In this document: positions 1 to 64,000 of the stretch, in pieces | Layout of the letters: every line of letters starts with the position of its first letter | Position numbering within the stretch: position 1 is the stretch's first letter | Origin: Terriglobia bacterium | GTDB taxonomy: Bacteria; Acidobacteriota; Terriglobia; 2-12-FULL-54-10 | Reading direction: 5' to 3' | Assembly (NCBI GenBank): GCA_963666975.2 | Contig: CAXVYR010000003.1 | Location: 672,001-736,000 of the forward strand | DNA length: 64,000 bases | Notes under the pieces: model-generated | Told to the model about the DNA's origin: nothing | Databases searched by the model: none | The model's input: only the letters and a program-made list of their open reading frames with translations | Translations under genes and position numbers: made by a program

Positions 1-522
1 TTGGCCTCTGACGGCTGCTCTAGCGGAATCTACTGTCTCGACGGGGATAATAAGGCCGTCATGAACTAGGGGAGGGCTGTCAATCATCGCTCCCGCCGGA
101 TAAACCCTCGGCCCTGAAATTAACCCCTTCTCGATTGCCAATGCTTGGGCGAGTATCCAGGGGTCCGTATTTCCTGTGTCCAAAAGCGATGTGATTCCGT
201 AATAAAGATAGAGTTGAGCTGTATAGCCGGCGTAATGCGTGTGTCCGTCGATCAGGCCAGGAAGTACAAACTTTCCCTCCGCCTCAATCACCTGGGCTCC
301 AGCAGGGACCGGCTGATTTGCATCCGGGGAGACGCTCTGTATCTTGTTGCCACGGACAAGGATGGTCCCGTTTTCCCTGGGATCGACCCCTGTTCCGTCG
401 ATAAGGGTTCCACCTCGGATGACCAGGGATGCAGTTGTTCCTGTGTCTTCGGGACCGTCGGTGGGAGGGGCGGCGCAACTTGCCAAGAACAGGATCGATA
501 TCAAAGCCGTGAGTTGCTTCAT
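1..522 (-). CDS. Amidohydrolase family lipoprotein (3' end runs off window)
   Basis: Not in the ORF track. Manual translation from ATG 522 (RBS GAGAGGA) gives MKQLTALISILFLASC (lipobox) ... LVIRGGTLIDGTG ... VLPGLIDGHTH ... YGITSLLDTG, the amidohydrolase N-terminal strand plus the DxHxH metal motif. Confidence 0.85.
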   Translation of the reverse strand, partial: MKQLTALISILFLASCAAPPTDGPEDTGTTASLVIRGGTLIDGTGVDPRENGTILVRGNKIQSVSPDANQPVPAGAQVIEAEGKFVLPGLIDGHTHYAGYTAQLYLYYGITSLLDTGNTDPWILAQALAIEKGLISGPRVYPAGAMIDSPPLVHDGLIIPVETVDSARAAVRGQ

Positions 523-537
523 AAAGGTTTCCTCTCT

Positions 538-623
538 TCCTCAGAAAAATCTCCCACATGCCACCTGTACCAAACGAGATGAGGACCTCGTACGAGCCAA
601 GCCGGTCACCGGGGGAAATTGGC
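538..623 (-). pseudogene. Short 5' remnant of a Ser/Thr protein kinase gene
   Basis: LPISPGDRLGSYEVLISFGTGGMWEIF resembles the kinase N-terminus/Gly-rich loop (LxPGxRLGPYEIxxxLGxGGMGEVY); no further kinase motifs follow. Confidence 0.55.
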
Positions 624-797
624 AGGATTACTCCTGCCAATGATTGAAATTAATGGGGAAAGATTACACGAGGGGAGAGGGGAAAGCAATGCAACCTAAG
701 GACGCAATGGTGTTCTGAGCTTGAGTGGACAAGGTGGCTGGCGGATGCTTTTGAGCGGGGCAGAGGCAAATCGCAAATTCTAGTTATTATTTAAACC

Positions 798-1230
798 TCA
801 TTCGATCCGCCAAGGGTTCGGCCGGTAGCCCACCAAAGTGGGCATTGCAGCCGGATTGATTGCCGCCATCTTTATCGCCTTCGCCGCTGCCAAAGCGAGG
901 CTGTTGGCATAATCGTCGTGCTCTCCGCGGGGGTGATCTACCAGTGTCTTCCCTCCAGCTCTCGGGCGTGCCTCCAGCATCTTTAGCTCTCTGACCAGCC
1001 TCGGATGGTCCACAAGGTCCATACGACTCTGTGCGAAAAGTGGCTGCATTTCCATGTAAGCTTCGGCTTTGGTCATCTCCGCGTCTTGGTAGTGGATTCC
1101 TTCCCGCTGAAATGCTTCCCGCACCCAGCCAGCGGCGTACCGATCCCCAAAAACCGCACAGAGTCGATAATCCTTGAGAGTTTCAGCAATCTCCTTCACA
1201 ACTCCTTCCAAATCCACTTTCTGATTTCGT
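798..1230 (-). pseudogene. Terminase large subunit C-terminal (nuclease) fragment
   Basis: VFGDRYAAGWVREAF...KAEAYMEMQPLF...RLVRELKMLE...DHPRGEHDDYANSLALA resembles TerL RNase H-like C-termini; there is no ATPase domain and no start of its own. Confidence 0.7.
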
Positions 1231-1951
1231 TCGTACTTATCCCGGAATTTCCCAAAACTAAGAATGTTCGCCCGCAAGAAGGAATCTTACTGGCACCACT
1301 CAAGTAACTTACGGGCTTCTTGCGGATCGCGCTTGTCCCGGCGAAGCATCAGATCCGCCTCGTATATCCACTTTTTCATTTGAGTTTTTGTCTTCGCTTT
1401 GGCTGTTAGGTTGTTTTCAGAGATTCGGGTCGCCAGGAGCTTTGCCGATTCGACGGCTTTTGCACAAAACAAAGAAGACTTATTTAATTCTTTTTCGTAT
1501 TTTGATTATCTATTTCGGGCGCAGAATCTGCGCGGGTCTCATGCAGTATTTTGCGAGGGTTATCTGCACTTCCTTGTACCGGCGCAGAATCTACGGGGGT
1601 GCATTCCTTGCGGGGGTCCCGGCAGAGCAAGCAACCCTTGGCCGCCTTTAGCAAATAGTAAATATTTGAACCAGTACCATTCTTCTGGTGCTCAATTCGT
1701 ATATAGCCGACTTGTTTCAACTTCCTTAGCGCGAGTTGAACAGTTCTGTCGCCCGTGCCGGACCGTTGCGCGATTGTGGGCACGCTCGGCCTTATTTCAT
1801 GGCAGCCAGCGAAGGTCGCCAGGGCCGCATATATGACCTTCTCAGCCGAGGTTAAATGGGGGGCGGCAAAAACGGCATTGTTGACCCATGACCATTGGCC
1901 GTTTCTTCTGTCACGAATTTGCATTTCCCCAGTCAGGACCACTTCGTTCAT
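1231..1951 (-). pseudogene. Phage replication initiator (N-terminal wHTH, lambda O-like C-terminus), frameshifted and interrupted
   Basis: 1951-1484 encodes an HTH_36-type region (LTSAEKVIYAAL...PSVPTIAQRSGTGDRTVQLALRKLKQVGYI). The -1 frame continues as WIYEADLMLRRDKRDPQEARKLLEWCQ*DSFLRANILSFGKFRDKY, similar to lambda O C-terminal motifs. Confidence 0.7.
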
Positions 1952-2159
1952 CTCTTTTTCTTTCCATCCAAATGCGAACTTCTTCTTCGGGCCAACCAAT
2001 GGCAGCTTGCCCCATCTGGACGGGCGAAGGAAAATGACCCGCTCTGGTCCAACGCCACAACGTTGAATGGCTCACTCCAATCAGTGCGCGTACCTCGGAT
2101 TCCCGAAGGAATCGTGGCAATGTTTGTGCCGCCGTTACCGACATGCCTTGCACCTCCAT
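1911..2159 (-). CDS. AlpA family phage regulator / excisionase
   Basis: RFLRESEVRALIGVSHSTLWRWTRAGHFPSPVQMGQAAIGWPEEEV is the typical AlpA pattern; located near the integrase. Confidence 0.9.
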   Translation of the reverse strand: MEVQGMSVTAAQTLPRFLRESEVRALIGVSHSTLWRWTRAGHFPSPVQMGQAAIGWPEEEVRIWMERKRDERSGPDWGNANS

Positions 2160-2256
2160 AAGTTCGTTTTCTATGCCTTAGCTTAAGCGAAGCGCCAGAC
2201 TCTGAATCCGGGACGATTTTATTTTCTCGAAAAAATTAGGCAGGCTTTTGGGTGGG

Positions 2257-3132
2257 TTACTTCTCGAACGGCAGTAGGCCGCAGCAGATCAACAATTTCT
2301 TTTGCGGCTGCACTCTTTCGTGCTTCTGATAATCTGCGTAATCTTGTGGGACACCAGAGGCTTTCAGTTCGCGCTTAATCTTCTGTAGCCACGGGCGCGA
2401 AGGTGGTCCTCGTCGGTTCCTGCGAAGTGATCCTGGAGGATTCCAGTTGATAAATTCGTCCTTTGAGAGCCTATCGAGAAGAGTTTCTAATGCGACAACG
2501 GTTTCGAGTTCCGGCGCTAACGGTAAGGAAATTCCAGTGGGCTGCGGCGAAGAAACAAGCCAATACCGAAAATCTCGTACACATGCCTCAAGGTTATTTT
2601 TCAGTTGATTTCGTTTCGTTATAAATTCTCGCCGACTGTCAAGAGTCCGGCTCGGAAGAAGCTGGTCGTAGTAGGCTTGTTTTGCTTCGATGAGTGCTTT
2701 CAGGGCTTTGCCAAAATCAGTTCAGCCCCTCCTTCCCAAACGTTGGAGCGTAATATCCATCTGCTTGCGCCGCTCTTCGTAGTGCCCATCGCCAAATTCC
2801 GCGTCGCGCTCCAACTCGACGGGCAGGCGCTCCTCTTTTTGTTGGCGGTCTTTCACATATTGAATGCCGTACTGCTGGTCCATCTTCTTTGAAACCCGCT
2901 CCCCGATCTTCTGCAAATCCTTGCCAATCGAGTTTTTCTGCATCTCACGAAAAAGTTTCATGTAATCCAACTTGTATTCCAGAGTGTTCAAGTTCCGGAA
3001 ATTCACCCAAGGGTCTTTCTTGCACTCGCCTTTAGCATCCCGCAAAGGCCACGTTATGAGTAATTCGTAAAAACCCTCGCGTGGCTTTTCCGAGATCATA
3101 CGCTTACCGATTGACGCTTTTTTTGCCCTCAC
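2257..3132 (-). pseudogene. Hypothetical element protein with one in-frame TGA at 2722-2724
   Basis: The 136-aa ORF overlapping the integrase stop continues in the same frame for 154 more sense codons to TAA at 2259-2257. Confidence 0.55.
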
Positions 3133-4319
3133 TTGCTCCCTCTCTGCGTTTTCACTTCCCGCAAATTACTCACGATTACCTGTAGCCTATTTCCCCAGGC
3201 TTCCAGGGCCTCGCGCTTTTCCTGGTCATACCCATGCCGGTCATAAACGGCTGTTGCACCTTTTTCGGCGTGGTTCAAAATTTTCTGGATCGTCAGCCTC
3301 GGAACACCCCTGCTGGCCATGTGACTCGCTGCGCTTCTCCGCAGATCGTGTGCTCGGAAATCTAAGCCAGTTTCCTTTCGCAAGCGAGCAACGGCCTTCT
3401 GAACGTTTTCCAGGTGTCCACTGTCGCCGTGGCTTGGGAAAATCCATTCCGACGCCCCTCTGTCGTTTTTGAGTCGTTCCAGGACACGGAGAACGTTCGT
3501 GCTTAGTGGTACGCGATGAGGCAGTTTGTTCTTTGAAAATTCCCTCGGTATGGTCCACCACCCTTTCGCGAAATCAATATCGGACCATTTCATCGTCTGC
3601 ACTTCCCCGCCGCGCTGCGCCGTTATCAGTCTCACCTTGAACGTTGCTGCTATCGAAGAATCTTCTTTGTCGAAAGCCTCCCAGAGTCGCTTGATCTCAT
3701 CCTCGGACAGCACACGATCCCGCTGCCGCTCTTCCGCTGGCCTAGGCAACAGATGGCAAGGTGATGCTTCTAATATGTCGTTCTGGATTGCCCAATTGTA
3801 AATCTTGCGAATCAGCGCGTGTACGCGATTGGCTTCTATTGGAGCATCCTCAGCCAGCTTCTCTAGGAAGGCTCGCACTTGAGCTCTGGTAAGGTCGTTG
3901 GCTCGCAGCGTGCCCCATCGCGGAGCCAGCACGTTATTGATGCGCCGCTCATCTTCCTTCCAGCTCTTCTTTCGCTTCTTTGCGTATCGCTCCAGATATT
4001 GGTTGCAGAGGTCCTTAAAAGTTTCTCCCATCCGATCCTGGCGCTTCTTTGAGGCGGGATCGGCAATGCCCTTGGACGCATCCCGCAGCGAGTCCTTTGC
4101 GCTGTCCCGCGCATTAGCTAACGTCAGCGTGGGGTACGTTCCAATCGTCAACCGACGCAGCCTCCCGGCGAATCGGTACATCAGCGTGAAAGTCTTGCGC
4201 CCCAATGGGGAGACCCGCACGCCGAAGCCCGGCAGGCCTTCGTCAAAGTAATCCACCTGCCTTTCGGCATTCGGCCTGAGCGCGTCCAGCTTTTTCGCGG
4301 TCAGTTTTACGGTCGGCAT
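3129..4319 (-). CDS. Tyrosine integrase, P4-like, with N-terminal arm-binding domain
   Basis: N-terminus KLTAKKLDALRP...YFDEGLPGFGVRVS; catalytic TAQRGGE, SKNK, HDLRR, LNH, VYDR. Confidence 0.95.
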   Translation of the reverse strand: MPTVKLTAKKLDALRPNAERQVDYFDEGLPGFGVRVSPLGRKTFTLMYRFAGRLRRLTIGTYPTLTLANARDSAKDSLRDASKGIADPASKKRQDRMGETFKDLCNQYLERYAKKRKKSWKEDERRINNVLAPRWGTLRANDLTRAQVRAFLEKLAEDAPIEANRVHALIRKIYNWAIQNDILEASPCHLLPRPAEERQRDRVLSEDEIKRLWEAFDKEDSSIAATFKVRLITAQRGGEVQTMKWSDIDFAKGWWTIPREFSKNKLPHRVPLSTNVLRVLERLKNDRGASEWIFPSHGDSGHLENVQKAVARLRKETGLDFRAHDLRRSAASHMASRGVPRLTIQKILNHAEKGATAVYDRHGYDQEKREALEAWGNRLQVIVSNLREVKTQRGSK

Positions 4320-4346
4320 CAGTGTGTCCAATCCTTTCCGGGTTGC

Positions 4347-4444
4347 AGGCAACAGCAGGTAACGGGAGGCAATGGGCAGGTAACAGGCAACCCACTGATT
4401 CCTGTCAGTGTGTCATCCCATCGCGTAGGTAACACTTAGGTAAC
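4347..4444 (+). repeat. Seven AGG(T/C)AA(C/T) direct repeats, probable integrase arm-type sites
   Basis: Copies start at 4347, 4357, 4367, 4378, 4385, 4427 and 4438, between the integrase start and the att core. Confidence 0.6.
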
Positions 4445-4560
4445 AAACGGCTGGAATTTGTTGCAACTCCATGCCCTTGATTGGAACACAGTATTTGCAG
4501 TAATGCAAGCATTTTCTTGGGTTTTTATGTTTCAGGAAGTTACAGAAAATAGCAGAATAT

Positions 4561-4610
4561 ACTGACTATAGATCAGTAGGTCGGGAGTTCAAATCTCTCC
4601 GGCCGCACCA
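4561..4610 (+). other. att site: 3' half of a tRNA-Arg(ACG)-like gene
   Basis: ACTGA-CTATAGA-TCAGT anticodon arm, GGGAG-TTCAAAT-CTCTC T arm, ends CGGCCGCACCA; no D arm or 5' acceptor strand upstream. Confidence 0.8.
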
Positions 4611-4669
4611 TTTTTTTGCGTATTCCAAGAGGAAGCAGGACTCAACAAAACCGCTTGAAGAGGAGCCTC

Positions 4670-5257
4670 ATGAAACTGGACTTCTTGGGCGACGCTTTCG
4701 ACCACTGGAAAGGGTCTCTGATTGAGTCCCTAAGCAAAGCGCACATCCTTCGGAATTTCGCCGTGGACCTGATGGTTACCGACGGGGACTGGCGAAATGA
4801 GGACTTCCAGCTCTATGCTCGGCTGCTACGCGTTGCACAAGGCCAACTCCTCGAACATCGAGTAACCCTTACTGAACGGGAGAAGTATTTCAACGAAATC
4901 CAGCATCCTGGCGATCTTTTCCTTGATTCGGACACCGGTGTCGCGACCGGGACCGCGAAAAAGCAGCATGTCAAAGCCTGTGAGATCGGGCAACTGCTCG
5001 ACCGAGGGCCGAGCGACCGTCTCTTAGTGATCTATCAGGCTGTGCGGGGGAAAGTTGAACCACGTGTCAAAGAGGTGGTGAATGCTCTCAAGAAACCCAA
5101 TGTAGTTCTTACCGGATGCTCCTACGAATCCAACACGGCTGCCATGTTATTCCTTTCGCGGATAGCAACACGGTCCGATCAAGTTGCAGATCATTTCGAC
5201 GCTCTTCTCAAACCACGCGCTGGGAACAGGATTAGAAGGTTCCCGGGTGACCAATAG
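4670..5257 (+). CDS. Hypothetical protein, possibly methyltransferase-like fold
   Basis: RBS GAGGAG before ATG 4670; motifs GDAFDHWK and DLFLDSDTG. Confidence 0.6.
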   Translation: MKLDFLGDAFDHWKGSLIESLSKAHILRNFAVDLMVTDGDWRNEDFQLYARLLRVAQGQLLEHRVTLTEREKYFNEIQHPGDLFLDSDTGVATGTAKKQHVKACEIGQLLDRGPSDRLLVIYQAVRGKVEPRVKEVVNALKKPNVVLTGCSYESNTAAMLFLSRIATRSDQVADHFDALLKPRAGNRIRRFPGDQ

Positions 5258-5330
5258 CAGTTGTGGCTAGCTTGTCGCCGGACTCATCTTCTCAAAACGG
5301 CAGCCGCAGCGCGAAGGGCCGCGCTGCGCC

Positions 5331-5564
5331 TCAAAGCAGGCTCAGAAATTCCTCGCCGGTCATCCCGGCATGTCGGATGAGCGCGCGAAGTGTCCCCACA
5401 GAAAGTTCCTTGTGCTGGGGAACCGGCTTGTCCCGAGCGAAGTCGAGGGGAAGGTTTACCCGGATTCCCGGCTTGACCATCACCAGATGACTCCCCACCT
5501 GCCCCAAGGCCCGCCATCCGGCCTTCTGGAAAGCCTTTGCCGCTTCCTTTATGGTGAGCCTGCC
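5331..5564 (-). pseudogene. hicA: HicA family toxin, start codon lost, with an in-frame 24-nt insertion
   Basis: Manual translation: GRLTIKEAAKAFQKAGWRALGQVGSHLVMVKPGIRVNL[PLDFARDK]PVPQHKELSVGTLRALIRHAGMTGEEFLSLL*. The GSH, VPxH and GTLRxxxRxAG HicA motifs are present. Confidence 0.85.
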
Positions 5565-5619
5565 GGCCTTGAGTCGGCAAGGCCGCTGGCATAAAATCTA
5601 AGGCCAAGCAACAATTAAT

Positions 5620-6946
5620 CCCGCATTTCCAGTTTGAAATCGTAGAAGCAACCTTCTGCTAACCTCCAACGTCAATATTGATGCTGGTTCGAGCAGCAAC
5701 ATTCCCTTCCGGAGGTTCACACCGAATGGGTGAGAGACAAAATCAGCCATTTCAACTCACTTTTAATGCCTCGTTGAAGGTCGCTTTCCACGGATCGAGG
5801 GTCACCTCCAACGGAGGGTTGATTCTGGTGCGGGAGTTGGACGAACGATTGGGATTCGGTGAACTCATCAAGCAGCACCTAGCCGATCCTCGGGGGAAGA
5901 ACACACGGTTGCCCCTCGCGGACCTGCTACGGCAGTCGGTGTACAGTCGCTTGGCTGGATACGAGGATGTGAACGATGCCGAGCAACTCTCACGAGATCC
6001 GACCTTCCGGCTGATCGGTTCCGAGAAGAATTGGGATCGAGGGGCAGCAGAAGCTGTGCAAGGAAGTGGTGTTTCGTGCCGACGCGGCCTTTGCCAAGCC
6101 GGAGGTTTACGAAGCGTTGGAGGAGCGGGGTGTGAAGTATGCCATCCGCATCCCTTCCAACGAGAACCTCCAGCGGGACATCGAGGAGTTGCTGAAACTT
6201 CCGGTAGGAAGGCCGGGCCAGAAGCCGTTGGTGGAGTACAAGGGGTTTCTGTACCAAGCCGAGAGTTGGAAGACGGCCCGACGGGTGGTAGCCAAGGTAG
6301 AACATCATCCGGGGGAGTTGTTCCCGCGAGTGGGGTTCATTGTGACGAATCTGACGCTTCCGAGTCGAGCGGTGGTGCGGTTCTATAATAAGCGCGGGAC
6401 GGCAGAGCAGTGGATCAAGGAGGGCAAGCAGGCAGTGAAGATGACGCGGCTCAGTTGCCATCGGTTCCGCTCCAACGAGGTACGGCTGTGGCTGACCATC
6501 ATTGCCTATAGTCTGGGAAATCTTTGGCGGCGGCTGGTGGTGCCACAGAGAATCGGGAACTGGTCCTTGACGAGCCTCCAGCAGCGGCTGGTGAAAACCG
6601 GAGGACGCCTGATTAAGCATGCCCGCTACTATTGGCTATTGCTGCAGAGAGCCATCTGACGAGACGTTTATTTGCTAGCATGCTGGGGCGAATAGATGGG
6701 CTGTCGCTTCCGTCGGGATAGCCCAGCCTGCGGCGCACCCAAGAAAATGATTCCGATATCCCCCAGGCATGGAGAGGTGTCTGCAAAAGCTGGTTCTGGA
6801 AGCCGAGGCGATGGGTTTTGGGGACTCGGAAAGAGCGGCTGGAAGCCGCTGGCAGTATCTCGGAGAAAATATTTGTCTGGAAGGGCTCAGTTGAAGGCCA
6901 ACGGATGTATACTCACGAGTCGGATGGGCCAAAAAACTAATTCCGG
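5620..6946 (+). mobile_element. IS1380 family element with internally deleted transposase (about 5726-6659); ends approximate
   Basis: N-terminal part (VTSNGGLILVRELDERLG, RLAGYEDVNDA) joins out of frame near 6045 to the C-terminal part (FRADAAF, FYNKRGTAEQWIKEGK). Confidence 0.85.
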
Positions 6947-7193
6947 CTAATGACCGTCTGATTGAATGTACAAAAGCCATCTACCTGGGATGGCGAAAAA
7001 AGGAAGCCGGAGTTGCTGATTTGGGGGATACCAACTCAGAGGCTTCGGCTTTCTTGTTTCCCGAAAACCCCGGCTGTTTATGAGCTGCCCGTCCGGAGGC
7101 AACTCTGAGCTTGACCCTCCAGGGAAGCAAGGGTATGTTTTTGACTAAGGCGGGAATTCAAACCGGAAAATCCGGGCAAGAGGAGGGGTCACA

Positions 7194-7508
7194 ATGAAAA
7201 TTTCCATTGTTATGGCGGCGGTTGTATTTACGTGCGCGCTGGGTTTCGGACTTCGCGCCCAAGCTCAGCAGGACGCGCCGAGGGAGCACAGCATGACCGG
7301 GTGCCTGCAGAAGGGCACCGACGGCAATCCGTTCAGGCTTACGGACCTCGAGAGAGGACCTAGCCCGGTGGATATCGCGGAGACGACAGCTAACATGAAT
7401 CCCCACGTCGGCCACAAGGTCACGATCACCGGCACGGCCGTCCCCGACAAGGAGACTCACACGATGAAGGTGACGGCGATGCAGCACGTCTCAGCAACGT
7501 GCCCATAG
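7194..7508 (+). CDS. Small secreted protein
   Basis: RBS GAGGAGG; signal peptide ending AQA; MTGCLQKG...HVGHKVTITG...SATCP with a Cys pair. Confidence 0.75.
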   Translation: MKISIVMAAVVFTCALGFGLRAQAQQDAPREHSMTGCLQKGTDGNPFRLTDLERGPSPVDIAETTANMNPHVGHKVTITGTAVPDKETHTMKVTAMQHVSATCP

Positions 7509-8132
7509 GCTTGACTGTCGGGAGTCTTTTGTTCCTCTGTCTACATGTGCGTGAAGTCTCAAGAAAAGACTCCCGTTCGGTGATTCCGGTCTCCAGATCG
7601 AGCCTAGCAACCTGCTCAACCCTTCCCCATGTGTCGCCAGAAATACCCAGGGTTTCACCAATGGCATCTTCTGAACGGGTAGCGGTCTGCCGCGGCGTTG
7701 GTGCATGAATCGCCTTGACCCTTCCGGCGCTTCGAGCCGGCTTCGGTGAAGCGTGAGAGGTCGCGGCTGACAAACTAACTATATCTCACATAATCATAGT
7801 CTTACTAGAAAACTGCTATCCGCCGACCCCTTTTCGGTTAGCGGGCCACAGGCATGGTCTGGGCGTGTTTCGAGGTGCGATTGACTATTCATGCACCAAA
7901 GCTGCGACGAGGGGGAAAAGAACGTCAGTAGTCGGATGTCTGTCGGAACGCTGGCGCTCCACACCGGATTGTGGCCTTCGCCGGTGATCCCGCCGCCCAC
8001 TTCATCAGCGCCACGAACAGAGCGCAAGCCCATTAATATGACAACTTCCAAGGGGAAAAGATTGAAGGCCATCGGAGTTGCTCATGTGCTAACGGCCGAG
8101 GGGGAAGAAAACATCTCTGTAAGGAGGGCCCA

Positions 8133-9818
8133 ATGAATCTCGTGATTAAAGCAGTCGCCTGGTTGATGCTGGCAACCCATATGCTCTTCGCCCAGCAAAC
8201 GATCTCCACCGTGCCGGACATTGTTTTCTACAACGGAAAAATTATTGCGGTGGATGCAGCCTTTACCATTGCCGAGGCCTTTGCCATCAGAGACGACCGG
8301 ATTGTGGCGGTCGGCAGCAACCCCCAAGTGAGAGCGCTGGCAGGCCCGCGAACGCGTTTGGTGGACTTGCGGGAACACGCGGTCATCCCGGGGCTGATGG
8401 ACAATCACAATCATCAATACCACCACGGCCTGATGACGATGCGCGGCATCGATGTGCAGAAAGTCCCCTCCCTGGCTGAGATGCTCAACCGGATTCGGCA
8501 AGCGGCGGCCGCCGCACCGCCCGGCCAGACGGTCCACACCACCACGGGCTGGAATCCGAACGAGTTTCCGGAAAAACGCTCCCCAACCCGGCAGGAACTG
8601 GACGAGGCCGCGCCGGACAATCCGGTTGTGGTTTACCGCAGCCGCAGCTTGGCCATTGTGAATAGCGCCGCGCTGGAGGCGCTCGGCATCACCCGCGATA
8701 CGGATGCCGTCGGAGTCACCGTAATCGAAAAAGACTCTTCCGGCGAGCCGAGCGGCGTAATCCGCGGGTCTCCGGCCTCCGTGCTCAACCTGACTGCCAA
8801 CATTGTTCCTCCGCCCACCCATGAAGAAAAAAAAGAACTGATTCGCAAAGGCCAGCAACAGCAGCATACTGTCGGCTTGACTGGAATTCGTGAATTGCAG
8901 CTCCATCCCGACGTCATGCGGGCCTACTATGATTTGTGGCGGGAGGGCAGGCTCACCATGCGCGTCAGCATGGGATTGGAGCTGAACGCCGGCGAGGAAG
9001 ACCGCCTGGAGGAGATGCTCGCACCCTGGGGTGTGGGCGCCGGATTCGGCGATCACTGGCTCCGCCTGGATTGCATCGCGGAATATAACCCGGGCACTTT
9101 GCTGCGCGAGCCGTTCGCCGAGCCGGGCGGAAACTTCTACGGCGAATCACGTATACCGGAAGAAACCTTCCGCCAAACGATCCTGCGGATCAACCGCCTG
9201 GGCTGGCGGCCCTCTATCCATGCGGTTGGGGACAAGACGCTGGACTGGGTGCTCGATGCTTACGAAGCCGCCGACCGCGAAAATTCGATTCGCGACAAGC
9301 GCTGGATTGTGGAACATATCCCGCTGGTGCATCCGGACCAGATGGAGCGCATGCAGCGCCTGGGAGTGATGGTGTCCGCCCAGATACAGCCTTACACGGG
9401 AGCCAAAGGCATGATTCGCAGTTATGGCAAACAACGAGCCGAACGGGCCGTGCCCATGCGCGAATTGCTGGACCACGGCTTGATTGTCTCCGGCGGAACT
9501 GACTGGCCAGGCCGCACCAACAACCCCTTCTTAAACATCTATTTCTACGTCACCCGAAACACCGTGGATTCGGGGGTCCTTGGAGCGGCACAGAAAATCA
9601 GCCGCCAGGAGGCGCTCCGCGTGGAGTCCCTCAATAACGCCTACCTCACATATGAAGAAAAGATTAAAGGTTCGATCGAGCCCGGCAAACTGGCGGATTT
9701 CTTGATCCTTTCCCACGACATCCTAACGGTTCCCGAGGAACAGATTCGCTCGATCCTCCCTCTCGCCACCTACGTGGGCGGACGGAAGGTCTATTCCAAC
9801 CCTGAGGGCGGTTTCTGA
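8133..9818 (+). CDS. Exported amidohydrolase 3 (YtcJ-like)
   Basis: Signal peptide; PGLMDNHNH, HAVGD, VEH, GGTDWP, GSIEPGKLADFLIL. Confidence 0.92.
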   Translation: MNLVIKAVAWLMLATHMLFAQQTISTVPDIVFYNGKIIAVDAAFTIAEAFAIRDDRIVAVGSNPQVRALAGPRTRLVDLREHAVIPGLMDNHNHQYHHGLMTMRGIDVQKVPSLAEMLNRIRQAAAAAPPGQTVHTTTGWNPNEFPEKRSPTRQELDEAAPDNPVVVYRSRSLAIVNSAALEALGITRDTDAVGVTVIEKDSSGEPSGVIRGSPASVLNLTANIVPPPTHEEKKELIRKGQQQQHTVGLTGIRELQLHPDVMRAYYDLWREGRLTMRVSMGLELNAGEEDRLEEMLAPWGVGAGFGDHWLRLDCIAEYNPGTLLREPFAEPGGNFYGESRIPEETFRQTILRINRLGWRPSIHAVGDKTLDWVLDAYEAADRENSIRDKRWIVEHIPLVHPDQMERMQRLGVMVSAQIQPYTGAKGMIRSYGKQRAERAVPMRELLDHGLIVSGGTDWPGRTNNPFLNIYFYVTRNTVDSGVLGAAQKISRQEALRVESLNNAYLTYEEKIKGSIEPGKLADFLILSHDILTVPEEQIRSILPLATYVGGRKVYSNPEGGF

Positions 9819-9861
9819 CACTTACGGTATGAACATCAGCATACGCCACGGAACGATGGCC

Positions 9862-10211
9862 GACGCCCAGGCCATCTGCCGCGCCGAGAGTCTGGGAAAG
9901 GCGCAGCGCGCCTTCCAGAAATTCCAGGTTCACTGGCGGGAATCGTATCCCGCGATGGTGCGGCGGTTAGAAAACGACTTGTCCGGGCTGCTCAAGTTTC
10001 TTCCACCTCCCCCGACATCTGTGGTGGAAGCTGCGCACTACCCACGTCATCGGGCGCTGTTGCGTGAAGGTTCGGCGCCGCACCCGACCCATGGTTTGCT
10101 TTGTCAATGTTCAGAGCGTGGATCGAATCGTGTTCTCGATCTTTAACCGGATGAACCTACAATGGAAAAACCGCACCCTCCGACTTTTTACACAGGCAGC
10201 TTGACATCACC
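9862..10211 (+). mobile_element. IS256 family 3' remnant (frameshifted) with right end
   Basis: DAQAI...WRESYPAMVRRLE, then shifted KLRTTHVI...VRRRTRPMVCFVNVQSVDRI...LFTQAA*; ends TTTACACAGGCAGCTTGACATCACC. Confidence 0.8.
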
Positions 10212-10326
10212 ATCCTCGGCGAGCACTTGAGTCGACTGGGCGGCTGGCGTAGAATCTTGAACCACGAGGGGGTTGAATTCGGAAATCCCCCGTTCGCACT
10301 AAGACGACTGCAAAGGAGATGCTCTT

Positions 10327-11949
10327 ATGAACGAAGGAAGAATCAAGCTGTTCCGCGCGAGAGGTTCGAATTCGATGGCACTCTTGGCGGTAGTCTTTTT
10401 TTCTCTGCTGTCTCTTGTGCCTGGCTGTAGCAGCAGCCATATCCAACCTTTCCACCTGCTGGAGGCGACCATAGAGGATGTTCATAACGCCTACGAATCG
10501 GGAGATCTCACGTCTCGCCAACTGGTCCAACTCTATCTGGACCGCATCGAGGCATATGACAAAAACGGGCCGAACATTAATTCAATCATCACTCTAAACC
10601 CCCAGGCCCTCGAAGAGGCCGACCGACTGGATGCCGCATTCAACGCCTCCGGTTTTGTTGGCCCACTTCACGGCATTCCAGTGATTGTCAAAGATCAGGC
10701 TGATGCCAAAGGTATGCCGACAACCTTGGGCTCGGTGCTCCTGAAGGATTACTTCCCGGAAAAAGACTCCTTTGCAGTGGCGAAGTTACGGGAAGCGGGC
10801 GCGATCATTCTCGGAAAGTCCACCCTGGGTGAATGGGGAGGGGGAGATACGTATGGTTCCCTCTTCGGGGTTACGCGAAACCCTTATGCATTGGATAGAA
10901 CGGTAGGCGGTTCTTCCGGCGGCACCGGAGGAAGCATTTCCGCAAACTTTGCCACCGTGGGAGTGGGGCAGGAGGGTTTTGCGTCGATTCGCAGGCCATC
11001 CACCTGGAATTCTCTGGTGGGTATGAGGCCGACGGGTGGTCTGATCAGTCGAAGCGGGGTGTATGCCGGATGGCCATCCATCAACGGCTCCCTGGGACCG
11101 ATGACGCGCACGGTAAAAGACCTAGCCACGCTTTTGGACGCCTTAGTGGGCTATGATCCGGAAGACCCTCTTACCGCGCAAGGCGTGGGCAACATACCCG
11201 ATAGCTACACAGATTTCCTCGACAACAACGGGTTGCAGGGAGCCCGCCTGGGGGTAATTCGTGAGTCTATTGCGAGCAATTCGGAGCCTGAGTCAGAAGA
11301 CTTCTCAAAAGTCAGTGAGGTTTTCGACCAGGCAGTTGCACAATTGAAAGCCGCGGGAGCGAAAGTTGTGGACCCGATCGTTATTCCCGACATCAACGAG
11401 CTACTCGCGAAAAGAGCCGGCGGTCCTGATGGGGACCAATCCTTCCAGGTGTACTTCAGCAGGAACCCCAATGCGCCGTTCAAATCTCGCCAGGAAGTCG
11501 TCCAATCGCCTGATTTCGCCAAGGTATTTCGATTTGCACAGCAAATGTTGAGAGGTCCCTCAGGAGGATCACCCGACGAATCCAGACATTACCAATATCT
11601 GCTAGCCAGAGAGCAGTTGATGACAAACCTCCTGAAGGTTATGGCGGACAATAGACTGGATGCGATCGTGCACAAGTCTGTCGAGCACCAACCGACCCTG
11701 ATCCGCGACGGGATGAATCCTCCTTACGTCAACACGAAAGGAGTCCCGCATTTGAACACCTTTTTAGTATTCGTTCCCACGATCACCGTCCCTGCCGGAT
11801 TTACAAGGGACCAGCTCCCCGTTGGGATTAGCTTTCTGGGAAGGCCGTTTAGCGAAGGGGCTTTGATCAAACTGGCCTACTCGTATGAACAGGCGACCCT
11901 CCATCGGAAACCACCGAGCAGCACGCCTGCTCTTCCAGGCAAACCCTGA
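10327..11949 (+). CDS. Amidase signature family protein, probably a lipoprotein
   Basis: GPLHGIPVIVKD, GGSSGG, ASIRRP; hydrophobic N-terminus ending LVPGC. Confidence 0.93.
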   Translation: MNEGRIKLFRARGSNSMALLAVVFFSLLSLVPGCSSSHIQPFHLLEATIEDVHNAYESGDLTSRQLVQLYLDRIEAYDKNGPNINSIITLNPQALEEADRLDAAFNASGFVGPLHGIPVIVKDQADAKGMPTTLGSVLLKDYFPEKDSFAVAKLREAGAIILGKSTLGEWGGGDTYGSLFGVTRNPYALDRTVGGSSGGTGGSISANFATVGVGQEGFASIRRPSTWNSLVGMRPTGGLISRSGVYAGWPSINGSLGPMTRTVKDLATLLDALVGYDPEDPLTAQGVGNIPDSYTDFLDNNGLQGARLGVIRESIASNSEPESEDFSKVSEVFDQAVAQLKAAGAKVVDPIVIPDINELLAKRAGGPDGDQSFQVYFSRNPNAPFKSRQEVVQSPDFAKVFRFAQQMLRGPSGGSPDESRHYQYLLAREQLMTNLLKVMADNRLDAIVHKSVEHQPTLIRDGMNPPYVNTKGVPHLNTFLVFVPTITVPAGFTRDQLPVGISFLGRPFSEGALIKLAYSYEQATLHRKPPSSTPALPGKP

Positions 11950-12069
11950 GAGGAATGATGAAGAATTAACAAGCGACCCTCATTAGGGACTATTTCGTGT
12001 ACTCTTCTCCCGTCGCCAATACGACGTTGCACCCGACGGGTAGCGCTTCAGAATGCTCAGGACAAATCG

Positions 12070-12185
12070 ACCTGTTTCTGGAATCTCTTCAGCCGCTCCC
12101 TTCCGAGGAGATTGAGATATATCCTGTTTCCCGAAAGGTCAACTCCCCGCGATACGACTTGCCTGAGCTAATCGAGAAACGCTAG
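12070..12185 (+). pseudogene. SOS response-associated peptidase (SRAP) C-terminal remnant
   Basis: LQPLPSEEIEIYPVSRKVNSPRYDLPELIE resembles the SRAP C-terminus. Confidence 0.6.
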
Positions 12186-12337
12186 AACCGGTCTCAAAAA
12201 TGGCCATTTTCTGTTAACCGTCAGGGCACGGCTTCAGCCGTGCCGTAAAAAGCCTTGAAAAACAGGGGCTTCAGCCCCTGAGGTAACTTTCGTTTTTGCC
12301 AATTGCGTCATTCCGCGCATTTTTGAGACCAGTTCTA
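12183..12337. mobile_element. MITE with 20-bp terminal inverted repeats enclosing two REP-like hairpins
   Basis: TAGAACCGGTCTCAAAAATG / CATTTTTGAGACCAGTTCTA (1 mismatch); internal GGCACGGCTTCAGCCGTGCC and CAGGGGCTTCAGCCCCTG. Confidence 0.8.
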
Positions 12338-12584
12338 AGGCACGAGGCTTCGCCACAGCCTGCCAGCGGTGGGATTGTGCATGGGTAAATGCCCCGGCCA
12401 GAAAGCGGCCTTACACCGTGCAAGCCCGTTGCTGGCATAGCCCCATGTTTCTTTTTTCATCCCGGACAATATCTCCCCAGCGCTTCTCGCGACCCTTAAT
12501 TTGATTACTGCACACTATTTCTACATCTCAAATCGTAAGTCCGGGATATACTCTACATACGAAAAATAGAGAGGCTAAGCATCT

Positions 12585-12893
12585 GTGGAAAAGCGCAAAC
12601 ATGCGCGTGCTTTTTTAGGCGTACCGGTAATATGCCAGTCGGGCCAGACGAAGGTCGAAGGCATGGCCGAGAATGTGAGTGTTGGAGGCCTTTACTTAGT
12701 CCGGGCGGCGAAGACATTCCCGGTAAATGCGGAGATTATCGCGGAATTCGCAATCCGCGGTTCTAAACAAGCTCTCGCAGCACGAGTGGTTCACGAGGTG
12801 CCAGGTCTGTTTATGGGTGTGGAATTTCTGAATGTTCCGCCGAATTCGAAGGAACTGATTGAGCTGCACGTCGCCACACAATCTGTCCCCTGA
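12585..12893 (+). CDS. PilZ domain protein
   Basis: RKHAR and NVSVGG motifs. Confidence 0.85.
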   Translation: MEKRKHARAFLGVPVICQSGQTKVEGMAENVSVGGLYLVRAAKTFPVNAEIIAEFAIRGSKQALAARVVHEVPGLFMGVEFLNVPPNSKELIELHVATQSVP

Positions 12894-13329
12894 GAAAGAT
12901 TTGTTCTTGTCTAAATGATGGCAACTTTCCACCATTTTTCTTTGGCCTTCCCGGTGGTGTTGCTACCTTCGGCTCCAGCTAAAGCTCCTACAGATTAGCC
13001 GCCCTGTGTCGGCTACCCCTAATGAAAGTGAATCTAATTGGTGGAGGGTAAATGAGAACTTGAGTCGTGTATCATTTCAGTTACCGGCATTCCTCTACAG
13101 GAAATTCTAAATCCGCCTTGAGAATCAGGGGATACTGGCTAATAACCGCCAAGAAAAAAGGGCAACAGCAGGCGTTGCGCTTATAATCACGGGACCAAAC
13201 GGGGTGGCAGCTTTTTATGCCGTTGTCAGCACACAACTTGTCGTGACCCCACAGATGCTGTTCACAGTCTGCGCCGTCGCCACAATCTCTGGAAACCCCA
13301 CTTCCCTTTAGGCAAAAAGTGTTTCCCAT

Positions 13330-13342
13330 TATCAATAAGTTG
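13330..13342 (+). promoter_or_regulatory. IHF consensus site
   Basis: TATCAATAAGTTG is an exact match to WATCAANNNNTTR, upstream of the receiver gene. Confidence 0.45.
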
Positions 13343-13394
13343 TGATAGTTTTCACCCTGCCTGCCAATGGCAAACTGTGCCTGGATGCTCAAAG

Positions 13395-13820
13395 ATGGCA
13401 AATATTCTCCTTGTCGGTAACGACCCTGCCGAGCGCGAAGTCCTTGGTTTAGTGATTGAGTTTGGAGGACATCGCTGCCGGGTGGCGGTTTCTTTGCAGG
13501 AGGCTGTAAAGCTTCTGAAAGGGGAAACCTTTGATCTGGTGGTCACCGACATCAAGCAGGACCGGAGAAGCTCAAAGCAAATCGCAAAGGGATTGAAGGC
13601 TGCTTCTGCGAAAGCGGCTGTGATGATCCTTACTGAAAGTGGCGACACGGATGCAAAAGAAGCGGATGCAATTGTGGCGATCCCCTGCTCGCCGGTGAAC
13701 TTGCTGCAGCGCATTGAGAGCGCGCTGCGAAAGGCCGCTGACCCGGCGAACAAAAAGCCCAGCCAACGGGAGAAGAGGCCCTCTGCGGAATCCCCATGGC
13801 GACGAGCCGCAAAAGCATAG
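13395..13820 (+). CDS. Stand-alone, atypical response regulator receiver protein
   Basis: ANILLVGND...FDLVVTD...VMILT; the conserved KP appears as IP. Confidence 0.8.
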   Translation: MANILLVGNDPAEREVLGLVIEFGGHRCRVAVSLQEAVKLLKGETFDLVVTDIKQDRRSSKQIAKGLKAASAKAAVMILTESGDTDAKEADAIVAIPCSPVNLLQRIESALRKAADPANKKPSQREKRPSAESPWRRAAKA

Positions 13821-14017
13821 CTCCCCGTTATCTTTCCGCATAACCCCCTGTGCCCCCAAGAACAGGGTGCATCGTTAGTTTCGGTCATAGTTTCTGCCAT
13901 CGTTCGGTTTCAGACGCAAGGAACCGAGGAGCCATTCGATCACCGGGAACCGGCTTGTTGAAAATGGCAGGAACGCTGGCGCAGGTTTTTCCTCTGCGGC
14001 GGATTGAATTCAAAAAA

Positions 14018-14386
14018 ATGATGCAGCAATCGCATGGCGAAATTGACCAAAGGCGGTTCCACCGCTATGGTGTAAATTTCCCCTGCACGGTCAGGCCGGT
14101 GCGCAAGCGCAAAGGCTCCAAACCCCATGTGTTAACTGCAACGGCAATCGAAGCCGAGACAAAAGACGTGAGTACCGGGGGCTTCTACTTTGAGGTATCC
14201 GCCGACTGGAAGGTTGGAACGGAAATTGAGTGCACGATTCGTCTGCCGGTCAAGGCCTTCGGGGGACAGCCCGTAGCGATTCGCTGCCGCGGCAAGATCG
14301 CACGCGTTACAAAAAAAGACCCTGGAAGCATCGGCGTGGGGGCAACGATCGAACAGTTCGAGTTCCAGCATCTGGAAAAGAAGTGA
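14018..14386 (+). CDS. PilZ domain protein
   Basis: RRFHR and DVSTGG motifs. Confidence 0.85.
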   Translation: MMQQSHGEIDQRRFHRYGVNFPCTVRPVRKRKGSKPHVLTATAIEAETKDVSTGGFYFEVSADWKVGTEIECTIRLPVKAFGGQPVAIRCRGKIARVTKKDPGSIGVGATIEQFEFQHLEKK

Positions 14387-14441
14387 CGGCAGCCGGCCCC
14401 GCCGATTCCCTCTTCCAAACATCCGAACATCAATCGGACCT

Positions 14442-14564
14442 GAGAGGTTGTTGGAAAACTGGTGTATGGGTCCGCTTGCTAACCCCTCGGTTTCGCTCCC
14501 TTCGACTTCGCTCAGGACAGGCGGGACAGGCGCGCGCGGCTCGGATGGTTTTCACACAGGCTCT
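14442..14564. mobile_element. MITE/REP composite containing two nested 24-nt insertions
   Basis: Its first ~42 bp and the GCGCGCGGCTCGG block match 33870-33922; 14484-14531 is a 48-nt insertion relative to that copy. Confidence 0.75.
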
Positions 14565-14707
14565 GGAGCCGTCCGGCACAGAACGTCCCTCCCAAAATAC
14601 GCTGCCGCAGAGATTCCTCGTCTCTAAATCTGCTATGATTAGCGAACATTATTTCTTAAAATCGTTTCTTGAAAATTGTTTTTTGAAAAAGGAATCTTGG
14701 AAAAAAT

Positions 14708-15346
14708 ATGCGAGTTGCCGCAACAGAAACGTCAACATCCAGGACTTCGATCAATTCACTCTCGCCCATCAACTGTCTTTTAGGATTTACGGTTCTTTTG
14801 AGCGCCCTATGGATTCTGCCGGCCGCCCTGCTTGCTCAGGCATCCAACGGGCAAGGCACGCGGGTAGCATTAGGCTCCGTTTCCGGCGTTGCTAAAAGCC
14901 AGGTGATGGTCCCGCTGTACCTGACCCCTGATCCTCCGGATATCAAGGTGGGCAGCATATCAGCCGCTATTGGGTTTGAAACCAAAGCGGTGACTTTTCT
15001 AAAAGCGGAAGAAGGGTTCTTGCTCGATGGCGTCAACGCCGGCTTTGAGGCCGATCTTCAGCAGAATGCCGATGATCCCAACAAATCTATTCTGCTTTTG
15101 GAGGTTGCCACCGAAGGGGACGAGCGCAAGGCTTTGCGGGAAGGCCTGATCCTTTCGCTGATCTTTCGCGTAAATGATGACGCCCCGGAAGGAACGGTGG
15201 TCTCACTGGCTTTTGAGCAACTCGGAGCCAAGAACATCGAGGCTCCGCCCTCCGCGATTGAACCGCTATCCAGCCAAGATGGGACCATCGAGGTGATCCT
15301 GGAAGATGCGCTCCCCTATGTGGGTTGTTTTTTCTTTACGCATTAA
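14708..15346 (+). CDS. Exported cohesin-like beta-sandwich protein
   Basis: Signal/TM segment, then RVALGSVSG...VMVPLYL...LREGLILSLIFRVNDDAP...DGTIEV; ends YVGCFFFTH. Confidence 0.65.
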   Translation: MRVAATETSTSRTSINSLSPINCLLGFTVLLSALWILPAALLAQASNGQGTRVALGSVSGVAKSQVMVPLYLTPDPPDIKVGSISAAIGFETKAVTFLKAEEGFLLDGVNAGFEADLQQNADDPNKSILLLEVATEGDERKALREGLILSLIFRVNDDAPEGTVVSLAFEQLGAKNIEAPPSAIEPLSSQDGTIEVILEDALPYVGCFFFTH

Positions 15347-15355
15347 TTGCTCCGG

Positions 15356-15580
15356 CTAAGGACCTTCTGCCCGTGCCTGCAACGCAGTCAGCGACTCGGC
15401 TGCTTCTCGAACCACCTGCTCTGCATCGAGTGCTACAAGCTGTCCGTTACGCTTAAGAATGCGGCCGTCGATTACCACCGTATCTACGTTGGCCGGTTGC
15501 GCGGACTGCACCAGGATATTCACGGGTTGCTGTAGGGCGCCGTGTTCAGGTCCGTGGTGCGTACAAGGATTAGGTCAGCA
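15356..15580 (-). pseudogene. Amidohydrolase (deaminase-type) C-terminal remnant, frameshifted
   Basis: ADLILVRTTDLNTAP / VNILVQSAQPANVDTVVIDGRILKRNGQL read across a frameshift. Confidence 0.7.
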
Positions 15581-15859
15581 CGTGGGCATTGCGCACCACG
15601 AACTCGCCCCGCGCGGGCAGTGGGCCTGGGGAATGTTCCTCTGCGAGGCGGTAAGATGTGCAACCTGCCAGGCTTGCAGTGCCTAGAGCTGCTACCGGGC
15701 CCAAAAACGCGCGCCGGTGGAATTTGTTCTGGCTGCTGATCGCCGCCTCCTATCCCTATGCTTGCGCAAGAAACGCCTGAGACGCTGCTAAAAGCGCGGA
15801 CCCAGCCGGGCCGGCATTCCGTTCGTATACTCATCGTTTCTGCCAACTAATTCTGCCAA

Positions 15860-16144
15860 CTAATTCTCCGGGACATAATTCGCCCCTGGGCTCATAATCA
15901 TCCGGGAACTGATACCCCGCCGGTTCCCTTTGATCGCCATGGCTTCAAAGATCGATCCCGGCCTCCCGTTGCACCTGGCGTCATCCACGCTGACGAGGTT
16001 CCCGTTCACGACAATCATGTCGGCGTAGCCGTGCTTGGCCACCTCCAGCGGAAGCGCGCTCTGCGCCTCACTCTGAATGGGCATCAGCGGAAAAATCCAC
16101 AAAGACACGAATACTGCAATGGCCAATATCCAGGTTTTTTGCAT
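15860..16144 (-). pseudogene. Truncated N-terminal paralogue of the adjacent amidohydrolase
   Basis: AQSALPLEVAKHGYADMIVVNG...FEAMAIKGNR aligns with AQSALPPEVARHGYADIIAYNG...YEAIAVKGNK of the 16273-18195 gene. Confidence 0.8.
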
Positions 16145-16272
16145 GAGCTTTTCTCCTGAAACTGGTTGTTCGATGAACAAAGAGTGGTGCTGGGAAAGGA
16201 ACCGGGCCCCTTGCCGGGAGCGGTTGAAAGCAAACCATTACAAGGCAGCAGGCAGCAAAACCGCCCTGCCGA

Positions 16273-18195
16273 CTACCGGGGAGAGTTTCCCCAGGGGCTA
16301 TAGCCATCCGGGAATTGATACCCCACCGGCTCCATGCCCTGTCTCCGGGCGAAACCTGCGCCCAAGTACCTGACCTCGCCGCCAACCACGGTCATCTGCG
16401 GCACGATGTTGGGTATCTCATCGATCGGGATCGTGAAGTAGTCCTTATCGAGGACCAGTAAATCGGCCAGCTTCCCTACCTCTAATGAGCCGAGCTTGTC
16501 TTCCTTCAACACATACTCGGAGGCCCAATTCGTCCACATCTTGAGGATGGTCATCCGGCTCACAGCTTCATCCGGCAGGACTTTGCCTCCCTTGTAAACG
16601 CCCTCCAGAGCACCCACCTCACGCGTCATGAAAACCTTCCACAGGTAACCGATCCGGCGGTAGGAGTGGTTTTGTCCGACTACCCTGATGCCCGAATTGA
16701 TCCATGTCTTTACGGGCAGCAAGAAGGGGTTCATCTGCTCGCCATAGTCCCGCAAATAATCCGGATACCGCAGCAGGCGGGGCGGTCCGGCACTGACGAT
16801 GATGCCGAACTTTTTCAAATTCTCCATTACATCCGGCACTTGGCCGAGCACGGTGGCGTGCTCCACCGTCAGCCTCAGCTGGCGTATGTCCTCGACTGTC
16901 CTTCCGGTATTCTGCCGGGCCATTTCCACCATCTGCATGAAGCGCCGGACGCCGTCGCTGCCCAAGCCGTGAATGCCGGCCAGCCGCCAACCCGCTTCCA
17001 GGGCATTTTGCAAAGTATCCCAGAACATATCGCCCGGTTCCAGGCAGAGTTCCCGAGCCTTGATCTCTGGCGGCGCTTCGACATCGTCTCCGAGGCAGGC
17101 CATGGGGAAAGAGGTGTCCCACCTTACCGAGGCGACCCCGTGAATCCACAGGTAGTCGTTGCCGAGACCCGTCAGATTGCCGGTCAGCTTGTAAAACTCC
17201 CGCGTGTATTCCGGATTATTGGGATTCCGATGGACCTCATACAGAGATGCGAAGCGGATGGGCATTTTCTCTTCCCGGTTCAGCAGCGCAAAACCGTCCA
17301 TGACCAATGGATGGGGAACGCGGGAGCTGAAAGTAGTCACGCCATGAGAGGCCGCCTCTTCCAGAACCCGCCGGAACATCTCGGCGATCAGGCTGATGGG
17401 CTTGTCCTTATAAAAGATCTCCCACTTGATCGCGGCCATCTCTTGCGAGCCCACTTCGCCGCTGGTGGATGCATCGGAATCTCCGGTGGACTGGTTGATG
17501 AAATCCAGGTAATCCGGCATCACAGCCTTGGCCTCTTCCATAGCCTTGGTATTGAGAGAGCCCCGGATGCCTCCCTGCACGATGACCGGGTTCTCCGGCG
17601 AGATCCGGTCCAGGCGTTCAGCCGTCTCCAGCTTGTCGGCGGCAAACCAGGCAACCCCCCGGTTGCTGCTGACCCCTTCGTCGCGGTTGGGCCGGACCCC
17701 GACCGTAACCCAGTCGCCCGGATCAACTTTCTCAACGGCATCCTTGATGCCGTTTTCAATCTTCAGCCGGGTTGATTCCATATCTCGGGCTGCCTGGATG
17801 GTGAGGTTGACTCCCTTATGGGGCGTCGGCAACCCCATTTGAGTGCCAAGCTGCCCGCCGCCAAACAGGTGGACGTGCGACTCGATGATGCCCGGAATGA
17901 GGGTCTTGCCTCCGAGATCAATCGATTTAGTATTGGAATCCGCCATGGTCCGGATTCGCGCGCTCGTGCCGACGGCGATAATCTTGTTCCCTTTGACCGC
18001 GATCGCTTCATAGACGTTTCCAGGGTTTTCATTCAACCCGGTGTCATCCATGCTGACGACCTTGCCGTTATAGGCGATGATATCCGCGTATCCGTGCCGT
18101 GCCACTTCCGGCGGCAGCGCGCTTTGCGCGCGGACCAGAGGCGCAGCCCATGGAGATAGGAACAGCGCCATAGACGCTATCCAGAGATTTCGCAT
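16273..18195 (-). CDS. Exported amidohydrolase 3 family protein
   Basis: Start MRNLWIAS after RBS GGAGAGG; PGIIESHVH, VEH, GSLEVGKLADLLVLD. Confidence 0.9.
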   Translation of the reverse strand: MRNLWIASMALFLSPWAAPLVRAQSALPPEVARHGYADIIAYNGKVVSMDDTGLNENPGNVYEAIAVKGNKIIAVGTSARIRTMADSNTKSIDLGGKTLIPGIIESHVHLFGGGQLGTQMGLPTPHKGVNLTIQAARDMESTRLKIENGIKDAVEKVDPGDWVTVGVRPNRDEGVSSNRGVAWFAADKLETAERLDRISPENPVIVQGGIRGSLNTKAMEEAKAVMPDYLDFINQSTGDSDASTSGEVGSQEMAAIKWEIFYKDKPISLIAEMFRRVLEEAASHGVTTFSSRVPHPLVMDGFALLNREEKMPIRFASLYEVHRNPNNPEYTREFYKLTGNLTGLGNDYLWIHGVASVRWDTSFPMACLGDDVEAPPEIKARELCLEPGDMFWDTLQNALEAGWRLAGIHGLGSDGVRRFMQMVEMARQNTGRTVEDIRQLRLTVEHATVLGQVPDVMENLKKFGIIVSAGPPRLLRYPDYLRDYGEQMNPFLLPVKTWINSGIRVVGQNHSYRRIGYLWKVFMTREVGALEGVYKGGKVLPDEAVSRMTILKMWTNWASEYVLKEDKLGSLEVGKLADLLVLDKDYFTIPIDEIPNIVPQMTVVGGEVRYLGAGFARRQGMEPVGYQFPDGYSPWGNSPR

Positions 18196-18360
18196 ACTTT
18201 CTCCTCTCCCAATTTTTGGTGCTGATAATATTTTGCGGCGATTATAGGACCCCTTTTTGCGGAAAGCAAGAAAGGATTGCAGGCCAGGAGCGGGTCCTAA
18301 CTGCTTTGAAAAAAACCACTTGCCGGCGCAAAGAGAAATACCTGCCTTTGCCTGCCTTGG

Positions 18361-18389
18361 TTGACACAACTCTGGTCGAAAGCTAAAAT
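18361..18389 (+). promoter_or_regulatory. Sigma70 promoter of the cys operon
   Basis: TTGACA-17 bp-TAAAAT. Confidence 0.7.
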
Positions 18390-18487
18390 AGAAGACTAAC
18401 GCAAAGTGAGCGCAAGCCTGACAGCTCTCCCGTAACGAAATACGGTTCAATCGGTTAGGCACAACACCTTCAGGCTCTCAACATCGT

Positions 18488-19438
18488 ATGGCCATTCGAA
18501 TGGCGGTAGCAAAGAAGCCCCAAAAGGCGGAACTCGGCGGCTCCGTGTTGGGTTACGTGGGCAACACGCCACTGCTGAAGTTAAGCCGGATTGCGCGGCA
18601 GTATAGTCCTGTTGAAATTTTTGCCAAGGCGGAGTGGTTCAATCCGGGCGGATCGGTCAAGGACCGCCCCGCGTTACATATGATTTTAGAGGGCGAGCGC
18701 TCCGGCGCCTTGCAGCCCGGCAAAGTGATTCTGGATGCGACCAGCGGCAATACCGGCATCGCCTATGCAATGATCGGCGCAGTGCGCGGGTATCCAGTGA
18801 AGCTCTGCCTGCCTGCCAACGCCAGCCGAGAGCGAAAGGATATCCTGAACGCCTACGGGGCAGAGTTGGTTTTGACTGATCCGGCGCTGGCTACAGATGG
18901 AGCCATTCAGGAAGCACGGGCATTGTACGAAAAAGACCCGGAGCGGTACTTTTATCCGGATCAATACAACAACGATGCGAACTGGAAAGCCCACTACCAG
19001 AGCACCGGCCCGGAGATTCTCCAGCAAACGGATGGAAAGGTGACGCATTTCGTAGCCGGCCTCGGAACCAGCGGAACCTTCATGGGAACGGGCCGCCGGC
19101 TCCGCGAAGCGAATCCCGCGATTCACCTGATCTCCTTTCAGCCGGACTCCGGATTTCACGGTCTGGAAGGGCTCAAGCACATGGGCACCGCGCTGGTGCC
19201 CGGCTTTTACGATCCTTCCCTGGCCGACGAAAATCTGGAAGTTTCCACAGAGGAAGCGCACCGGCTGGTGCGCGATTTGGCGCGGGAGGAAGGCATACTC
19301 GCGGGGATATCGAGCGGCGCCTCCCTGGCCGCTTGCTTTCAGGTGGCCGGCCGTTTGCGCAAAGGAAAGATCGTCACCATCTTCCCGGACGCTGGCGACA
19401 AATACCTGAGCGAAAACTTTTGGCGAGAGCAGGAGTAG
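18488..19438 (+). CDS. cysM: PLP-dependent cysteine synthase (sulfur-carrier type by context)
   Basis: NPGGSVKDR, ATSGNTG, GLGTSGT. Confidence 0.9.
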   Translation: MAIRMAVAKKPQKAELGGSVLGYVGNTPLLKLSRIARQYSPVEIFAKAEWFNPGGSVKDRPALHMILEGERSGALQPGKVILDATSGNTGIAYAMIGAVRGYPVKLCLPANASRERKDILNAYGAELVLTDPALATDGAIQEARALYEKDPERYFYPDQYNNDANWKAHYQSTGPEILQQTDGKVTHFVAGLGTSGTFMGTGRRLREANPAIHLISFQPDSGFHGLEGLKHMGTALVPGFYDPSLADENLEVSTEEAHRLVRDLAREEGILAGISSGASLAACFQVAGRLRKGKIVTIFPDAGDKYLSENFWREQE

Positions 19439-19492
19439 CTCGTTAGCGTCCCCTTACAGTTTGCACGTCATTTCAACAAACGGTAATTCCTC

Positions 19493-19951
19493 ATGGCTTT
19501 TGAACTGCAACGAAAAGAATTGGAACGAATCGAAAAAGAAGGGGTCGCGTCCTATCCCGAAGAATGTTGTGGCATGCTGTTAGGAAAGGAGCAGGACGGG
19601 CGCAAGGTGCTCTCTGATATTCTGCCTCTGAACAATGCCCGCGAGGATTCCCCCCGCAACCGGTTCTTGATTTTACCCGAGGACTTTGTGCGGGGCGAGC
19701 GCGAAGCGCGGGCGCGCGGTCTGGATATTTTGGGATTTTATCACTCCCACCCGGACCATCCTGCCCGGCCCTCTGATTACGACCGGGAACACGCCTGGCC
19801 CTGGTATACTTATTTGATCCTCGCAGTGGAGAAGGGCCAGCCGCGAGATATGACCGGCTGGTTGCTGTCCGATGAACGGGCGAGCTTTCTCCCCGAGGAG
19901 ATGACCATCTCTGACGAGGGGACCAAATTCGAAGCACGATCAGGAACTTAA
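19493..19951 (+). CDS. mec: JAB/M67 peptidase, Mec-like
   Basis: YPEECCG and YHSHPDHPARPSDYD JAMM motif. Confidence 0.9.
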   Translation: MAFELQRKELERIEKEGVASYPEECCGMLLGKEQDGRKVLSDILPLNNAREDSPRNRFLILPEDFVRGEREARARGLDILGFYHSHPDHPARPSDYDREHAWPWYTYLILAVEKGQPRDMTGWLLSDERASFLPEEMTISDEGTKFEARSGT

Positions 19952-19963
19952 GGAGCCTTCTGG

Positions 19964-20320
19964 ATGAGTGTGAAAGTGATTATCCCCGCCCCGCTGCGAC
20001 AGTACGCGGGAAAAAGCGACAGCGTCCTGGTGGACGGCCAAACCGTGGACGAGGTGTTGCAAAACCTGACGGAGCGCTATGGAGATTTGCGCAAACACCT
20101 CTACAGCGACGAGGGAAAACTCCGCAGCTTTGTGAACATCTATCGCAATGATGAAGACATCCGCTACCTGGACAAAGGGAGCACCGCCGTGAAGGAAACC
20201 GACGTGCTGAGCATCGTCCCCTCCATTGCCGGCGGCGGTCCGGTCGGTCCAGGCGCCCCCGCGATGGCGGGCGGACTTTCCCTGTTGATGAAAGCATATT
20301 GTGAAAGGAAGATGAGATGA
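19964..20320 (+). CDS. Ubiquitin-like sulfur carrier (CysO/MoaD/ThiS) with a C-terminal extension
   Basis: VKVIIPAPLRQY...LRSFVNIYRNDEDIR...IVPSIAGG followed by 27 extra residues. Confidence 0.88.
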   Translation: MSVKVIIPAPLRQYAGKSDSVLVDGQTVDEVLQNLTERYGDLRKHLYSDEGKLRSFVNIYRNDEDIRYLDKGSTAVKETDVLSIVPSIAGGGPVGPGAPAMAGGLSLLMKAYCERKMR

Positions 20321-21501
20321 ACCCGATCACCCAGTTTGCCGCGGAGAGAAAAACCGCAAAACTCTCGAATGATGAAATTCTGCGCTACAGCCGGCATCTG
20401 ATCATGCCGGAAGTGGGCATGGAAGGGCAGCTCAAACTGAAGCAGGCCAAAGTGCTGTTGATCGGGGCCGGCGGCCTGGGAGCGCCGCTGGGGCTGTACC
20501 TGGCTGCGGCAGGCGTCGGCAAGCTGGGGCTGGTGGATTTTGACGTGGTCGATTTCACCAACCTGCAGCGGCAAATCATCCATTCCACCGAGACCGTGGG
20601 GAAGCCTAAGTTGCAGTCGGCCCGGGACCGTCTTTCCGGGCTGAATCCGCACATCGAAATTGAAACCTACGAAACGGCTCTCTCCTCCCAAAACGCCCTC
20701 GGCTTGTTTCAGGACTACGACATCGTGGCTGACGGGACAGACAACTTCCCCACCCGCTACCTGGTAAACGACGCCTGCGTGCTGCTCGGTAAGCCGAACG
20801 TCTACGGCAGCATCTTTCGATTTGAAGGACAGGCATCCGTGTTTGCCACCCAAGATGGCCCTTGCTACCGCTGCCTGTATCCGGAGCCGCCACCGCCCGG
20901 CTTGGTGCCGAGTTGCGCCGAGGGCGGGGTGCTCGGAATTCTACCCGGACTCATCGGGGTGGTGCAGGCCACGGAAGTGGTCAAGCTGATCATGGGAAAT
21001 GGCACCTCACTGGCTGGACGGCTGCTGCTCTATGACGCTCTGGAGATGAAGTTCCGTGAGTTGAAATTGCGCAAGGATCCGGAGTGCCCTATCTGCGGGC
21101 CGAATCGCACCATCCACGAGCTGATTGATTACAACCAATTCTGCGGAATCACGCCGGAGCCTCCTCCGCCTCCCGGACTGACCGAGTTTGAACTCGACCC
21201 GCAGGATGTGAAGAAGAAGATGGACCGGAAGGACGATTTCTTTTTGCTGGATGTGCGCGAGCCGCACGAGGTGGAAATCTGCACGATACCCGGCTCACAT
21301 CTGATTCCATTAGGCCAGGTGACGGCTCGAGTGAATGAGCTGAACTCGGCCGATGAGATCGTCGTCTATTGCCGCAGCGGCAAGCGCAGCGGGCAGGCCG
21401 TAGAATTCCTCAAGACGGCCGGCTTCCGGAAGGTGAAAAATATGCGTGGCGGCATTCTGGCCTGGAGCGATGAAGTTGACCCTTTGGTGCCGAAGTACTG
21501 A
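20317..21501 (+). CDS. moeB: E1-like adenylyltransferase-rhodanese (MoeB/MoeZ)
   Basis: RYSRHL, GAGGLG, SNLQRQ-like TNLQRQ, CYRC, CPIC, rhodanese CRSGKR. Confidence 0.95.
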   Translation: MNPITQFAAERKTAKLSNDEILRYSRHLIMPEVGMEGQLKLKQAKVLLIGAGGLGAPLGLYLAAAGVGKLGLVDFDVVDFTNLQRQIIHSTETVGKPKLQSARDRLSGLNPHIEIETYETALSSQNALGLFQDYDIVADGTDNFPTRYLVNDACVLLGKPNVYGSIFRFEGQASVFATQDGPCYRCLYPEPPPPGLVPSCAEGGVLGILPGLIGVVQATEVVKLIMGNGTSLAGRLLLYDALEMKFRELKLRKDPECPICGPNRTIHELIDYNQFCGITPEPPPPPGLTEFELDPQDVKKKMDRKDDFFLLDVREPHEVEICTIPGSHLIPLGQVTARVNELNSADEIVVYCRSGKRSGQAVEFLKTAGFRKVKNMRGGILAWSDEVDPLVPKY

Positions 21502-21591
21502 GGGACGGTCTTTCCGTTCTATTCCTCGAATTAAAAAAAGCAGGAAGGCGCTTCTATCTTCTATTTTCATCGTTCAGATGGAAGCGCTGCT

Positions 21592-22107
21592 TTACTGAAT
21601 CTCCAGGGAGATGAGTTGCCATTGGGGAGCCCCCTGATTCCAGGAAAGGGGAAGCCGGTCCATCCGCAATTGAAAATCTCTTGCTTCGCTTGGCGCTAAG
21701 GGCGCGGACGTTGAACGCAACACTTCGCGATCCTCCTTCAGGACAACCTGGCTCAGAACATCGTAAAAGAACAGACGAACCACCAACTGCCGCACGGCTT
21801 TTGATCCGTTGTTGGTAATTTTTCCGTCCAAATAAACGACCTCCTGACCGAGGAAGTTCGCCTCCGCGCTCATCCTCAGTTCGGTAAGGCTCACCTGTGA
21901 AGCGTATGCAAGAGCATCCTCGGTGAGCGGCTGCGGTGGCTCCGTGGCCTGCTGGCGGCCACTCAGCAGGAAGAGCGCAATTACTACAAGCGCCGCAAAA
22001 ATTCCTCCGGCCAACACTGGAATCGAGATGGCAGCTTTTTCTTTGCCGGTCTTGCCGGGGTCGGGCGCAGGTTCTGGAGCGGCTATTGGAACGGGATCGT
22101 CTGCCAT
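21592..22107 (-). CDS. Single-TM protein with an Ig-like (FxLYD/DUF3426-like) domain
   Basis: TM helix, then YLDGKITNNG...VRLFFYD...PLAPSEARDF. Confidence 0.7.
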   Translation of the reverse strand: MADDPVPIAAPEPAPDPGKTGKEKAAISIPVLAGGIFAALVVIALFLLSGRQQATEPPQPLTEDALAYASQVSLTELRMSAEANFLGQEVVYLDGKITNNGSKAVRQLVVRLFFYDVLSQVVLKEDREVLRSTSAPLAPSEARDFQLRMDRLPLSWNQGAPQWQLISLEIQ

Positions 22108-22108
22108 A

Positions 22109-24355
22109 CTACACCCGCTCCAGCCTGGCATATTTTTCCACCAACTTCTTCAGTCCTATGCCGGGAAAACTCACTGTCAACTTTGCCTCTTCTCCCTCGC
22201 CTTCGCGCCGCAGCACAGTGCCATAACCGTATTTCGGGTGGCGCACACGGCTTCCCGGCACAAATCCGGAGAATGCCCCACGCGGTTTGGAAGCAGCCGG
22301 TTTGGATTCTCCCCGAGAACCGAAATATCGATGTACATTTCCTACCGAGGCCTGTTGTACGGCCATTCCCTCCAACTCCGCAGGGTCGTACTCATAAACG
22401 CGCTCACTACTCGGGGAAGCAGCGGAGGACGGCCCGGAGGATAAATTCTCCAGTAGGTGTTCCGGTATCTCGCTTAAAAACCGGGAGGGCATCGAAAGCT
22501 CCGGCATCTGGCTTCCATAGTGTCTCCGCGATTCGGCCCGCGTGAGGATCAGGATATCCTGCGCGCGCGTCATCCCCACATAGCAGAGACGGCGCTCCTC
22601 TTCCAAAGCATTCTCGCTCGGCAAGGAGCGATTGTGCGGCAGCAGCCCCTCTTCCAGCCCTCCCATGAAGACCGCCGGGAACTCCAGCCCCTTGGCGCTG
22701 TGCAGCGTCATCAGAGTAATCAAGGCTTCTTCATCGAAACCGTCCGTGTCACTGACCAGGGCGGCGTGGTCCAGAAATTCCGCCAAGTTTTCACCGCGCT
22801 CCATGCTGTCGGTGGCGGCATTCAGCAATTCCTGGATGTTTTCGATCCGTCCCAAGGCTTCCGGCGTTCCTTCTTCCTCCAGCAGCGCCGTGTAGCGAGT
22901 ACGATCGATGATGGTGCGTAGCATCTCCAGAACATTCTCTTCCATGGCCGCCTTGCGCAGTCCCTCCATCAGACTGTGGAAAGCTTTCAGGGCGGAAGCG
23001 GCGCGGGTCGGGAAGAGGTCCTTCTCGACAGCCTGCCGCAGCCCGTCCCAAAGAGAGAGACCATTCTCGAGAGCCAGCTCCTCCAGTTTCCGAACCGTTT
23101 TCTGCCCGATGCCCCGAGGAGGAGAATTGATGATGCGCAACAGGCTGACCGGGTCCTGCGGGTTGGCGGCAGCTTTCAAGTAAGCCAGCAGGTCCTTGAC
23201 CTCGGCGCGCTCGTAAAAACTGATGCCGCCTACCACGCTGTACTTCAGCCCGTAACGGCGCAACGCCTCCTCATAGAGCCGGGACTGCGCATTGGTGCGA
23301 TAGAGGATGGCAGCTTTTTCGCCGGTCTGGCCGCGCTGGCGTTTGGCGATCCAGTCAGCGACAAACAAACTCTCATTCTCAGCGTCCGGCCCCTCATAAA
23401 AACCAATCTTCTGCCCTCCGTCCCGCGCCGTCCAAAGCGCTTTTCCCTTGCGATAACGGTTGTTGGCGACCACGGAAGCAGCTGCATCCAGAATGTTCTG
23501 AGTGGAGCGATAGTTCTGTTCCAAGCGAATGATGTGGGCCTGGGGATAGTCCTTTTCAAACTCCACAATGTTGCGGATGTCCGCGCCGCGCCAGGAATAG
23601 ATTGACTGGTCCTCATCGCCGACCACGCACAGGTTCTGCTGCGTCTGGGTCAGCAACCGCACTAATTCGTACTGCGCACGGTTGGTGTCCTGATATTCAT
23701 CCACCAGGATGTAGCGAAATCGCTCGTTATATTTCAGCGCGGCTTCGGAGTCCTCTTCCAACAGGCGCACGGCCTCCAGCAGCAGGTCGTCGAAGTCCAC
23801 CGCGCGTGCCTGTTTCAACGCCTTGGTATAAAGGCTATACACAACCGCTACTTTTTCGCTCAGTGGATCGGTCGTTGCCTCGAAAAATTCTTCCGGGTTG
23901 CGGCCGTGGTTTTTGGCATGACTGATGCGCGAGAGCACACCACGCGGCTTCATCTCCCGGTCGGATAGGCCCAGTTGCCGCATGCATGCTTTCACCACCG
24001 CCAATTGGTCCGACTCGTCATAGATCGAAAAGTCCCGGCTCAATCCGATGCGGGAACCGTCCTGGCGGAGCAGCCGCACACAAAAAGAATGGAAGGTCGA
24101 AATCCAGGGTTGGACTGCTCGCGGCGCCCGGATAAGGCGCTCGATGCGGTCGCGCATCTCCTGGGCGGCTTTATTGGTGAAGGTCACCGCCAGCAGGCGG
24201 TCGGGCGATATGCCGCAAGAATTGATCAGATGGGCAATGCGATAGGTAATCACCCGCGTCTTGCCGCTCCCCGCCCCGGCCAGGATCAGCAGTGGTCCCT
24301 CTGTAGCTTCTACCGCCTCCCGTTGCTGAGGATTCAGTTGGTCTAATATGCTCAT
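22109..24355 (-). CDS. pcrA: ATP-dependent DNA helicase PcrA/UvrD
   Basis: AGAGSGKT, DEYQD, VGDEDQSIY, HSAKGLEF, EERRLCYV, C-terminal Tudor-like RVRHPKYG. Confidence 0.97.
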   Translation of the reverse strand: MSILDQLNPQQREAVEATEGPLLILAGAGSGKTRVITYRIAHLINSCGISPDRLLAVTFTNKAAQEMRDRIERLIRAPRAVQPWISTFHSFCVRLLRQDGSRIGLSRDFSIYDESDQLAVVKACMRQLGLSDREMKPRGVLSRISHAKNHGRNPEEFFEATTDPLSEKVAVVYSLYTKALKQARAVDFDDLLLEAVRLLEEDSEAALKYNERFRYILVDEYQDTNRAQYELVRLLTQTQQNLCVVGDEDQSIYSWRGADIRNIVEFEKDYPQAHIIRLEQNYRSTQNILDAAASVVANNRYRKGKALWTARDGGQKIGFYEGPDAENESLFVADWIAKRQRGQTGEKAAILYRTNAQSRLYEEALRRYGLKYSVVGGISFYERAEVKDLLAYLKAAANPQDPVSLLRIINSPPRGIGQKTVRKLEELALENGLSLWDGLRQAVEKDLFPTRAASALKAFHSLMEGLRKAAMEENVLEMLRTIIDRTRYTALLEEEGTPEALGRIENIQELLNAATDSMERGENLAEFLDHAALVSDTDGFDEEALITLMTLHSAKGLEFPAVFMGGLEEGLLPHNRSLPSENALEEERRLCYVGMTRAQDILILTRAESRRHYGSQMPELSMPSRFLSEIPEHLLENLSSGPSSAASPSSERVYEYDPAELEGMAVQQASVGNVHRYFGSRGESKPAASKPRGAFSGFVPGSRVRHPKYGYGTVLRREGEGEEAKLTVSFPGIGLKKLVEKYARLERV

Positions 24356-24449
24356 CGGTTCGGGAATCTTCCAAAGCATATTCTAAACTGCAATCCAACC
24401 CATCACAAAATCCTTCGAGCTGCGCTTCCCACCGGGGTAGGCGGCTCCC

Positions 24450-24872
24450 TTATATATCAAAGTAAACCACCGCCTCCCAGCCCTCGCCGGTCTCGCGAAC
24501 CGAAAGCTGGTGATAGGTCACGGCCTTGACGACAACCGCATGCTGATACCGCGCCGGGTCGCGTCGTTCTCCCCATCCTTCCCCCTCGATCACTTTGTCG
24601 CCGATCTTCTGAATCCGGAAATCGCGGAAGACCCAGCCCTCCGCATCCATGTAATAGAGAATCTCGCTGAGCCAGTTCACAAGCAGATCTTCGCGGTCTG
24701 CTCCGTGAGCAGTTAGAGGAATGCGTTCCGTGGAACCGGAATCCTGCGCTTCCAGGGCAATGGCTGTCAGGCCGTATCCGCCGTGCACGAACAGTTCCGC
24801 CAGAGTCCGGCCATATACTCTGAGTCCGATATCAGCGGGATGCTCCAGGATTTCAAAGGAAGGCTTGTTCAC
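24450..24872 (-). CDS. Archease
   Basis: EHPADIG, VKAVTYH, C-terminal FDI. Confidence 0.93.
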   Translation of the reverse strand: MNKPSFEILEHPADIGLRVYGRTLAELFVHGGYGLTAIALEAQDSGSTERIPLTAHGADREDLLVNWLSEILYYMDAEGWVFRDFRIQKIGDKVIEGEGWGERRDPARYQHAVVVKAVTYHQLSVRETGEGWEAVVYFDI

Positions 24873-24970
24873 GGGCGGTTCTCCACGACAAAGCCGCTAC
24901 ACAAGTAAAACACAACAAAGCTCGGCGCGGCTGGAAAGAAACCGAGTCGTGGCTGAGTCTAACGAAGCAG

Positions 24971-25750
24971 TCAATCTCCGCACAACTGTAGACGCTCGAT
25001 GCTCAACGCGCGTCCCGAGTCAGGGTCTGCCTGAATGAGGACCGCCGCCAGCCGGACGTCATTCTCAGCCGCCTCAAAACGGGTTGGCATCTGGGTCAGG
25101 AACCTCTGCAGGATGCCCTCTTTGACAATGCCGATGACGGAGTCGTAAGGACCGGTCATGCCGACGTCGGTGATGTAAGCGGTTCCGTTCGGCAGCACCC
25201 TTTCGTCCGCTGTGGGAACGTGCGTATGCGTCCCAACGACCGCCGTGGTTCGTCCGTCCAGATACCATCCCAGGGCCTGCTTTTCCGAGGTCGTCTCGGC
25301 GTGCATGTCCACGATTCTAATTTTGCAAGATGCAGGCAGCTTTTCCATCTCGCGGTCCGCGGTGCGGAAGGGACAGTCTATGGAAGCCATATAGACTCGG
25401 CCTTGCAGATTGATCACGGCATACTCTACGCCCCCCCGGGTTTTCCCCACATAACTGCCATGCCCCAATTCCCCAGGATAGTTGGCGGGACGCAGCAGGC
25501 GGGACTGGCGAGGAAGATACTCCAGAATTTCCTTTCGATCCCAGATGTGGTTGCCGCTGGTCAGCACATCGATATCCAGGGCAAGAAGCTCCTCCGCCAA
25601 GCGGGGAGTGATGCCGAAACCGGCAGCGGCATTTTCGCCGTTCGCCACCACCAGATCCACAGCACGGCTGCTGACCAGATCGGAAAGATGACTGGCCAGC
25701 AGATTCCGTCCCGGCCTGCCAAAAATGTCGCCAATAAAAAGAATGTTCAT
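24971..25750 (-). CDS. ymdB: YmdB/TIGR00282 metallophosphoesterase
   Basis: GDIFG, NGENAAAG, GNHIWD, HAETTSEK, GTHTH, TDVGMTG. Confidence 0.95.
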   Translation of the reverse strand: MNILFIGDIFGRPGRNLLASHLSDLVSSRAVDLVVANGENAAAGFGITPRLAEELLALDIDVLTSGNHIWDRKEILEYLPRQSRLLRPANYPGELGHGSYVGKTRGGVEYAVINLQGRVYMASIDCPFRTADREMEKLPASCKIRIVDMHAETTSEKQALGWYLDGRTTAVVGTHTHVPTADERVLPNGTAYITDVGMTGPYDSVIGIVKEGILQRFLTQMPTRFEAAENDVRLAAVLIQADPDSGRALSIERLQLCGD

Positions 25751-25895
25751 TTAGTTGCCAGCCTCAGCGCGATCCACAGATCGCATTCTCCCTTTTGGAT
25801 ATTGGGCATCCGGACATGGTTTGCAACCAGAAAGGCGCCTCTCGGACTCGATTTTGGCGGCTGGGCTGGGCGGCGGGAGAGCTAAAAAGAAATGT

Positions 25896-26095
25896 GAGCA
25901 GACCGCTCGACCGTGCGTGAACTACTTTTGAACCCGCGTAATACGGGCGGAGGCTCAACGTATCCCTTTAGGCTTCTCTGCCATTCCGCGCCGTCGCGTA
26001 TTAACAGAGCCTGCACACCGGAATCCAATCGACCCTCCATGTTGAAAGCATTAGCTCAAAAGTAATGCACTTACACATGCCTCGCAGTACTGCTC
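25896..26095 (-). ncRNA. ssrS: 6S RNA
   Basis: A ~200-nt long hairpin (GAGCAG/CTGCTC ends; TACTTTTGAGC/GTTCAAAAGTA stem) directly downstream of zapA, the usual position. Confidence 0.85.
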
Positions 26096-26300
26096 CCGGT
26101 CATATTATATCCCTGTTCCACCACGCTCGCTCCACCTTAGAAAATTTCCGGCAGAAGAGCGCAACCGGCGTCTCAACCGGTGGCTCGTTTTGCTGCTTGC
26201 TACCACTTCGCACAAAGCAAGGAACAGGACACCGCCACGGCGGGGTCCGTCGCAGGCTCCTCTGGCGTATTATTCACCGGCGGATAATATTGCGCCAGGG

Positions 26301-26600
26301 CTAACCTGCTTTTCGGGCAGCGTTTTCAAGCGCCTGCTGGAACTCGATGCTCTTCTCGGCGACCGCCCCATTTAATTTTTGGTAACGCTCCGAAAGGCGC
26401 TCGCACTCGTCGGCAAAATGCAAAGCAGCCAGGACGGCCAGTTCGAGCGAGTCGATGGTTTGTGTCTTCTCCGCAATCGAACGCATTTTCCCGTCCAGCA
26501 GTTTTGCCAGCCGCCGCGCATATTTCTCCTCCGACGCGGACCGCAGAGTGTACAAGCGGTCGTAAATTTCCACGCGAACTTCCTGCGGTCGGTCGGCCAC
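26301..26600 (-). CDS. zapA: Cell division protein ZapA
   Basis: VRVEIYDRLYTL...LDGKMRSI...LAVLAAL. Confidence 0.9.
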   Translation of the reverse strand: MADRPQEVRVEIYDRLYTLRSASEEKYARRLAKLLDGKMRSIAEKTQTIDSLELAVLAALHFADECERLSERYQKLNGAVAEKSIEFQQALENAARKAG

Positions 26601-26650
26601 AGATCCTCCTGCCAGTCAATTGCGAAAAGCCGCTTTTATTATGCTTCCGA

Positions 26651-26923
26651 TCACTCGTTTGTCAATGCATCCACTTGGTTCATGAGTTTCTGAACACGGC
26701 CCCGCACCGTCTCCCGCTGCTTCTCAAGACGGTTCAACCGGCCCTCCAATAAACAGATGGCCTTGTTTTGCTCGTCGAACGTAGCCTGCAGACGGGAATT
26801 TTCCCGCGCTAGTTCCGCGTTCTCCGCCTTTGTCGCTTTCAGGATGCTGCTGGCTTGGTTAATTTGCTCTTCGAGCTTGAGCAATTGCTCCAGACCGTCC
26901 GCCGGCAAGGAAGGCTCACTCAT
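26651..26923 (-). CDS. ZapB-like coiled-coil protein
   Basis: All coiled coil; sits between pheT and zapA. Confidence 0.7.
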   Translation of the reverse strand: MSEPSLPADGLEQLLKLEEQINQASSILKATKAENAELARENSRLQATFDEQNKAICLLEGRLNRLEKQRETVRGRVQKLMNQVDALTNE

Positions 26924-27041
26924 ACGCTAGTCTATTTCTCCCTTCCGTGCCAACACGCCAAATCGTGGTTTCCTCTTCCGGTGCAATCTTCCGTTGGCGT
27001 GGACAAGCTGTCGCGTTCTGGGGAAGTTGTCCCTGCAGGCC

Positions 27042-29126
27042 TCACATTCGGATTTGGGCTCCTAGCTTCCGTTCCAGACACTCAATCACCTGGGCGCTGT
27101 GGCCTGCCAGCTCCGCCTCCGTTAGGGTGGCGTTCTGGCTTTGCAAAACCAGCCTAAGCAGAAGACTATATTTTCCCGGCGGAACCGGAGCGCCGCGAAA
27201 GATCTCGACTGGAGTCACCGCCACCAACTCCGGAATGCCAAGTGAAACGATGGCCTCTCGCACCGACTCAAACCACAGGCCCTCCGGCAGCACGATTGAA
27301 AAATCCCGCTCCACCGCCGGGTAACGCGAAATCGCTTGTACGCTCGGAAAACGGAGATTGCGGGCATAGAGTAAGTCCAGCGCAAGCTCACCCAGATAAA
27401 CCGGCTGGCGGAACTTCCACCGCGCGGCGACCTCCGGATGCAACTCGCCTAGCCAGCCCACTGCTTCGCCCTCCATCACGAGCCGGGCACTGCGGCCTGG
27501 AAGATAGTAATCCGGAACGTGCTCTGAATCAATAGAATAAGAAGGATTTTCAAACAATTCAATTAATTGTTCCAGGTCCCCCTTTAGGTCGAGAATTTCA
27601 AAGCTCTTGCCGCTTAATCTCCCGCCATCCTGCTTCAGGCAAGCCTCGAAACGGTCGCCCGTTCCCGCAAGCGCCAGCATCAGCGGCTCGCGGTAGCTCT
27701 CCGCTTCGCGGCGGTAAATGCTTCCTACCTCAAAGATTCGAACCGTCTCACGGCCACGGTTCAGATTCCACTGTAGGGCCGCGAGCAGGCCGGGAACCAG
27801 GCTGGGCCGCAGGATGCAAGCCTCCTCGCTCAGAGGATTGGCAACGGGTACAGGGGGCGCTGATCCAAACGTTTCAGCGGCATGATTGGTCAGGGTAGAA
27901 CAGACCGTCTCATCATAGCCCAATTCCAGGACCCGTCTCCGCACACGCTCCTGTTTGGAGGCATGAGGAGTTTTCCGGGCTGCTTGCCCGGCCATCGCCG
28001 GCAACCGTGCGGGAAATTTGTCATATCCGTATTGCCGCGCGACCTCCTCGATCAGGTCGATCTCCCGGTCCACATCCAGACGATACGCCGGGGCCGTGCA
28101 GTTCCATCCCGTTTGACCTTTGGCACTGGGAGAGAACCCCAGCCGGGAAAGAATCTTCTTTACTTCCGAGGCAGGCGGTTCAATACCCAGGTGACGCCCC
28201 AATTCCGCACGGCGGAGAACAATAGGCTTTGAGGTTCTCTTCCGGGGATACACATCAATCACCCGCGGGTCCGCCTTGGCGCCCCCGGCAAGGTCCTGAA
28301 TCAGTTTGGCGCAACGGTTTGCTGCCATCACGGCAGCGTCAATGTCGGCGCCCCGTTCGAACCGATAGGAAGCCTCCGACCGCAACCCCTGCCTCTTGGA
28401 TGTGCGGCGCACCGAGACCGGCTCAAACCATGCGCTCTCCAGCAGAACGCTCGTGGTGCTAGCAGAAATCTCGGTATCCTGCCCTCCCATCACCCCGGCC
28501 AAAGCAACCGGCCGCCGGGCATCGGCAATGACAAGGTCTTCGGTGGTAAGCCGCCGTTCCACTCCGTCGAGCGTCGTTAACTGCTCGCCGGAAGCGGCGC
28601 GACGAACAATGATCTTCCCGCCTTCCAGCCGGTCCATGTCAAAGGCATGCAACGGGTGTCCGTACTCCATCAAGACATAGTTGGTGGCGTCGGCCACGTT
28701 GTTAATCGAGCGGATACCCACCAACTCCAGCCTCCGCGCAAGCCATGCCGGAGAAACACCGACTTCGACACCGTGGATGAGCCGTGCCGCGTACCTCCGG
28801 CACAGGTCCCGTGCCACAATTTTCACTACAGTCTTCACCACAGTCTTTGCAGGAGATTCCTTGCGGCGTGCCCGTGATTTGCCTGCTTCAGCCTTGCCGA
28901 AGGCGGCCAGCGGCTTGCCGTACAACGCGCTCAGCTCCCGGGCGACACCATAGTGGCTCAGGCAATCCGAACGGTTGGTGGTGATATCCATGTCCAAGAC
29001 CGTCTCGCCATCTTCGGTGGCAACCGCGTCCACAGCCAATCCCAGCATGGTCAGATCATTGGCCAGCCGACGGACGTCAGCGGGAAGAGGAACGAATTCT
29101 TGCAGCCAGGAAAGTAGAATCTTCAT
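27042..29126 (-). CDS. pheT: Phenylalanine-tRNA ligase beta subunit (short form)
   Basis: MKILLSWL, TNRSDCLS, INNVADATNY, RFERG, DLIEEVAR, RYPAVERD. Confidence 0.97.
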   Translation of the reverse strand: MKILLSWLQEFVPLPADVRRLANDLTMLGLAVDAVATEDGETVLDMDITTNRSDCLSHYGVARELSALYGKPLAAFGKAEAGKSRARRKESPAKTVVKTVVKIVARDLCRRYAARLIHGVEVGVSPAWLARRLELVGIRSINNVADATNYVLMEYGHPLHAFDMDRLEGGKIIVRRAASGEQLTTLDGVERRLTTEDLVIADARRPVALAGVMGGQDTEISASTTSVLLESAWFEPVSVRRTSKRQGLRSEASYRFERGADIDAAVMAANRCAKLIQDLAGGAKADPRVIDVYPRKRTSKPIVLRRAELGRHLGIEPPASEVKKILSRLGFSPSAKGQTGWNCTAPAYRLDVDREIDLIEEVARQYGYDKFPARLPAMAGQAARKTPHASKQERVRRRVLELGYDETVCSTLTNHAAETFGSAPPVPVANPLSEEACILRPSLVPGLLAALQWNLNRGRETVRIFEVGSIYRREAESYREPLMLALAGTGDRFEACLKQDGGRLSGKSFEILDLKGDLEQLIELFENPSYSIDSEHVPDYYLPGRSARLVMEGEAVGWLGELHPEVAARWKFRQPVYLGELALDLLYARNLRFPSVQAISRYPAVERDFSIVLPEGLWFESVREAIVSLGIPELVAVTPVEIFRGAPVPPGKYSLLLRLVLQSQNATLTEAELAGHSAQVIECLERKLGAQIRM

Positions 29127-29197
29127 TCGAGTGAGAAACAACCGGCAGCCTGCGATGCCGGCAGCGAGTATTCCAACCTATCAGCGGGACTGGTTGG

Positions 29198-30373
29198 CTA
29201 ACGAAACTGATGCAAAAATTTTATATCGCCCTGAAAGAACAACTGAATGTCCCCTACCCCATACTTCAGCATCGCCAGACGTTCCACCCCCATGCCGAAA
29301 GCGAACCCGCTGTAGCGGGAAGGGTCGTAGTTTACATACGGATAGAGCGCAGGGTCCACCATCCCGCATCCCATCAATTCAATCCAGCCGGTTTGTTTGC
29401 AGATGCGGCATCCGGCGCCGCTCGAACCGCAAAACAGGCAGGAAATATCCACTTCGGCGCTCGGCTCGGTAAAGGGAAAGAAGCTCGGACGAAAACGGGT
29501 GCACACCTCCGGTCCAAAAAAGGCCTTGAGGAAATGGTCGAGCGTCCCTTTCAGGTCCGCAAAGGTAATATGGGTATCCACCGCCAGACCTTCCACCTGA
29601 TGAAACATGGGTGAATGGGTGGCGTCCGGCGTATCGCGGCGGTAGGCTCTGCCCGGAACAACAATCCGCAACGGCGGCTGCTGCTTTTCCATGGTCCGGA
29701 TTTGCACCGGCGAAGTGTGCGTCCGCAAGACGGTCGTGGAGTCGATATAAAAAGTGTCCTGATCGTCCCGCGCCGGATGATCCTCCGGGATATTCAACGC
29801 CTCAAAGTTGTAATAGCTGCTCTCGATATCCGGCCCCTCTTCCACCGAATAACCGAGGGAGAAAAAAATCCAGGTGATCTCTTCTATAGTTTGTTGCAAG
29901 GGATGGGGCACGCCAGATGGCCGCCGGTTGCCCGGCAGTGTGATATCTATCGCTGCGGCTGGGGCAGACGAGGCCCCGGCTCCACTCGGTTCTGCCTTCG
30001 CCTTCTTCGCTTCCGGCGTGGCGGAGGGAGACAATGCGGACGGGAGGCTGAACTGCCGTTCGGCTTCTTGTCGCAGGGCGTTCAGCCGCTCCCCGACCTC
30101 CCGCTTTAATTCGGAAGGCGCCGGGCGCAGCCAGTGGTCGGTGACCGAGCGAACGATCCCCTGTTTGCGGCCCAGCCAGCGCAGACGAAGACTTTCCCGG
30201 CTTCCCTGCTCTGAGGAGCCGGGTTCGCCGAGTTGGGCTATATTCTCGGAAAGGCAGCGCGCAAGCCGGTCGAAAAGCACTTTCAAACCGGCGGCATCGC
30301 GAACGCCTAATTGTTCGAGCGTAAGTTGGACGGCTTGGGTAATGTCGCGGTTGGGTTGGTCAGAGGAACCCAT
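29198..30373 (-). CDS. pheS: Phenylalanine-tRNA ligase alpha subunit
   Basis: [32 protein letters not shown]. Confidence 0.98.
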
Positions 30374-30401
30374 TCACAGGATGGCTCACGGAAATGGAAA
30401 A

Positions 30402-30430
30402 GCAGGTCCTTCGCTTCGCTCAGGATGACA
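30402..30430 (+). repeat. REP-like palindrome
   Basis: GCAGGTCCTTCGCTTCGCTCAGGATGACA between rplT and pheS; shares its core with the 24-nt unit at 14499. Confidence 0.6.
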
Positions 30431-30457
30431 GATCAAAAATGGCTCTTGTACAAACTG

Positions 30458-30817
30458 CTAAGCAGCCAAGGCTAGCTTGGCTTGCTCGGCGAGGCTGGCA
30501 AAACCTGCCTGGTCAAGCACCGCAATGTCCGCAAGAATTTTGCGGTCCAAATCGACGCCCGCCAACTTCAGTCCATGAATGAACTTGTTGTAGGAAAGCT
30601 CATGCTTTCGCGCCGCAGCGCCGATGCGGATGATCCACAATTTACGAAAGTCCCGTTTACGGTTTCGCCGGTCCCGGTAACTGAACCGCAAGGCACGCTC
30701 TACCGATTCCTTGGCGGAACGGTACAGCTTGCTTTTGGTCAGCCTATACCCCTTGGCACGCTTCAGAATTTTGGTGCGGCGGTCATGCCGCTTGGTTCCT
30801 CGTTTTACTCTAGGCAC
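30458..30817 (-). CDS. rplT: 50S ribosomal protein L20
   Basis: MPRVKRG...[15 protein letters not shown]. Confidence 0.99.
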
Positions 30818-30913
30818 TTTTCGTTCTCTCCCGGCCCGCAGAAACGTCCCTTACCGGGCATGGCGGGCTGGCATTGTTCGAGCATTCCAATCGCCGTTCC
30901 CGTCCCGCGACGG

Positions 30914-31111
30914 TCAGGCATAAGGCAACATTTCCCGCAAGCGTCCCTGGTCGCTCCGAGCCACTATGCCGGTCTGGTCCAGTTTGCGCTTCCGCTTGCT
31001 GCGTTTTTTAGTCAAGATGTGGCGCGCAAAAGAGTGTCCCCTCAAGAACTTCCCCTTGGCAGTGCGCTTAAAGCGCTTGGCTGCGCCACGATGTGTTTTA
31101 ATCTTGGGCAC
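30914..31111 (-). CDS. rpmI: 50S ribosomal protein L35
   Basis: [14 protein letters not shown]...HILTKK. Confidence 0.99.
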
Positions 31112-31200
31112 TCTTCCTCCTGAGTATCCTGGTCTGGGTATCCTGGTAACCCGCCTTGATTCTTCCAGGAATTTCAGGGGGCCAAAGAAACCTGATTGCG

Positions 31201-31713
31201 TTACTTCTTCGGCGCGAAGATGGCATGCAGGGAGAAACCTTCCATGCGGGGCCGAAACTCCACCGAGCCGGCCTCCGACACGTCCTCAACCAAGCGCTCG
31301 ATCATCCTTCGCCCAATATCGGAGTGGGAAATCTCACGTCCGCGAAATGACACAATCGCTTTCACCTTGTCGCCTTCTTTCAGGAACCGGATGATGTTGT
31401 TTTTCTTAAACTCGTAGTCATGCTCGTCCGTATTGGGACGGAACTTGACTTCCTTGAGGATGATGTTCCGCTGGTTCTTCCTCGCCTCGTGAGCCCGTTT
31501 ATTGAGCTGGTAGACGTACTTCCCGTAGTCCATGATCTTGCACACGGGAGGCACAGCGGTAGCGGAAACCTCAACTAAATCCAGGTGCTGTTCCCTGGCT
31601 AACTTCAAAGCATCGGACGGCGGCATGACGCCCAGTTGGGTGCCACTGTCATCGATCACTCGGACCTCACGGGCCCGAATCCTCTCGTTCACCCGGATAT
31701 TCGCAGCCGCGAT
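31201..31713 (-). CDS. infC: Translation initiation factor IF-3, probable ATC start
   Basis: [12 protein letters not shown]...KIMDYGK; GGAGG RBS precedes an in-frame ATC at 31713. Confidence 0.95.
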
Positions 31714-31899
31714 AAAACCCTCCGTAGGCGGGCACGCTGTCTTCCCGCCTTAATCACTTCAGTTCATCTAAACAGCCGCTCTCTGCGAGGGCGGAATTCA
31801 AATTATACCTGCCGGCGAAAAAAAATTATACCACAAATCAGGTTTCCGGCAGCTTCCCGTAATGCAATTCTCCGTCAGAAGAGGCCCCCCTGACAGGAG

Positions 31900-33864
31900 C
31901 TACCCCTCCGCTTGCCGAGACTTGATCGCATGCCGAATTCGCGCCAGGAACTCCTCCCGCGAGAGGGTGCCCTGGTTTCCTTGTTTGCGGCTTCGCACGC
32001 TCAGTGAGCCGTTCTGTAGCTCCTGATCGCCCAGAACTAGCATGTATGGCACCTTTTGCAACTGTGCCTCCCGAATCTTCAAGTTGACCTTCTCGTTGCG
32101 AAGGTCCGCCTCGGCGCGGATGCCTTCTTGCCGCAACCAGGAAACCACTTCCCTTCCCTGTTCCTGGTGCCGTTCGCTGATGGGCAACACACGGACCTGC
32201 ACCGGGGCCAGCCAAACGGGAAAGGCGCCCGCGTAGTGCTCAATCAACACCCCGAAAAACCGCTCGATAGACCCCCACAGCGCGCGATGCACCATGACCG
32301 GGCGGTGATGTTTGCCGTCCTCTCCCACGTAGGCCAGATCAAACCGCTCCGGCAGGGTGAAATCAAACTGCACGGTGCTCAACTGCCAGAGCCGCCCGAT
32401 GGCATCCACGAGTTTTACGTCGATCTTCGGCCCATAAAAGGCGGCCTCACCGGGGATGGTGCGGGCCGGGACCTGGAGCTTTTCCAGCGCCCTGGAGAGC
32501 GAGGTCTCGGCCAGCTTCCACTGCTCGGGAGTGCCTGCGTATTTTTCGCTGTTCTGCTCATCCCATGTGGATAGCTCCACCTTGTATTCCTGGAACCCGA
32601 AGGTGCGGAGCACGTGCAAGGCAAACTCGACACAGCCGAGGATTTCCTCCTCCACCTGCTGTGGAGTGCAAAAGATATGGGCATCGTCCTGGGTAAACCC
32701 CCGGACACGCAGCAGGCCGTGCATCACACCGGAGCGCTCATAGCGGTAAACCGTTCCCAGCTCTCCCATCCGGACGGGCAGGTCCCGGTAGCTGTGCATC
32801 TTGTCCTTATAGATCAAAATATGGAAAGGACAGTTCATGGGCTTGAGCTGGTACTCCGCATCTTCCAGCTTCATGGGCGGGAACATGTTCTGGGAAAACC
32901 ATTGGGCGTGCCCGCTGGTCTTCCACAGGTCCAGGCGGGCCACGTGCGGCGAATAGACCAGCGAATAGTCACGGCGCAAATATTCATCGCGCAGCCAGTC
33001 CTCCATCACCTTGCGGACCATCGCTCCCTTGGGGTGCCAGAAGATCAACCCGGCCCCGGCTTCCTCCTGCATGCTGAATAATTCCAGTTCCCTGCCCAGT
33101 TTGCGGTGATCCCGTTTTTTGGCCTCTTCCAATTGATTCAGGTATTGATCCAGATCCTTCTGGGAAAAGAAGCTGGTCCCGTAGATGCGCTGCATCGGCT
33201 GATTGTGCTCGTCGCCCTTCCAGTAAGCCCCGGCAACCGACAGCAGCTTGAAAGCCTTGACATACCCCGTGGAGGGAATGTGCGGTCCCCGGCAAAAATC
33301 AATAAACTGGGGTCCGAGCGTATAGCAGGAGAAAACGGATTCGGCTTTTTCCTGAATCAGCTCGCATTTCATCTGCTCGCCCATCTCCGCAAAGCGCTTC
33401 AGGCCTTCGTCGCGGGGAAACAGGACGCGCTCGTAAGGCAGGTTGAGCTTCACCAGCTCCTGCATCTTCTTTTCGATCTTTTCCAGGTCTTCCGGCGTAA
33501 AGGACTCTTCGCGATAAAAATCGTAGAAGAACCCGTTCTCCGTCGGCGGCCCCATGCCCAGACGGGTGCCGGGAAAAAGTTCCAGAACGGCGGCAGCCAG
33601 CAGGTGCGCGCTGGAATGGCGATAGACTTCGAGAGCTTCCTCATTCTTCGAGGTGAGAATCCGTAACGTCGTGTCCTTTTCGAGCGGACGGCTCAACTCC
33701 ACCAGCCCGCTTTCGATTTCACCCACCAAAGCATCCTTGGCCAGCCGGGGGCCAATCGACCGGGCCACCTCCAGGACGGTTGTGCCCTTCGGAAACTCTT
33801 TAGTGTTCCCGTCAGGAAAGGCCACTTTGATTGTCTCGTTTGTTACGGTCACTCCCGTCTCCAT
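31900..33864 (-). CDS. thrS: Threonine-tRNA ligase
   Basis: HSSAHL, CRGPH, KPMNCP, RVRGFTQDDAH, FYGPKID. Confidence 0.99.
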   Translation of the reverse strand: METGVTVTNETIKVAFPDGNTKEFPKGTTVLEVARSIGPRLAKDALVGEIESGLVELSRPLEKDTTLRILTSKNEEALEVYRHSSAHLLAAAVLELFPGTRLGMGPPTENGFFYDFYREESFTPEDLEKIEKKMQELVKLNLPYERVLFPRDEGLKRFAEMGEQMKCELIQEKAESVFSCYTLGPQFIDFCRGPHIPSTGYVKAFKLLSVAGAYWKGDEHNQPMQRIYGTSFFSQKDLDQYLNQLEEAKKRDHRKLGRELELFSMQEEAGAGLIFWHPKGAMVRKVMEDWLRDEYLRRDYSLVYSPHVARLDLWKTSGHAQWFSQNMFPPMKLEDAEYQLKPMNCPFHILIYKDKMHSYRDLPVRMGELGTVYRYERSGVMHGLLRVRGFTQDDAHIFCTPQQVEEEILGCVEFALHVLRTFGFQEYKVELSTWDEQNSEKYAGTPEQWKLAETSLSRALEKLQVPARTIPGEAAFYGPKIDVKLVDAIGRLWQLSTVQFDFTLPERFDLAYVGEDGKHHRPVMVHRALWGSIERFFGVLIEHYAGAFPVWLAPVQVRVLPISERHQEQGREVVSWLRQEGIRAEADLRNEKVNLKIREAQLQKVPYMLVLGDQELQNGSLSVRSRKQGNQGTLSREEFLARIRHAIKSRQAEG

Positions 33865-33869
33865 CCTAA

Positions 33870-34001
33870 GAGGTTGTTGAAAAACCGGTGTATGGGTCCG
33901 CTTGCTAACGCGCGCGGCTCGGCAAGTGCAGCCGCAATCAGCACGCCCATTCCGAGCCGCGACCGCGAGGGAGCGGACAAATGGCGTTTTTCAACAACCG
34001 G
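33870..34001. mobile_element. MITE with a CTAA target duplication enclosing a REP doublet
   Basis: GGTTGTTGAAAAAC / GTTTTTCAACAACC perfect 14-bp IR; CTAA at 33866-69 and 34002-05; inner inverted pair GCGGCTCGG / CCGAGCCGC. Confidence 0.8.
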
Positions 34002-34151
34002 CTAAAATCTTAGCCGCACTCCCCTGCGCAGGGAATTTATTAGTTTAAACTACAAATGCTTTTCTGTCCTCAATAAGCAGGTGATGCGGAAGGCTCCTCC
34101 GCGGCTTGCTTCCATCTTTTTAACCGCATTCAACGGTGGGAATCAAGCCAA

Positions 34152-34601
34152 CTAAAACGACTTGTTGCTGTCAATTAGGATGGTAACCGGACCGTCATTC
34201 ACCAGTTCTAATTCCATCATGACGCGGAAGACGCCGCTCTCCACCGGAAAGCCCCGGCCGCGAAGCGCCTTTAGAAAGTATTCGTAAAGCGGCTCAGCTT
34301 CTTCCGGTGTGGCTGCGCGGATATAACTCGGCCGACGGCCCCGCCGAACGTCTCCGTGCAGGGTGAATTGCGAGACGGACAGCACCGCTCCCTGCACTTC
34401 GCCGACCGAGAGGTTCATCTTGCCTTCCTGGTCCGTGAAGACCCGCAGGGAAGTCACTTTCTCCGCCAGGTAGTCGGCTGCCTCGCGCGTATCCCCTACG
34501 GCGATTCCCAGGAGCACGACCAGTCCCTTTTCAATTTGTCCGACTGTCTCCGCGTTCACCCGCACGGAGGCGCGGGAGACCCGCTGCACTACAGCCCGCA
34601 T
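34152..34601 (-). CDS. dtd: D-aminoacyl-tRNA deacylase
   Basis: [19 protein letters not shown]. Confidence 0.97.
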
Positions 34602-34693
34602 CTTTTTTCCACTTCTCTTGTTTGCATTTTCTTGCGCCTTAGCTATCCTAACGGGTGCCCGAAACTAACCATCGCTAAAAAGGAGTTGCCCGC

Positions 34694-35191
34694 ATGCCGA
34701 TCAGCCCGGACCTGTTTCGCAAAGTGTTGGGCCATTTCGCCACGGGCGTGACGGTGGTGACCATGCGCCTGCCCGCCGGGCAACCCTGGGGATTTACGGT
34801 CAACTCCTTTACCTCGGTGAGCCTGACCCCGCCGCTGATCTTGGTGTGCGTGGACCACCGGGCGGAGAGCTTCCAGGCCATGAGTGAATCCGGGCATTTC
34901 GCGGTGAATCTGCTTACCCAGGAGCAGGAAGAAATTTCCAGCCGTTTCGCCTCAAAATTGCCTGACAGATTCAGCGGCGTTGTCTGCTCAGATGGCGTGC
35001 ACGGCTCCCCCCTGATTGCCGGGTGCCTGGGCTTTATCGAATGCAAAAAAGTAGCCTCGCATACCCATGGCGATCACGACATTATTATTGGAGAGGTGCT
35101 CGAAGCAGAAGCAGGCGGGGGCAATCCCTTGCTTTTTTACCGTGGCTCCTATGCCAAGATCAAGGCGTCCTTAAAAACCGCCAAGACTTAG
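34694..35191 (+). CDS. Flavin reductase family protein
   Basis: FATGVTVV, SFTSVSLTPP, GDH, PLLFYRG. Confidence 0.93.
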   Translation: MPISPDLFRKVLGHFATGVTVVTMRLPAGQPWGFTVNSFTSVSLTPPLILVCVDHRAESFQAMSESGHFAVNLLTQEQEEISSRFASKLPDRFSGVVCSDGVHGSPLIAGCLGFIECKKVASHTHGDHDIIIGEVLEAEAGGGNPLLFYRGSYAKIKASLKTAKT

Positions 35192-35232
35192 CATTTTGCC
35201 GCAACCCCCACCCGTTCTTTTATTTCACACTA

Positions 35233-35937
35233 TTATTTCACACTATCGGTTTCGCGCTGCAACCCATAATCGACGCCAAAGTGCTCCAGCACGAAATGCG
35301 CCAGAACATCGGCGTAGAACTGCTGGCTTTGCTGTCGCACGACGTGTTCCGGCTCTTCCGGCAAGACCAAGTGATGCAGCTCATGGAGAAACACGGACAG
35401 CAAGGCAAGTTGCAGGCGAAAGGAGGCCACCTCTTCCGTATCGGCCGCCGAGGGAAGCGCCAGGTGTGAGAGAGGAAGGGGCTGCCACTCGCGTATCGAC
35501 TCGAAGGCAAGGTCCATCTCCCCGGTCCGGACACCGCTTAGGTCGCGCAGCTTGCGAGTCAGCCTGCTCTCCGTACCCGGAGGGTGATGGTGACCCAGGC
35601 ATGTGCAGATATTTCTGCGACGCAGCTCCACGACAACCAGCGGCGGGATGTCGTCCAGGATCGCCTGATACCGCTGGCGGAAGCTATTCGGAAATGTGAG
35701 CCAGGTTTCTTCCAAAGACTCCCGCAGCCGTTCCATTCCCTCGCTCTCCCCTTTCCCGCAGGAAATCAGCACCAGCGGCAAATCCGCTGCGGGGCGGACT
35801 AAAATTTGTTCCGTGCCACGCAGCCACTGGTAGAAGCACATCAGCAATCCGGGTGCGTGAGCGCCGATTCGAGCCGTCTGGCGTCCTGAAGTAAGCATTC
35901 TTTTCTTTCCCGCCTCTTCTTGGCCGGGGTTCCCCAT
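35233..35937 (-). CDS. Hypothetical protein with HEXXH motif (start uncertain)
   Basis: 234-aa ORF; VFLHELHHLV...E and CTCLGHHH. Confidence 0.7.
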   Translation of the reverse strand: MGNPGQEEAGKKRMLTSGRQTARIGAHAPGLLMCFYQWLRGTEQILVRPAADLPLVLISCGKGESEGMERLRESLEETWLTFPNSFRQRYQAILDDIPPLVVVELRRRNICTCLGHHHPPGTESRLTRKLRDLSGVRTGEMDLAFESIREWQPLPLSHLALPSAADTEEVASFRLQLALLSVFLHELHHLVLPEEPEHVVRQQSQQFYADVLAHFVLEHFGVDYGLQRETDSVK

Positions 35938-36000
35938 CCACTGTTTCTTCGGGAATATTAGACACCCATTTTTCTCCTGGACGCTGCAAATATTTTTGAG

Positions 36001-37047
36001 TTAACCGCAGTTGCCGGCGGTCGTTAGCCGGCTCGCTGGCCGGTTCCCTGCAAACAACTGCATTTGGGAAGCGGGAGCGAAGGCCTCGGCTGGATAATGG
36101 CGCGGCGGTCCGCTCAAGCGGTATTTCTTGCGGAGTTGGCTCACCATCTCTTGTATCTGTTCGCTGTAAACACCCCGGATATATGCACCCCGTGCATAGA
36201 GGCGGCGATATTTCTTCGTCAGATGGGGAAAATTCTGCTCCAGGAAGGGAAAAAAAGCTTTTTGAGCAGAGGGCATCAGGAATAATACGTTGGCGGCAAA
36301 ATAGCAGGCGCCCGCCAGCGAGGCCGCGCGCGCTACAGCCTCCAAATCCTGCGGCTCGTCGGTGATGGCGGGCAGGACAGGCATTGCGAACACGGTCACC
36401 TGCAGATCGGCGCGCGCTAATTCCGCTGCCGCCGACAGGCGCAGCGCCGGACAGGGAGCGCGCACCTCCAGACAGCGGGCCAGTTCGGCCCGAAGCGTTG
36501 TAACCGTCATGTTGATCCGCAAATGGTTGCTCACGGCGATTCGCCGCAGAAGGTCCACATCACGCCGAATCAAGTCCGACTTGGTTGTGATGGAGACCTG
36601 CAAGCCGCGGAACCCGGAGATTGTCTCCAGGATACGGCGGGTTGTTTGGAAGTGACGCTCGGCCGGCTGATAAGGATCGGTCGCTGTCCCGATCGCGATG
36701 GCGCCACCCGGGTCTTTGCCGAGTTCCTCCTGGAGAATCTGTCCGGCGCGCTCTTTGCTGTATATCTTTTCCTCAAACTGCTGCCAGTCGTTCATTCCCA
36801 TATATTCATGGGTGTAGCGTGCATAGCAGTACTTGCAGCCAAACTCGCATCCGCGATACGGGTTGATGGTCCAGGTAAAAGGCTGTTGAGGATTAGCGCA
36901 GCGGTTCAAGATGGATTTGGAAATCAGGCTGAAATATTCAACCTTGCGTTTGCGAGCCAAGGTTCGGCTCCTGGAGGCGATCTTGCCCAATCCAACAAGC
37001 GGTGGCGGAGCATTTTTTGCGGGCTTTGAATGGGTGAATAGTGGCAT
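36001..37047 (-). CDS. Radical SAM protein, SplB-related Rv2578c/PA0069 type
   Basis: INPYRGCEFGCKYCYAR, IGTATDPYQPAE, ITTKS. Confidence 0.93.
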   Translation of the reverse strand: MPLFTHSKPAKNAPPPLVGLGKIASRSRTLARKRKVEYFSLISKSILNRCANPQQPFTWTINPYRGCEFGCKYCYARYTHEYMGMNDWQQFEEKIYSKERAGQILQEELGKDPGGAIAIGTATDPYQPAERHFQTTRRILETISGFRGLQVSITTKSDLIRRDVDLLRRIAVSNHLRINMTVTTLRAELARCLEVRAPCPALRLSAAAELARADLQVTVFAMPVLPAITDEPQDLEAVARAASLAGACYFAANVLFLMPSAQKAFFPFLEQNFPHLTKKYRRLYARGAYIRGVYSEQIQEMVSQLRKKYRLSGPPRHYPAEAFAPASQMQLFAGNRPASRLTTAGNCG

Positions 37048-37054
37048 GACGCAT

Positions 37055-37069
37055 TTTCGCTTTTTGTTC
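37055..37069. promoter_or_regulatory. Candidate LexA box (GTTC-N7-GTTC type)
   Basis: TTTC-GCTTTTT-GTTC, one mismatch, just upstream of the radical SAM start. Confidence 0.55.
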
Positions 37070-37391
37070 TCCTACTGTCAAGCACAATTTCCGCGATCGC
37101 GGAGCGCGGCAAATGGTACAGGTCTGTTGGAGGGACAAATGGAATCCGAGCCGCGACAGTAATGGAGCGGTCAATTCGGCGCGGGAAATGGTACAGGCCG
37201 GTTGGCGGGTGGAGTTTTCCGCCTCTCCGGGAGTTCCAGGGGGGGCTGGAACGGTCTATAGCAATTGTGAAACTGGTGGTTTAGCGAAGGCGAGACGAGT
37301 CCCCGAAATTGGCACAAACAGGAAAGTTTGTTCTCTTCTCTTCTCTTCTCCTGCGCGAATTGAGTTTTCAATAAGTTAGGATGACTTCCCA

Positions 37392-37408
37392 TTGGTAGGG
37401 AAATTGCT
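37392..37408 (+). promoter_or_regulatory. Sigma54 -24/-12 promoter
   Basis: TTGGTAGGGAAATTGCT has GG-N10-GC spacing; an IHF-like TTTCAATAAGTTA lies at 37366-37378. Confidence 0.6.
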
Positions 37409-37465
37409 AATGCAATGCTCAGAAGCGGAAGTGGTTGTGTATCTTTTCAAATGGAGGACAGGCCC

Positions 37466-38134
37466 ATGATCCGGCGAACGGTTCGTTCTCTCTTCTTCCT
37501 GGTTTTCCTGGCGATTCCCGCTGTGGCGGTGGCCGATCCGATTACTTTTCTCTTTACGGGGAATGTAAACTTTGTGGACCCGCTCTTGGCTGGAACGTTT
37601 AACACGAGCCAAACCTTGGCGGGTTCCTATACGTTCGAGTCCACCCTTGCAGATACAGCACCGGCGGATCCTACAGTTGGATTTTACGGGCCGCTGACCG
37701 CACTCGACATTACAATTGGCGGCTACACGGCGGGGGTTGCTGACTTCAACAACATCGTGGTAAACAATGATGTTTTGGGATCGGACGGCTACAAGGTAAG
37801 TGGGCTTTGGGGTCCGTTCATCGGGATGGGGACAGGGCCCAGTGTGGCTGGGATCCCCCTAAACTTTTTTCAACTCAGTCTTGGGGATTTCACACAGACT
37901 GCATTTGACAGTGATGGTTTGCCTGTTATTCCTCCGGATCTATCGCGCTTTGGGACCAATGAGTGGCGGCTTACATTCCAAGCTGATTCTGCTGGTCCCG
38001 TGGCTCAGCTACGGGGGCAAATCACGTCCCTTGTACCCGTCCCGGAACCGGCCACGTTGTTTCTTTTGGGCTCCGGCTTGGCAGGCCTGGCGGGCTACGG
38101 AAGAAAGAAGCTTCGCCGAAAATCCTCTTCGTAG
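37466..38134 (+). CDS. PEP-CTERM sorting domain protein
   Basis: Signal peptide; VPEPATLFLLGSGLAGLAGYGRKKLRR. Confidence 0.95.
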   Translation: MIRRTVRSLFFLVFLAIPAVAVADPITFLFTGNVNFVDPLLAGTFNTSQTLAGSYTFESTLADTAPADPTVGFYGPLTALDITIGGYTAGVADFNNIVVNNDVLGSDGYKVSGLWGPFIGMGTGPSVAGIPLNFFQLSLGDFTQTAFDSDGLPVIPPDLSRFGTNEWRLTFQADSAGPVAQLRGQITSLVPVPEPATLFLLGSGLAGLAGYGRKKLRRKSSS

Positions 38135-38191
38135 AACGCCGCCAGGGTTTTCCTAGACTGTTTTCAGATTTGGTGTAGAGCGATATGATCT

Positions 38192-38370
38192 CGTCAGAGC
38201 ACGGCTTCAGCCGTGCCGACGAAGCAGAAAGGAAAGACGGCTTTAGCCGCTGAGGTGAGTGGTTTTGGTTTTCCGTCTACGGTCGATTTCAATTGGACAA
38301 ACCACCTCAGGGGCTAAAGCCCTGGATATCGGAGACGCGATATCGGCATGGATGAAGCCATGCCCTTACG
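38192..38370. repeat. REPIN-like inverted cluster of four hairpins
   Basis: GCACGGCTTCAGCCGTGCC + CGGCTTTAGCCGCTGAGG, mirrored by CCTCAGGGGCTAAAGCCC + GGCATGGATGAAGCCATGCC; same family as 12221-12283. Confidence 0.75.
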
Positions 38371-38427
38371 GAGCATAGCAGCCCCCGATTGAAGGCCGCA
38401 TGTGTTACAAATAGCCGAACCTACTCC

Positions 38428-39456
38428 TCACTGATTCACCGCCCGCTCGCTCCGGTGGGGCTGCCGATCGTCGTACTTGCCGAAGATCATCTTCCCGGCG
38501 GTGGTCTGCAAGACGCTGGTGACGGCAATGTCGATGGTCTTGGAGATCATCTTTTTGGCATTATCGACCACCACCATGGTGCCGTCGTCCAAGTAGGCCA
38601 CACCCTGGTTGTACTCCTTCCCTTCCTTCAGGATGAAGACCCGCATGGCCTCTCCGGGCAGCACGATGGGTTTCAGAGCATTAGCCAGCTCGTTGATGTT
38701 GAGCACATCAACACCCTGCAACTGGGCAATTTTGTTCAGGTTGAAGTCATTGGTGACGATCTTCGCTTCGTAGACCTTGGCCAGCTCGATCAGCTTCATG
38801 TCTACTTCGCGGACGTGAGGGAAGTCCTGGTCCACGATTTGGACACTCAGAGAGGCCATCTTTTGGATTTTCTGCAGGATGTCCAAGCCCCGGCGTCCCC
38901 GGTTGCGCTTGAGCGAGTCGGCCGAATCGGCCACCTGTTGCAGTTCCCGGAGGACGAACTGCGGGATCACCAGTATCCCGTCCAGGAAGCCCGTGGCACA
39001 GATGTCGGAGATGCGGCCGTCAATGATGACGCTGGTATCCAGAATTCGATACGCCCGCTTGCTCGACTTTTCGCTCCCGAAAATTCCTCCGAGCGCCGCC
39101 AAGTTCAGCATATCTCCCTTGGAAGCGCCCACCACCAAGCCGATATAAGTCATCCACAGCAGTAATAGAACCTGCAGAAATGAAAGAGTATTTTGATTTT
39201 GGGGAGTGGTTAATTGACCCAGCACCAGGGTCATTAAATAAGCGCCGATGATACCCAAAATCGAACCTACGGCAGCGCCGATCAGCCGCTTCAGGCTGAC
39301 GCGGTTCAGCCGCATTTCGAACAGCAGGATCGCAGCGCCGATGCCCAGCCCAGCCAGGCCGGCTATCTGCTGCTCCATGCCGAAGGGCCGTAAGTAGTAC
39401 GATACAAAAAACAGGATTACTAAAAACAGGAGTCGCACTATGACCCAATCCAACAC
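38428..39456 (-). CDS. PIN/TRAM domain membrane protein (YacL-like)
   Basis: Four TM segments; LDTSVIIDGRI, TNDFNL, YLDDGTMVVV. Confidence 0.95.
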   Translation of the reverse strand: MLDWVIVRLLFLVILFFVSYYLRPFGMEQQIAGLAGLGIGAAILLFEMRLNRVSLKRLIGAAVGSILGIIGAYLMTLVLGQLTTPQNQNTLSFLQVLLLLWMTYIGLVVGASKGDMLNLAALGGIFGSEKSSKRAYRILDTSVIIDGRISDICATGFLDGILVIPQFVLRELQQVADSADSLKRNRGRRGLDILQKIQKMASLSVQIVDQDFPHVREVDMKLIELAKVYEAKIVTNDFNLNKIAQLQGVDVLNINELANALKPIVLPGEAMRVFILKEGKEYNQGVAYLDDGTMVVVDNAKKMISKTIDIAVTSVLQTTAGKMIFGKYDDRQPHRSERAVNQ

Positions 39457-39793
39457 CGGACGTCACCTCCTTTCGGATAAAGGAACCCACGCTCCCGGAG
39501 ACCGGACTGAGCAAATGTGAATGAATGAATTGCCTCATCGGGTGCGTTTCCTTGGGTGCGTTTCATTGTCAGGCAAGGAAATATAAATCTGCTGCCGGTG
39601 CCCGCCATAAATCATGCCCTGCTCACAGTCCCGGCGACAGAAAGGGAACCTCACCATAGAACCGCCGGCACGAGTGTAGCACAGTCACGAAATCGTGAAA
39701 ACGGCAAACCCGGATAGCCTTCCATAGGAACAAACAGTCCCAGGAGCGGACGTTCAAAAGGCATGTTTCAGGAAGTCAAAGTCAGGGAAGATA

Positions 39794-40924
39794 TCAGCGG
39801 CGAACGCGCTTGCTGATTCCGCAGAAAATTTCATAGGCGATGGTTCCGGCCATTTCCGCCATATCCAAAGCCGTCAGCGAACACGAGCCCTTGCTCCCAA
39901 TCAGAATGACCTCTTCGCCTACCGCGACCTGCGGAATTTCGGTGACATCCAGCAGGGTCAGGTCCATGCTGATATTCCCGACGATGGGAGCGTATTTCCC
40001 GCAAAGGATTGCCTTCCCCTTGCCGGAAAGGCGCCGGTCCAATCCGTCGGCATAACCGGCCGGGATGGCGGCAATGCGGGAAAGGCGGGGTGTTACGTAA
40101 CGCCCCCCGTATCCCAGCGGAATGCCAGCCGGCACCTGCTTTACGGCGATTACGCGCGTCTTGAAAGTGAGAATTCCCTGGACGGGCAGAGAGCGGCAGC
40201 CAGGCTCCGGAGAGCCTTCCTTCGCGCGCACCGGAGGATGATAACCATAGAGCAACCCGCCGGGACGCACCATGTCATCCCAAGTTTCCGGACGGCTCAC
40301 AATGGCGGCGCTGTTGGCCTGGTGACAATACCGGGGACGAACCCCCGCGCGTGCCAGCGATTGCTTCACGGATTGAAACCGTTCGATCTGTTCTTCGGTC
40401 TGACGCGTCGTAAAGTCCTCCGCCGCCGCGAATTGCGTGAACAACCCTTCCAGTTCCACATGCTTCATCCGGCGGTGCACCCCTAAAAACGGTTCCACCT
40501 CCTGCCAGTGAATCCCCAGCCTGCCCATGCCGGTGTTGACCTTGAGGTGAAAAGGAATTGGTTTTCCGGTGTGCTGGCCCCAGGCTTCCAGCGCCCCCAA
40601 CTGGTCCTCCGAGTAAATGGCAGGAACCAAGTTATGATCGGTCAGCGCACGCTGCTCTCCCTCCCAGAAACCCGTCAGCAGGAGAATCGGCTGGGAAATT
40701 CCCAGGTCTCTCAATTCCACCCCTTCGTCGACCGAGGTGACGCCAAACCGGTCCACTCCCAGTCCGGCCAGGGGGACGGCGACTTCCTTCAATCCGTGGC
40801 CATAAGCGTCGGCCTTGACGACCGCCATGATCTCGCGTTGCGGCCCCACGTGCTGGCGGATGATCCGGTAATTTTCAGCAAGTTGTGAACGGGAAATTTC
40901 AACCCAGGTAGGTCGGGTGGACAT
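39794..40924 (-). CDS. alr: Alanine racemase
   Basis: AVVKADAYGHG, TGMGRLG, GYADG, SMD. Confidence 0.97.
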   Translation of the reverse strand: MSTRPTWVEISRSQLAENYRIIRQHVGPQREIMAVVKADAYGHGLKEVAVPLAGLGVDRFGVTSVDEGVELRDLGISQPILLLTGFWEGEQRALTDHNLVPAIYSEDQLGALEAWGQHTGKPIPFHLKVNTGMGRLGIHWQEVEPFLGVHRRMKHVELEGLFTQFAAAEDFTTRQTEEQIERFQSVKQSLARAGVRPRYCHQANSAAIVSRPETWDDMVRPGGLLYGYHPPVRAKEGSPEPGCRSLPVQGILTFKTRVIAVKQVPAGIPLGYGGRYVTPRLSRIAAIPAGYADGLDRRLSGKGKAILCGKYAPIVGNISMDLTLLDVTEIPQVAVGEEVILIGSKGSCSLTALDMAEMAGTIAYEIFCGISKRVRR

Positions 40925-40993
40925 CTATGGTTTCCTGTGACCAGCCACAAACAGCGCAGCCCACGCCTGCGCGCAGAGCCTTGAAGCCATTTT

Positions 40994-42352
40994 CTATTCC
41001 CATGAATCGGATTCGAAATCGTCCGCCGGGTTCCTGAACGAGGCAAATGCCGGGATGAAGACGATCCTCACATCCCCCGTGGGACCGTTGCGCTGTTTCG
41101 CAATGATGATTTTGGTCTGCCCCTCATTGTCTTCAGTCGGTTTCACCATGTCTTCACGGTACAGGAAAGCAACCACATCGGCGTCCTGTTCGATCTGTCC
41201 GCTCTCGCGCAGATCGGAAAGCCGGTACTCCCCCCCGCGCGTCTCCGGAGCCCGGCTCAGCTGGGAAACGGCCATCAGAGGGACGTTCAACTCCTTGGCC
41301 AGGCCTTTCAAGCCGCGCGAGATCGAAGAGATCTCTTGCATGCGGCTTTCAAACTTCCCCCGCCCGCTCATCAACTGGAGATAATCCACCATGATGAGGC
41401 CCAATCCGTGCTCGGCCTTCAAACGCCGCGCCTTGGCCCGCATTTCGGTGATCGAGAGCCCGGGCGTATCGTCAATAAAAATCGGGGCCTCCGCCAGCCG
41501 CCCCAGCCCCGCAGCCAGCTTGTTCCAGTCCTCTTTTTTATTCAGGTAACCGGCCCGCAGCTTGTGCGAATCCACATCCGATTCGGCGCAGAGCAACCGC
41601 AGCACCAAGGCTTCGCGCGACATCTCCAGGCTGAACAGAGCCGTGACTTGTTTCTGGTGGATAGCCGCGTACCGCGCAACGTCCAGCGCAAAGCTGGTCT
41701 TGCCCATCGAAGGGCGTCCGGCGATGATAATCAGGTCGGAGGATTGCAGGCCGCTGGTCATGTCATCGAACTTGCGGAAGCCGGTTTCGAGCCCCGTCAC
41801 CCGCTTGCCCCGCTCAAACAGCGCGTCAATGCTTTGGAAGCTGCCGCGAACGATCTCCGGAATGCTCAGAAATCCCGACCGAATCCTTTGTTCGCCGACC
41901 GAAAGCACCATGCTCTCGGAGGCGTCCAAAATCTCCTCGGCTTCCTCGGAACCCTCCAGGCAGCGCGCCGTAATGCTGCTGGAGACATGGATCAGACGGC
42001 GCAGCAGCGACTTGTCTTTCACAATCTTGGCGTAATGCTCGATGTTGCTCAGGCGGGGAAGGCCGTCGGTGAGTGAAGAAACGTAGCCGGCGCCCCCAAC
42101 GGCTTCCAGCTCATTGTGGCGCATCAACTCTTCGCTCAGCGTGACCAGATCAATGGGACGAGAATGTTCCGAAAGGTCCGTAATGCGAAGGAAGAGACGG
42201 CGGTGGCTGTCCAGGGAGAAGTCCTCGGAGGTAAGAACGGCCGCGGCCTGGTTGTAGGCGGAGTTGTCGAGCAGGATGGCGCCGAGCACCGAGCGTTCCG
42301 CATCCACATTGCTCGGCAGGCTTTTTACGAGGGTAGAGTCGTTCACTTCCAT
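40994..42352 (-). CDS. dnaB: Replicative DNA helicase
   Basis: GRPSMGKT, FSLEM, DYLQL, SDLRESGQIEQDAD, KQRNGP. Confidence 0.99.
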   Translation of the reverse strand: MEVNDSTLVKSLPSNVDAERSVLGAILLDNSAYNQAAAVLTSEDFSLDSHRRLFLRITDLSEHSRPIDLVTLSEELMRHNELEAVGGAGYVSSLTDGLPRLSNIEHYAKIVKDKSLLRRLIHVSSSITARCLEGSEEAEEILDASESMVLSVGEQRIRSGFLSIPEIVRGSFQSIDALFERGKRVTGLETGFRKFDDMTSGLQSSDLIIIAGRPSMGKTSFALDVARYAAIHQKQVTALFSLEMSREALVLRLLCAESDVDSHKLRAGYLNKKEDWNKLAAGLGRLAEAPIFIDDTPGLSITEMRAKARRLKAEHGLGLIMVDYLQLMSGRGKFESRMQEISSISRGLKGLAKELNVPLMAVSQLSRAPETRGGEYRLSDLRESGQIEQDADVVAFLYREDMVKPTEDNEGQTKIIIAKQRNGPTGDVRIVFIPAFASFRNPADDFESDSWE

Positions 42353-42372
42353 GGAGGAAAGTTGCGGATGGC

Positions 42373-42816
42373 CTATTCCTGCACTACATGCACATGGAGC
42401 GAGGCAGTCACCTCGCGGTGCAGACGCACAGGAACCGGGAACTCACCCAGTTGCTTGAGAGGCTCTTCTAAAATAATCTTGCGCCGATCGATTTGAAACC
42501 CTTGTTTCCCCAGAGCATCCTCGATGTCCAGCGAAGTAACCGAACCGAACAGAACGCCGTTTTCTCCTGCTTTACGGGCGATTTGAAGGGCCGCTTTTTC
42601 GAGCATTGCGGCAAGTTGCTCCGCTTCCCCCTTCTCGTGCGTTTCTCGCCGGAGGGCGGCTGCCTTCTCTTGCTCGACAACTTTCTTGTTGCCTTCCGTC
42701 ACCGGCATAGCCAGTTTTTGGGGAAGCAGAAAATTCCGGCCGTATCCGCCGCTGACCTTCACCACATCTCCCCGGCGCCCCAGGTTTGCAACATCTTCTC
42801 GAAGTATCAGTTCCAT
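42373..42816 (-). CDS. rplI: 50S ribosomal protein L9
   Basis: ELILREDVANLG...GYGRNFLLP. Confidence 0.98.
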   Translation of the reverse strand: MELILREDVANLGRRGDVVKVSGGYGRNFLLPQKLAMPVTEGNKKVVEQEKAAALRRETHEKGEAEQLAAMLEKAALQIARKAGENGVLFGSVTSLDIEDALGKQGFQIDRRKIILEEPLKQLGEFPVPVRLHREVTASLHVHVVQE

Positions 42817-42864
42817 CTGTTTCGCAACCACCCTTGATAATGAATTTCCCGGCAGCCCTCGCTG

Positions 42865-43137
42865 TTAGAAGTCGGCTGCAAAGGGCAAAAAGGCAATATT
42901 TCTGGCCTTCTTGATGGCTCGCGCCAAATGCTTTTGATGCGGCGCGCAGACTCCGGTGATACGGAGCGGCATAATCTTGCCCCGCTCCTGGATGAACTGT
43001 CCCAGCATCCTTACGTCTTTGTAGTCGATGTGGTCAATTTTCTCGACGCAAAACTTGCACACTTTTTTGCGCCGAAAATACTGCTTTCTGGGCCCTCCCT
43101 GCTGCGGACGAGAACCAGGCCTCCGTTGAAACGCCAT
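42865..43137 (-). CDS. rpsR: 30S ribosomal protein S18
   Basis: CKFC...IDYKD...AIKKAR. Confidence 0.98.
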
Positions 43138-43228
43138 AAATTTCCTTTCCTGGGACGGTTATTTCGCCGTCCAGCAACCCGGAAGCGCCAGCCGGCGCTT
43201 CCTGCCGCAACCGCTTCCCCGTTACGGA

Positions 43229-43615
43229 TTAAGTGCTGGCCGCTGCTGCGGGTTCTCTTCCGGGCTTGGGCTTCTTGCGAGCCAGTTTTTTGGCCCGGAA
43301 CTGCTGGATTTTTTTCAGTCTCTTTGTTTGCTCATCCATCCGAACCGTCAAATACTTGATCACCGGGTCCGCCACCCGCAACCGGCGCTCCAACTCCCGC
43401 ACCGCCGCCACTTCGCATTCCAGCGCGAAAAGGACGTAATACCCTTCCCGGTATTTGCCGATCATATAGGCCAGCCGGCGACGGCCCATTCTTTCCGCCT
43501 GGTGTACGCTCCCCCCAGTGGAAGTCACAACCGTCTCCATTTGGGAAATGAACTGTTCCATCTCCTCTTCCGGAAGATCCGGTTTCAAAATAAAAATCGT
43601 CTCGTAAGTCCTCAT
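43229..43615 (-). CDS. rpsF: 30S ribosomal protein S6
   Basis: MRTYETIFILKP...GRRRLAY. Confidence 0.98.
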   Translation of the reverse strand: MRTYETIFILKPDLPEEEMEQFISQMETVVTSTGGSVHQAERMGRRRLAYMIGKYREGYYVLFALECEVAAVRELERRLRVADPVIKYLTVRMDEQTKRLKKIQQFRAKKLARKKPKPGREPAAAAST

Positions 43616-44244
43616 AGGTCGATTGTTTCCTGAGTTCCTGTTTCGCTCGATGCCTGCCGGCGCTCTTCACCGGACACCGGCCTTCGGCGGTTGAACAAAT
43701 TCATGGCCTTCGCTGTCCCGTCGCGCAAAATCGCTTCCACGGCGTCCGCAGCGCGCTCGACCATTTCTCCAGCCTCGCTCATTTGCGCCTTCTTAAAAGG
43801 AGCCAGCACGTACCGTACGGTATCCCTGATTTGACGCTCGGGACATATACCCATCCGCAAACGAGTGAACTGCTGCGAGCCAACTGCCTCTATAACCGAT
43901 TCCAGGCCGTGATGTCCTCCGGCTCCCCCTTTTTGGCGAATCCGGATACAGCCTAAGGGCAAATCCAGGTCGTCGGCTATGATCATCATATCTTGGGGCA
44001 GGCAGCCTTGTTTTGCAATCCATCCCTGGACGGCCATCCCGCTCAGGTTCATAAACGTTTGCGGCTTGATCAGCCAGACTTCCCTGCCGGCATATACAAA
44101 TCGTCCGCTGAGCGACTTGGCTTCTTTCCGCGTGACACGAACCGAGTGCCGCCGCGCCAAGCAATCCACCACCTGGCAACCCAGGTTGTGCGGGGAATTC
44201 AAATATTCCTCCCCCGGGTTTCCGAGGCCGAAAACAAATTTCAC
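43612..44244 (-). CDS. pth: Peptidyl-tRNA hydrolase
   Basis: GLGNPG, HNLG, KPQTFMNLSG, GGHHGL. Confidence 0.97.
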   Translation of the reverse strand: MKFVFGLGNPGEEYLNSPHNLGCQVVDCLARRHSVRVTRKEAKSLSGRFVYAGREVWLIKPQTFMNLSGMAVQGWIAKQGCLPQDMMIIADDLDLPLGCIRIRQKGGAGGHHGLESVIEAVGSQQFTRLRMGICPERQIRDTVRYVLAPFKKAQMSEAGEMVERAADAVEAILRDGTAKAMNLFNRRRPVSGEERRQASSETGTQETIDL

Positions 44245-44313
44245 GCACCCCGCTCTCCGAGGGACCGCTCGAAGCAAAGCCGCTACGGACATCTTACTTC
44301 CGATCTGCGCCTG

Positions 44314-44991
44314 CTAAGTCTCAGCCTCCTCTTTTCCTTCCTCGGCTGTCTTACCCTTCTTGATCAACTCCGGTTCCTCGGACGCCGCTTCGGCTTCCTC
44401 TCCCTCCGGCTTCACTACCTCCTCCACCTTGGGAGTCACCACGTGGCATATCACGCCGTCAGGATCGCTGAGGATATGAACTTTTTCTCCCGCTACCATT
44501 TGCAGCTCTGCAACCCGAAGATATTGACCCAGATCCAGCGATTCGATGCCAATTGTTAAGTGCTCGGGAATATCCGCCGGCAAACACTCGACCTCCACTT
44601 CCCGCCGGACCACTTCCAGAACGCCTCCCTGCAACTTAACCCCCGGAGCCTCCCCCGTGAGGACGACGTGTACAGAGACCTTGAGCTTTTTGTCCATCGC
44701 AATGCGCTTGAGGTCTGCGTGCAGCAGATGCCCGCGCACCGGCTCAAACTGCGTATCCACGATCATGGCCTGAGTGTGCTCGCCGCCTGAAATCTTAAGC
44801 TCAAAAATGGTGTTTTGTCCCGCCTGGGAACGCAGCACAACGCCCAATTGTTTGGGGCTCAGCGTAAGGGAGAGCGTCTCCTGCTTGTCTCCATACAGGT
44901 TGCCGGGCACGCGGCCAGCCTGGCGAATGCGTCGTGCGACATTCTTTCCGGTTTCCGTTCTTTTTTCGGCTTCAACGATTATTTGTTCCAT
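44314..44991 (-). CDS. rplY: 50S ribosomal protein L25/Ctc
   Basis: GKNVARRIR...PGNLYG...HAD; acidic tail. Confidence 0.97.
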   Translation of the reverse strand: MEQIIVEAEKRTETGKNVARRIRQAGRVPGNLYGDKQETLSLTLSPKQLGVVLRSQAGQNTIFELKISGGEHTQAMIVDTQFEPVRGHLLHADLKRIAMDKKLKVSVHVVLTGEAPGVKLQGGVLEVVRREVEVECLPADIPEHLTIGIESLDLGQYLRVAELQMVAGEKVHILSDPDGVICHVVTPKVEEVVKPEGEEAEAASEEPELIKKGKTAEEGKEEAET

Positions 44992-45021
44992 AGTGCGCCG
45001 GTCTACAGTCAGCTATTTCCG

Positions 45022-45966
45022 TCAAATAAACAGGGTGCTGACGGATGTCTCTTCGTGAATGGATTGAATCGCGCGCGCCAGAAGCTCGGCGACGCTCAAG
45101 ACCACGATGCGCTCGCAGCCTTTCGCTTTCTCTGACAAAGGAATCGAGTCCGTGACCACCACGCGGGTGATCCGCGACTTGCAAATCCGGTCGACCGCCT
45201 CGCCGGAGAACACCGGATGCGTGCAGCATGCGTACACGGCGGTCGCCCCTTGATCCAAGAGCGCATCGGAGGTTTTCACCAGCGTCCCGGCCGTATCGAT
45301 CATGTCGTCCACGATCACAGCGGTGCGGCCCTTGACCTTGCCGATGACGTGCATTACCTCGCTCACACCCAGCTCATCCCGCCTTTTGTCCACAATCGCC
45401 AGAGCCGTGTCCATCTTCTTCGCAAAAAACCGCGCCCTCTCCACCCCGCCTGCGTCCGGGGCGACAATGGTCAGATTCTGCAGGGCCAACTGGCGAAAAT
45501 ACTCCACTAAGACGGGAGCGGCGAACAGGTGGTCAACAGGGATCGCAAAAAACCCTTGAATTTGTGGGGCGTGCAGGTCCATTGTGAGCGCCCGGTTGGC
45601 TCCGGCGGTGGTGAGCAAGTCCGCAACCAATTTTGCCGAGACCGGCACGCGCGGCTTATCCTTACGGTCCTGCCGGGAATAGCCGTAATAGGAAATCACC
45701 GGGGTAATGCGGCGCGCCGAGGCACGCTTCAACGCGTCCATCATGAGCAGCAGTTCCATCAGGTTGGTGTCTACGGGGTTGCAGGTGGGCTGCACAACAA
45801 AAACATCCGCACCCCTCACGTTTTCGAGGATCTGCAAGCGAACCTCGCCGTCACTAAAGCGGGACACCAAGCCATCCGCCAGAGGAACTTCCAGAAAGCG
45901 GCAAATATCGCGCGCCAAGCTGGGATTGGCCGTTCCACAGAAAACTTTAAGACGATTTCGATCCAT
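45022..45966 (-). CDS. prs: Ribose-phosphate pyrophosphokinase
   Basis: FSDGE, YSRQDRK, DLHAPQIQGFF, VDDMIDTAGT. Confidence 0.99.
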   Translation of the reverse strand: MDRNRLKVFCGTANPSLARDICRFLEVPLADGLVSRFSDGEVRLQILENVRGADVFVVQPTCNPVDTNLMELLLMMDALKRASARRITPVISYYGYSRQDRKDKPRVPVSAKLVADLLTTAGANRALTMDLHAPQIQGFFAIPVDHLFAAPVLVEYFRQLALQNLTIVAPDAGGVERARFFAKKMDTALAIVDKRRDELGVSEVMHVIGKVKGRTAVIVDDMIDTAGTLVKTSDALLDQGATAVYACCTHPVFSGEAVDRICKSRITRVVVTDSIPLSEKAKGCERIVVLSVAELLARAIQSIHEETSVSTLFI

Positions 45967-46303
45967 GCTCAAACAAGAACGTCAAATCCCGGAAGACGTT
46001 GCCCATTTCCTAACATTGATTCACCAGATTTGGATGGGGCGCTGAGGACACAAATCTGAATGTTATGCGCCCAGGTCCCAGTCGCACAGCATCCGGAACC
46101 GCATGAAAACCCCAGGGATGCTCATTTTATTTGATCTTCCGCAGAAATGCAAGCGCCTGCAAACAAGCAAGCAAGAAAGCTTTACGCAATTTGCTGCCCT
46201 GCCCGAAGGCCGGACCGGGCAGGCCGGCGCTGCCGCGCAATCCTTTTTTTCTCCTAGCAAGAAAGGTACACTAATGCCCGGTTTTCTGGATGGCTGTGAG
46301 TTG

Positions 46304-46352
46304 CATTCCATATTCGACATTCAATATTCAACTTTCAACATGCAGCCTTCAG
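46304..46352 (+). repeat. Degenerate heptamer tandem repeat
   Basis: CATTCCA TATTCGA CATTCAA TATTCAA CTTTCAA CATGCAG CCTTCAG. Confidence 0.55.
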
Positions 46353-46466
46353 CCTTTTCGGTGCAGTCTTTTCAGCACAACCTTCTCAGTACAACCATGC
46401 CGGCACCAGAAACAAAAAGCGGGAAAGAGAGAAAGACGGGAAAGAGAGAAAGAAAGGAGTCATGCC

Positions 46467-47858
46467 ATGTTCAAAGTCTTCTTCCACACGGTGATTGCGC
46501 TGGCGGTTCTGTCAATTGCCGCCCTGCCAATTTCGGCAAGTGAGGCAGCCGAAGCAGAGGTACTGAAGCTGCTCCGCGAGGATCGTCCGTTCCATTCCAT
46601 CCCGCCAGACCTCTTCGAGCAACTGGGATGGGACCTGCCCGACGGCGGCGCCCAGGTAAAGTCGCTGGCAGATGCTGCGCCCGGAAGCGCATTCGACCCG
46701 CGCAGACTGGAAGCATTGCCCGTCGACAAGCTGGGCTACCGTGCCAAGTGGCACGAGGTGAGGTATGAAGTCTACGGGCTGGATTGGGACATCCCCGGAC
46801 TGCTCCTTACCCCCAACCACCCTGTACCGGGACTCCCCACCGTGGCAATCATTAACGGCGGCTCAGCAAATTGGTATGAGTTTTTTCTGGACCCGCTGAA
46901 CGGACCCGGTCTGGGGCAATATCTGGCCCAGAAGGTCCCCGTCCTGCTGATCACCATCCCAGGCAACTACAAGCACGGCGGGTGGCAGGGGCAGGAGGCA
47001 TTGCAGGACAGGGTTCCGGGCTACGTGCTGGACCGAGACATATCTCCCGATGAAGCCAAAATCCGCAACGCCATTTTCACCTTCCGAGTGATTACCGAAG
47101 GAGTTCGGCGTCTGATCGAGACAGCCACTTCCGGACCCGTCCTGGTTGTGGGCCATTCCACCGGCGGAGAAATCCGTTTTCTACTCGAGGAGTCCGGCCT
47201 CAAGAGCCGAATGGCGGGACTTTCCCTGGGATGGGGAAGCGGCGGACCTGCCGCTCTGGACAAAGTCGTCCAGGATGCCCAGGAGGCTCGGGAGGAAAAC
47301 GTGGAGCGGTTCGCGAGTTACCCTCCCCTGTGGGAACTGCGTGCACGCAGCCCGGAAGGGTATGTGCAAAGCAAGTACATTGGGCCGCTCAATCCATCCG
47401 GCGGGAATACTGACCTTGAAGTCGCTCGCCGCTGGCACGAGCTGGTGGGACGCCGCCGCCCGCAGTTCAAACAGGTGCTGCAAGACTTGGAGCACCAGGG
47501 AGCCGAGGCACTCCGCGAACGCGCCGTGAAAGAAATCCGCCAGGCGCTCGACGGAAACCAGCTCGGCGTGAATCCTGACGAGGTGATTCCAGACCTGTTC
47601 TCAACCGTCCGCGCGCCCGTTACCGGCTACCGGAAGATGATCTGGGCGGTCGCCCAGAAAGACAACGGTCACTGGAACGCCGATCCGGAAAAGGCGCTGG
47701 AGTTCCGCCTTGCGAAGGCATTTCGGCGGCAGAATCCGGATATCCCTATCCGGGTGATGGTCTTCGATGTGCCCATGACCCATTATGGACACATCGAGAA
47801 AGCTCGCCAGGTGGCGGGTGGACTGGTGGCAGCAATGCGCTGGCTCGTGGAACCCTAA
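46467..47858 (+). CDS. Exported alpha/beta-hydrolase-like protein
   Basis: RBS AAGGAG; signal peptide; VLVVGHSTGG nucleophile elbow; C-terminal His motif THYGH. Confidence 0.7.
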   Translation: MFKVFFHTVIALAVLSIAALPISASEAAEAEVLKLLREDRPFHSIPPDLFEQLGWDLPDGGAQVKSLADAAPGSAFDPRRLEALPVDKLGYRAKWHEVRYEVYGLDWDIPGLLLTPNHPVPGLPTVAIINGGSANWYEFFLDPLNGPGLGQYLAQKVPVLLITIPGNYKHGGWQGQEALQDRVPGYVLDRDISPDEAKIRNAIFTFRVITEGVRRLIETATSGPVLVVGHSTGGEIRFLLEESGLKSRMAGLSLGWGSGGPAALDKVVQDAQEAREENVERFASYPPLWELRARSPEGYVQSKYIGPLNPSGGNTDLEVARRWHELVGRRRPQFKQVLQDLEHQGAEALRERAVKEIRQALDGNQLGVNPDEVIPDLFSTVRAPVTGYRKMIWAVAQKDNGHWNADPEKALEFRLAKAFRRQNPDIPIRVMVFDVPMTHYGHIEKARQVAGGLVAAMRWLVEP

Positions 47859-47860
47859 CG

Positions 47861-48778
47861 GTGGACCTGGTAAAAGTGGACAAAGTAAAAACCGCCGCCG
47901 AGGTGGTCCGCACCATCCCGGACGGCTCCCACATCGCTCTGGGCGGCTTTGCTATAGCCCGCAATGTAATCACCGTCGTCCACGAACTGATCCGCCAGCA
48001 GAAAAAAGCTCTAACCCTCTCCCAATGTGTCATGGGGATGGATACGGACCTGCTGGTCGGGGCCGGCTTGGTGAGCCGTCTGATGGTCGGCGGAGGGTCG
48101 CTCGACCGCTTTGGCCTGGTATACTGCGTGAACCGGGCGCGGGAGACGGGACAGGTCATCTCGCTGGACTACAGCAGCCTTTCCCTCTGCTTCGGCTATC
48201 TGGCCGGGGCGCTGGGCATTTCTTTTATTCCGATCAAATCGCTGCTGGCCTCCGAGGTGCTCGACCGGCTGGAGGCAGGACCCGGCGCCGAACATGTCCG
48301 GCGCATGCAGTGCCCCTTTACCGGAGAAGATTATCTGCTCTTGAAAGCCATCACTCCCGATGTTTCTCTGGTTCACGTGCAGGTGGCGGATCGCGAAGGA
48401 AACTGCCGGATTGACGGGCCACGCTGGGAAAATGAGGAGCAAGCAAAAGCAGCGCATCGAGTGATCGTCATCACGGAAGAACTGGTGCCGACCGAGCAGA
48501 TCCAGCGTTCTCCCGAGCGAACGGTGATCCCGGCACACCGGGTTGAGGCCGTCATTCACCAGCCCTTCGGCGCGCATCCCACGGCCGTTTTCGGCTGCTA
48601 TGACTACGATGCGGATCACTTAAAACTTTATGTGGAGCACGCCAGACATCCCGCGCGGATGAGGGAATATCTGGAAACTTACGTTATGAACACACGGAAT
48701 CATGAGGAATACCTGGGAAAAACCGGCGGCCTGAAGCATGTGAACAAGCTGAAAGCGAAGCCAGTCTTTGGCTATTGA
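47861..48778 (+). CDS. Family I CoA-transferase subunit A (glutaconate type)
   Basis: IPDGSHIALGGF, VHVQVADREGN, PFGAHPT. Confidence 0.9.
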   Translation: MDLVKVDKVKTAAEVVRTIPDGSHIALGGFAIARNVITVVHELIRQQKKALTLSQCVMGMDTDLLVGAGLVSRLMVGGGSLDRFGLVYCVNRARETGQVISLDYSSLSLCFGYLAGALGISFIPIKSLLASEVLDRLEAGPGAEHVRRMQCPFTGEDYLLLKAITPDVSLVHVQVADREGNCRIDGPRWENEEQAKAAHRVIVITEELVPTEQIQRSPERTVIPAHRVEAVIHQPFGAHPTAVFGCYDYDADHLKLYVEHARHPARMREYLETYVMNTRNHEEYLGKTGGLKHVNKLKAKPVFGY

Positions 48779-48825
48779 CCGGCGGGCAGCTCCTATTCAT
48801 CCCATACCAAACCGAAGGAAAGCGA

Positions 48826-49587
48826 ATGAAAGAAGTTCGCGCTACGGAAATCATGGCGGCTGCCGGAGCGAAGCAACTCCGGGACGGTGAAGTGATCGTG
48901 GTCGGGCTGGGTTTGCCGCAAGTCGCCGCTGTGCTGGCCAAGCGCACGCACGCGCCCGGACTGACCTCGCTGCTTGAAATCGGCGTAGTCAACATGAATC
49001 CGGTGGACACGCCTGTGGGACTGGCTGATTCTCGCATCTTTTACGGAGGGACTAGCTGGAGCGGTTTTCTGGATATCCTCGGCATGAACCTCCATCGCGG
49101 TATTGTGGATGTCGGATTCCTGGGAGCCCTGGAGGTCGACCGCTACGGCAACATCAACACGACCCTGCTGAAAGACGACGCCGGAAAGGTCCGCTATTTC
49201 AACGGGAGCGCGGGCGGAAATGACGTTGCCTCGCTGGCCAAACGAGTCATCATCATCATGCGCCACGAGAAACGCAAGCTGCCCATGACGGTGGCTCACC
49301 TGACAAGCCCCGGTTTCGCCGGGGGAAAGAGCCGCCGGGAGCTGGGCCTGCGCGGAGGCGGCCCCCACCGAGTCATCACTGATAAAGCCCTCTTAGGATT
49401 TGATCCCGATACACATGCCGCTTCCCTGCTCTCCCTGCATCCGGGCGTTCGCTTGGAAGAGGTGGTGGAGAATACGGGATTTCCTTTGCAAATCCCCAAA
49501 GATCTCCAAGCCACGCCGCTTCCCTCTCCCGACGAGTTGCGCCTGCTCCGGGAGGAGATCGACCCGAAAGGTGTGTATTTAGGATGA
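48826..49587 (+). CDS. CoA-transferase subunit B
   Basis: VGLGLP, LLEIG, GFLGALEVDRYGNIN, GSAGGND, REEIDP. Confidence 0.9.
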   Translation: MKEVRATEIMAAAGAKQLRDGEVIVVGLGLPQVAAVLAKRTHAPGLTSLLEIGVVNMNPVDTPVGLADSRIFYGGTSWSGFLDILGMNLHRGIVDVGFLGALEVDRYGNINTTLLKDDAGKVRYFNGSAGGNDVASLAKRVIIIMRHEKRKLPMTVAHLTSPGFAGGKSRRELGLRGGGPHRVITDKALLGFDPDTHAASLLSLHPGVRLEEVVENTGFPLQIPKDLQATPLPSPDELRLLREEIDPKGVYLG

Positions 49588-49638
49588 GCCATCATATTAA
49601 AACCATGTGAACTCATAACCTGAAAGCGAGGAGAACCC

Positions 49639-50643
49639 GTGATCTTTGACATTGAACTCAACTCAGCGGCCCATTATCCGGTCGCCGGAATCGTGGATTT
49701 ATCTCCACGGATCGAAGCAGCCGGCTTCGATGCGTTTTGGAAGGGTGAGTCGAACAGCACCGATCCGCTGATCCTGCTTTCCGGCATCGCCGCCCGCACG
49801 AAGACCCTGAAGCTGGGAACCGCCATTTACCACATCTACGGTCGCAGCGCGGTCAGCCTGGGAATTCAGTCGGCCACTTTGCAGGACATGTCCGGCGGAA
49901 GGCTGCTGCTCGGCCTTGGCGTCGCCAACAAGACTATCGCCGCATGGCACGGTGGCGCCTTCGACCGCCCGCTGCGCCGCATCCGAGAGTACACCGACAT
50001 TGTCCGCAAGACTGCCGCCGGAGAGCGGGTGGAGTATGCGGGAGAAATCTATACCACGGGCAAGCGCTTCCAGCTTTCTTGGAAGCCTGCTCATCCAACC
50101 TTCCCTATCTACCTGGCGGGGCTTGGCCCGCAGATGACGCGGCTGGTGGGACGCATTTCCGACGGGGTCTTCATCAATATGGCCACGCCGGAGACCATCC
50201 GAAAGATTGCCGAGCGAGTCCGCGCCGGAGCCGTGGAAGCGGGCCGCGACCCCAACAAGATCGATATCATTACCAAGGTCCGCGTGTCTCTGAATCCGGA
50301 CCGGGCCATAGCTCGCTCGCGCCTGCGGCAGGTGCTGACTTTTTACAACATCGCCGATCATTACAAAAACATGCTCATCGCCTCCGGGTTCGAGCCGGAG
50401 GTGAAGGCCGTGCAGGAAGCCTTTCGCGCGGGCGGATTCAAGGCGGCGGGAAAACACATCACCGACGCGTATATGGACAAGCTGCCGGTGATCCCGGGAA
50501 CCTCTATCCAGGAGATCAAGGACCGGCTGGCTCCTTTTATCGAGGCCGGCGTCACCCGGCTGGTGGTCCCCTACGTCCCGGTGACCGAGCCGGTCATCGA
50601 GGACGCCCGCCAGTTCATCGAAGCCTGGGGAAAGCATTCTTAA
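49639..50643 (+). CDS. LLM class flavin/F420-dependent oxidoreductase
   Basis: KLGTAI, SGGRLLLGLG, PIYLAGLGPQM. Confidence 0.9.
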   Translation: MIFDIELNSAAHYPVAGIVDLSPRIEAAGFDAFWKGESNSTDPLILLSGIAARTKTLKLGTAIYHIYGRSAVSLGIQSATLQDMSGGRLLLGLGVANKTIAAWHGGAFDRPLRRIREYTDIVRKTAAGERVEYAGEIYTTGKRFQLSWKPAHPTFPIYLAGLGPQMTRLVGRISDGVFINMATPETIRKIAERVRAGAVEAGRDPNKIDIITKVRVSLNPDRAIARSRLRQVLTFYNIADHYKNMLIASGFEPEVKAVQEAFRAGGFKAAGKHITDAYMDKLPVIPGTSIQEIKDRLAPFIEAGVTRLVVPYVPVTEPVIEDARQFIEAWGKHS

Positions 50644-50658
50644 AGGAGGATTGCCATC

Positions 50659-51669
50659 ATGTGTGATTTTGCCGCCAACGAAGCCGCTGAACAACTCTTA
50701 GTGGGCCGCGTGCTGACCGTGAAGCGTGTTCGCGAGCTGAACGCCAAAGACTATTTCTACCAGATGCTCAAGGACAACCCGGAGATGCTCAAGATTTATC
50801 CGGGGATCGAGAACGAGCTTCTGGAGGGAGCCATCGACTGCCACATCCACGCCTACCCGGATTTTGTCCATCGCTCGCAGGACATGATCCAGATCGCCAT
50901 CGACGCCTCGAAAGCGGGCATGCGCGCGCTGGCCTTTAAGGACCACTGGAACATCAGCGCCAACGCCGCCTATCTGGCCCAGCGCCACATTGATTATCTG
51001 CTGGAAAAGGGAGAGCTGACGCACCGTGTGGAAATCTACGGCGGAACGGGCACATGCCTCGGCATGAACCCGGATGCCGTCCGCGTAGCGCTGCAATACC
51101 CCAACTGCAAGATGATATGGTTTCCCACCTTCACCTCCTACGGTTTCTGGCGCGGCGCCGGACATCCGGAACGCGGCGGCGTCCGTCTGGTAAACGACGC
51201 AGGCGAGGTGCTGCCGGAAGTGGTGGAGATTTTGGAGATGGCCGCAGCAAAGAAAGTAGGCGTCGGCTTCGGGCACACCGACTTTACGGAGTTGCTGCCG
51301 CTGGCCAAGAAGGCCAAGGAATTCGGCGTCCGAGCCACACTGGACCATCCTCTGCTCGAACTCAACAAACTGCTGCTGGAGGAGATGAAGGAGCTGGCCG
51401 ATCTGGGAGTCTACGTCGGAACCTACTGTCAGCCTATGATCCCGAGCCTCTACCAGCCTGTCGCCGATCCTATGGAGACGATCCGCACCATCCGGGAGAT
51501 CGGACCCAAACGGTGCATCATCGGAAGCGACTTCGGCCAGGTCCTGCACATGGATTCGATTGATGGCATGCGGGTCTTCATTCGCGCTCTGCTCGCCTTC
51601 GGGATCAAACCCCGCGAGATTCGCACGATGCTGCAGGACAACCCGGCAAAACTGATGTGGCTGGATTGA
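50659..51669 (+). CDS. TIM-barrel metallohydrolase (DUF6282-like)
   Basis: IDCHIH, FKDH, WFPT, GH, DHP, GSDFGQ, DNPAKL. Confidence 0.8.
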   Translation: MCDFAANEAAEQLLVGRVLTVKRVRELNAKDYFYQMLKDNPEMLKIYPGIENELLEGAIDCHIHAYPDFVHRSQDMIQIAIDASKAGMRALAFKDHWNISANAAYLAQRHIDYLLEKGELTHRVEIYGGTGTCLGMNPDAVRVALQYPNCKMIWFPTFTSYGFWRGAGHPERGGVRLVNDAGEVLPEVVEILEMAAAKKVGVGFGHTDFTELLPLAKKAKEFGVRATLDHPLLELNKLLLEEMKELADLGVYVGTYCQPMIPSLYQPVADPMETIRTIREIGPKRCIIGSDFGQVLHMDSIDGMRVFIRALLAFGIKPREIRTMLQDNPAKLMWLD

Positions 51670-51691
51670 TCCAATTGGGAGCGCCCTGCAG

Positions 51692-52498
51692 TCACTTCAA
51701 GCACGGCCCGAAACTAGGAATGAGGCCGTCAACAATATTCGCCATCTGCTTGAGCGTTTCGAGCAGCGGCTCACCCTCAATAATCTGCGGCTCGCCGAAC
51801 GCTACATTAAAGCGGAACTGCATTTGTTGGTCTATTTCCGCGTCAGGGGCACCAACAAAGAGTTCGTCGCCTACCTTCAACGGGCAGAGTTTGTCGGCGG
51901 GCTTCAAAAACAAGTCTAATTTAGGAACAACACTTCTACCGCCCAAGAGTTCCTGCATGTTGCGATGCAACATGGGACCAACATTAACGCTCCGATAGGC
52001 CGATCCCACGGCTACCAACAAGCGGTGTTTGTCGATGTTGTTAAGTTTGTGGAGCACCCAAAGTTGGTGCCCTTTCCCACCCTTGTATGGTTCGATACAG
52101 TTGATAGCATCTATCGCATCTTGCCTCATACCCTTTACTTTTCCAGGCAAGCTGGATTTGTATTCAGGGGGGCTGTCCGCGATGGGGAAGTAGATGTGCC
52201 GCCCAGGTCCACTGGCACCATTCGTGCCGACAAGAAACAATTGATAGGCTAAATGGTCAAGGGCACTCCTGAGATTCTGAAGAATGTCGCCGCTGATCGT
52301 GGTAATAAGTGCGGGTGTGTGTTTGATGTTCCCTACATAGTAAATAGGCTTTCTGGTTTGAGAGTCCCGCTTGGCAACGACTTTATATGGGTCGGACTCG
52401 AGAAAGATGCCGAGGATTTTTTCTAGCTGGACGATGTGCTCTTTCGCCCGTTCGACTTTCGCCCGTGGGCCAAGTAGCGCGGAATTAGTTAATACCAT
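51692..52498 (-). CDS. Hypothetical protein, possibly HEPN-like
   Basis: 268-aa ORF, AT-richer than its neighbours; KVERAKEH, NLRSALDHL, LNNIDKHR. Confidence 0.7.
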   Translation of the reverse strand: MVLTNSALLGPRAKVERAKEHIVQLEKILGIFLESDPYKVVAKRDSQTRKPIYYVGNIKHTPALITTISGDILQNLRSALDHLAYQLFLVGTNGASGPGRHIYFPIADSPPEYKSSLPGKVKGMRQDAIDAINCIEPYKGGKGHQLWVLHKLNNIDKHRLLVAVGSAYRSVNVGPMLHRNMQELLGGRSVVPKLDLFLKPADKLCPLKVGDELFVGAPDAEIDQQMQFRFNVAFGEPQIIEGEPLLETLKQMANIVDGLIPSFGPCLK

Positions 52499-52559
52499 TC
52501 TTTCATTAGCTTACCATCCCCTATGCATCAAGTGAATAATCACGTGGATTGAGGCGGAG

Positions 52560-53537
52560 CTACACCTTAAGCGACTCCGCTAGAGCGAGCGTCCTTCTGG
52601 CACGCTCCACAATCGGCAGATCGATCAACTGGCCGCCGAAGGCAATGGAGCCCTCGCCGCGAGCCGTCGCCTCGTCAAACGCCTGAACCACTTGGCGGCA
52701 GTAGTCCACCTCAGCGGCGGTAGGAGTGAAGGTGGCGTTGATAGGAGGAAGGTCGTTGATGGGGTCGATCTGGGAAGGATGAATTAGCGACATCCCGGTA
52801 AATCCCAAGCGGCGAGCCTGGAGAGCGAACGTGTTCAATCCTTCCATGTCTTTGAGGTCTGGCCACACTCCGTCCACTGCCTGGACGTGCGCAGCGGCGG
52901 CAGCGGTCACCAGCGCAGAGCGGGCGTAAAGCAGGTCCCGTGCCTCGCCTTCCCGCAGCAACGGCAGGCCCAGTTCTTTTCCATAATCCTCCGCCCCAAA
53001 TATCAGTCCCATTACGCGAGGCGAGGAAGTAGCAATTGCATGGGCGTTGAGAAGTCCTTGGGGACTTTCAATGGCAATGAGCAAGCTCACTCCCCCGGCG
53101 GGAATTCCCGCCTCCGGCTCTCGGCGATCCAGTATCTCGGCGACCGTCCTCACCTGTTCCGGAGCGTTGATCTTTGGCAGCACCAAACCTTCCAGGCCCG
53201 CCCGGATCACGGCGGACAGATCGGCCTGCATGCGTTCTCGCGCAGGCGTTCGATAAGGAGCAGCTGACCCGGTGAGGCGCTGCCCGGCCTGCCAACTTGA
53301 TGCGCAATATCGCGCAGGCGTTCGATAAGGAGCAGCTGACCCGGTGAGGCGCTGCTGCACTTGATCGAAAGCCGCCGCAATCTGCTGCCGGGCCGTCTCC
53401 TTTTCCGCAACGGCCACCCCGTCTTCGATGTCCATCATAATGGCATCCACGTTCAGCCCCAGGGCTTTTTCAATCATGCGCGCGCGGTGTCCGGGAACGA
53501 ACATCCAGGAGCGGAATAGTTTAGTGGTTCGGTCCAT
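52560..53537 (-). CDS. CitE/HpcH family CoA ester lyase with internal duplications
   Basis: RSWMFVPG, DIEDGV, IESP, FGAEDY, IHPSQ; the VRIN motif is disrupted. Confidence 0.85.
   Translation of the reverse strand: MDRTTKLFRSWMFVPGHRARMIEKALGLNVDAIMMDIEDGVAVAEKETARQQIAAAFDQVQQRLTGSAAPYRTPARYCASSWQAGQRLTGSAAPYRTPARERMQADLSAVIRAGLEGLVLPKINAPEQVRTVAEILDRREPEAGIPAGGVSLLIAIESPQGLLNAHAIATSSPRVMGLIFGAEDYGKELGLPLLREGEARDLLYARSALVTAAAAAHVQAVDGVWPDLKDMEGLNTFALQARRLGFTGMSLIHPSQIDPINDLPPINATFTPTAAEVDYCRQVVQAFDEATARGEGSIAFGGQLIDLPIVERARRTLALAESLKV
53238..53355. repeat. 46-bp exact direct repeat, period 72
   Basis: TCGCGCAGGCGTTCGATAAGGAGCAGCTGACCCGGTGAGGCGCTGC at 53238 and 53310. Confidence 0.9.
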
Positions 53538-53563
53538 AGGCCACTTCAGCAGTCAGATCGGAT

Positions 53564-54739
53564 TTAATACGACCTGGGCATTCCGAGCACATTCTGGCCC
53601 AGGAAAGCCAGCACCAGGTTATTGCTGACTGGCGCAACAGAAAACAGCCGGGTTTCACGAAACTTACGCTCCACGTCGTAATCACGCGCAAAGCCGTAGC
53701 CGCCATAGGTAGTGAGGCAAGCGTTGGCCGCCTCCCAGGCGGCCTCCGATGCCAGCAGCTTGGCCATGTTGGCCTCGGCGCCGCACTTTTCCCGGCGCTC
53801 GAACTTTGCGGCTGCGTCAAAACGCATCAGGTCCGCGGCTTCAATATGGGCGTAGGCCTGCGCGATGGGAAATTGGACGCCTTGGTTCGCGCCAATGGGC
53901 CGCCCGAAGACCACGCGCTCCCGTGCGTAACGCGCCGCACGCTCGACAAACCAACGCCCGTCCCCGATGGCCTCGGCGGCGATCAGAATGCGCTCCGCGT
54001 TCCAGCCGTCGATGATGTAGCGGAAGCCCCTGCCTTCTTCGCCGATCAGGCTGTCGGCAGGAATCTCCACATCGTCAAAAAAAAGGGTGTTCGTATGGTG
54101 GTTGATCATCAGGTCCAGAGGCTGGACTTCCAGTTTTCCCTTGACGTTCCGCATGTCCACCAGAAAAACGGAAAGCCCGCGGGTCTTGTCTTTGAGATCA
54201 TCGTAAGGCGTGGTGCGCGCCAGCAGCATCATCAGGTCCGATTGCTTTACGCGGGAGATGAAAATCTTTTGTCCGTTGACCACGTAGCTGTCCCCCTTAC
54301 GAACGGCGCGGGTTTCGATGCGCGTGGTCTCCGACCCGGCGTTCGGCTCGGTGACCGCGAAGGCCTGCAGCCGCAACTCTCCTTGGGCGATCTTCGGAAG
54401 ATAGCGCCGTTTTTGTTCCTCGCTGCCGTGGCGGAGCAAGGTTCCCATGGTGTACATCTGGGCGTGGCAGGCGCCGGAGTTTCCTCCGGAGCGGTTGATC
54501 TCCTCCAGAATAATGCTGGCCTCGGTTATCTCCAGGCCCGCGCCCCCGTACTCCTCCGGTATCAATGCCGCCAGATACCCGCTGACGGTGAGCTGATCGA
54601 CGAATTCCTGCGGATATTTCTCCTGCTTGTCTACATCGCGCCAGTAGGCGTCCGGGAAATCCCTGCACAGCTTGCCGACAGCCTCCCGTATGGCCTGCCT
54701 GTCTTCGTTTGTGTGTGACTGCGTGGTTTGTGGTTCCAT
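53564..54739 (-). CDS. Acyl-CoA dehydrogenase
   Basis: IPEEYGGAG, VTEPNAGS, NGQKIFIS, FGRPIGANQG, GGYGF. The upstream part of the 653-aa track ORF is antisense to the MaoC gene. Confidence 0.93.
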   Translation of the reverse strand: MEPQTTQSHTNEDRQAIREAVGKLCRDFPDAYWRDVDKQEKYPQEFVDQLTVSGYLAALIPEEYGGAGLEITEASIILEEINRSGGNSGACHAQMYTMGTLLRHGSEEQKRRYLPKIAQGELRLQAFAVTEPNAGSETTRIETRAVRKGDSYVVNGQKIFISRVKQSDLMMLLARTTPYDDLKDKTRGLSVFLVDMRNVKGKLEVQPLDLMINHHTNTLFFDDVEIPADSLIGEEGRGFRYIIDGWNAERILIAAEAIGDGRWFVERAARYARERVVFGRPIGANQGVQFPIAQAYAHIEAADLMRFDAAAKFERREKCGAEANMAKLLASEAAWEAANACLTTYGGYGFARDYDVERKFRETRLFSVAPVSNNLVLAFLGQNVLGMPRSY

Positions 54740-54898
54740 AACCTTGCCCCCTGATGCGAAGCGTAGTATATAAAAGGATTTCCTGGGTAACAAATCGAAA
54801 TGTTCACTTCCCTCTTGCGAGTTTCGGTTTTCCCGCTCTTCTCCTTCTGCTGGTTTGGGAACATCCACTCGCGAGTTTCCCGATAAGGAGGAAAGCAA

Positions 54899-55411
54899 AT
54901 GCCTGTCAAAACCGGCTGGGAGGGCCGCTACTTTGAAGATTTCACCGTGGGCGACATCTACCGCTGCCGCCTGGGAAGAACCGTCACGGAAACCGACAAT
55001 ATTTGGTTTACGCTGCTGACCAACAACACCAACCAAATCCATTTCAACAATGAGTACGGCAAGCGCACCGAGTTTGGCCGCTGCCTGATCAACAGCGCCC
55101 TGACGCTGGCCATCGTCGCCGGACTGGGCGTGGCCGATGTCAGCGAGAACGGCTTTGCTCTGGGCTGGGATGAGATCAAGCTGCCGAACCCGCTGTTCGC
55201 CGGGGACACGCTTTACTCGGAGTCCGAGGTCCTGGAAAAGCGCGCGTCCAAGTCCAAGCCGCAATGGGGCATCATCAAGGTTCGGACCCGAGGCGTGCAG
55301 CAAGAAGGCAAAGTCGTCATCGACTACGCGCGCAGCGTCATGGTATGGAAGCGCGCGCATGCTCCGAAGCAGGACCTCTTTCCTGAGATTCGTTCCAATG
55401 CCGCGCCATAA
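54899..55411 (+). CDS. MaoC family dehydratase
   Basis: GRYFEDF, GRTVTETDN, NQIHF, PLFAGDTL. Confidence 0.92.
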   Translation: MPVKTGWEGRYFEDFTVGDIYRCRLGRTVTETDNIWFTLLTNNTNQIHFNNEYGKRTEFGRCLINSALTLAIVAGLGVADVSENGFALGWDEIKLPNPLFAGDTLYSESEVLEKRASKSKPQWGIIKVRTRGVQQEGKVVIDYARSVMVWKRAHAPKQDLFPEIRSNAAP

Positions 55412-56621
55412 CCCGGAAAAAGTTTCGCAGGCGCTCTCCGGTGTCCGGGTCCTGGCGCTGGAGACCGCCGTTTCAGGACCCTTCTGCAGCCGGATTCTCG
55501 CCGACATGGGGGCGGAAGTCATCAAGGTGGAGAGGCCGGGAACCGGCGATGTGGTTCGTCAATGGGACTCGGCCGTGCGGGGACTTTCTTCCGGGTTTGT
55601 CTGGGCCAACCGGAACAAACGCAGCTTTGCCGTAGACGCGAAGAAGAAGGCCGGCCAGGAGATTCTTCTCCGGTTGGCAGGCCAAGTGGACGTCTTTCTG
55701 GAAAACTTTGCGCCGGGCGTTGCGGGGCGGCTCGGCTTCGGAGCGGACGAGTTGCGCCGCCGCAATCCCCGGCTCATCTACTGCTCCCTCTCCGGCTACG
55801 GGCAAGACGGCCCCTACCGGGACGTGAAGGCCTACGACCTGCTGATCCAGGGCGAAGCAGGAATTCTTGCCACTACGGGCTATCCGGAAAAACCGGCCAA
55901 GGTGGGAATCCCCATCGCGGACATTGCCGCCTCCATGTACGCCGCGCTGGGCACGCTTCTCGCTCTCTACCAAAGAGAGCGCACCGGCCAGGGCCAGATA
56001 ATCGACATCTCCATGTTCGAGTCGGTTCTATCCTGGCTGGCCTATTTCCCTCATCATTACTGGCACCAAGGAGAGGAACCCGCCCGTGTAGGAATGCGGC
56101 ACCACTATGTGACTCCTTACGGTCCTTATCTCGCGGGCGACGGTGTGTACGTGAATTTTGCGGTCGCATCGGCTCAAGATTGGGAAGTTTTCTGCCGAGA
56201 AGTGATTCAGCGTCCCGACCTTCTGGAAGACCGGCGATTTCAAACGGTGGAAGCGCGTCTTGGAAATCGCGGAGTTCTGGAAGAGACGGTCGAGAAAATT
56301 TTTCTGGAGCAGCCGCACGAGGAATGGCTGCGACGGCTCAAAGAAAGCCGCTTGCCGCACGGAGAAGTCCGGGGGATCGCGCAGGTTCTGGCTCACCCCC
56401 AGGTCATCGCCCGCCGCATGGTCCGGGAAATGGAATCGCCTGTGGGTCCGATTCCCGTCATCGGCAGCCCGTTGCAGCTTTCTGGCAGTCCGGCACGTTT
56501 TGACGTGATTCCAAAACTGGGAGAGGACACGGAAGCCATCCTGAAAGAACTTGGTTACGACGAACAGGAAATTGAAAAACTTCGGCAAGACCAGGTCATC
56601 TACGGGCCATCTAGTGGATAA
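55398..56621 (+). CDS. CaiB/BaiF family III CoA-transferase
   Basis: LADMGAEVIKVE, NRNKRS, SGYGQDGP, AYDLLIQ. Confidence 0.95.
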   Translation: MPRHNPEKVSQALSGVRVLALETAVSGPFCSRILADMGAEVIKVERPGTGDVVRQWDSAVRGLSSGFVWANRNKRSFAVDAKKKAGQEILLRLAGQVDVFLENFAPGVAGRLGFGADELRRRNPRLIYCSLSGYGQDGPYRDVKAYDLLIQGEAGILATTGYPEKPAKVGIPIADIAASMYAALGTLLALYQRERTGQGQIIDISMFESVLSWLAYFPHHYWHQGEEPARVGMRHHYVTPYGPYLAGDGVYVNFAVASAQDWEVFCREVIQRPDLLEDRRFQTVEARLGNRGVLEETVEKIFLEQPHEEWLRRLKESRLPHGEVRGIAQVLAHPQVIARRMVREMESPVGPIPVIGSPLQLSGSPARFDVIPKLGEDTEAILKELGYDEQEIEKLRQDQVIYGPSSG

Positions 56622-56671
56622 GCCTTTTCGCTTTCGGCCCTATACAGGGTAGTTTAGAATTAAAAGCTCCG

Positions 56672-57418
56672 ATGCGATACTTGATTCTCAGCGACCTGCA
56701 TGCCAACCTCGAAGCGCTCCAAGCCGTCCTGGCAATCACCCAGGGAGAATACGAGCAAGTGGTCTGTTGCGGGGACTTGGTTGGGTACGGTCCCGATCCG
56801 GACCCGATCGTCGATTGGGTGCGGGAGCACGTGACCGACGTGATCCGCGGCAACCATGACAAAGCTTGCTGCGGCGTCAGCGACGCCGAGGATTTTAACG
56901 ACGTAGCCCGGCTGGCTGCCTTCTGGACTCGTGCTCGCCTCAAACCGGAAAATCTGCAATATCTACGGAATCTGCCACAGGGCCCCGCAGCGGTGGCGAA
57001 CCAGTTTGCGATCCTCCACGGTAGTCCCCAAGATGAGGATGAATACATCACCACTTGTGCCGGGGCATCGGAATCGATCCGTTTGCTTCGCCATCAGGTG
57101 TCTTTTTTCGGCCATACTCACCTCCAAGGTGGATTTCTGCAGAACCCCGGCAAGGCCGTAGAAGTGCTCCCACCGACGTTTTCCCCGGACTCGGACAGGA
57201 AATCCTTGGAGGTCCAGCCGTACGAAACCTACTTCCTCAATCCCGGCTCCGTCGGCCAGCCCCGGGACGGAGACAACCGTGCTGCCTTTGTCATCTATGA
57301 CACAGAAGGGATCGTCGAATATAGACGAGCCCCTTATGACTTCACAGCCACCATGGCCAAAATGCGGCAGGCAGGCCTCCCTGAGTTTTTGGCCTACCGG
57401 CTGAGCATCGGCAGATAA
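56672..57418 (+). CDS. Calcineurin-like metallophosphoesterase
   Basis: SDLH, GDLVGYG, GNHD, GHTH, NPGSVGQPRDGD. Confidence 0.95.
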   Translation: MRYLILSDLHANLEALQAVLAITQGEYEQVVCCGDLVGYGPDPDPIVDWVREHVTDVIRGNHDKACCGVSDAEDFNDVARLAAFWTRARLKPENLQYLRNLPQGPAAVANQFAILHGSPQDEDEYITTCAGASESIRLLRHQVSFFGHTHLQGGFLQNPGKAVEVLPPTFSPDSDRKSLEVQPYETYFLNPGSVGQPRDGDNRAAFVIYDTEGIVEYRRAPYDFTATMAKMRQAGLPEFLAYRLSIGR

Positions 57419-57543
57419 CTAAAGCCTCTTTCTCTGTGGAACCTGCCCCGTCCCTGCCCTGCGTCGCTGACTGTAACAATCGAATCCTTAATTCCTCGCC
57501 CTTCCTATCGAATTGGATTCCGCGAATAATTTTCCTCTACCTG

Positions 57544-57572
57544 TTGACATTTTTTCCCGCAAACCTTATATT
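57544..57572 (+). promoter_or_regulatory. Sigma70 promoter of the porin operon
   Basis: TTGACA-17 bp-TATATT, followed by the palindrome GTTAA-CCTGCA-TTAAC at 57582-57597. Confidence 0.7.
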
Positions 57573-57758
57573 AGCAACTTTGTTAACCTGCATTAACATT
57601 TATATTCAGGCTAACTAAGCAATCTGTGCTCATTATGGTTTGGGAGATCAACTCCACAGGGCTAGGGAAGCATTCAGCAGTCCAGGTGCTGCAAAGTAAT
57701 TTTTTGCCGACGCGCGGAATCCGCAGGAGAAATTAACCTTGCAGTTCTCCAATATTTT

Positions 57759-59255
57759 TTGATGCAGGCGGTACCCATGCTCCAGAGAAGAAACATTTAC
57801 AACAGGGTCACATCGCTTCCCAGGTCCACTGGGACTCGCGGGGCAAGTTGCCTCATCCATTCCGGCCTCTGGCTGCTATTTACATTTATGGGCGGCATTG
57901 GGCTGCACGCACAAAGCGCCACTGCCGGACTTCCCGAGCGCGTCCAGAAGTTGGAGCGGCAAGTGACCGATTTCAACCGCCGGTTGGGAATCACACCGGC
58001 GGAGAGCCAGCAAGCGGGTGGCGTCGCCCTCGAAACACGGGTCGCCTTGCTCGAAGCACAACTGGCACAACTGCTCGCGGAGTTTCCCGGCAATGCGGAA
58101 GGCGCTGCGGAATCGGACCTTCCCTCGAACAACGTCTCGAACAACACGTTGCCGTCTCAAAAGCCCGCTGTGCCTTTGCTCCGCAAGCTCACGACCGCCG
58201 AGCGGGAAGGTTCCGAAACGCGGTTGCCGATTGCCGGCTACATGGAGATGAACTTCACCAAACCGGAGGCCCAGACGGGCACGCTGGACTTCCGGCGGTT
58301 TGTATTGCTCTTTGGCCACAGCTTCTCGGACCGGCTGAAATTCTGGTCGGAGCTGGAGATCGAGCACGCCTTCGTCGAAGGGCTGGAAGAAAAGGGCGAG
58401 TTGGAGTTGGAGCAAGCCTACTTGGACTTCCTGGTGCATCCGGCGCTGAACTTCCGCGGTGGAATGCTGCTGACCCCGATGGGCATCCTCAACGAGCGGC
58501 ATGAGCCGCCATCGTTCTACGGCGTGCTTCGCCCGCAAGTGGACACCGTCATCATCCCTTCCACTTGGTTTGACACGGGAATCGGCATCTTCGGGGATTT
58601 AGGGAATGGTCTTTCCTACAAGTTCTATGGCATGGCGCCGCTGGACGCCGCCGGATTCAGCGCTGCGGAGGGTCTGCGGGGCGGCCGCCAAAAGGGTTCG
58701 CGATCTTTGCTGCAAAACTGGGCGCAGGCCCTGCGCCTGGAATATCGAGGCGTCCGGCGGCTGGTGCTGGGATCGAGTTTCTGGAACGGAAAGACCGGCT
58801 TTGACCTGCCCAACGTCAACCCGGTTGTCCGGCTATACGAGTTCGACGGACGCTACCGGTGGAACCCTTTCGAATTTCGCGGGCAATTCGCTTCGTCGTT
58901 TACTACCCAGGCGGGCGAGTTGAACCGCGCCCTGCAACGCCGCACGGGTATCAGCCCGAACGTGGCCAAACAGGCTCGCGGGTTTTATATAGAAGGGGCG
59001 GCGCACCTGCTGCCGCAGCACAGCGAACATGACTTGGTGGGTTTTGTGCGCTACGAAAATTTCGACACTCAGCATCGTATGCCGCGCGGCTTTTTGCCCC
59101 TGAAGCAATTTGACCGCTCGCTCTGGACCTTGGGAGCAACCTATTATCCTCATCCCGACATCGCCTTGAAGGCCGACTATCAAATCCACCGCAATGAAAG
59201 CCAAGTGGTAAAAGCCGCCAACCAGTTCAACCTGGGGCTCGGATGGTGGTTCTGA
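57759..59255 (+). CDS. Outer-membrane beta-barrel porin with N-terminal coiled coil (start uncertain)
   Basis: DFRRFVLLFGH, SELEIEH, LEQAYLDF, NERHEPP; C-terminal LGLGWWF. Confidence 0.85.
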   Translation: MMQAVPMLQRRNIYNRVTSLPRSTGTRGASCLIHSGLWLLFTFMGGIGLHAQSATAGLPERVQKLERQVTDFNRRLGITPAESQQAGGVALETRVALLEAQLAQLLAEFPGNAEGAAESDLPSNNVSNNTLPSQKPAVPLLRKLTTAEREGSETRLPIAGYMEMNFTKPEAQTGTLDFRRFVLLFGHSFSDRLKFWSELEIEHAFVEGLEEKGELELEQAYLDFLVHPALNFRGGMLLTPMGILNERHEPPSFYGVLRPQVDTVIIPSTWFDTGIGIFGDLGNGLSYKFYGMAPLDAAGFSAAEGLRGGRQKGSRSLLQNWAQALRLEYRGVRRLVLGSSFWNGKTGFDLPNVNPVVRLYEFDGRYRWNPFEFRGQFASSFTTQAGELNRALQRRTGISPNVAKQARGFYIEGAAHLLPQHSEHDLVGFVRYENFDTQHRMPRGFLPLKQFDRSLWTLGATYYPHPDIALKADYQIHRNESQVVKAANQFNLGLGWWF

Positions 59256-59263
59256 GGAAAAAC

Positions 59264-59635
59264 ATGAAGCATGCATCCTTACAGATCGTTTTAGCAATCC
59301 TCGCGGCGGCTTTGCTGGCAGCGCCGGTCCAAGAAGCGCAGGCGCCTGCACCCGTCCAGCAAATCTACATCACAGCGGAGCGCTTCAGCTATGCCCCTGC
59401 TCAGATCCGAATCAAAAAGGGCAGCATCGTCGAAATTATCGCCGAAAGTGAAGACACCTCGCATGGCTTCCGCATTCCGGAGGCCGGTATCGAGGGCATT
59501 ATCCCCGCGCGCGGAAAGGGAGAGATGCGGCTGCGCTTTGAGGCAGTTGAGTCCGGCACTTTCATCATCGAGTGCTCCCGCCCTTGCGGCGCGGGCCACA
59601 ACACCATGCGCGGCGTGCTGATCGTGGAAGACTAG
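59264..59635 (+). CDS. Exported CuA-type cupredoxin
   Basis: Signal peptide; DTSHGF...ECSRPCGAGHNTMRG. Confidence 0.88.
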   Translation: MKHASLQIVLAILAAALLAAPVQEAQAPAPVQQIYITAERFSYAPAQIRIKKGSIVEIIAESEDTSHGFRIPEAGIEGIIPARGKGEMRLRFEAVESGTFIIECSRPCGAGHNTMRGVLIVED

Positions 59636-59658
59636 GAGGCATCGTGGGCGGATATATT

Positions 59659-60831
59659 ATGCGGATTCTGGCGGCCTGCTGCGGACTGCTGGCGCTGGCT
59701 CTGTTTTCCACGCCATCGGCAGGGCAGCAACCGCTGTTCTTCGGCGACCCGCTGCCTGGTATCTCGGCACAGGAATTTGAACGTTTCCGGCTGGGACTGG
59801 AAGACTTCCTGGAGGTGGAGAACCCCGGCGAGGGTCTGGGGCCGGTATTCAATGGCCGCTCGTGCGCCGAGTGTCACAGCATCCCGGCCATCGGAGGAGG
59901 AGGCTCCATCACGGAAAGGCGGGCCGGACGCCGCAATCCGGACGGCAGCTTTGACCCTCTGCCAGGAGGCTCCCTCTTCCAGCTCTTTTCCATCCCCCCG
60001 CATAACTGCCAGGAGGTGGTTCCTCCCGAAGCCAACGTGGTGGCGGCCCGCAAAGCAATTCCGCTGTTCGGGGGCGGCTTGGTGGAGACCATCTCCGATG
60101 AGACGCTTTCAGGATTAGCCGACCCGGACGACCGTGATGGGGATGGCGTTTCCGGCCGTGTCCACTGGGTGTTTGACGTGGGCACACAAACCACTCGTGC
60201 CGGCCGTTTTGGATGGAAAGCGCAGCAGGCCACACTGCTCACGTTCGGCGCGGAGGCCTATCTGGAGGAGATGGGAATCACCAACGAGCTGTTTCCCCTG
60301 GAGAACGCCCCCAACGGCGATGCAGAGCGCCTGCGCTTCTGCGACCCGACTCGGGCCCTAGAGGACGTTCCGGAGCTGTCCACGGGCCTGCGCGGAATCG
60401 ACAATTTTGAAGCCTTTCTTCAATTCCTCGGCCCCCCGCCCCGAGGCGAGATCACCGACGTGGCGCGCCGGGGCGAGCAGGTCTTTGCGCGAACCGGCTG
60501 CGACGCCTGTCATGTGCCGGTGCTGTTCACCGGGGCCAGCGTGAACCCGGCCTTCGACCGGCGGCCCGTGCCGCTTTATTCCGATCTTTTGCTGCACGAC
60601 ATCGAAACCGGCGACGGCATCCCGCAAGGCGATGCCCTGGGCGAGGAGATTCGCATGCCCGCCTTATGGGGATTGCGTGTCCGCCGGGGGCTGCTGCACG
60701 ACGGCAGCGCCGCCACAATCACCGACGCCGTCCTTCGGCACGGAAACGAAGCGGCTTTGTCCCGCGAACAGTTCCTGGCGCTTTCAAAGGAGGAAGCAGA
60801 GGCGTTGCTGGCCTTTCTGCGGTCTTTATAG
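59659..60831 (+). CDS. Di-heme oxidoreductase (DHOR-type) c-type cytochrome
   Basis: GLGPVFNGRSCAECH, GRFGWKA, EMGITN, GCDACH, YSDLLLHD, LWGL, LLHDG. Confidence 0.9.
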   Translation: MRILAACCGLLALALFSTPSAGQQPLFFGDPLPGISAQEFERFRLGLEDFLEVENPGEGLGPVFNGRSCAECHSIPAIGGGGSITERRAGRRNPDGSFDPLPGGSLFQLFSIPPHNCQEVVPPEANVVAARKAIPLFGGGLVETISDETLSGLADPDDRDGDGVSGRVHWVFDVGTQTTRAGRFGWKAQQATLLTFGAEAYLEEMGITNELFPLENAPNGDAERLRFCDPTRALEDVPELSTGLRGIDNFEAFLQFLGPPPRGEITDVARRGEQVFARTGCDACHVPVLFTGASVNPAFDRRPVPLYSDLLLHDIETGDGIPQGDALGEEIRMPALWGLRVRRGLLHDGSAATITDAVLRHGNEAALSREQFLALSKEEAEALLAFLRSL

Positions 60832-60974
60832 GAAAAAGCTTTTCCCCCGCCTTTCCGAATCCAAAGCCAACCCGGCGGGCGCGGCTTGCACTTTTTGATG
60901 CAAACCGTATAATCAGTGACGCTGATTGCGGCAACTTCACGGGGTCTCAAAAACGGATGAAGACAAAAGGTTCC

Positions 60975-61742
60975 ATGAAAGGTGTTGTGCTGGCCGGAGG
61001 CCTTGGGTCCAGACTCCATCCGCTCACCAAGATTACAAACAAACACCTGCTGCCGATCTACAACGAGCCGATGATTTACTATCCGATCCGGACCTTGGTC
61101 GAGGCGGGCATCCGCGACATCCAGTTGGTCACCGGAGGACAACACGCGGGAGATTTCCTGCGCCTGCTCGGCAACGGGGAGGCCTTCGGGCTGCGCCAAC
61201 TCAATTATGCTTATCAGGATGGAGAGGGCGGCATTGCCGACGCGCTCCGCCTGGCCGAGCCATTTGCGGATGGTTCCCCCCTCTGTGTGATCCTGGGCGA
61301 TAACATCATCGAAAAAGGCATTTCCGGGATCGTTGCGGCCTTCCGCCAGCAAGAAGGAGGCGCTCATATTGTCTTAAAGGAAGTGCCGGACCCGAACCGA
61401 TTTGGGGTGCCCGCCTTCGAGAATGGCCGGATCGTGCGCGTGGTGGAGAAACCATCCGCCCCGGCCTCCAACTTCGCAGTCATCGGCATTTACTTCTACG
61501 ACAGCACTGTTTTTCAGCGCGTCTCCCGGCTGGTCCCTTCGGGGCGGAATGAACTGGAGATCACCGACCTCAACAACAGTTATCTGGCGGAAGGAAAACT
61601 CTCCCACAGCATACTGGACGGCTGGTGGACTGATGCCGGAACCTTCGAGTCCTTGCGCCTGGCATCCAATCTGGTTGCAGAGACAGCCGGCAAAGCAACC
61701 GCAATTAAAGAAAATCCTGTAGGGTCGAAGCAATCGGCGTAA
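60975..61742 (+). CDS. Sugar-1-phosphate nucleotidyltransferase (RmlA/SpsI short form)
   Basis: LAGGLGSRLHP, NKHLLPIY, LGDN, VEKP, RNELEITD, WTDAGT. Confidence 0.92.
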   Translation: MKGVVLAGGLGSRLHPLTKITNKHLLPIYNEPMIYYPIRTLVEAGIRDIQLVTGGQHAGDFLRLLGNGEAFGLRQLNYAYQDGEGGIADALRLAEPFADGSPLCVILGDNIIEKGISGIVAAFRQQEGGAHIVLKEVPDPNRFGVPAFENGRIVRVVEKPSAPASNFAVIGIYFYDSTVFQRVSRLVPSGRNELEITDLNNSYLAEGKLSHSILDGWWTDAGTFESLRLASNLVAETAGKATAIKENPVGSKQSA

Positions 61743-62032
61743 AACCATCGTGCCTGAAGGACTCACCGAAAGAACTCAGTTGATGCTCGCTTGATTGCTG
61801 CCCGGGCACCAACTGCTTTCCGAAAAATCCCTGCTGCAGCCACTGCGAACGATGTTGCCGCGCGTGCCCGCCGCCGGATCGCGCGCATCACGATCGCCTG
61901 GAGGAGCGTCACCATCCTGACTGGCGTTCACCTGACTGCCTTTTAAGGGCGGCGAACCCGTTTTACTGAGTAATCCATTCGGCGGGGAATAGCGGAATTG
62001 ACATCGATGGCAGGGAATGCTAATTAGCGTCC

Positions 62033-62536
62033 ATGCAGAAAGCTCCGGCAAAGCAAGCACCCCAAAAGAAAAAAACGAAGGGGCAGATCGTACTGGCGGT
62101 AGGGTTGCCGGGATCGGGCAAATCCACTTACTTTGCTCGCCGGGGAATCTGTCCGCTTTCGAGCGACACGCTGCGGTTGTGGCTGCTGGACGACGCCAAC
62201 AACCAGCTCCACCAGCATTGGATTTTTTTGACGCTCCGTTACCTGTTGCGGCTCCGTCTCCTGCTGGGCCGCATGCGGAATTACGTCGATGCCACCAACC
62301 TAACCCGTAAAGAGAGGCGTTTCTACATCCGCATGGGCGAGCGTTACGGCTACGAACTCCGTGCTCTATATTTCGACGTCCCGCTTGCTGTCTGCATGGA
62401 ACGCAACCGGCGGAGGAGCCGACAAGTCCCGAAAGAGGCGATGGTGCGGCTGGCTCAGCGGCTGTGTCCGCCTGCGCTGGATGAGGGATTTGCCAAGGTT
62501 ACAGTTGTGAGATCGGGAAAGGTGCGAAAGTCCTGA
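62033..62536 (+). CDS. P-loop kinase, polynucleotide kinase-like (AAA_33)
   Basis: GLPGSGKST, SSDTLR, VDATN, ERNRRR, DEGF. Confidence 0.85.
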   Translation: MQKAPAKQAPQKKKTKGQIVLAVGLPGSGKSTYFARRGICPLSSDTLRLWLLDDANNQLHQHWIFLTLRYLLRLRLLLGRMRNYVDATNLTRKERRFYIRMGERYGYELRALYFDVPLAVCMERNRRRSRQVPKEAMVRLAQRLCPPALDEGFAKVTVVRSGKVRKS

Positions 62537-62561
62537 CCTCCTCGAAAAGTCGGGGAGAGTT

Positions 62562-63005
62562 TCAATCAAACGGTTTGTGCCGCTTTGGCCCCTCGCGGCC
62601 TTCCATCCGGTCGTAAACATAACGGGCCGAGACGGTACCCAATGCCTGGTTGTACAGAGTCGTCAGTCCGATTGCCGCATTCAGTTCCTCGTCGAAATCA
62701 TGGAGCGCCTTCAACTGCCCGGCCAGGGCCGGGATACTGCGCCCTTCATCCTGCCAGAACTTTTGAAAGCCTCGGTCCAGCAGATGAGCAATCCGGTCTC
62801 CCCGCAGCAGTCCAGGCCGCGCTATAAACCGGAGCTCGCCCGAAGGGCTCCTTTCGAGCATTGCACCGCAGCCATTTTTGCCGATCAACACGCGGTTCTC
62901 GCCGCACTCGGTTACGACGAAGCCGGCATTTTTTAACCGCTCCATCGAGGTATTATAGTCTGGCTTGTTTGCGGCTTCTTTTTTCCGATCCATTTTCCGA
63001 ACCAT
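62562..63005 (-). CDS. Hypothetical protein
   Basis: 147-aa ORF with natural composition; LLDRGFQKF, LYNQALGTVS, YVYDR. Confidence 0.65.
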   Translation of the reverse strand: MVRKMDRKKEAANKPDYNTSMERLKNAGFVVTECGENRVLIGKNGCGAMLERSPSGELRFIARPGLLRGDRIAHLLDRGFQKFWQDEGRSIPALAGQLKALHDFDEELNAAIGLTTLYNQALGTVSARYVYDRMEGREGPKRHKPFD

Positions 63006-63176
63006 GGCAGCGATAAACGGAAGAATTGCTCTTTAACTCAGCGAGAGGACAATCATCTCCTTAGCCTGGAATCATATCACGGGGAGCATGCGACCTGCCG
63101 AACCGCTGACCGTTTCAGTAACGGTTGGAATGAAAGGTGAAGATGCCTCAAGTTGGCTCCACTCAACTCCTGTTCC

Positions 63177-63205
63177 TTGACAGATGGCAGCAGGCGTGTT
63201 ACTTT
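63177..63205 (+). promoter_or_regulatory. Sigma70 promoter of the atp genes
   Basis: TTGACA-17 bp-TACTTT. Confidence 0.55.
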
Positions 63206-63254
63206 CGCGGATTCGCAATTTGCTCTTAATGCGCTGATTAAGCTAGCCTTATGG

Positions 63255-63743
63255 ATGTATTACGGCAGCAGTCTCAAAGATATTTTACTCAACGCGATCC
63301 CCACATTCATTCTGGTTTGGGTTCTTTATTTTTATACGTCGCGAATCTTTTTTCGCCCGCTGCAGAAAACCATGAGTGAGCGGCACGCCTCTACTGCCGG
63401 GCTGCGGCAAGCGGCGGAAGCGAATATAGCCCTGGCAGAACAAAAAACTTCCCAATACCAGGAGGCCTTGCAATCGGCGCGGACGGAGCTTTACCGCCGG
63501 CAAGAACAGGAGCGGCAACAGGCGCTCGACCGGCGTGCGGAAATTCTTCGCCAGTCCCGCCAGCAGGCCGAGGAGATGGTAAAGCGCGCGCAGCAAGAGA
63601 TTCGGGCTGAGGCGGAGCAGGCTAAAAAGCGCCTGGAGACCGAAAGCGACCAGATCGCCTTTTCCATTGCGCAAGCGATCTTGAAATCCGGCCCGGCTGT
63701 TTCTCCCGCAAGCCACGGTAGTGGATCGGAGGTTCCCCGATAA
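63255..63743 (+). CDS. ATP synthase F0 subunit b'-like (start ambiguous, 63251 or 63255)
   Basis: TM helix, FFRPLQKTMSER, long coiled coil. Confidence 0.85.
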   Translation: MYYGSSLKDILLNAIPTFILVWVLYFYTSRIFFRPLQKTMSERHASTAGLRQAAEANIALAEQKTSQYQEALQSARTELYRRQEQERQQALDRRAEILRQSRQQAEEMVKRAQQEIRAEAEQAKKRLETESDQIAFSIAQAILKSGPAVSPASHGSGSEVPR

Positions 63744-64000
63744 ATGAGCCCTGCGGGTAAACATCTTCGCTGGAATGCTCTCGCTTCCATCATCACGATT
63801 GTTGTGCTGATTGGTTTCGGCCTGAGCGGAGGAGCATTTTTCCAGTCTGCACAAAACGAGGCGGCTCCACCGGCAGCAACTTCAGAAGCTGCGACTTCAG
63901 AAGCTGAACCTGCCGAACATGCCGCTGAAGCAGAGCATGGCGACGCGGGCCAGGAAGCGGGAAGCCACTTCTGGGAGGAGCTTTTTCATTGGACCAACTT
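63744..64000 (+). CDS. atpF: ATP synthase F0 subunit b-like (runs off window)
   Basis: Starts immediately after b'; signal-like N-terminus, Ala/Glu/His-rich linker, then ELFHWTN leading into the TM helix. Confidence 0.7.
   Translation, partial: MSPAGKHLRWNALASIITIVVLIGFGLSGGAFFQSAQNEAAPPAATSEAATSEAEPAEHAAEAEHGDAGQEAGSHFWEELFHWTN

Follow-up and report, generated by a model that had tools for sequence, protein, structure and literature searches.

A 24-nucleotide repeat unit nested in REP hairpin loops of an acidobacterial genome, with copies in genes and viral contigs across many phyla

The closest known elements to the repeat unit described here are the small dispersed repeats (SDRs) of cyanobacteria, from which it is set apart in this study by description and not by sequence. 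SDR1–8 of Nostoc punctiforme and its relatives, described by Elhai and colleagues in 2008, are reportedly 21–27 nt long, with some families nested within themselves, and are said to be essentially confined to one subgroup, the heterocyst-forming cyanobacteria; SDR4–6 reportedly have a common secondary structure supported by compensatory changes. A second point of comparison is the Rickettsia palindromic elements reported by Ogata and colleagues in 2000, which are said to lie in frame in protein genes. Like the unit, these are selfish repeats tolerated in coding sequence as an extra peptide; unlike the unit, which is asymmetric and about 24 nt long, they are reportedly palindromic, about 100–150 bp long and found in one genus. 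For SDR5, one article describes precise insertion inside HIP1 (PMC4390886). Repetitive extragenic palindromes (REP) and REPIN elements are reported to be mobilised by RAYTs (Nunvar, 2010, PMC2817692; Bertels and Rainey, 2011, PMC3116915), and the abstract of a preprint characterises REPIN–RAYT systems as lineage-specific and vertically inherited (bioRxiv 10.1101/2022.05.22.493013).

Full-text searches of the literature retrieved nothing relevant on the unit strings, on the peptides they encode or on small nested mobile repeats; about 1.7 million PubMed Central articles and all supplementary files lay outside the search, and a prior description is possible. The unit resembles the SDRs in its size class (21–27 nt), its dispersal, its location within other repeats and mini-transposons, its precise insertion at a fixed point, its self-nesting and its lack of an encoded protein. 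It differs from them in its presence in many phyla and in viral contigs, well beyond the heterocyst-forming cyanobacteria to which SDRs are reportedly restricted, and in frame in housekeeping genes. Compared with the structure reported for SDR4–6, the unit shows co-variation of positions 3 and 16 but is not predicted to fold stably, and its variants may simply represent two lineages. Like REP and REPIN sequences the unit is short, abundant, non-coding and non-autonomous, but the 24-mer itself is neither palindromic nor folded into a stem-loop; it is a passenger in REP loops that is also found in genes and across phyla. Miniature elements of the IS200/IS605 type have subterminal hairpins at both ends and a short fixed target or cleavage motif, whereas the unit has no hairpin and only a pyrimidine is conserved on its 5' side. 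Classical MITEs have terminal inverted repeats and target duplications of at least 2 bp, whereas the indels that the unit leaves are clean, with an ambiguity of at most 1 nt.

We analysed a window (the whole 64,000-nt stretch of DNA, C3:672001–736000) of a 4.23-Mb genome with 58% G+C in four contigs. At 33900–33922 the window reads gcttgctaac|gcgcgcggctcgg, with no unit at the bar. The same two flanks recur at 14470–14544, where they are kept apart by exactly 48 nt (14484–14531), as a sequence-only reading of this DNA had claimed. The 48-nt segment is made up of 15 nt (14484–14498, + strand), a complete 24-mer (14499–14522, + strand) and 9 nt (14523–14531, + strand), and once the inner 24-mer is removed the outer parts join into a second 24-mer that matches the consensus of the same family; the inner unit thus interrupts the outer one at its 15|9 site. 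The exact inner 24-mer is unique in the genome (one match with 0 mismatches) and has no identical donor elsewhere. It differs at 3 positions from a further copy in a HicA-like ORF, and none of 100 shuffles of the window contained such a match, in agreement with the earlier claim that a 24-mer had been split by a second one akin to the hicA insert. All three units of the window (outer, inner and HicA-like copy) are preceded by C, and the indels are clean to within 1 nt, so that two other points of the earlier reading, a C before each unit and no multi-base target duplication, also stand. The outer left half, ccctcggtttcgctc, is found in one other array among the nested arrays listed, where it holds a different inner unit (5/24 positions differ). 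The nested copy is intergenic, lying between an ORF end at 14386 and an ORF start at 14708.

An assembly artefact was ruled out. This organism is present in sequencing runs X1–X11. Four of these, each from a different study, contain a 5959-nt Logan contig that carries the 48-nt segment and spans 14453–15100 gap-free, with no differences over this interval in runs X1, X4 and X5 and one (at 14678) in run X8; the repeat arm upstream of 14453 is bridged by no Logan contig of the four runs. In G002, one of two same-genus genomes compared (G001 and G002), the match to this site ends at the repeat (query position 841) and continues on another contig. Local tandem duplication is also at odds with the segment: a head-to-tail array would be ordered left-right-left-right, whereas the halves at 14484–14531 are ordered left-left-right-right. 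Slippage of half-units is nevertheless seen at other arrays of this genome. Two side observations were made in the window: a 6S (SsrS) RNA at 25897–26093 on the minus strand (Rfam RF00013; 63.5 bits, gathering threshold 46.4), and a multi-copy stretch at about 5615–6000, probably an insertion sequence, with 41 listed matches at about 77–81% identity in G001 and 27 in G003.

The sequence around the nested copy belongs to a host repeat. Its left arm (14443–14483, + strand), present in many copies in the genome, ends in the 5' part of a REP1 hairpin with the loop taac, and the 3' part of that hairpin (gcgcgcggctcgg, 14532–14544, + strand) was recognised from the sequence and from a survey of REP spacers. 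The empty site, between 33909 and 33910, lies in a complete REPIN-like hairpin element (33866–34005, + strand) in which two inverted REPs and terminal arms form a long hairpin; its predicted fold has a free energy of −43.5 kcal/mol (z = −6.5), and equally good folds were found in 0/200 shuffles. Of this 140-nt element the copy at about 14430–14575 comprises no more than the left arm and a single REP, so that the earlier description of the unit as lying within a MITE is only half true there.

REP hairpin loops house the majority of the units of this genome, where insertion takes place at the loop's 3' edge (taac^gc). Spacers of REP1 are 7 nt long in 52 copies, 31 in 3 and 55 in about 6, with single copies at 77, 79 and 82 and also at 64 (55 + 9) and 70 (55 + 15). 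Those of REP2 are 7 nt long in 82 copies, 31 in 9, 32 in 4 and 55 in 5, and in the 32-nt class the unit is reversed and accompanied by one extra base, which places both orientations at one REP site. At least four further local hairpin families bear units in their loops, making at least six in the genome. Three Y1_Tnp-like ORFs were found, all of them outside the window, in line with the sequence-only reading, which placed no mobiliser there. Two of these (C4:1459682–1459891 and C4:1943957–1944235) have inverted REP2 copies on both sides, which is the classical RAYT arrangement and identifies the unit's hosts as REPIN-type repeats. Two inverted REPs in a long hairpin and a Y1 gene flanked by the same REP together point to a REPIN–RAYT system in this genome.

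Units were counted genome-wide by iterative removal of matches to the motif CCYTCGRCTNNGCTCRGGRCAGGC with at most 3 mismatches. The first pass yielded 100 units, and a further 43 (span 48 nt) and 9 (span 72 nt) were reconstituted across the gaps, giving a total of about 152 units in 99 clusters, of which 43 enclose one unit and 9 enclose two. A motif match at 48509–48521 of the window is a chance match and no unit. Among the 152 units, 17/24 positions are conserved at 95% or more, and the preceding base is C in 98, T in 52, G in 1 and A in 1, that is, a pyrimidine nearly always. The unit begins with CC and ends with GGC, without terminal repeats; its minimum free energy is 0 kcal/mol on both strands, with all 200 shuffles folding at least as well, and five of its six frames are open. 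The single shared length that had been claimed is not strict: 23-nt and 25-nt forms and gains or losses of half-units also occur. Sister families share the core CCYTCG-N4-6-GCTCRGG (118 in the genome versus 7 for the reversed control) and have other 3' tails, ATGACA/ATGACC in 15 copies and RTAAAC in 8. A search with this core bore out the related REP core noted earlier at 30407–30430 (+ strand), which has the same left part and stem and a different 3' tail.

For a half-unit parse, arrays were split into 15-nt left and 9-nt right halves and counted if they had at least one right half (n = 93). Left and right halves are balanced in 73/93 arrays (52 as 1+1, 14 as 2+2 and 7 as 3+3); the remaining 20/93 have an excess of one or the other half, which indicates that half-units commonly slip or grow independently. 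The units fall into two subtypes, CCC...G and CCT...A, that co-vary at positions 3 and 16, and 137/152 have a Watson–Crick combination there. When the halves of nested arrays are paired in nested order the combination at 3/16 is Watson–Crick in 92/113 pairs, compared with 48/113 when they are paired in the same order. Given the balanced halves and the nested pairing at 3/16, nested insertion of whole units with occasional loss or gain of a half-unit accounts for the arrays much better than does independent tandem growth.

The arrays also contain evidence of passive spread. Within a single repeat family, six or more copies contain depth-3 arrays with an identical subtype order, and among the commonest classes REP1 copies with GAT before the site were seen in filled form only. 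With near-identical copies of the outer unit and its REP elsewhere, in the same subtype order and with some REP variants seen only filled, the earlier count of three separate insertions is too strong for the outer unit, which was probably inherited together with its REP; discrete insertion at unrelated sites, and of the unit into itself, is upheld. Together with the unbalanced arrays, these observations favour an account in which the 24-mer has no mobility of its own, and one or a few ancient accidents were spread by REPIN/MITE amplification, by gene conversion between REPs and by slippage of 15-nt and 9-nt half-units. We consider this account very unlikely. It does not predict the order of the halves at 14484–14531, the preservation of the 3/16 match under nested pairing, an inner unit (14499–14522) with no identical genomic donor, or the presence of units in the loops of six or more hairpin families. 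Moreover, units are found at unique, non-repeat sites in many phyla, conserved genes included, so passive spread alone is insufficient.

Comparison of the surroundings of units between this genome and G001 and G002 revealed clean 24-nt differences between filled and empty sites, one of them nested. In G001 a unit fills a REP loop that is empty at the orthologous site here, and the two differ by exactly 24 nt with a one-base ambiguity (C). At C4:88447–88470 an inner unit is present here and the outer unit alone is present in G002, a clean 24-nt indel in nested position. A unit at C4:535608 is common to orthologous positions in this genome and a congener. The difference at a further orthologous comparison (L153) is 30 nt, not 24, and this case is therefore imprecise. 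The direction assigned to each of these indels is putative; for units borne by REPs, gene conversion between REP copies could mimic insertion. For the hicA region, a DNA-level orthologue is absent from G001, G002, G003 and G005. Exact matches number 53 in this genome, 5 and 16 in the two congeners (16 in G002) and 0 in 30/40 other relatives; overall the exact unit is present in 11/41 related genomes, and a backwards control pattern in none of the 41. Besides this genome, G005, G003, G002 and G027 are rich in units.

The sequence-only reading had proposed that the unit is moved by an HUH (RAYT/TnpA-like) enzyme, and this part of it fared poorly. According to this explanation an HUH (Y1) RAYT or an IS200/IS605-type transposase, acting in trans, cuts and pastes the 24-mer as single-stranded DNA. 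Insertion without target duplication, beside or inside hairpins, fits the chemistry of HUH enzymes such as those of IS608 and RAYTs, and is counted in favour of this explanation. So are the three Y1_Tnp-like ORFs of this genome, two of which lie between inverted copies of REP2, with such REPs being the main hosts of the unit, and the Y1_Tnp matches in 4/5 distant genomes that carry it. However, an enzyme of this kind would find no hairpin to grip in the unit, the preceding base is only a pyrimidine rather than part of a fixed tetranucleotide, and both orientations are found at one REP site. Orientation relative to local GC skew (57 units co-oriented and 42 anti-oriented, in a genome of four contigs) revealed no clear strand bias. 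Phylogenetic distribution is also discordant: Y1_Tnp is near-ubiquitous among the relatives (33/41) whereas the unit is patchy (11/41), and there is no Y1_Tnp match in two carriers, G002 (16 units, 83% complete) and G042 (2 units, no completeness figure). Movement of the unit itself by an HUH enzyme therefore appears unlikely.

An alternative is an RNA route, which Elhai and colleagues are said to have proposed for the cyanobacterial repeats; here a short RNA or transcript of the unit would be joined into another transcript or reverse-transcribed, and then fixed in DNA. Co-variation of positions 3 and 16 counts in favour of this route, in that 127 instances from outside this genome comprise 115 T-A, 10 C-G, 2 T-G and 0 C-A, so that T-G is tolerated and C-A absent. 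A variant with T at position 11, which would form a G-T wobble, is likewise common on the strand as written among the units of this genome, and the genome has one RVT_1 ORF of 551 residues, at C4:161224–161619. Head-to-tail tandem units with a period of 24 or 25, unlike the nested arrays here, were observed in genomes of an alphaproteobacterium, of Methylomirabilis and of an acidobacterium (L013, L056 and L036), and they too would suit this route. Yet no stable fold is predicted for the unit, and the co-variation may reflect just two propagated subfamilies. There is no RVT_1 match in the carriers G042 and G045 (for which there are no completeness figures), and the unit is present in both orientations relative to its host repeats and in five reading frames. 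We regard an RNA route as improbable.

Copies inside genes were read in relation to the proteins that they extend. Units are depleted from long reading frames: 61% lie under an ORF of at least 150 residues, versus 87–89% at control positions. Five frames and either orientation are used, within unrelated genes. In-frame units were found within Pfam domains PEPcase (1000 bits), CN_hydrolase, Reg_prop propeller, PSCyt2 and GAF, in DNA_ligase_A_N (the N-terminal domain of ATP-dependent DNA ligase) and in a HicA-like ORF. The PEP carboxylase gene of locus L106 has two units, both missing from homologues 68–82% identical, which substantiates the earlier suggestion that the unit can add 8-aa peptides to proteins. 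That at L106:339–362 corresponds to a gain of 8 residues relative to most of eight such homologues (7 to 9 gap columns); that at L106:1560–1583 is within a gain of 14 residues, with a gap of 8 residues opposite it in E. coli PEPC (1fiy). This second unit is bordered by an 8-nt inverted repeat, and the same protein has an additional, unrelated 13-residue insertion relative to these homologues. The unit in the DNA ligase adds no length compared with the 2hiv ligase.

In a flavobacterial isolate (G043) an in-frame unit lies in metG, the gene for MetRS (L235:1217–1240), with pieces of related repeats beside it. An IS200-like Y1_Tnp gene starts about 800 nt downstream. This proximity is probably a coincidence, given that metG itself holds the unit and that copies of another palindrome come after the Y1 gene. 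The HicA-like copy of the window occupies 5426–5449 on the minus strand, in frame (Pfam HicA_toxin, 29.5 bits), and a weak alignment of the ORF to 4p78_C (E = 0.7) has a 7-residue gap opposite the insert. As listed, this ORF starts with TTG and spans 5331–5507 (minus strand), with conserved N-terminal residues running upstream to about 5570. HicA-typical residues thus precede the TTG within the frame 5331–5597 (minus strand), where there is no ATG, GTG or TTG. From its sequence the ORF may be a decaying pseudogene or may use a rare start codon, and given the former the insert cannot be taken as a demonstration that a HicA-like protein tolerates it.

To assess the wider distribution, one-genome-per-species contigs totalling 596 billion bases were scanned with an exact motif of 18 fixed and 4 two-fold positions. 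At least 120 genome stretches matched exactly, against a chance expectation estimated at about 1. By record title, the 80 listed matches represent at least 15 phylum-level groups. Acidobacteriota are the most represented, and the matches listed further include Chloroflexota, Nitrospirota, Bacteroidota, Rhodothermales, Verrucomicrobiota and Kiritimatiellota; also among them are Planctomycetota, Gemmatimonadota, Patescibacteria, Cyanobacteria (Nostoc), Methylomirabilis, Binatia, Dormiibacterota, Eremiobacterota, Latescibacterota and several proteobacterial classes. Five distant carrier genomes have 1–3 exact copies each, and the one Nostoc genome examined has one. Another carrier, L025, is titled as an Edaphobacter isolate. 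Eight Y1_Tnp matches were recorded in G044, a 0.9-Mb Curtissbacteria genome. Among viral contigs 74 stretches contain the unit, and some of these are nested, at the 15|9 site in L176, L178 and L214 and at a 10|14 site in L163 and L221; none of the 151 units in the 120 listed genome loci is nested. In 127 instances from many phyla the preceding base is C in 107, T in 17, G in 2 and A in 1, and the following base is T in 85/127. A perfect flanking inverted repeat of at least 7 nt is present in just 17/126 instances in other genomes (1–7 of about 120 at six offset controls), so hairpin loops are a preference and not a rule.

Conservation of this kind might indicate that the 24-mer has a function, for example in protein binding or as a regulatory RNA element, and that selection keeps a motif of independent origin or retention rather than selfish DNA. 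Recurrence in many phyla, strong conservation at 17 of the 24 positions and depletion from long ORFs are what such a motif would produce. We find this extremely hard to credit, however, for a sequence that nests within itself, is patchy even among close relatives and occurs in either orientation and five frames of unrelated genes; a search of Rfam, moreover, gave no family for the region, whether gathering scores or a cut-off as loose as E = 10 were applied. As a source of the cross-phylum identity, ribosomal or another universal RNA seems unlikely, such a context being apparent in none of the 110 fuzzy genome matches listed.

The explanation that we favour, and consider probable though well short of certain, is that the 24-mer is a discrete insertion module, non-coding and non-palindromic, which has moved in the evolutionarily recent past, mobilised in trans by a copy-in process and secondarily multiplied by the RAYT–REPIN system. 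As judged from the alignments, the unit appears to be added as a single 24-nt piece, occasionally of 23 or 25, directly 3' of a pyrimidine, usually C, with a target duplication of at most one base and in either orientation. Its targets appear to be the loops of REPs and other hairpins, a fixed point within earlier copies (following base 15, more rarely base 10 or 11) and occasionally genes, where the copy would be read through as 8 extra residues. In this genome there would have been a few primary insertions into REP loops, after which the filled loops would have multiplied passively as RAYT-associated REP/REPIN repeats spread, and slippage of 15-nt or 9-nt half-units would have reshaped the arrays later. 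Nesting would follow because an inserted unit is unstructured and so offers a bigger unpaired loop, together with the preferred ...CTC^ site. The enzyme would act in trans and be encoded away from the unit: an all-against-all comparison of 4065 ORFs from 120 loci revealed no recurrent neighbour protein, the largest family being present at 10/120 loci, and from this we infer trans-mobilisation. A copy-in process on unpaired DNA is our best guess, with hairpin-guided HUH transposition of the unit itself less likely. Counted against this explanation is the near-identity of the unit across phyla, which is hard to account for without frequent horizontal transfer or strong sequence constraint, both hypothetical.

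A broader proposal is that asymmetric, unstructured 'nano-insertions' of about 24 nt, near-identical in bacteria of more than a dozen phyla and in phages and devoid of terminal repeats, target duplication, hairpin and gene, are pasted 3' of a pyrimidine in unpaired DNA by widely available machinery. We put this forward tentatively, as an idea that we would sooner expect to fail than to hold. The unit's difference from the SDRs lies in the phylum-wide spread, the phage contigs and the in-frame copies in housekeeping genes. Inserted into a repeat, into itself and into a gene, and recurring in many phyla, it has the behaviour of a mobile element near the lower extreme of known sizes. The patchy copy number, 53 exact matches here and none in most relatives, makes a hunt for the mobiliser by phylogenetic profile feasible. 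As a practical matter, the unit is a clean presence/absence marker for strain comparison, and it brings with it recurrent 8-residue insertions, spurious annotated ORFs and breaks in short-read assemblies at repeats. Should a structureless, gene-less 24-nt sequence indeed move, ideas on how small mobile DNA can be and on how it is recognised would need revision, and some conserved or horizontally travelling enzyme would have to read the unit. If the nano-insertion proposal is true, these units would constitute a class of mobile DNA outside any described transposition mechanism, one from which proteins such as PEP carboxylase and MetRS would routinely acquire a peptide of 8 residues.
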